Part shown: piece after piece, positions 1 to 22,859 of the stretch
How positions within the stretch are numbered: the first letter of the stretch is position 1
Layout of the letters: every line of letters begins with the position of its first letter
Assembly: GCA_013416795.1 (NCBI GenBank)
Contig: RQSC01000019.1
Span: 39,962-62,820, forward strand
Direction of reading: 5' to 3'
From: Prasinococcaceae sp. CCMP 1430
Lineage: Eukaryota; Plantae; Prasinodermophyta
Length of the DNA stretch: 22,859 bases
The notes under the pieces: generated by a model
The model's database searches: none
What the model was told of the DNA's origin: nothing
What the model saw: the letters and a program-made list of their open reading frames with translations, nothing else
Made by a program: the position numbers and the translations under genes

Positions 1-140
1 GCGGGAGTGCGTCGCGGGCAGGGGCGCGCGCGCCGGGGCGGGGCGTGGGCGGGGGGCGGGCGCGCGCGCGCGCGTGCGCGCGAACGCAGCCCTTACCATC
101 AGTTGAGGAGGGCGAGGGGCCCCACCGCCGGCGGCGAGGG

Positions 141-224
141 ACAGGAGGAACACAAAACGCGCCAGGAGGAACACAAAACGCGACAGGAGGAACACAAAAC
201 GCGACAGGAGGAACACAGGACGCG
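141..224 (+). repeat. 21-bp tandem repeat, 4 copies (ACAGGAGGAACACAAAACGCG)
   Basis: Units at 141-161, 162-182, 183-203 and 204-224, with 0-2 substitutions each. It lies downstream of the stop codon of the minus-strand membrane protein gene. Confidence 0.95.
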
Positions 225-293
225 GAGAGGAGGAAGCTTCTGCTCGCTCGCTAGTCGGCTTGTACTGGAGCGACGCGTAGGGGGCATCGCTAG

Positions 294-1354
294 CTACTGC
301 GCGCTCGTGTCTGTCGCCTGCCCCTTCGCGGTGGCGTAGGTGATGTCGCCCGACGGCACGTAGGGCGCGGGCGGGGCCATCTGCGCCATCTGAGAGCCCT
401 GAGGCTGCGGCTGTGCGACCGGCATTGCGTTTCCACCGACCACGACGGGATGTTGCGGGATTGGGGCGCCCCAGTGCGGCGCCATGGCCACGGCGGGATA
501 GCCGGCGGGATAGCCGGGATACCCTTGGGGCGCTCCCATGTGCACGCCGCCTGACGGAACCAGGCTAACCGGCGCCCTCCTGCGGAAGCAGCACGTCTTA
601 GTGCACGCGCACACGCCAATGCCGATGGCCGTGGCGGCGACGACGAGGCCGACGATGAGGCCGATGAGTGGCCCGGCTTCAACCGTGCAGCACTGCTCGG
701 TGTCCCTGCCGCAGCAGATCTCGTCGTCAAAGAGCTGCGTGTAGCACGCGCCGGCCGGGATCCTCGTGAAGGGGCTGGACTCGCAGTCGCTCGCCGCGAC
801 GCACTCGAAGCCCCCAACCCATTCCGGGCTGCACTCGCCTTCGTTCTGACCGTCATCTGAATGTGTGCGTGATTGCGCCCGCACGCGCGTGTGCGCGAGT
901 GTGTCGCACGCAGCAGTCGCGTGCGCGCCCGACCACATGTGCACACTGTCAGATGCGCGCGACAACGCACACGCTCGCAGCCATACGCGCACAAACGCGT
1001 GCGCGCACGCACTGTGGTGGCGCGTGTCGTCGTCGTTGACGCCCGCCGCGTCCACCATGGCCCTGGTGTAGCCCTCCGTGCAGCAAACGAAATCGCCCTC
1101 GTCGTACATGGAGCAGCCCTGCTCGGTCTTCACGGGCACGAGGCCCCGAGTGCAGCCGAACTCCTCGCTGCCTGGGGCGCAGCAGTCGTCGGCGAAGGAT
1201 TCGCATGCGTCGCGCGTACATCCGGGGTCGTCGGGCAGCGACGGAAACCACTTTGTGGCGGCCTCTGCCTCTTCCTCGGCCCGCACGGCGCCGCTCGCGG
1301 CGAGCATCGCGAACGCCGTCGCGAGCGCGGCCAGGGGCGCCGCGGCGCGCGCGG
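294..1354 (-). CDS. Cys-rich single-pass type I membrane protein (Shisa-like architecture), 5'-partial; exons 1354-1013 and 856-294
   Basis: Signal-peptide-like ARAAAPLAALATAFAMLAASGAVRA|EEE, then two Cys-rich ectodomain modules (CTRDACESFADDCCAP...FVCC; ECSPEW...EICCGRDTEQCC). These are followed by a TM helix (LIGLIVGLVVAATAIGIGV), juxtamembrane CACTKTCCFRRR and a P/Y/Q-rich tail. GT..CAG intron at 1012-857 (156 nt, phase 1). The initiator Met is probably lost at N1355. Confidence 0.78.
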
Positions 1355-1355
1355 N
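1355..1355. other. Single-N assembly junction
   Basis: The N separates two unrelated 5'-truncated genes: the membrane protein on - and the Rubisco activase-like gene on +. True gap size is unknown. Confidence 0.9.
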
Positions 1356-1865
1356 AGACAGCAGCAAACGCAGGCGACAGTCAACACGCAGAATGCCAGC
1401 GCGGAGCTGATGGCAATCTGCGATGACCCGACACGCGTGCGCGGTGGCCTCGCGGCAGAGGCGCGGTGCCCGCGTGTGCCTATCGTTGTCACTGGAAACG
1501 ATCTCGGGCGCGTGTACGCACCACTGCTGCGCGATGGTCGCATGGATAAATTCTTCTGGGAGCCGACAGTCGACGAGAAGGCTGAAATGCTTGCGGCCAC
1601 CTTCGCGGCTGCTGGGGATGAGAGCGACGTAGTGGCGACGCTCACGCAGGATGACGCTGAGGCCATCGTGCGCGCACACCCTCGACAGTCGCTGGACTTT
1701 TTCGGCGCGGCTCGCTCGCGGTGCGTAGATTCCGCCGTGCGCGCGTGGATATTCTCCCAGGTGGGTGGCACTGGCAGCAGCTCTCTGGAGCCTGTGACGC
1801 ACAGCATCATGCGGAGCTACGACAGACGACGCGGGGTGTCCACAGCATGGGGGGGCGCGGGCGGT
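1356..1865 (+). CDS. Rubisco activase-like AAA+ protein, internal/C-terminal fragment
   Basis: TQATVNTQNASAELMAICDDPTRV...RVPIVVTGNDLGRVYAPLLRDGRMDKFFWEP...QSLDFFGAARSR...VRAWI matches Rubisco activase family motifs (VPIIVTGND, YAPLIRDGRMEKFYW, QSIDFFGALR). Walker A/B are missing (upstream of the gap). The fragment ends at a GTAAGT donor-like site at 1866. It cannot be assigned to RCA proper versus an RCA-like paralog by eye. Confidence 0.85.
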
Positions 1866-1869
1866 GTAA

Positions 1870-4105
1870 GTGTCGACCGCGGCGGCGGCGTTCGTGGCGG
1901 CACGCTGCGCCGCGGGCGTCGACGCGCTGCTCGACGCCGCGGGCGAGAGCGACGCGCACGCGCTGCCCGTCGACTTCCTCGAGGCGCACGACTTCGACGA
2001 GGTGCTCGGGGAGGCGCTCTACTGGCAGCCGGAGCGCACCATCCAAGCGCTCGAGCGCGCCGCGGTGGGAGCGCAGGCTGACGCGCTACGCGCGAGGGAG
2101 GAACGCGCCGCCGCTGAGGCCTCGGCGGCGGGCGCCGACCCCGCGAGCGTCTGGGACGACGCGGCCCTCGGCAGCGTGAAGCGGGCCGTGCGCGCGCGGG
2201 TGACGCTGCCGCGCGTCGTCGGCTGCGCGCCCCCCATCTCCGCGCTGCGCGCGCGCGACGCGGGGCGCCTGCTGAGCGTGCGCGGGACGGCGGTGCGCAC
2301 CGGCCCCGTCAAGGCCATCGAGGCCGAGAAGGAGTTCAGGTGCCCGTGCTGCAAGCAGCACTTCCTGGTGAGCGCCGACCTGGAGGCGGGCGGCGCGATC
2401 GAGCCGCCCGAGAGCTGCCCCGTGCGCCCGGGCTGCCGTGGCGTGTCGTTCGCGCCCGTCGAGGACGCGCCCCGCATGTCGGACTTCCAGGAGGTGAAGC
2501 TTCAGGAGCTGCTCTCCGAAGTTGGGGTCGGCCGCGTGCCGGCGTCGGTGGTCGTGCTGCTCGAGGCGGACCACGCGGGCGCCTTCCGCGCCGGCGAGGA
2601 CCTCGAGGTCTGCGGGTACCTCACCCGCCGGTGGCAGCCGCCCTCGCGGGGCCGCCGCTGCGACGTGGAGATGGCGCTGCGTGCGTGCCGCGTTGCGCGG
2701 CTCGGCCGGCGCGGCCGCGGCGCGGGCTGCGCGCGCGAGCCCCGCGGAGCGCCGCGCGTTCGAGGCGCGCTGGGAGAGCGCTCGCGCGCGCGGGCGAGAG
2801 CTCGCCGAGCGCGACGCGCTCCTACGAGCTGTCTGCCCGCAGGTGCACGGCATGGCGCTGGCAAAGCTCGCCGTGGTACTGACGGTCATCGGCGGCGTCG
2901 CGCGTGAGAGCGCGTCGGGCGCGCGCGTGAGGGGCGAGTCCCACCTGCTCGTCGTCGGAGACGCGGGTATGGGCAAGTCGCAACTGCTGCGAGCGGCCGC
3001 CAACCTCGCGCCGCGCGCGACCGTCACCACGGGGTGCGGATCGACCGCGGCGGGGCTCACGGCGGCGGCAGTGAAGGATGGGGGCGAGTGGGCGCTCGAG
3101 GCCGGTGCTCTGGTCCTTGGTGACGGTGGCTTGTGCTGCATCGACGAGTTCGACTCGATGAAGGAGCAGGACCGAGCGGCCATCCACGAGGCTCTCGAGC
3201 AACAGACGGTCTCTGTCGCCAAGGCTGGTGTGGTATCGACGCTTCGCGCGCGCACGGCCGTCTTCGCCGTGACAAATCCCAAGGGCACGTACGACCGCGC
3301 GCTTTCGCTCGACTGCAACACGTCGTTGGGTGGGCCCCTTCTTTCGCGTTTCGACATGGTGCTCGTGCTGCCAGATGTTCAGAAGCCAGAATGGGACGCA
3401 GCGGTCGCTGATCACATCCTCGCGGTGCGTGAGGTCCTCGTCATCAGTTGCTTGCACACCGCCGCGATGATTTGGCGCGTGCGCCGTAGCGCGCACTCGG
3501 ACTCTGCATCTTACCGGTGCTGACTTCGGTGACCACGCCGCTTGGCATCGCTCGCCCGCTTCACCCCCCATCCCCCGCGCGTGCGCGGCGGCGCTCTCTG
3601 TTGCGCGGACGCGCGCGTGCAGGCGCGGAGGGCGACTAGCGACGCACCTTCGGAGGGCGACCCAGTGAGTGGAGCGCCCGGCGTTGCTCCCGCAGGGACC
3701 TGGACGGCGGGATCGCTGCGCCGATATTTCGCACACGTGAAGGAGGAGCACAGCCCGCACCTGGACAAGCCTGCTGAAGAGGTTCTGTCCGCATACTATC
3801 AGCTGCAGCGCCAGGCAGAGGGCCGCAACGCTGTGCGTACGACGATCCGTCTGCTGCAGAGCCTGATCCGCATTGCGCAGGCGCACGCCCGTCTGTGCTG
3901 CCGCGGCGTCGCAGGCGCGGGCGACGCGGTGGTGGCCGTCCTGCTGCTCGAGAATTCGATGAGCACGAGAGCGTTGCTCGGCGACAGTGCGGTGCGCGTG
4001 CGCGACGACTTCGCCGCCGACGCCGACGAGGCCCATGATGAGCTCGTCGTCACCGTGCTCGAGCGGCTCAAGCTTGGCCATCTGCTGAACCGCGCGCGCT
4101 CCTAG
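1870..4105 (+). CDS. MCM9: DNA helicase MCM9; one reading-frame break at ~2690-2705, intron 3425-3622, no ATG visible at the 5' end
   Basis: N-terminal OB-fold/Zn finger (LSVRGTAVRT, CPCCK...CPVRPGC, DFQEVKLQE), VRGESHLLVVGDAGMGKSQ (Walker A), GLCCIDEFD (Walker B) and LLSRFD (Arg finger). The C-terminal YYQLQRQ..RNAVRTTIRLLQSLIRIAQAHARL is typical of MCM9. A phase-0 intron GTGCGT(3425)..GTGCAG(3622) joins the frames. Stop TAG at 4103-4105. Confidence 0.9.
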
Positions 4106-4234
4106 CAAGCAAAAGAGAGTGCGCGCAATCCAGGCCCGCCGCCGCGCGCCTTTTGTATGTAGAATATCCCCGAGTGTATGTACTTGTGGCGGCAGCACGC
4201 GAGCCGTTGTCCGTCGATGTCAGTAGTGGACAAT

Positions 4235-4239
4235 TTACA
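4235..4239 (-). terminator. Putative TGTAA polyadenylation signal of RRN3
   Basis: TTACA on + equals TGTAA on -, 45 nt past the RRN3 stop. UGUAA is the established near-upstream poly(A) element in Chlamydomonas and other chlorophytes. Confidence 0.55.
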
Positions 4240-4283
4240 AGGAAGCGGGCGGTGGCGCGCGCACACTCCTGCGCGAGGGTGCG

Positions 4284-6480
4284 CTACGTGGGCGTCAGGG
4301 CCATGGGATCGGTGATGTCGACGACTCCGAACGGCGTGCCATTGAGCGGCGTGCCGCCGCCCGACGCCGTCCCGCCGTCCGAACGCCACGTGCCCACGTG
4401 CATCTTGCCAAAGCCCGCCTCGCGCATCAGCGACATGCCACCGCCCTCGCCCACGCTCTGCTGCAGCGAGCCCAGGTGCGAGCCGCCTTGGGAGAGCGAG
4501 CCGAAGTCGCCCTCGCGGTCTGTGTCTGCGTCGGTCGTCTCGCCATCCTCGCCCTCGTCGTCGCCGCCTGGCCACTCGAGGTAGAGGTCCTGCACAAATT
4601 TGTACGAATTCTTCAGCCGGTAGGGGTCGAACGGGAAGAGCACGTGGAAGCGCGTGAGAATCAGCTTGTTGCCACCCGCCGCTCCGCCGGCAGCGCCCTT
4701 GTTCGCCTCGGCCGCCTGCGCCTTGGTGAGTAGATCGTCGCGCATGGCGATGGCCTGGGAGCAGTCCGCGAGTCCGTGCGCGGCCGCTAACCTCGCGAAC
4801 TCGTCGGCCACGTCGGGCATGACCCCCGCGAGAGGCGCGAGCGGGTGTCCCACCAGCTGTTGCAGGGGCAGCGAGCGCATCACGTCGGCCGTGTGCGGCT
4901 CCGCCATCAAGCCCGCCAAGCGGTAGCACAGCGCGTACAGCGCCGCCTGCACGCTCGCGTAGAAGACGGCGTGGTGCGATGCCGCGTCGGCGTTGGCGGC
5001 GCTGGGCGGCACGCACAGCGCCGGCGTGCGCTCGGCCTCGCGCGCGTGCGCCACCGCGAAGCTAACGCACGAGCGCACTGCCTCGGCCACGATAAGACCC
5101 TCGAGGTACGACGCCCGCGCGACGTACGACCCGAGGTACGCCGCCGCCGCCTGGCGCAGCGCCGAGGGCTGCGTGGGCGCCGACATGCGCTCGTACATGG
5201 AGCGCACGAGCCGTGGCCCGCACGTGCGCGCGTCGCCCGAAGCCGCCACGAAGAGGAGGAACTGCGTGAATTTGGACTGGTACGTCGGCAGGATGGACGT
5301 CTCGAAGCATCGCATGAGCGTGGCGAAGGCCTCGTGGAGCTGGCCGGCCTGCGCGCGGCGCGAGAGGTGCAGGAAGGCCTCCTCCATCAGCCCGTCGAGC
5401 GTGTTTGCCCACTGGTCGATGGGCTGCTTTACCGCGCCGCCGCTCCTCCCGTTCGCCGCCCCGCCCGCGCTGCATGTCCCGCCGTTGGAGAGCGAGCCCG
5501 TGTGCGTGCCCGTCGCGCGCGTTCCCCCGTGGCTGCCTCCGGCGTCGCCCTCAAGGTCGAGCTCGAACTGCTCCTCGTCGTCCATGGCGAGCGCGGGCTC
5601 GTCCTCGTCCTCGCCGGGCGTCGAGAGGTCCTCCCACCGCACCTCCACGTCGAGCGCGATGAGGTGGTCCACCGCGGCCGCGAGCAGGCGCTCGCGCAGC
5701 GGGCAGAGCGCGGCGTGCTCTGCCATGCGGAACATGGCCGCGTGGAAGCACGTCTGCAGGGCGGCCGGCATCCGCGGATGCGGCATCTGCCGCACGACCG
5801 TCGGCAGCAGCCGCTGCAGCGATGCGGGTGCCACCGCGGACGCGCCGCCCAGCGCGTCGAGCAGCGCGCCGTGCACGCGCGCCTGCTCCGCGGGGAGGGG
5901 CGCTTCGAGCGGCGGCGGTGGCTCCTGCGCCGCGCCGCCCGATTGCGCGGCGAACTCCGCTGCGGCCGCCTTTTGCGCCGCGGCGTACAGCGACGGCGGC
6001 ACCAGCTGCGACACGCACGAGTCCACGACCAGCGGCACCCACGCGCCGCTGGCGGCGCACACGGCCGTCGCGAACTGCACGTAGGCGACGCCCGTCTCGG
6101 CGCCGGCGACCCACAGGTCCACCTTGAGCGCCGAGCGCACGAGCTCGGCGTGCGCCGCCTCCCGCAGCGCGCCCGCGCACTGGCCCAGCGCGTGCAGCCA
6201 CGCCGAGTCTCCGCGACGCCGAAGTCAGTGGCGCGCTGAGCTCGCTCATGGAGTCGCTCACTCGCGCCCGCTCGCAGCGGCGCAGGGCGACCTCCGCCGA
6301 GCAGATCCGGGGGGCTGCGCGGCGCGGAGCGGCGCTGCGGCGAATGGGCGGGTGAAGCGCTGCGCAGGCGGTGAGGGGGGCGGGAGGCGGAGGAGGAGGA
6401 GGAGGCGGAGGAAGGGGGGGAGGGCGCCGCGCGCGCGCGCGCGCGCGCGGTGTGGCGCGCGCGCGCCGTGCGACCGTCAT
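4284..6480 (-). CDS. RRN3: RNA polymerase I transcription initiation factor RRN3 (TIF-IA); core open frame 6224-4284, 5' end uncertain
   Basis: LIALDVEVRWEDL, acidic loop, LDGLMEEAF, FETSILPTYQSKFTQFLLF, RQAAAAYLGSYVARASY, FYASVQAALYALCYR and LFPFDPYRLKNS are RRN3-family motifs. The frame is closed upstream by TGA at 6227-6225. The ATG at 6480 (or 6249) needs either an intron at 6261-6180 or a 1-nt indel to join it. Confidence 0.88.
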
Positions 6481-7100
6481 CCGTAAACGAAATACGTCCC
6501 GCAAAATAAATGCGGTATTGAAATAATCCATGCTCCGCATACAATACTAATATAAAACCTGCAGAGTCGGGAAAACGACGGATATGGTTTTAAAAACCAA
6601 ACGCCTGCAATAACTTCACGGAACACCGCCGAATTGCGCCGCGCGAGCCTCCCGGCGCACCGCGCCGCCCGCCGCGAGAAAAAAAAAGAAAAAAAGAAAA
6701 AAAGGCGCGAGGCGTCCCCGCGGAACGCGGATGTTTCGCCCGGTGCGTCCCACGCCGCCCCCCCTCGCCCCGCGCCCCGCCGTCGGCGCCCCGACCCCGC
6801 TTTCGACCCGGAGTTCGACCCGGCCCGACGCGCACCCCGCGCGCCGGCCTCGCGCGGCGGCCGGGGGCGCGTTCGGGTGCGTTTGTTTCGACTTTTAGGG
6901 TAATGATTAAGAGGGTTAATAACTGCAAACTGCCACGTCGGCACTTTTATGTACTTACTGGCCGGTCACGGAGGGGTGTAGGGGGAGCCAACCGTTCTGA
7001 TCGTGTGTTTGCAGGCTTGCCGCTATGGTTTCCCGTGGGTTCATTTTATAGAAGCCAGTGTTAGGGCCTCCCAATCGCGTACTTACTGATGGTGCGTTTT
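6481..7100. promoter_or_regulatory. Divergent intergenic/promoter region containing two AT-rich blocks (6481-6620, 6890-7100)
   Basis: Lies between the heads of RRN3 (-) and the DnaJ gene (+). TATAAAA occurs on + at 6551-6557 and on - at 7050-7044. There is an A-rich tract with repeating A7G units at ~6677-6703. Confidence 0.5.
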
Positions 7101-7149
7101 GTCCGTTGCCGTCGGTTGGGTCGCGCGGTTCGAGCGAGTCCGCGCGAGT

Positions 7150-7211
7150 GCGCGCGCGCGCGCGTGTTCGTGCGCGTGGGTGGGAGGGTGTGCGTGTGTG
7201 TGGGTGTGTGT

Positions 7212-7246
<35 letters not shown>

Positions 7247-9456
7247 GGGGGTTGGCGGCCATTCGATGCGCAGCGCGGCGAGGGCGAGCGGAGGGCCGCA
7301 AGTTATGAATAGGAATAGGATCTCCGCTCGCAAATGCGACATGTCAGACGGCGCGCGTGTGAGTGTGTGTGTGGGTGCTGTGTGTGTGTGTGTGTATGTG
7401 TGTGTATGTGTGTGTTGTGTGTGTGCGTGTGTGCGCGCGCCACACAGCACGCCCACAGCGCGCCCCCGCGCGCATCTGCCGCCGCAGCGGCAGAAGCAGC
7501 AGCCGCGATGGCGCCCTCCGCCGCGGCGGCGGACCCCTCGGGCGCGGTGCCGCCGTCGTGGGGGGAGCTTCTCAGCGCCTTTGCCGCCGTCGCGGCGTGG
7601 AAGCTGCGCTGCCACGTGCGCGGCCTCGGCAGTGTACGTGTATGGACGCGCGCACGCGCGCGCGCACACACATACACCACGCGGTATGCACACGCACGCA
7701 CGCGCGCACGCACGCGCACACACGCGCGCACACACACATACTGGAGGTTACATGCTCGTCCACACGCTGACAAGCGCTGATGCACACGCACACGCGCGCG
7801 CGCGCACACACGACCCCAGGCGCCGCGCGCGAACGCATACGCCGCGCTCGGGCTGCTCTCCCTCGCCCTCGTCCTCGTCCTCCTCGCCCTTCTGGCGCCC
7901 GCGCTGGCGCGCGCGGTGCTGGCGCTCGGCGACGCGGTGCTGCTGCGGCCGCGGTGGTGGGGCGCCGCGGTGGCGGCGCTCGCGCCGGGCTCGCCGCTCG
8001 GCGGGGAGCGGGCGGTGAGTGAAGAGGGCGCGCGCGCCCGAAGACACGCCAATACACACACACGCGCACGCACACGCGCGCGCACACACACACGAATGCA
8101 CGAGCTGACACGCGCGCGCACGCGCGCGCGCGCAGTCCATCCCGCTCGCCATGTGGCTGGGCGGCGGCGGCTGGTCGGGCGCGGCGTGCGTCGCCGCGCT
8201 CCTGGCGCTGCTCGCCGCGCTGCGCCTGCCGATGGGCGGCGCCGGCCTGTGGCTGGTGGGTGTGCTGGTACGCCGCGCGAGCGCGCGCCGACACGCACGC
8301 ACACGCGGGCGCGTGCACAGCTCGCAGAGCAGCACGCTGATTTGTGTGCGCACGACGCGCTGACGGCACCGGTCGCGGTTGTCACCTGGGCGCGCTCCGA
8401 AAAATGTACACACACACACGCACACACACACACGCACACACACACACGCACGCACGCACGCACGCACGCAACCGCGCGCGCGCGCCTCTCCGCAGGGCGC
8501 CGCGCGATGCGTGCGCGTGGCGTTCGGCGCAGGGTGGCTGTGGGGGCTGGCGTCGCTGCTGGCATGCGCGGCGGTGGCGGTGGTGCTCCTCCTCGTGGGC
8601 GCGGCGGTGTACTCACGCTCGTGCGAGGAGCGGTGGGCGCACGGGCTGGGTGCGCGGCCGGTGCCGGAGGGGTGCGAGGGGGAGGTGCGCGCGCGCGGGC
8701 GCGCGGGCGCATACGCACACACACACGCACGTACACACACACGCACACACACACACGCACACACACACACGCGCGCGCACGCGTGCGCGCGCACACACAC
8801 ACGCACGCACACACGCACGCACACACACACGCACACACACACACACACACACACAGTGAGCTGCGTTTTGCTTGGGCTCGTGCGCGTCGCTGACGGGACT
8901 GGTCGTCGCAGGCGGCGGCCATCCTGCGTGCGGAGAACTTCTTCGACGTGCTGCGGCTCGACTTGGGGAGCGCGCTGGAGGACTTCGCCGACGAGCAGCA
9001 CGTACGCGCGCGCGTGCACCACCACACACGCGCGCGTGCACACACGCTATACACACGCGCACACACGCGCGTCCCCGGGCGCCCCTACTTACACACTCAC
9101 ACACGCACGCGCACACGCACACGCACACGCACGCGCGCACGCAGGGCGGCGCCTTCCGCCCGTCGGGCGCCGCGTGGGACTCTCTGGTGCGCCGCGCGTA
9201 CAAGCGCCGCGCGCTGGCGTGCCACCCCGACAAGTGCGGGGGCGCCCCCGGCGCGGCCGAGGCCTTCGAGCGCGCGCGCGAGGCGTGCGAGGCGCTCGCC
9301 GACGAGGAGGACGCCGCCGAGTACGTGCGGACGCTCATGGCGTGGTACAGGGTGGGCGCGGGAGAGGTGAGCGCGCCGCGCGTGCATGCGTGCATGCGTG
9401 GGTGTATTCTTGTGTGTATGCATGTTCTTGCGTGCTTGCGTGCGTGCGTGCGTGGG

Positions 9457-9504
<48 letters not shown>

Positions 9505-9990
9505 GGCGTGCATGCGTGCGCTTGCGCCATGCCGTGCCGTGCGCCGCGCCTTACAGGGCGTCCGCCGCCGCTGCGCGTTCCCCCCCTCCCCTCCTCCCCC
9601 ACCCACAGGAGGCCGTCGAGTCGGAGGACGACACCGAGGACGCCGAGACCTCCGAGACGGTGGGGACCGTCGAGACTGGCGGGGACGCCGAGGCGCACAC
9701 GCACGCGCGAACGCGGACGCACACACACGCACACACACGCACGAGGGCGGCACCGTCGGAGGCGGAGCCCGGCGCGTCGACGTCCGCGCCCACGCTGCCC
9801 TCGAGGGCGGGCGCGGCGGCCGCGCGCCGCGCGTACGCGCGCGCCAGGGCGAGGGCGCGAGGGCGCGGGTGAGCGGCGCTGTGTGGTGTGTGTGTGCGTG
9901 TGTGTGTGCGCGTGTGTGTTCAATCAGCACGCACACGATACCACGCGACGCGCTTTCACGCACACGCACATCAAAACGCACGCGAAAACC
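7150..9990. repeat. Microsatellite-rich introns and flanks: (GT)15 at 7214-7243, (CA)12 at 8832-8855, (TC)16 at 9461-9492, plus degenerate (CA)/(CACG)/(CG) runs
   Basis: Read directly from the sequence. The runs sit in introns and UTR-side sequence, largely outside the predicted exons. Confidence 0.95.
7508..9872 (+). CDS. Multi-pass membrane protein with DnaJ (J) domain; exons 7508-7633, 7820-8014, 8136-8267, 8496-8684, 8912-9001, 9145-9366, 9609-9872
   Basis: The J-domain reads ENFFDVLRL...VRRAYKRRALACHPDKCGGAPGAAEAFERAREACEAL (HPD intact). Upstream exons encode several hydrophobic helices. Six GT-AG introns, all phase 0, keep one frame; CTGAC branch sites occur at 8105 and 8890. A possible extra 5' exon lies at 7273-7358 and a possible extra exon at 8321-8405. 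The last exon structure is uncertain. TGTAA at 10009. Confidence 0.75.
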
Positions 9991-10008
9991 GTGTGAAAAT
10001 CTCCCGTG

Positions 10009-10013
10009 TGTAA
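10009..10013 (+). terminator. Putative TGTAA polyadenylation signal of the DnaJ gene
   Basis: TGTAA ~135 nt after TGA 9870-9872. Confidence 0.45.
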
Positions 10014-10096
10014 ATATGACCTCAGGTGGAATTCATCAAACGGGCACGCGCGCGCGCGCCCGCGCGCGCCGCGTCGGGCGCCCGCGCCTCGCGGGA

Positions 10097-10511
10097 NNNN
10101 NNNNNNNNNNNNNNNNNNNNNNNNNNNNNNNNNNNNNNNNNNNNNNNNNNNNNNNNNNNNNNNNNNNNNNNNNNNNNNNNNNNNNNNNNNNNNNNNNNNN
10201 NNNNNNNNNNNNNNNNNNNNNNNNNNNNNNNNNNNNNNNNNNNNNNNNNNNNNNNNNNNNNNNNNNNNNNNNNNNNNNNNNNNNNNNNNNNNNNNNNNNN
10301 NNNNNNNNNNNNNNNNNNNNNNNNNNNNNNNNNNNNNNNNNNNNNNNNNNNNNNNNNNNNNNNNNNNNNNNNNNNNNNNNNNNNNNNNNNNNNNNNNNNN
10401 NNNNNNNNNNNNNNNNNNNNNNNNNNNNNNNNNNNNNNNNNNNNNNNNNNNNNNNNNNNNNNNNNNNNNNNNNNNNNNNNNNNNNNNNNNNNNNNNNNNN
10501 NNNNNNNNNNN
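10097..10511. other. Assembly gap (415 N)
   Basis: Run of N. Confidence 1.
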
Positions 10512-10705
10512 GCGCGGCCGCTGCGCGCGGCGTTGACCAGCCGGCGCGAGAGCGCTTGGAGCGACGGCGCCGCGCGGCGCGCGAGCAAGCGAGCGCGCGC
10601 GCCTCCTGGCGTGGTCGGCCCGCCATCGCAAAAGACCATCGGATCGCGGCTGCTGACACGCGCCGTCTCGCGACCCGCCTCACCCATCTGCGCGCGCCGC
10701 ACAGG

Positions 10706-13474
10706 ATGCACCTGCAGCACCAGTATGCAGCGATGGCGCACCATGCGCACCAGCAGCCGGCACTCTACCACCAGCAGCAGCATGCCCACGCTGTGCAAGC
10801 CCAAGTGCAGCGCTACGCGGTGCGTCTGGACGCGATCCCGTCGCGCCCCACTGCCGTCGCCGCAGAGCCCGCTCCGCGCGTCTTGCACTCGCCTAGTGTC
10901 GCGGGCACCTGTGCGCTGACACCCCCGCGGCCGCGCGCCGTCCAGGAGATGTACGATTCCGCGGCGGCGCAGGGCGGCATGCACCCGTACTATGCAGCCG
11001 CGTACTACGCAGCAGCCGCTGGCATGCAGAAGGGCGCCGTCACCTCTGGCGGTGGCAGTGAAAACAGCGGTGGGGAGGATAGAGACGGTCCGCACGCGGC
11101 AGCCGCGGCAGCTGTGGCCGCGGCCGCGGCGGCCGACGCGCAGTACACGGGCAGAGAGAAGAGCGGGCACATGCTCAATGCGAGTGTGGTGGGTGGCGTC
11201 CCCGCGACGACGGCGGCAATGTCCGCGACGCAGGCCCACCAGCGATACGCAAACCCGCAGGCTGCCGCGGCGGCCGTCGCGGCCGCGGCGGCCGCGGCGG
11301 TGACGCAGCAGCACACCCAGCAGCACGCGCGGCAGCACCTGGAGCACACGCACGCCGAAAGCCAGCAGCACCAGCAATCTCAGCACCCTCAGCGCCATCG
11401 GCATAATCCCTACGCACCAATCACAGCAAGCTCGCAGCCACCGTTGCCTCCTGCGGCGAGTCCGCAGGGTAACCCCGACGTGATCATGTTCGGCACAGTG
11501 CCGGCGCCGGCGGCGCACGTAATAGCTGCGGCGGAGGCCGCCGCCAAGCAGGCCGTGCAGGAGCAGCAGGAGAAAGAGAGGCGGGAAAGGAAAACACGAG
11601 AGGCTCAGGGGCAGCAGCGACGCGCTCCTCCCGCCGAGGCAGCACTGCAAGGCGCCCCCTCGGACGGACCGGCGCAGGCGCGGTCGCCGGAGCTTGCGAA
11701 CGCCCCAACTCCGAAGAAGCTGGAGGCGGGCATGGTGAGGATGCCTATGGAGCAGCAGTCGCAACCGCAGCCCCGGTCGCAGTCAAAGCTGCCGCCGGCG
11801 CAGCAGCAGCAGCACCAGCAGCACCAGCACCAGCACCAGCAGCAGATGCAGCAGCGCCAGCCGCCGAGGCAGCAAGGACAGCAACAGGCGCAGCCGAAAC
11901 ACCACCGAGGAGGGCAGAAGCAACGGCCGCACGCGCCGGGAAAGTCGGGGGCATCCGCTGGCGGCCCCGCGAGGCAGGTGGATGGCGTGCGCGGCGCGGC
12001 GCGCAATCCGTCTGCCGCGGCTGTGGAGGCTATCCGGACGAAGCAGCAGCCGCACGCGCCAAGGGCGCCCTCGTCGCGAGATTCCTCGTCGCGGTCGCTC
12101 GACGACGGCGTGGTGACGATCACCAAGGGTGCGGTCGTGGCGACCAGCCTGCCCTGCGGCATGGACAGCATCGATGACACCGCGGAGGTCAATGACGCGA
12201 GCGACTTCGCAGGCGGTGTCATCGTCGACAGGGACGACGGCAAGGCCGTGCAGAGCTTCCGCTCCGGCTCAAAGGCGAAGGTGGGCGGCGGCGCGCGCGG
12301 CGGCCGGCCGGCCACGCGGCGGGCGTCTCCGCAGTCGCCGCTGCCAACGCGCGGCCAAGCTGGCGGCCATTCGTCAGCGTCGCCCGACCCGCGCGAGAGT
12401 GGCAGCAAGCGCGCGCAGCTGGCGGCGCAGCGACAAGGGCTGTCGCCCGGCAAGAACAAAAATCATTCGCCGAAGCCCGCGGCGAAGGCCCCGGCCGCGG
12501 CGAGGCCAGCCGCACGCGCCGCCGCGCGGCCCGCCCCTACAGCCAGGCCAACGCCCAGGGCCGGTGCGTCGTCGGCCAAGGGCGCCGCCGCGGGTACCAC
12601 CGCCGCGGACGCCCCTCCCCGAGAGGGGCCGCCCCTCAAGGCCGCAGGGAAGGGCGTGAGGGCGCCTTCGAGAGCGCCGCCCTCGCCCGCTCGGTCGGCC
12701 GGCGGCAAGGCCGCCGCCTTGAAGCAGGGCCCCGCCGCGACGAAGCCCGCCGCCGCCAGGACTGGAGTCGCGAAGGTGCCCAGGCCCGCGCCAGCATCGG
12801 CGAGGACGAATGCAAAGGCGAAGGCCGACCAGGCGCAGGCGCCGGCGGCGCCCACCGGCGCGTCCGCAACGGCGACGGACGCTGATGCGCCCGTCGAGCG
12901 CCCTGGCACGCCGGAACTCCGCGTGCGCGCGGCTAAGCCGGCCGGCCGCGACGGCGGCATCGGCAGCTTCGAGGGGAAGCCCGCGGCTGACGCGAGGTGC
13001 GGGGGCGCGGCGGGGAGAAAGGGCAGGAGGCCTGGCGGGCCCGGACCCAACAGCCGAACAAGCACGCATCAAAACGCACCTTCGCCCGCGAGTGCAGCAC
13101 ACCCACGCGCGCGCGGGCTCGCTCCGAAGGACGCGGCGGCGGCGGCGGCAGGTGGGCCAGTGGCGCCTGCTCGCGCGTCCCCGCCGCGCCCACACGCGCA
13201 CGCGCGCGCGGGCAAGCCGCAGGCGCGCAAGGGAGACTCATTGTGGGGCGCGCGGCCGCAGTGGCGGCCGCGGCGGCGCCGGCCGCGGCGCGTCGAGGGC
13301 AGTCGAGCCCGCTGCGCCACAGATGGCAGCCTCGTGAGGGCTGCGCGCACGCACACGCGAGCGCGCGCTCCCGACCGTGGACGCAGAGCATTCATCGGAA
13401 TCACGCACGTAATCGCAAGTTACCTCGCACGCGCGTGCACGCGCGGCGCGCAGCGCTGCGCGTGCGCTTATTAG
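10706..13474 (+). CDS. Large Ala/Gln/Pro/His-rich, probably intrinsically disordered protein of unknown function; probable in-frame intron 10820-10945; 3' structure uncertain
   Basis: Long ORF with coding-like GC3. The ATG at 10706 follows a CTGAC...CAG acceptor (10704). The intron has GTGCGT(10820), CTGAC(10916) and CCAG(10945). The protein has poly-Ala and poly-Gln tracts and no recognisable globular domain. Sequence after ~12997 may include further introns. Confidence 0.6.
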   Translation: MHLQHQYAAMAHHAHQQPALYHQQQHAHAVQAQVQRYAVRLDAIPSRPTAVAAEPAPRVLHSPSVAGTCALTPPRPRAVQEMYDSAAAQGGMHPYYAAAYYAAAAGMQKGAVTSGGGSENSGGEDRDGPHAAAAAAVAAAAAADAQYTGREKSGHMLNASVVGGVPATTAAMSATQAHQRYANPQAAAAAVAAAAAAAVTQQHTQQHARQHLEHTHAESQQHQQSQHPQRHRHNPYAPITASSQPPLPPAASPQGNPDVIMFGTVPAPAAHVIAAAEAAAKQAVQEQQEKERRERKTREAQGQQRRAPPAEAALQGAPSDGPAQARSPELANAPTPKKLEAGMVRMPMEQQSQPQPRSQSKLPPAQQQQHQQHQHQHQQQMQQRQPPRQQGQQQAQPKHHRGGQKQRPHAPGKSGASAGGPARQVDGVRGAARNPSAAAVEAIRTKQQPHAPRAPSSRDSSSRSLDDGVVTITKGAVVATSLPCGMDSIDDTAEVNDASDFAGGVIVDRDDGKAVQSFRSGSKAKVGGGARGGRPATRRASPQSPLPTRGQAGGHSSASPDPRESGSKRAQLAAQRQGLSPGKNKNHSPKPAAKAPAAARPAARAAARPAPTARPTPRAGASSAKGAAAGTTAADAPPREGPPLKAAGKGVRAPSRAPPSPARSAGGKAAALKQGPAATKPAAARTGVAKVPRPAPASARTNAKAKADQAQAPAAPTGASATATDADAPVERPGTPELRVRAAKPAGRDGGIGSFEGKPAADARCGGAAGRKGRRPGGPGPNSRTSTHQNAPSPASAAHPRARGLAPKDAAAAAAGGPVAPARASPPRPHAHARAGKPQARKGDSLWGARPQWRPRRRRPRRVEGSRARCATDGSLVRAARTHTRARAPDRGRRAFIGITHVIASYLARACTRGAQRCACAY

Positions 13475-13535
13475 TTGAGCTGGTGGAAGGTCGGCGCCGT
13501 GGGCCGGGGACGGGAGTGGCTCGCTCGGAGCCGCG

Positions 13536-16214
13536 TCACGCCGTCGCAGGCAGTGCGTCGACGTATCGGAGGAAGTCCTCCTCCTCTATGCCGTCGCGGA
13601 TGGAGCGCATCACGCGCTCGAACGTCGACGCGGCGTTGGGCGTGTCCTTGTCGACGCGCGCGCGCATGAAAACCCACTCGTTCTCCTTGTTCGGATCGAG
13701 CGCGCACTCGATGATCTGCCCGACGAAGCTCTCGGGGTCCAGGTCATCTCCGAAGCGCACGGTTGCTCCCTCGACGGCGGGCTCGAGCTCCCCGCCGTAC
13801 TTGCCCGCATCGCGACCCGTGGCCTGCACGTGCAGCGAGTACGCCCCCCTCGGCGAGCGCTTGAGCTTGAAGTCGACCGAGTTCATGCTCGAATATTTCC
13901 ACTTGAGCAAGTCGTAGAACGTGTGCGGCGCGTACGCATCGTCGCGAGGCTGCAGAATGACGCCGTCGCACTCGTGCCCCAGGCCCTTCACCATCTCCTC
14001 GAGCACCCACCTGCTCTTGGACACAGGCCAGAAGTGCTTGCGCCGCACGGCGAAGAGCGCCTTGCCCTCGGCCTCGTAGTCGTGCGGGCAACCGGCCCCT
14101 TGTGCGCGCTCCTTGTTGCGCGGGCCAACGACCTCGTCCTCGATGAGGCGCCAACGCCTGCTGAAGAACGGCAGCCCCACTACGCTCTGTCCGTGCAACG
14201 CCATGATGTCGTAGATGTAGAAGCGGCGGTGGCGCGCCTGTGTCTTTGGGTCAACGTCGACCACCATCTCGCCGTCGAGCAGCGTGCCGTCGTGCACACC
14301 GCCCTTCGGAAAGCGCTTGGAGCGCACGCGCGGCCAGCGCATGTCCACGCGGCGCACATTGAAGGCGCGGTCGATGAGGTACGTGCCGTGGCTGAAGAGC
14401 AGCACCATGTAGCGCGTGCCGTCCGCCTTCCACGTGACGGTGTACGGCTTCTCCTCAAGCTTTCGTTTGTTCTGCGAGTCGAGCGACACGGGCTGCGAGC
14501 CAGGGAAGCGCGGTGAGGGCTCGAGGCCGAGGAGCGTGCACGACGCAGCCTGCATGCGACGCTCAGTTTCCATCGGGACTTGCTCACCGATGATGTCGTC
14601 GTGCTCCATCGGCCGGGCGGGCGGATCCGGCGGCTTGTGATCCTCTTCTGCGCCGTCCCTGCCTGGCGACGCCGGCTTCCACTGGGGCACCGGCGGACAC
14701 AGCAGCGACGCCGAGCGCCTCTCGTGCAACGTGCGGTAGAGCTCGTCGATGTACTCGGGCTTGTATATTCCAGGCGAACGCGCCCTGGCGAAGGCGCGCA
14801 CCACGTCGGAGACCTTGGTGTTCGTGGACATGCGCAGCACCGTGTTCACGATCATGTAGCCCGTGCGGTTGAAGCCGTGCGTGCAGTGCACGAGCACGTG
14901 TCCGACCGGCGGCGGCGGCGGCTTGGGCTGCTCCGGACGAGCGGCTGCGGATACCGTCCCCGCCTGCTCTGCACTGCGCTGCACCTCTTCCCATTTGCGG
15001 ACGGCCATCTGCCACTCCACCTCCTGCGCCTGCATTGCGGCGGTGTGCTCCATGCCCAATATCTCCGTGTACTTGAAGATATGTTCGAAGAACTCGTTCA
15101 CCGCTCGTGGCTCGGGCGCCGCGCCGCGGCCTTTACACGGCACCTTGATGCAGTGCAACGACGCACGCTGCTGCACGGCGATCCTGTCGTAGTAACGCGT
15201 GGTGTTGGTCAGATCGATGATGGCGTCGACCCGCCGGCCCAGCCCGCGCTGCTCAGCGACGAGCCCCTCCGGCGAGTGCTCGCATCCTGAGGGAATGCTG
15301 CCCGCGAAGCGCATGCTGTCGAGCGGCACTTTACATGGTACAATGCGCACGAAAGGACCGCACTGGATAGGTTCGCCATATTTCGGACACTCGAGCCACC
15401 CGCTGGGCAGGCCTGCGGCCGCGGACGGGTCGTGCGCGGAACGCGCAGCCGCTTGGGGCTGCTGCGGGTGCTGCTGCGGTGGCTGTGTGTGCGCCACCTG
15501 CGGCGGCATCTGCTGCGGGTGGGCCGGTTGCCGCGCGTGTTCTGGCACCGCCTCCTCTACAGGCGGGGCCGGTGCCACCGGCCCTGTTGGCGCCGCCGGC
15601 GCATACGCTGCGATCGCCTTCTTCTTCTCGACTGACGCACCAGCGGAGTACGCATTCGCGTACGCGCTGGCGTACGCGCCATCGTCCGGTCGTGGGCGGT
15701 CGGGTCGACCACCTGGCTGCTGCTCGCCCCCCGGAGGAGCCCCCTGCTGCTGATCGTCCGCGTGCGGCTGCTGATGAGGCGCCTGCGCTGCTGGCTGCTG
15801 CGGCAGCTCCTGCGGTGGTGGATCCGGCCCTTTCTGCCCGGCCTGCTCGGCCTCGCGCTTGCGCTTCAGGTTGGCCATGCGTGCGCGCCTGGCAGCGTCG
15901 AGGCTCCCCGCGTGCTGCGCCGCCTCGAAGCTCACCGGCCCGTCGTTGGCTGCAGTGCCACCCCCCACCCTGCGCCTCGCGCCGCTCCTGCCCGGTGCCG
16001 CGTGCGCAGCCGCGGCCTGCGCGGCGGTGGGGGGCGGCGCACCCTCCCTGGCCTGCGGCTGGCCCTGGCCATGCTGCGCCGGCGGCGGCGGGGCGGACGC
16101 GGCGGGAAGCCTAAAGGGCGAGTCGACGGGGGTGCACGCGTACGCCCTGTTCGACGGCCCGAACAGGTCGCGCTCATCCAAATCGGCGGGGTGCGTCTCC
16201 GCTGGCGGCGCCAT
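13536..16214 (-). CDS. RNGTT: Bifunctional mRNA capping enzyme (cysteine-phosphatase-type RNA 5'-triphosphatase + guanylyltransferase), single exon, 892 aa
   Basis: IIDLTNTTRYY and VHCTHGFNRTG (triphosphatase P-loop). Guanylyltransferase motifs FPGSQPVSL, TWKADGTRY (motif I), TLLDGEM, DGVILQP and LLKWK, then an OB-fold ending RARVDKDTPNA. Likely start MAPPAET at 16214; the upstream part of the listed ORF looks non-coding. Confidence 0.95.
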   Translation of the reverse strand: MAPPAETHPADLDERDLFGPSNRAYACTPVDSPFRLPAASAPPPPAQHGQGQPQAREGAPPPTAAQAAAAHAAPGRSGARRRVGGGTAANDGPVSFEAAQHAGSLDAARRARMANLKRKREAEQAGQKGPDPPPQELPQQPAAQAPHQQPHADDQQQGAPPGGEQQPGGRPDRPRPDDGAYASAYANAYSAGASVEKKKAIAAYAPAAPTGPVAPAPPVEEAVPEHARQPAHPQQMPPQVAHTQPPQQHPQQPQAAARSAHDPSAAAGLPSGWLECPKYGEPIQCGPFVRIVPCKVPLDSMRFAGSIPSGCEHSPEGLVAEQRGLGRRVDAIIDLTNTTRYYDRIAVQQRASLHCIKVPCKGRGAAPEPRAVNEFFEHIFKYTEILGMEHTAAMQAQEVEWQMAVRKWEEVQRSAEQAGTVSAAARPEQPKPPPPPVGHVLVHCTHGFNRTGYMIVNTVLRMSTNTKVSDVVRAFARARSPGIYKPEYIDELYRTLHERRSASLLCPPVPQWKPASPGRDGAEEDHKPPDPPARPMEHDDIIGEQVPMETERRMQAASCTLLGLEPSPRFPGSQPVSLDSQNKRKLEEKPYTVTWKADGTRYMVLLFSHGTYLIDRAFNVRRVDMRWPRVRSKRFPKGGVHDGTLLDGEMVVDVDPKTQARHRRFYIYDIMALHGQSVVGLPFFSRRWRLIEDEVVGPRNKERAQGAGCPHDYEAEGKALFAVRRKHFWPVSKSRWVLEEMVKGLGHECDGVILQPRDDAYAPHTFYDLLKWKYSSMNSVDFKLKRSPRGAYSLHVQATGRDAGKYGGELEPAVEGATVRFGDDLDPESFVGQIIECALDPNKENEWVFMRARVDKDTPNAASTFERVMRSIRDGIEEEDFLRYVDALPATA

Positions 16215-16537
16215 CACGCCCCACTTCCCCCCGCCCCCCCGGGGGCACGCCCCGCACCGGTCGCGCGCTTTCGCGCCTCGGCGCCGCAGCGCCGCGTGCC
16301 CGCGCGCGCGTACGAGCAAGCCGTGCGCGTGCCTTTTCACGCACGCTTCGCCGGACTTCGATTCGACCGCGCAAAGCGCGTCGGCGCACGAGCGCGCGGC
16401 ACGGCGGGCACGCGGCCAGGATGGTCCCACCGTTGATGTCGTTGTGGAAGCGAACGACATCGCCGCGGGCTGCCACGACGGGCGCCGGTGCTTCGGCACA
16501 TGCGCCGTGGGCGGCCGGCACCGGAAGCTGCGAGGTG

Positions 16538-16745
16538 ATGGAAGCAGATGCCTCTTCGCAAGTGCGTGCAGGCTGTGCGATGGGTGGCAGTGACGCCGGA
16601 CGCAGCGGGCCGCCCGCCTTTGACTTCGCTGCTCTCCCTTCGGACGTGCAGCAAGAGGTGGCGCGTGCCCTTGACAATATTTCCGACGTCGCGTCGCTTG
16701 AGCTCAGCGGACGTGGGTGCCGCGCCGCCGTGCGTGAGTCCGGCA
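16538..16745 (+). CDS. F-box-like protein, N-terminal fragment truncated at the assembly junction
   Basis: ATG at 16538, then FDFAALPSDVQQEVARALDNISDVASLELSGRGCRAAV, which fits the F-box pattern LP-x-E/D-x3-I/V-x3-L...C/W-R. It is short, so the call is tentative. Confidence 0.45.
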
Positions 16746-16746
16746 N
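16746..16746. other. Single-N assembly junction
   Basis: Joins the F-box-like fragment to the 5'-truncated DHX37 exon. Confidence 0.9.
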
Positions 16747-19700
16747 GCGCTCGCGGCGCGCGCGGCAGCGGCCGCCGCAGCGCACCGGCGCGAGCAGGGG
16801 GGGGGCGATGGCGGCGGCGAGGGAAGCGATGGCGGCGACCAGGTAGGTGTGCGCGACCGCCCAAACGAGCGAACGCGCATGCGAGAGATGCTGCTGTGGT
16901 GCGCGCGCGCACGCACACACTCACACTCACACACTCAATCACACACTCACACGCATACGCGCACGGGCACACGGTCACACTCGCGTGTGCGCCTGCGCCC
17001 AGGTCGATGCGGGTGCGCTCCTCGACAGCAGCGCTGCGCTGGCATCTGGTGGCGGTGCGGCACTCGTGTCCGCCCCGCGCAAGAAGGGCAGCAACGCGAG
17101 CAAGTCCCGGCCGGCCTCCGCGCGACCGCTGAGCAAGTCTGAGCGGCGCAAGCTGGAGAAGCTAGAAAAGGAGCGGCGGCTGCGCGCGCAGCGCGCGGCC
17201 GCGTTCGAAACGATGGCCGCCGCTGCGCTGCCGCGTGCGCACGCGGCGCTGCTGGCGCCCAGCGCGACCATGGGCAAGCGTGCCACGCGGCGCGAGGAGG
17301 CGCGGCGCGGCCTCGCGATGGAGCGCGCGGGCGTGGTCGAGGAGGATGCGCCGCACCTGAAGCGTAGGAAGATCGATGACGCAGGCGCCGACGCCAACGC
17401 CGACGCTGATGACCCCGAGCTCGCCGCTGCTGCCGCAGCGGCGGCGGCCGAGGCGGCCGCTTTCGCTGCGGCGGCGGCGGTGCCCGCTGCGGCGGCGCCG
17501 ATGCCTCTCACCGCCGACGTCGACCCCGACGCTGACGACTGGGACGCCGACGCGGATGGGGGCGGCGAGTTCGACGTGCCCGCCTTCCTTGCGGCACGCG
17601 CGGCGGAGGACGCCGCAGGCGACACGGTGGGGCGCGCCGGGGCGGAGCTGCTCGACAGGGACACCATACCCGCCAAGGCGTACCACAGGCCCGTAAAGGT
17701 GCGCGTGCGCGTGCGGAGGCGCATGCGCGTTTTTGCCGCCGCCAGCATCCAGGGCGCCTTTACCAATTCCGCCCCCTAGCGCCCCGGGAGGGGAAACTCT
17801 CGCGGGTGCCTCGCTACGGTGGGGGATGGATTAATGGCTTGGCCGCCGAGAGTGAGCGCGCCCCGCTTCGCATCTGGCGCGACGGCCAACGTCACCGCCG
17901 CGCCACTCCTCATCAGCGGGGCGCACACGCGCATGCGCGCACGCGCGCATGCGTGCGTGCACCGGCGCGCGCGCGCGAGGCGCGCGCGCCCGAGCTGTGT
18001 GCGTCTGCGAGTGCTAACCGTGCGAATTGCTTGCGCGCGTACGCACGCGCGCGCGCAGCGTCCCGCGGACGTCGAAGAGTCCCGTCAGGGGCTGCCAATT
18101 ATCGATATGGAGCAGGAGATCATGGAGGCCATTGCGGGCAATCTGGTGACGGTGCTGTGCGGCGCCACGGGCTCGGGCAAGACCACGCAGCTCCCGCAAT
18201 TCCTCTTCGAGGCAGGCTATGGCGACGCACAATGCGCGGCGCACCCCGGCGGCATTGCCGTCACGCAGCCGCGGCGCGTCGCCGCCTCGGCGGGCGCACG
18301 GCGCGTCGCCACAGAGATGGGACTCAAGCTCGGGGAGGAGGTCGGGTATCAGGTGCGTGGGCGAGTGGCCGCCGGCATGCACACGACCGTACTCGCATGT
18401 GCGAGAGTGTTGGGGGGAGCAGCGCGCGAGGGTGGGTGTACGTGTGAGCGTGTCGGTGTGTGGGTCTGTGGTGGGTAAGAGCGAGGCAGAGAGAGCGCGC
18501 GCCGCCGCCAGCATCCAGGGCGCCTTTACCAATTCCGCCCCCTAGCGCCCCGGGAGGGGAAACTCTCGCGGGTGCCTCGCTACGGTGGGGGATGGATTAA
18601 TGGCTTGGCCGCCGAGAGTGAGCGCGCCCCGCTTCGCATCTGGCGCGACGGCCAACGTCACCGCCGCGCCACTCCTCATCAGCGGGGCGCACACGCGCAT
18701 GCACGCACGCGCGCATGCGTGTGTGCACCGGCGCGCGCGTGCGCGCCCGCGCGCCGGTATGTGCTGTGCACTCACTACCTTTGTGTCACTGCACACGCGC
18801 GCACATACGCTCGCACTCGCGCATGCAGGTGCGTCACGATCGGCGGTGTGGTGACAAGCCCGCCATCAAATTCATGACCGACGGTCTGCTGCTTAAGGAG
18901 GTTGAGTCCGACTTGCTCCTGGAGAAGTATTCGGTGGTGATTATCGACGAGGCTCACGAGCGCACCTTGGGCACGGACGTGCTGCTCGGCCTGCTGAGCC
19001 GCGCGGTGCCGCTGCGCGCGCGCATGGCCGCGCAGGGCACGCCGCACCCAACGAGCGGTGCGAAGCTCACGCCGCTCCGGCTTGTCATCATGAGCGCCAC
19101 GCTCAGAGTTGAGGACTTCGCCGGCAACCGCGCGCTGTTCCCGCGTGCGCCGCCGGTGCTCAAGGTACCGGCGCGCCAATTTCCCGTGGGCATCCACTTC
19201 GCTCGCCGCACGGAGATGGACGACTACGTGCGCGAGGCGACGCGCGCGGTCTCGAAGATTCACCGCCGGCTGCCCGAGGGCGGCATCCTGGTCTTCCTCA
19301 CCGGCCGCTCTGAGGTCGAACGCGCGGCGTCAGCGACGCGGCGAGAGTTCAAGCGCAAGTCCGCACGCGACAGGCTCGCGGCTTTGGAGGAGGCTGAGAC
19401 GGGAGCGGACGCCGACGAGGAGACGGTTGTCCCGGGTGCGGCGGGGACCGCTGGCGCGGTCGCCCTCCGCGACGACGATGCCTTTGCGGCGGACGATGAC
19501 GCTGAGGCCGCTTGGGGGGACGAGGGCTCGGACGACGACTATGACGCGGGCGCGGATGACGACTTCGACGATGAGTTCCTCGGTGAGGACCTCATTGCGG
19601 AGGCGAACGAGGCACGCGAGCGAGCACGCGCGGAGGGCGGCCAGGACGACGAGGGAGCCGGGGAGGGTGGCGTGCACGTCCTCCCCCTGTACGCGCAGCT

Positions 19701-21537
19701 GCCGCCCTCGGCCCAGATGCGCGTGTTCAGGCCGCCACCCGACGGCAAGAGGCTCATTGTGTACGCCACCAACGTGGCGGAGACGTCTTTGACCATACCT
19801 GGCATCCGGTACGTCGTCGACTGCGGACGGCACAAGGAGCGTGTCTACAGCCGCGGCGGTGTGTCGAGCTTCGAGGTCGGTTGGATCTCCCGCGCGAGCG
19901 CCGAGCAGCGCGCGGGGCGCGCGGGGCGCACCGGGCCCGGCCACTGCTACCGCTTGTACTCGAGCGCGGTGTGCCAGGAGCTCAAGGAGCACTTCCCGCC
20001 CGCCATTGAGACGACCCCAGTGGACGGCGTAGCATTGCAGCTGCGTGCGATGGGCATCGACAGGGTCGAAAACTTCCCCTTCGCGACTCCCCCGCCGCCG
20101 CAGGCCATGGCCGAGGCACACGCGACGCTGCTGGCTGTCGGAGCCCTGCGGCGGCCGGACGGAGCACTGCCCGCCTCGGCCACATACTCATCGTCGGGAG
20201 CGCGCGAGGCTGTGCTCACAGTCGAGGGCCGCCGCATGGCAGGGCTGCCGGTGTCCCCCCGCGTGGCCAGGTGCCTGCTCGTGGCGCTGCGCGAGGGCGG
20301 CGCGGGCGTTGCCGCGCACGCGCTTCGGCTGGCGGCGGCGCTCTCGCACGAAAACCCATTCTTGCAGCAGATTGGGGCCGCGCCAGAGGCCGACGAGAAG
20401 GCCGCCAAGGCCGCGCGCAAGGCGGCAAAGCAGCGCCAGGCGCAGTACCAGCGCGAGGGTGGCGAAGCTGTGTCCGCAGCGGCTGCGCTGGCGGCGTACG
20501 AGGCGGAGGTTGGCACGGCAGCGCGCGGTGCTAAGGAGGCGTGGTGCGCGGAGCGCGCGCTGCGACCGACGGTGCTGGCTGAGGCCGCGGCGCTCGTTGA
20601 GCAGCTCGCCCGCTCGCTCCTTCGCGGTGCTGCGGGTAGCGGCCTGGACGCGGCAACGCTCGCGGCTGTGGAGGGCGCAACGGACGCGGCCGGCGCGGCG
20701 CGTGCGGCCTCGCGGCCTTCGGTGGCTGCGCTGCGCGCGCTGCGCCGCGCGGCGTGCGCAGGCTGGGCCGACCGCATTGCGAGACGCGCGCGGGCCACTG
20801 AAGGCATCGGTGACGGCGAGGGCATGGTCAGCGAGGAGGTGGCCAGGGCAGGCAAGGCCATTCGCTACATGACCACTGCCGCGGGTGCACCCGTCGCCTT
20901 CATGCATCCCAACTCGGTGCTCGCGCGCGCGGGCCCCGAGTTTGTCGTGTTCACAGGCGTCGTGAAGGGCGCCAAGCGCCCGTACCTCGAGTGCGCCACG
21001 CCCATCGAGGCCGACTGGCTTGCAGAGCTCGCACCGGGCATGGTCACCCTTGGATCGCCGCTCTCCGATCCGCCACCCCACTACGACGCGCGGCGCGACG
21101 AGGTGTGTTGCTTCCGTGAGGCCTCCCTCACAGCGCGAGGGTGGCTGCTTCCGAAGGCCGTGCGACCGATGCCCGACGAGACCAAGGCGCGCGCGGTGTT
21201 CGCCTGCGCGCTGCTGCAGGGCAGCGCCGCGCGCGCGCTACAATCTGCGGACTGGGACCGGCTGGCGGCAGGGGGGCTGCTCACGCCACCGGCGACGCTG
21301 GTGCGTCCGCACGCAATGACGGCCTCGCGATGCGCGGCACTGCTGGACGCCCTGCGGGCGCGGCACGTGCGCAGCGTGCGCGGGCTGGACGCGGCTCTGC
21401 GAGCGGACCGGAGTTACCTGCGGCGTGAAATGGCTATGTGGCTGCCGGACGGCGCGCCAAGGCAGCGCCTCCGCGCGAGCTGGCCACAGATCGTCAAGGA
21501 CATCGCGCGCACAGCCAAGGCGCTCCAGAGGGCGTGA
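16747..21537 (+). CDS. DHX37: DEAH-box RNA helicase DHX37/Dhr1 (SSU processome), 5'-partial; exons 16747-16842, 17003-17698, 18059-18352, 18829-21537
   Basis: N-terminal LSKSERRKLEKLEKE, then LPIIDMEQEIMEAI, GATGSGKTTQLPQFLFEAGY, IIDEAHER, MSATL, VLPLYAQL, ATNVAETSLTIPGIRYVVDCG and QRAGRAGRTGPGHCYRLYS. The C-terminal LSDPPPHYD..D.V.C segment is as in plant DHX37. Three phase-0 GT-AG introns (16843-17002, 17699-18058, 18353-18828); CTAAC branch site at 18014. Confidence 0.93.
17735..17973. repeat. Intronic non-coding element, copy 1 (DHX37 intron 17699-18058)
   Basis: Identical to 18501-18739 (offset 766) except at 17937 and 17956; the first 202 bp match perfectly. Confidence 0.97.
17858..17924 (-). 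ncRNA. Candidate structured RNA module (kink-turn / hammerhead-like core); second copy at 18624-18690
   Basis: On -: GCGCCCCGCU-GAU-GAG...CGA-AGCGGGGCGC gives a 10-bp stem, a 3-nt bulge, tandem G.A/A.G and a G-C pair. An inner stem UGGCGCG/CGCGCCA follows. Expression and strand are unproven. Confidence 0.35.
18501..18739. repeat. Intronic non-coding element, copy 2 (DHX37 intron 18353-18828)
   Basis: Same-orientation copy of 17735-17973. The flanking intron sequence on either side is unrelated. Confidence 0.97.
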
Positions 21538-21580
21538 GGGCGGCGGCGCTGCGCCCGGGCCGTCACAGTACAATACTTGT

Positions 21581-21591
21581 TGTAATTGTAA
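21581..21591 (+). terminator. Tandem TGTAA polyadenylation signals of DHX37
   Basis: TGTAA at 21581-21585 and 21587-21591, ~45 nt after the stop, in an AT-rich patch. Confidence 0.65.
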
Positions 21592-21899
21592 CATATCGCC
21601 TGTGGCAGACACTCGACCCCACGACCCTACTCGAGGCCGTGAGCTGCGGCGGGGCCGAGGCGAGCGAGTCACCAGCGTCTACCTGACGCGTGGACAAAGC
21701 AGATGCTTGGGCGGCGACGGTCGTGCAAACATGCGAGCGGAGGCGCTCAGACGCGCGTGCGGCGCTGCGTCATTGAAAGTTCTTCCTCTGGGCTTACGTG
21801 CGCGCGAGTTGCAACCAAGGCACGCGCTGCCGGTGGGTGTGGTCACGGGTGAAAGTGCGAGCTGCCTGTAGGAGCGTCGGTTGCGACAGTGGCCTTCTT

Positions 21900-22643
21900 C
21901 TAGTTCTCGCAAAAGAGGCTGAAAGGCTCGGTGACGGAGTTGCAAAGCCAGTCATCGCACACCAACTCGAAGTCGTGCAACGCCACCTCGAGCGTGATAT
22001 GCAGTAGGTCCTTATGGCACGTGTCGTGTGCCATCAGCACCGCCTGGAAGGCCGCCTTGCACGCGTCGGACGAGCAGTCGTCCACGCACGCGGAGTCGAG
22101 GATTGCAATGTCCGCGAGCTGCTTGTCAAGGTCGGCGCAGTCGGCGACAGGGGGGCAGACCTCAAGCTCCGGGTCGAACTGGCGGCCGATCTCGCACCCC
22201 TCAAAGCTGTCCTCGTAGATGTGGAATCTGGTCTCCGCCTCGATCGGCAGGTCGTGGTGGGAGCAGAAGTCGTGATGCGACTGCAGGATGACATAGTTCG
22301 TGGAGCACATACCATCCTCGTCCTCGCTGACGTTTGCCTGATCATACTCCGAGCAGTTGGCGTCCAGGTAGCCCAGGGCCGCCATCACGGGCGCCGTATT
22401 CGAGCAATTGATCGCGAAGCCCAATTCGTTCGCGAGGCACGCGCACGTCTCGCGCTGGCTCGCGACCTCGGGGCCGGGCGCGGTGGCCTCCGTCTTGATT
22501 TCGGCGCCGTGGTCGGCGCCGTGGTCGGCGCCGTGGTCGGCGCCGTGATCAGCGCGCGCGGCGGGGGCCGCAACGAGAAGCGCCACTGCCGCGGCGGCGG
22601 CCGCAACCTTGCCCGCGCGGGCAGCCTTGGAACGCGGCACCAT
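21900..22643 (-). CDS. Secreted Cys/His/Asp-rich protein with two internal repeats (putative metal-binding), 247 aa
   Basis: Start MVPRSK at 22643, signal peptide VAAAAAAVALLVAAPAARA, then (DHGA)4. Two repeats follow: CSTNYVILQSHHDFCSHHDLPIEAETRFHIYE and CKAAFQAVLMAHDTCHKDLLHITLEVALHDFE. No TM segment; stop TAG at 21902-21900. Confidence 0.8.
   Translation of the reverse strand: MVPRSKAARAGKVAAAAAAVALLVAAPAARADHGADHGADHGADHGAEIKTEATAPGPEVASQRETCACLANELGFAINCSNTAPVMAALGYLDANCSEYDQANVSEDEDGMCSTNYVILQSHHDFCSHHDLPIEAETRFHIYEDSFEGCEIGRQFDPELEVCPPVADCADLDKQLADIAILDSACVDDCSSDACKAAFQAVLMAHDTCHKDLLHITLEVALHDFELVCDDWLCNSVTEPFSLFCEN
22501..22550. repeat. 12-bp coding tandem repeat x4 (TCGGCGCCGTGG) encoding (DHGA)4
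   Basis: Units at 22501, 22513, 22525 and 22537 (the last with one substitution). Confidence 0.95.
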
Positions 22644-22859
22644 CTTGTTCTCGGGCGCGGGCGGCGACGTTTTGCACGAGGTGGCGGGGCTCGGAAGACC
22701 TTCAGGCCAACTTTCGGTTCTCTCGCGCGCGTGCACGCCTCGCTTGTCACGAAGGGACGGGCTTTGGCAGACGGAGTCGCGCTCGTCGGCTGCCCGGGGC
22801 TGGCAGGATGCGGGGGTGTGGGCGCCCGCCGGCCGCGCGCCCGCCAGCCGCCGGCGGCG

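Follow-up and report, generated by a model that had tools for sequence, protein, structure and literature searches.

Two adjacent introns of a DHX37 gene carry nearly the same sequence, and this repeat pair is a real, young and local copy that fits no known small RNA or mobile-DNA family. The reading we prefer, tentatively and with somewhat less than even confidence, is that DNA-level copying during recombinational repair recently carried a unique stretch of about 250 bp from one of the two introns to the other. The original prediction offered two other options, a pair of intronic non-coding RNAs or a mobile element. Neither is positively supported, and we cannot tell from these data whether either holds. 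Copying of DNA between introns, which was absent from that prediction, fits at least as well.

Host gene and introns

The gene possesses a DEAH helicase core and a DHX37 C-terminal domain, the combination that defines the DHX37/Dhr1 class. Its exon 3 contains the Pfam domains Helicase_C, HA2_C, OB_NTP_bind and DHX37_C, its protein relatives carry the names DHX37, DHR1 or DEAH13, and the corresponding EukProt entry is Prasinoderma coloniale PRCOL_00004828 (exons 2 and 3 were used separately in the protein searches, not as one joined spliced protein). DHX37/Dhr1 is a ribosome-assembly helicase that releases the U3 snoRNA. The host genome is that of a very GC-rich alga. A 70%-identical relative (P0002) was also seen, and its uniformly short contigs look like transcripts.

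Features of the repeat pair and its surroundings are collected in Table 1, where positions are those of the window, that is, the whole 22.9-kb stretch of DNA analysed here. Because a transcript product from MMETSP (P0121) joins the exons across both introns, reading ...HRPVK/RPADVEE... and ...EEVGYQ/VRHDRR... (slashes mark the junctions), both copies lie in genuinely spliced introns. The predicted arrangement, one copy in each of two consecutive DHX37 introns with an exon between them that is not duplicated, is thus borne out, exon 2 being single.

Table 1. Positions of the repeat copies, their parts and the surrounding gene features
Feature	Position	Strand	Remarks
Intron A	17699..18058	+	360 nt, GT..AG, phase 0
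T5 run	17730..17734	+	abuts copy A upstream (A5 on - strand); absent before copy B
Copy A of repeat	17735..17977	+	in DHX37 intron A; gapped homology on to 17988
Complex core, copy A	17735..17925	+	purines and pyrimidines alternate little, in contrast to the surrounding filler; not coding-like
67-nt hairpin, copy A	17858..17924	both	10-bp lower stem, 7+9-nt internal loop, upper stem; z = -4.7 (+), -4.9 (-)
ACA triplet	17925..17927 (also 18691-18693)	+	directly 3' of hairpin lower stem; opens the CA/CG-rich tail
CG/CA-rich tail, copy A	17926..17988	+	8- and 16-nt periodicity
Exon 2	18059..18352	+	98 codons, GSGKT Walker A; between the copies
Direct repeat CAG/GTGCGT	18350..18358 and 18826..18834	+	5' and 3' edges of intron B
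Intron B	18353..18828	+	476 nt, GT..AG, phase 0
9-mer CGCGCGCCG	18496..18504	+	left edge of copy B; second occurrence 18748-18756
Copy B of repeat	18501..18743	+	in DHX37 intron B; gapped homology on to 18755
Complex core, copy B	18501..18691	+	counterpart of copy A core
67-nt hairpin, copy B	18624..18690	both	inferred from core identity
CG/CA-rich tail, copy B	18692..18755	+	counterpart of copy A tail

Extent and identity of the copies

A repeat search and direct comparison showed that the copies have the same orientation, are offset by 766 nt and differ in three of 243 nt (copy A/copy B: G/A at 17937, C/T at 17956 and C/T at 17974). They had originally been described as a 239-bp pair (17735-17973 and 18501-18739) with two differences, and exactly two fall within those limits. 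A gapped BLAST alignment extends over 256 columns with 97.7% identity and ends at 17988 and 18755. The cores are identical in 191 of 191 positions; all three substitutions, together with the indels, are confined to the CG/CA-rich tail, the periodicity of which is that of ordinary intron filler here. The core had been called sequence-complex and unlike the intron filler, and its low purine/pyrimidine alternation agrees with this. As a coding remnant it finds no support, GC content by codon phase not being exon-like and the open frames giving no Pfam match.

The 5' end common to both copies is sharp, and the 3' boundary fades within CG repeats. The flanks, earlier taken to be unrelated, are indeed so on the 5' side (local alignment z = -0.5) but are weakly alike on the 3' side (z = 2.4). 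Distances to the 3' splice site are nearly equal as well, 70 and 73 nt. An older duplication, its core conserved or converted, could account for the alike 3' flanks and these distances.

It is extremely improbable that a single real copy was placed twice during assembly. Such an artefact would explain the near-identity of the copies, which is the one point in its favour; three positions nevertheless differ between them, and the reference is a long-read assembly with Illumina short-read polishing (PMC7455551). Independent ENA contigs, moreover, show copy-specific variants and unique flanks, which argues directly against an artefact. An 847-bp contig of an independent strain (P0140) leads out of copy A across the unique 3' portion of intron A and into exon 2. 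Two others (P0001 and P0124) start in the copy-B-specific tail and continue across the unique 3' portion of intron B to reach exon 3, so that second-assembly support for copy B covers its tail and 3' flank, not its core. At position 17937, copy A of P0140 has the base found in copy B of the reference. The difference at this site is therefore a later change in the reference copy A, and the two copies used to resemble each other even more closely.

Search for further copies and for traces of mobility

In searches that are indirect relative to a whole-genome search of P. coloniale (the window, exact patterns and ORF queries), no further copies were found. The window contains no third copy, even a partial one (blastn, word size 7), and exact patterns had no additional match in JGI metagenomes, IMG/VR or GTDB genomes. 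Among the mechanical ORFs of ENA/Logan assemblies, which hold the DHX37 locus many times over, the open frames of the element retrieved only P0140, from the same locus, and no other protein relatives.

We consider it improbable that a low-copy non-autonomous mobile element, a SINE-like retroposon or a MITE-like DNA element, inserted in both introns, perhaps by a local hop. Near-identical copies with a sharp shared 5' end and unrelated 5' flanks would be in keeping with such an element. So would the 9-nt direct repeat on both sides of copy B, the T5 run adjoining copy A, and the succession of body, stable stem-loop and short-period repeat tail, an architecture reminiscent of the 3' ends that some LINE/SINE partners have. 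Against this stand the ordinary, filler-like periodicity of the tail and the absence of further copies from the searches above; two random insertions into adjacent introns in the same orientation would also be an unlikely coincidence.

Tests for target-site duplications and terminal inverted repeats were calibrated against random positions. The 9-mer flanking copy B is within chance, since 2.8% of random positions do as well, and 26% of those in alternating filler. At copy A no flanking repeat beyond GCGCG was found, and decay of a duplication is no excuse here, because the cores are identical. There are no terminal inverted repeats either, the best terminal inverted match reaching 6 nt. These results speak against a MITE or another cut-and-paste transposon. 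A SINE with a Pol III head is not supported either, as ARAGORN detected no tRNA-like head and Rfam gave no match to tRNA, 7SL or 5S.

Folding of the core

The core contains a well-defined 67-nt hairpin. On the + strand none of 200 shuffled sequences was as stable, the minimum free energy (MFE) structure had a frequency of 0.65 and the internal loop is two-sided; the absolute energy lies about 1.4 SD below the window mean. Folds of the whole element are unremarkable (z = -1.4 and -1.0). On the - strand the upper stem consists of 12 continuous pairs, including two G.U pairs that correspond to A.C mismatches on the + strand, and the loop has a k-turn-like GA/GA appearance. The - strand hairpin reaches -48 to -52 kcal/mol, versus -40 kcal/mol for the + strand, and ranks in the top 0.4% of the window.

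Comparison with known small RNAs

It seems rather unlikely, if less so than a mobile element, that the two introns harbour twin RNA genes, each spliced intron releasing a structured RNA (an atypical or orphan H/ACA-like snoRNA or a member of an undescribed class) whose gene was duplicated into the adjoining intron. Several observations are nonetheless in line with it. Both copies are in sense orientation within introns of a ribosome-biogenesis helicase, and the core forms a complex island amid repeat filler. Its hairpin is far more stable than shuffled sequences (z = -4.7), has a two-sided loop and is followed by ACA. Green algae do have orphan, lineage-specific snoRNAs, and duplication into an adjoining intron is common among algal snoRNAs. 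A precedent exists in Ostreococcus tauri, where 72 of 131 snoRNAs are intronic, ribosome-biogenesis genes make up one third of the hosts and snoRNAs can sit in successive introns of a single host (PMC7671301).

Other results speak against twin RNA genes. The Rfam comparison suggested along with the original prediction was made with Rfam 15 and yielded no family at gathering thresholds; at E values up to 10 it produced low-complexity noise only (IRES and miRNA models on the CG tail). The ACA is simply the first triplet of a CA/CG tail, a tail type common in the genome. The modest z-scores of the whole-element folds and the ordinary absolute energy of the + strand hairpin also count against this possibility.

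The ACA box of an H/ACA snoRNA lies 3 nt from the mature 3' end. These RNAs are laid out as hairpin, hinge, hairpin and tail, the hinge carrying the H box ANANNA (PMC1865073, PMC7671301); their target is bound at a distance of 14-16 nt on the 5' side of the H or ACA box, in a pseudouridylation pocket with loops of 9-13 nt per strand (PMC1865073). No ANANNA was found on the + strand of the core, the nearest sequence being AGAGUG in the hinge at 17849-17854. In the 3' hairpin, 19 nt separate the upper stem from ACA, and the pocket strands measure 7 and 9 nt. The 5' hairpin gives 18 nt to AGAGUG, provided that a 3-bp stem opens, and its MFE fold has no two-sided pocket. Distances from pocket to box are thus 18-19 nt instead of the required 14-16 nt, and the strands of 7 and 9 nt compare with the usual 9-13 nt. 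Bipartite rRNA targets around a uridine were sporadic, rarer than for shuffled guides and not conserved across the sample, which comprised 120 metagenomic eukaryotic rDNA contigs, retrieved with a 5.8S motif that served as a search pattern only. The missing ANANNA, the pocket distances and the lack of an Rfam family rule out a canonical box H/ACA snoRNA.

A box C/D snoRNA has box C (RUGAUGA) near its 5' end, box D (CUGA) near its 3' end and a terminal stem. This class is likewise excluded: the + strand contains neither RUGAUGA nor CUGA, and the - strand does carry CUGAUGA, yet a separate CUGA and a free guide region are both lacking there. Because it has no box D, the - strand is not a C/D RNA. 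The snR30/U17 RNA was rejected as well, since the loop strands UCGCAUC and CUCCUCAUC have neither m1 (AUAUUCCUA) nor m2 (AAACCAU), the invariant motifs of its 3' hairpin loop (PMC7601244).

That the hairpin acts on the - strand, as a kink-turn module of the Snu13/L7Ae type or as a hammerhead-like retrozyme ribozyme, is highly improbable. The run of 12 upper-stem pairs with its two G.U pairs and the exceptional energy would suit this possibility, and so would the CUGAUGA motif; the loop, read as stem/GAU/GA... opposite ...GA/stem, fits the simple k-turn consensus by eye. However, two G.U pairs on one strand are expected about once in four times for a decaying palindrome, the k-turn reading is post hoc and based on four fixed bases, and box D is missing. 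A hammerhead ribozyme has the catalytic core CUGANGA ... GAAA and three helices. Here the core is broken: CGAAG stands where GAAA is required. Helix II pairs poorly, and Rfam gave no hammerhead match even at E up to 10; for these reasons a hammerhead or retrozyme was rejected.

Discussion

Copying at the DNA level is consistent with an identical 191-nt core whose identity decays only in the repeat-prone tail, and with two copies that lie in cis at a distance of 766 bp, share their orientation and are devoid of transposon hallmarks. The CGCGCGCCG 9-mers on both sides of copy B are possible junction microhomologies; copy A has none. According to this explanation, a stretch of about 250 bp of one DHX37 intron would have been copied recently into the next intron, 766 bp off; alternatively, two older copies may have been homogenised recently. 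The process would be ectopic gene conversion or synthesis-dependent, microhomology-primed break repair templated by the neighbouring intron in cis, with the CG/CA-rich filler of both introns supplying short junction homologies, and transposition would play no part. The direction from A to B is weakly favoured, and the copied segment is probably a passenger without demonstrated function of its own.

The event can be dated roughly. At an intron mutation rate measured as 3.89e-10 per site per generation (PMC11884799), the last common template existed about 1.6e7 generations ago, the 95% upper bound for the core being near 2e7. Some observations sit uneasily with a local copy: the presence within the intron of a complex, non-filler island with a well-defined hairpin stays unexplained by it, and the junction microhomologies are not separable from chance (2.8-26%). 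If a local repair copy is all that happened, the event is an ordinary one.

A more far-reaching explanation appears distinctly improbable to us, namely that intron B itself is a recent gain. A break at the exon proto-splice site CAG/GTGCGT would have left a 9-bp staggered-end duplication, and the gap would have received filler partly templated from intron A; or else the core would represent an undescribed class of intron-derived structured RNA. If the intron gain is true, the twin segment would record the birth of an intron through break repair with an existing intron as the copied source, and intron B, patched from intron A, would be a rare and datable case of it. If the core is an expressed RNA, the helicase that releases the U3 snoRNA would host an intronic RNA that is lineage-specific and non-canonical.

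Introners consist of near-identical whole introns, including the splice sites, spread across many genes. The DHX37 introns resemble introners and introner-like elements of Micromonas, Aureococcus and fungi in that near-identical sequence occurs in different introns and that intron B is flanked by a direct repeat with AG/GT. They differ in sharing only their middle 243-256 nt: their splice sites and branch regions are unrelated, as are their 5' parts, which measure 36 and 148 nt, and only a weak likeness links the 3' ends. The pair is known from one gene and in two copies, with no family found; an introner was rejected because the two introns are alike only in part. In Oikopleura, introns have reportedly spread within a gene by reverse splicing, and the likeness of two adjacent introns in one gene recalls that case. 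Reverse splicing would nevertheless duplicate an intron in full, GT to AG, and intron B has nothing that corresponds to the 5' 36 nt or the 3' part of about 70 nt of intron A.

Paralogous snoRNAs in consecutive introns of one host gene, as in green algae and plants, share several traits with the pair: the units lie in the sense direction, one to an intron, within a ribosome-biogenesis gene, the paralogues are nearly identical, and a stable hairpin precedes an ACA. Unlike them, the DHX37 copies have no canonical C/D or H/ACA boxes, pocket geometry, predicted conserved rRNA target or Rfam family. From ectopic gene conversion and templated insertion in double-strand-break repair (SDSA or microhomology-mediated) the pair is set apart in that its mechanism is read from anatomy alone, with junction microhomologies that are not significant and no empty-site allele observed. 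With these processes it has in common a donor in cis less than 1 kb away, the same orientation, a tract of a few hundred base pairs and junctions located in short repeats.

Two near-identical copies in spliced introns of one gene

Judged by its sequence, the gene hosting the repeat is DHX37/Dhr1. When the exons were searched singly, without the joined protein, exon 3 yielded Helicase_C, HA2_C, OB_NTP_bind and the DHX37 C-terminal domain, its named relatives being DHX37, DHR1 and DEAH13, and its product falls into one 90% cluster with P0122, the EukProt protein PRCOL_00004828 of Prasinoderma coloniale. P0121, which derives from a spliced MMETSP transcript, crosses both junctions exactly as the GT-AG introns predict. 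Both copies therefore lie, in sense orientation, in introns that are truly spliced out. In the annotated P0122, the 3' splice site of intron B lies 30 nt downstream of that in P0121, and because of this more downstream site the residues VRHDRRCGDK are missing; either annotation error or alternative splicing may account for the difference. Elsewhere in the window, one ORF of 987 aa codes for a bifunctional mRNA capping enzyme; its N-terminal half is long and of low complexity, and its domains are a triphosphatase of the tyrosine-phosphatase-like type and, after it, the catalytic and C-terminal domains of a guanylyltransferase.

Coordinates of features in the window
Feature	Position	Strand	Remarks
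Direct repeat, copies A and B	17735-17977 and 18501-18743		243 nt, 99% identity, spacing 766 nt (repeat search of window)
Core of copies A and B	17735-17925 and 18501-18691		no differences
End of homology, gapped alignment	17988 (A) and 18755 (B)
3' flanks up to 3' splice site	17989-18058 and 18756-18828
Intron A	17699-18058		GT-AG
Exon 2	18059-18352
Intron B	18353-18828		GT-AG
VRHDRRCGDK codons	18829-18858
CAG/GTGCGT direct repeat	18350-18358 and 18826-18834		bounds intron B
Hairpin	17858-17924	+	67 nt; 10-bp lower stem, 7+9-nt internal loop, ACA directly after
T5 run	17730-17734
Capping-enzyme ORF	13536-16499	minus
CA/CG microsatellite filler	7100-8900		blocks every ~300 nt
Assembly gap	10097-10511		415 N
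Isolated single N	1355 and 16746

Base-by-base comparison of the copies revealed three mismatches (17937, 17956 and 17974), two of them within the 239-nt limits of the original prediction, just as it had claimed. The core is sequence-complex, and every difference is confined to the CG/CA-rich tail, which has a periodicity of 8 and 16 nt. Exon 2, between the copies, is single-copy, in agreement with the earlier claim that it had not been duplicated. The flanks, described as unrelated, are so on the 5' side, where the boundary is sharp, but those on the 3' side are weakly alike (47 identical columns; z = 2.4 relative to shuffled sequence), a likeness that could reflect residual homology or common branch and splice signals. 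Sensitive blastn found no third copy, even partial, within the 22.9-kb window. Immediately before copy A stands a T5 run, an uncommon sequence in a genome of 69% GC; copy B lacks it, and read from the minus strand the run would be an A5 tail.

Reality and age of the repeat

The repeat is real and young. P0140, an ORF on an independent ENA contig of 847 bp, starts within copy A, crosses the unique 3' stretch of intron A and reaches exon 2. P0001 and P0124, taken from further ENA contigs, start in the copy B tail with copy-B-specific bases and read on across the 3' stretch unique to intron B before entering exon 3; this second-assembly support covers copy A and the copy B tail, not the copy B core. 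Long reads, polished with Illumina short reads, underlie the published assembly (PMC7455551). Given these independent contigs and this combination of reads, it is very unlikely that a single real copy was doubled in assembly. P0140 follows copy A and exon 2 as far as ...LCGATG and then passes into unrelated sequence; its contig is probably chimeric.

At the published intron mutation rate of Prasinoderma coloniale, 3.89e-10 per site per generation (PMC11884799), 3 differences in 243 nt place the last shared template at ~1.6e7 generations, and for the core, where 191 nt show 0 differences, the 95% upper bound is near 2e7 generations. The second strain, represented by P0140, has copy A, with 2 differences from the reference in ~340 intron and exon bases. 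At 17937 its copy A carries the base of reference copy B, so that reference copy A must have changed there later. Taken together, the mutation-rate age and the presence of copy A in the second strain make the event, or the most recent homogenisation, about as old as the divergence of the strains.

Origin of the twin copies

The repeat lies outside every RNA or transposon family tested here. Its origin is explained most simply by local copying, and we tentatively favour a DNA-level copy between neighbouring introns by recombinational repair. Such a copy fits the location in cis, in one orientation and less than 1 kb apart, the core identity fading only in simple repeats, the possible short junction homologies at one copy only, and the lack of transposon hallmarks and of a family. 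The route would be ectopic gene conversion or synthesis-dependent, microhomology-primed repair, for which the ubiquitous CG/CA filler could supply the homologies. Repair would account for the origin of the twins, not for the presence of the complex island. The filler blocks at 7100-8900, which mutually form long imperfect inverted repeats, are probably introns of a multi-exon gene and illustrate ordinary intron filler here.

The 9-mer bounding intron B has just these two occurrences in the window, both strands considered. It encodes a conserved Val-Arg after the splice site, and the chance of GTG CGT is ~5% by the codon usage of two long ORFs. Taken only as a hint, it could echo the splice consensus or be the scar of an intron-creating insertion. 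Viewed alongside the twin segment, it is compatible with an origin of intron B in break repair for which intron A supplied the patch. The weak likeness of the 3' flanks and their near-equal lengths (70 versus 73 nt) speak instead for an older duplication whose core was converted.

Copy B is also bracketed by two CGCGCGCCG 9-mers, which might be a target-site duplication or a junction microhomology. With the same slack, such flanks are equalled at 2.8% of random window positions, and at 26% of positions with alternating filler on both sides. At copy A, direct repeats in the flanks go no further than GCGCG, and since the cores are identical, decay does not explain the missing duplication. The element contains neither terminal inverted repeats (best match 6 nt) nor a tRNA-like head. 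Four of its segments had no exact match in JGI metagenomes, IMG/VR or GTDB genomes. The frame open across the whole element gave no hit when 1.84 billion representatives were searched exhaustively with HMMER. In public assemblies, which contain the DHX37 locus at least 10 times and whose mechanical ORFs were compared with the element's open frames, P0140 was the sole match. These searches argue against a high-copy family and leave room for a few copies; we consider a low-copy mobile element unlikely.

Comparison with known RNAs

On the minus strand the element carries CUGAUGAG...CGAA. A hammerhead was rejected there: CGAAG stands where GAAA is expected, helix II pairs poorly and no Rfam hammerhead matches. 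For some other minus-strand RNA module speak a loop agreeing by eye with the simple kink-turn consensus and a modelled hairpin whose stability is greater (-48 to -52 kcal/mol, top 0.4% of the window), since two A.C mismatches turn into G.U pairs. This support is weak, as the kink-turn match depends on just four bases and a decaying palindrome gives two wobble pairs on one strand about one time in four, and such a module appears quite improbable.

An intronic RNA pair had been proposed, yet no Rfam family was found at gathering thresholds in the whole window, and at E up to 10 nothing but noise on the low-complexity tail. A box C/D snoRNA was rejected on the sense strand, C and D boxes both being absent, and so was U17/snR30, whose invariant loop motifs (PMC7601244) are lacking. 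The two putative pockets imply bipartite targets, which were sought on the rRNA-sense strands of 120 eukaryotic rDNA contigs, fetched with a 5.8S pattern; matches were sporadic and fewer than with shuffled guides, an argument solely against a guide directed at conserved sites. Whole-element folds are unremarkable (z = -1.4 and -1.0). Folded by itself, the plus-strand hairpin reaches z = -4.7, with 0 of 200 dinucleotide shuffles as good and an MFE frequency of 0.65, but its absolute energy is only ~1.4 SD below the mean of the 69% GC window. An atypical RNA pair is doubtful, and is retained because complex islands in green-algal ribosome-biogenesis genes are often snoRNAs (PMC7671301).

H/ACA snoRNAs keep 14-16 nt between pocket and box, with loops of 9-13 nt (PMC1865073). 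Here the distances are 19 nt from loop top to ACA in the 3' hairpin and 18 nt from the best 5' hairpin to the pseudo-H box, and the internal loop of the 3' hairpin measures 7+9 nt. The hinge carries AGAGUG, no ANANNA box occurring on the sense strand, and a canonical H/ACA snoRNA was accordingly rejected. The 5' domain folds into an almost unbroken stem without a two-sided pocket, and the ACA is the opening triplet of the CA/CG tail. In outline, the hairpin with its internal loop and trailing ACA resembles the 3' half of an H/ACA snoRNA.
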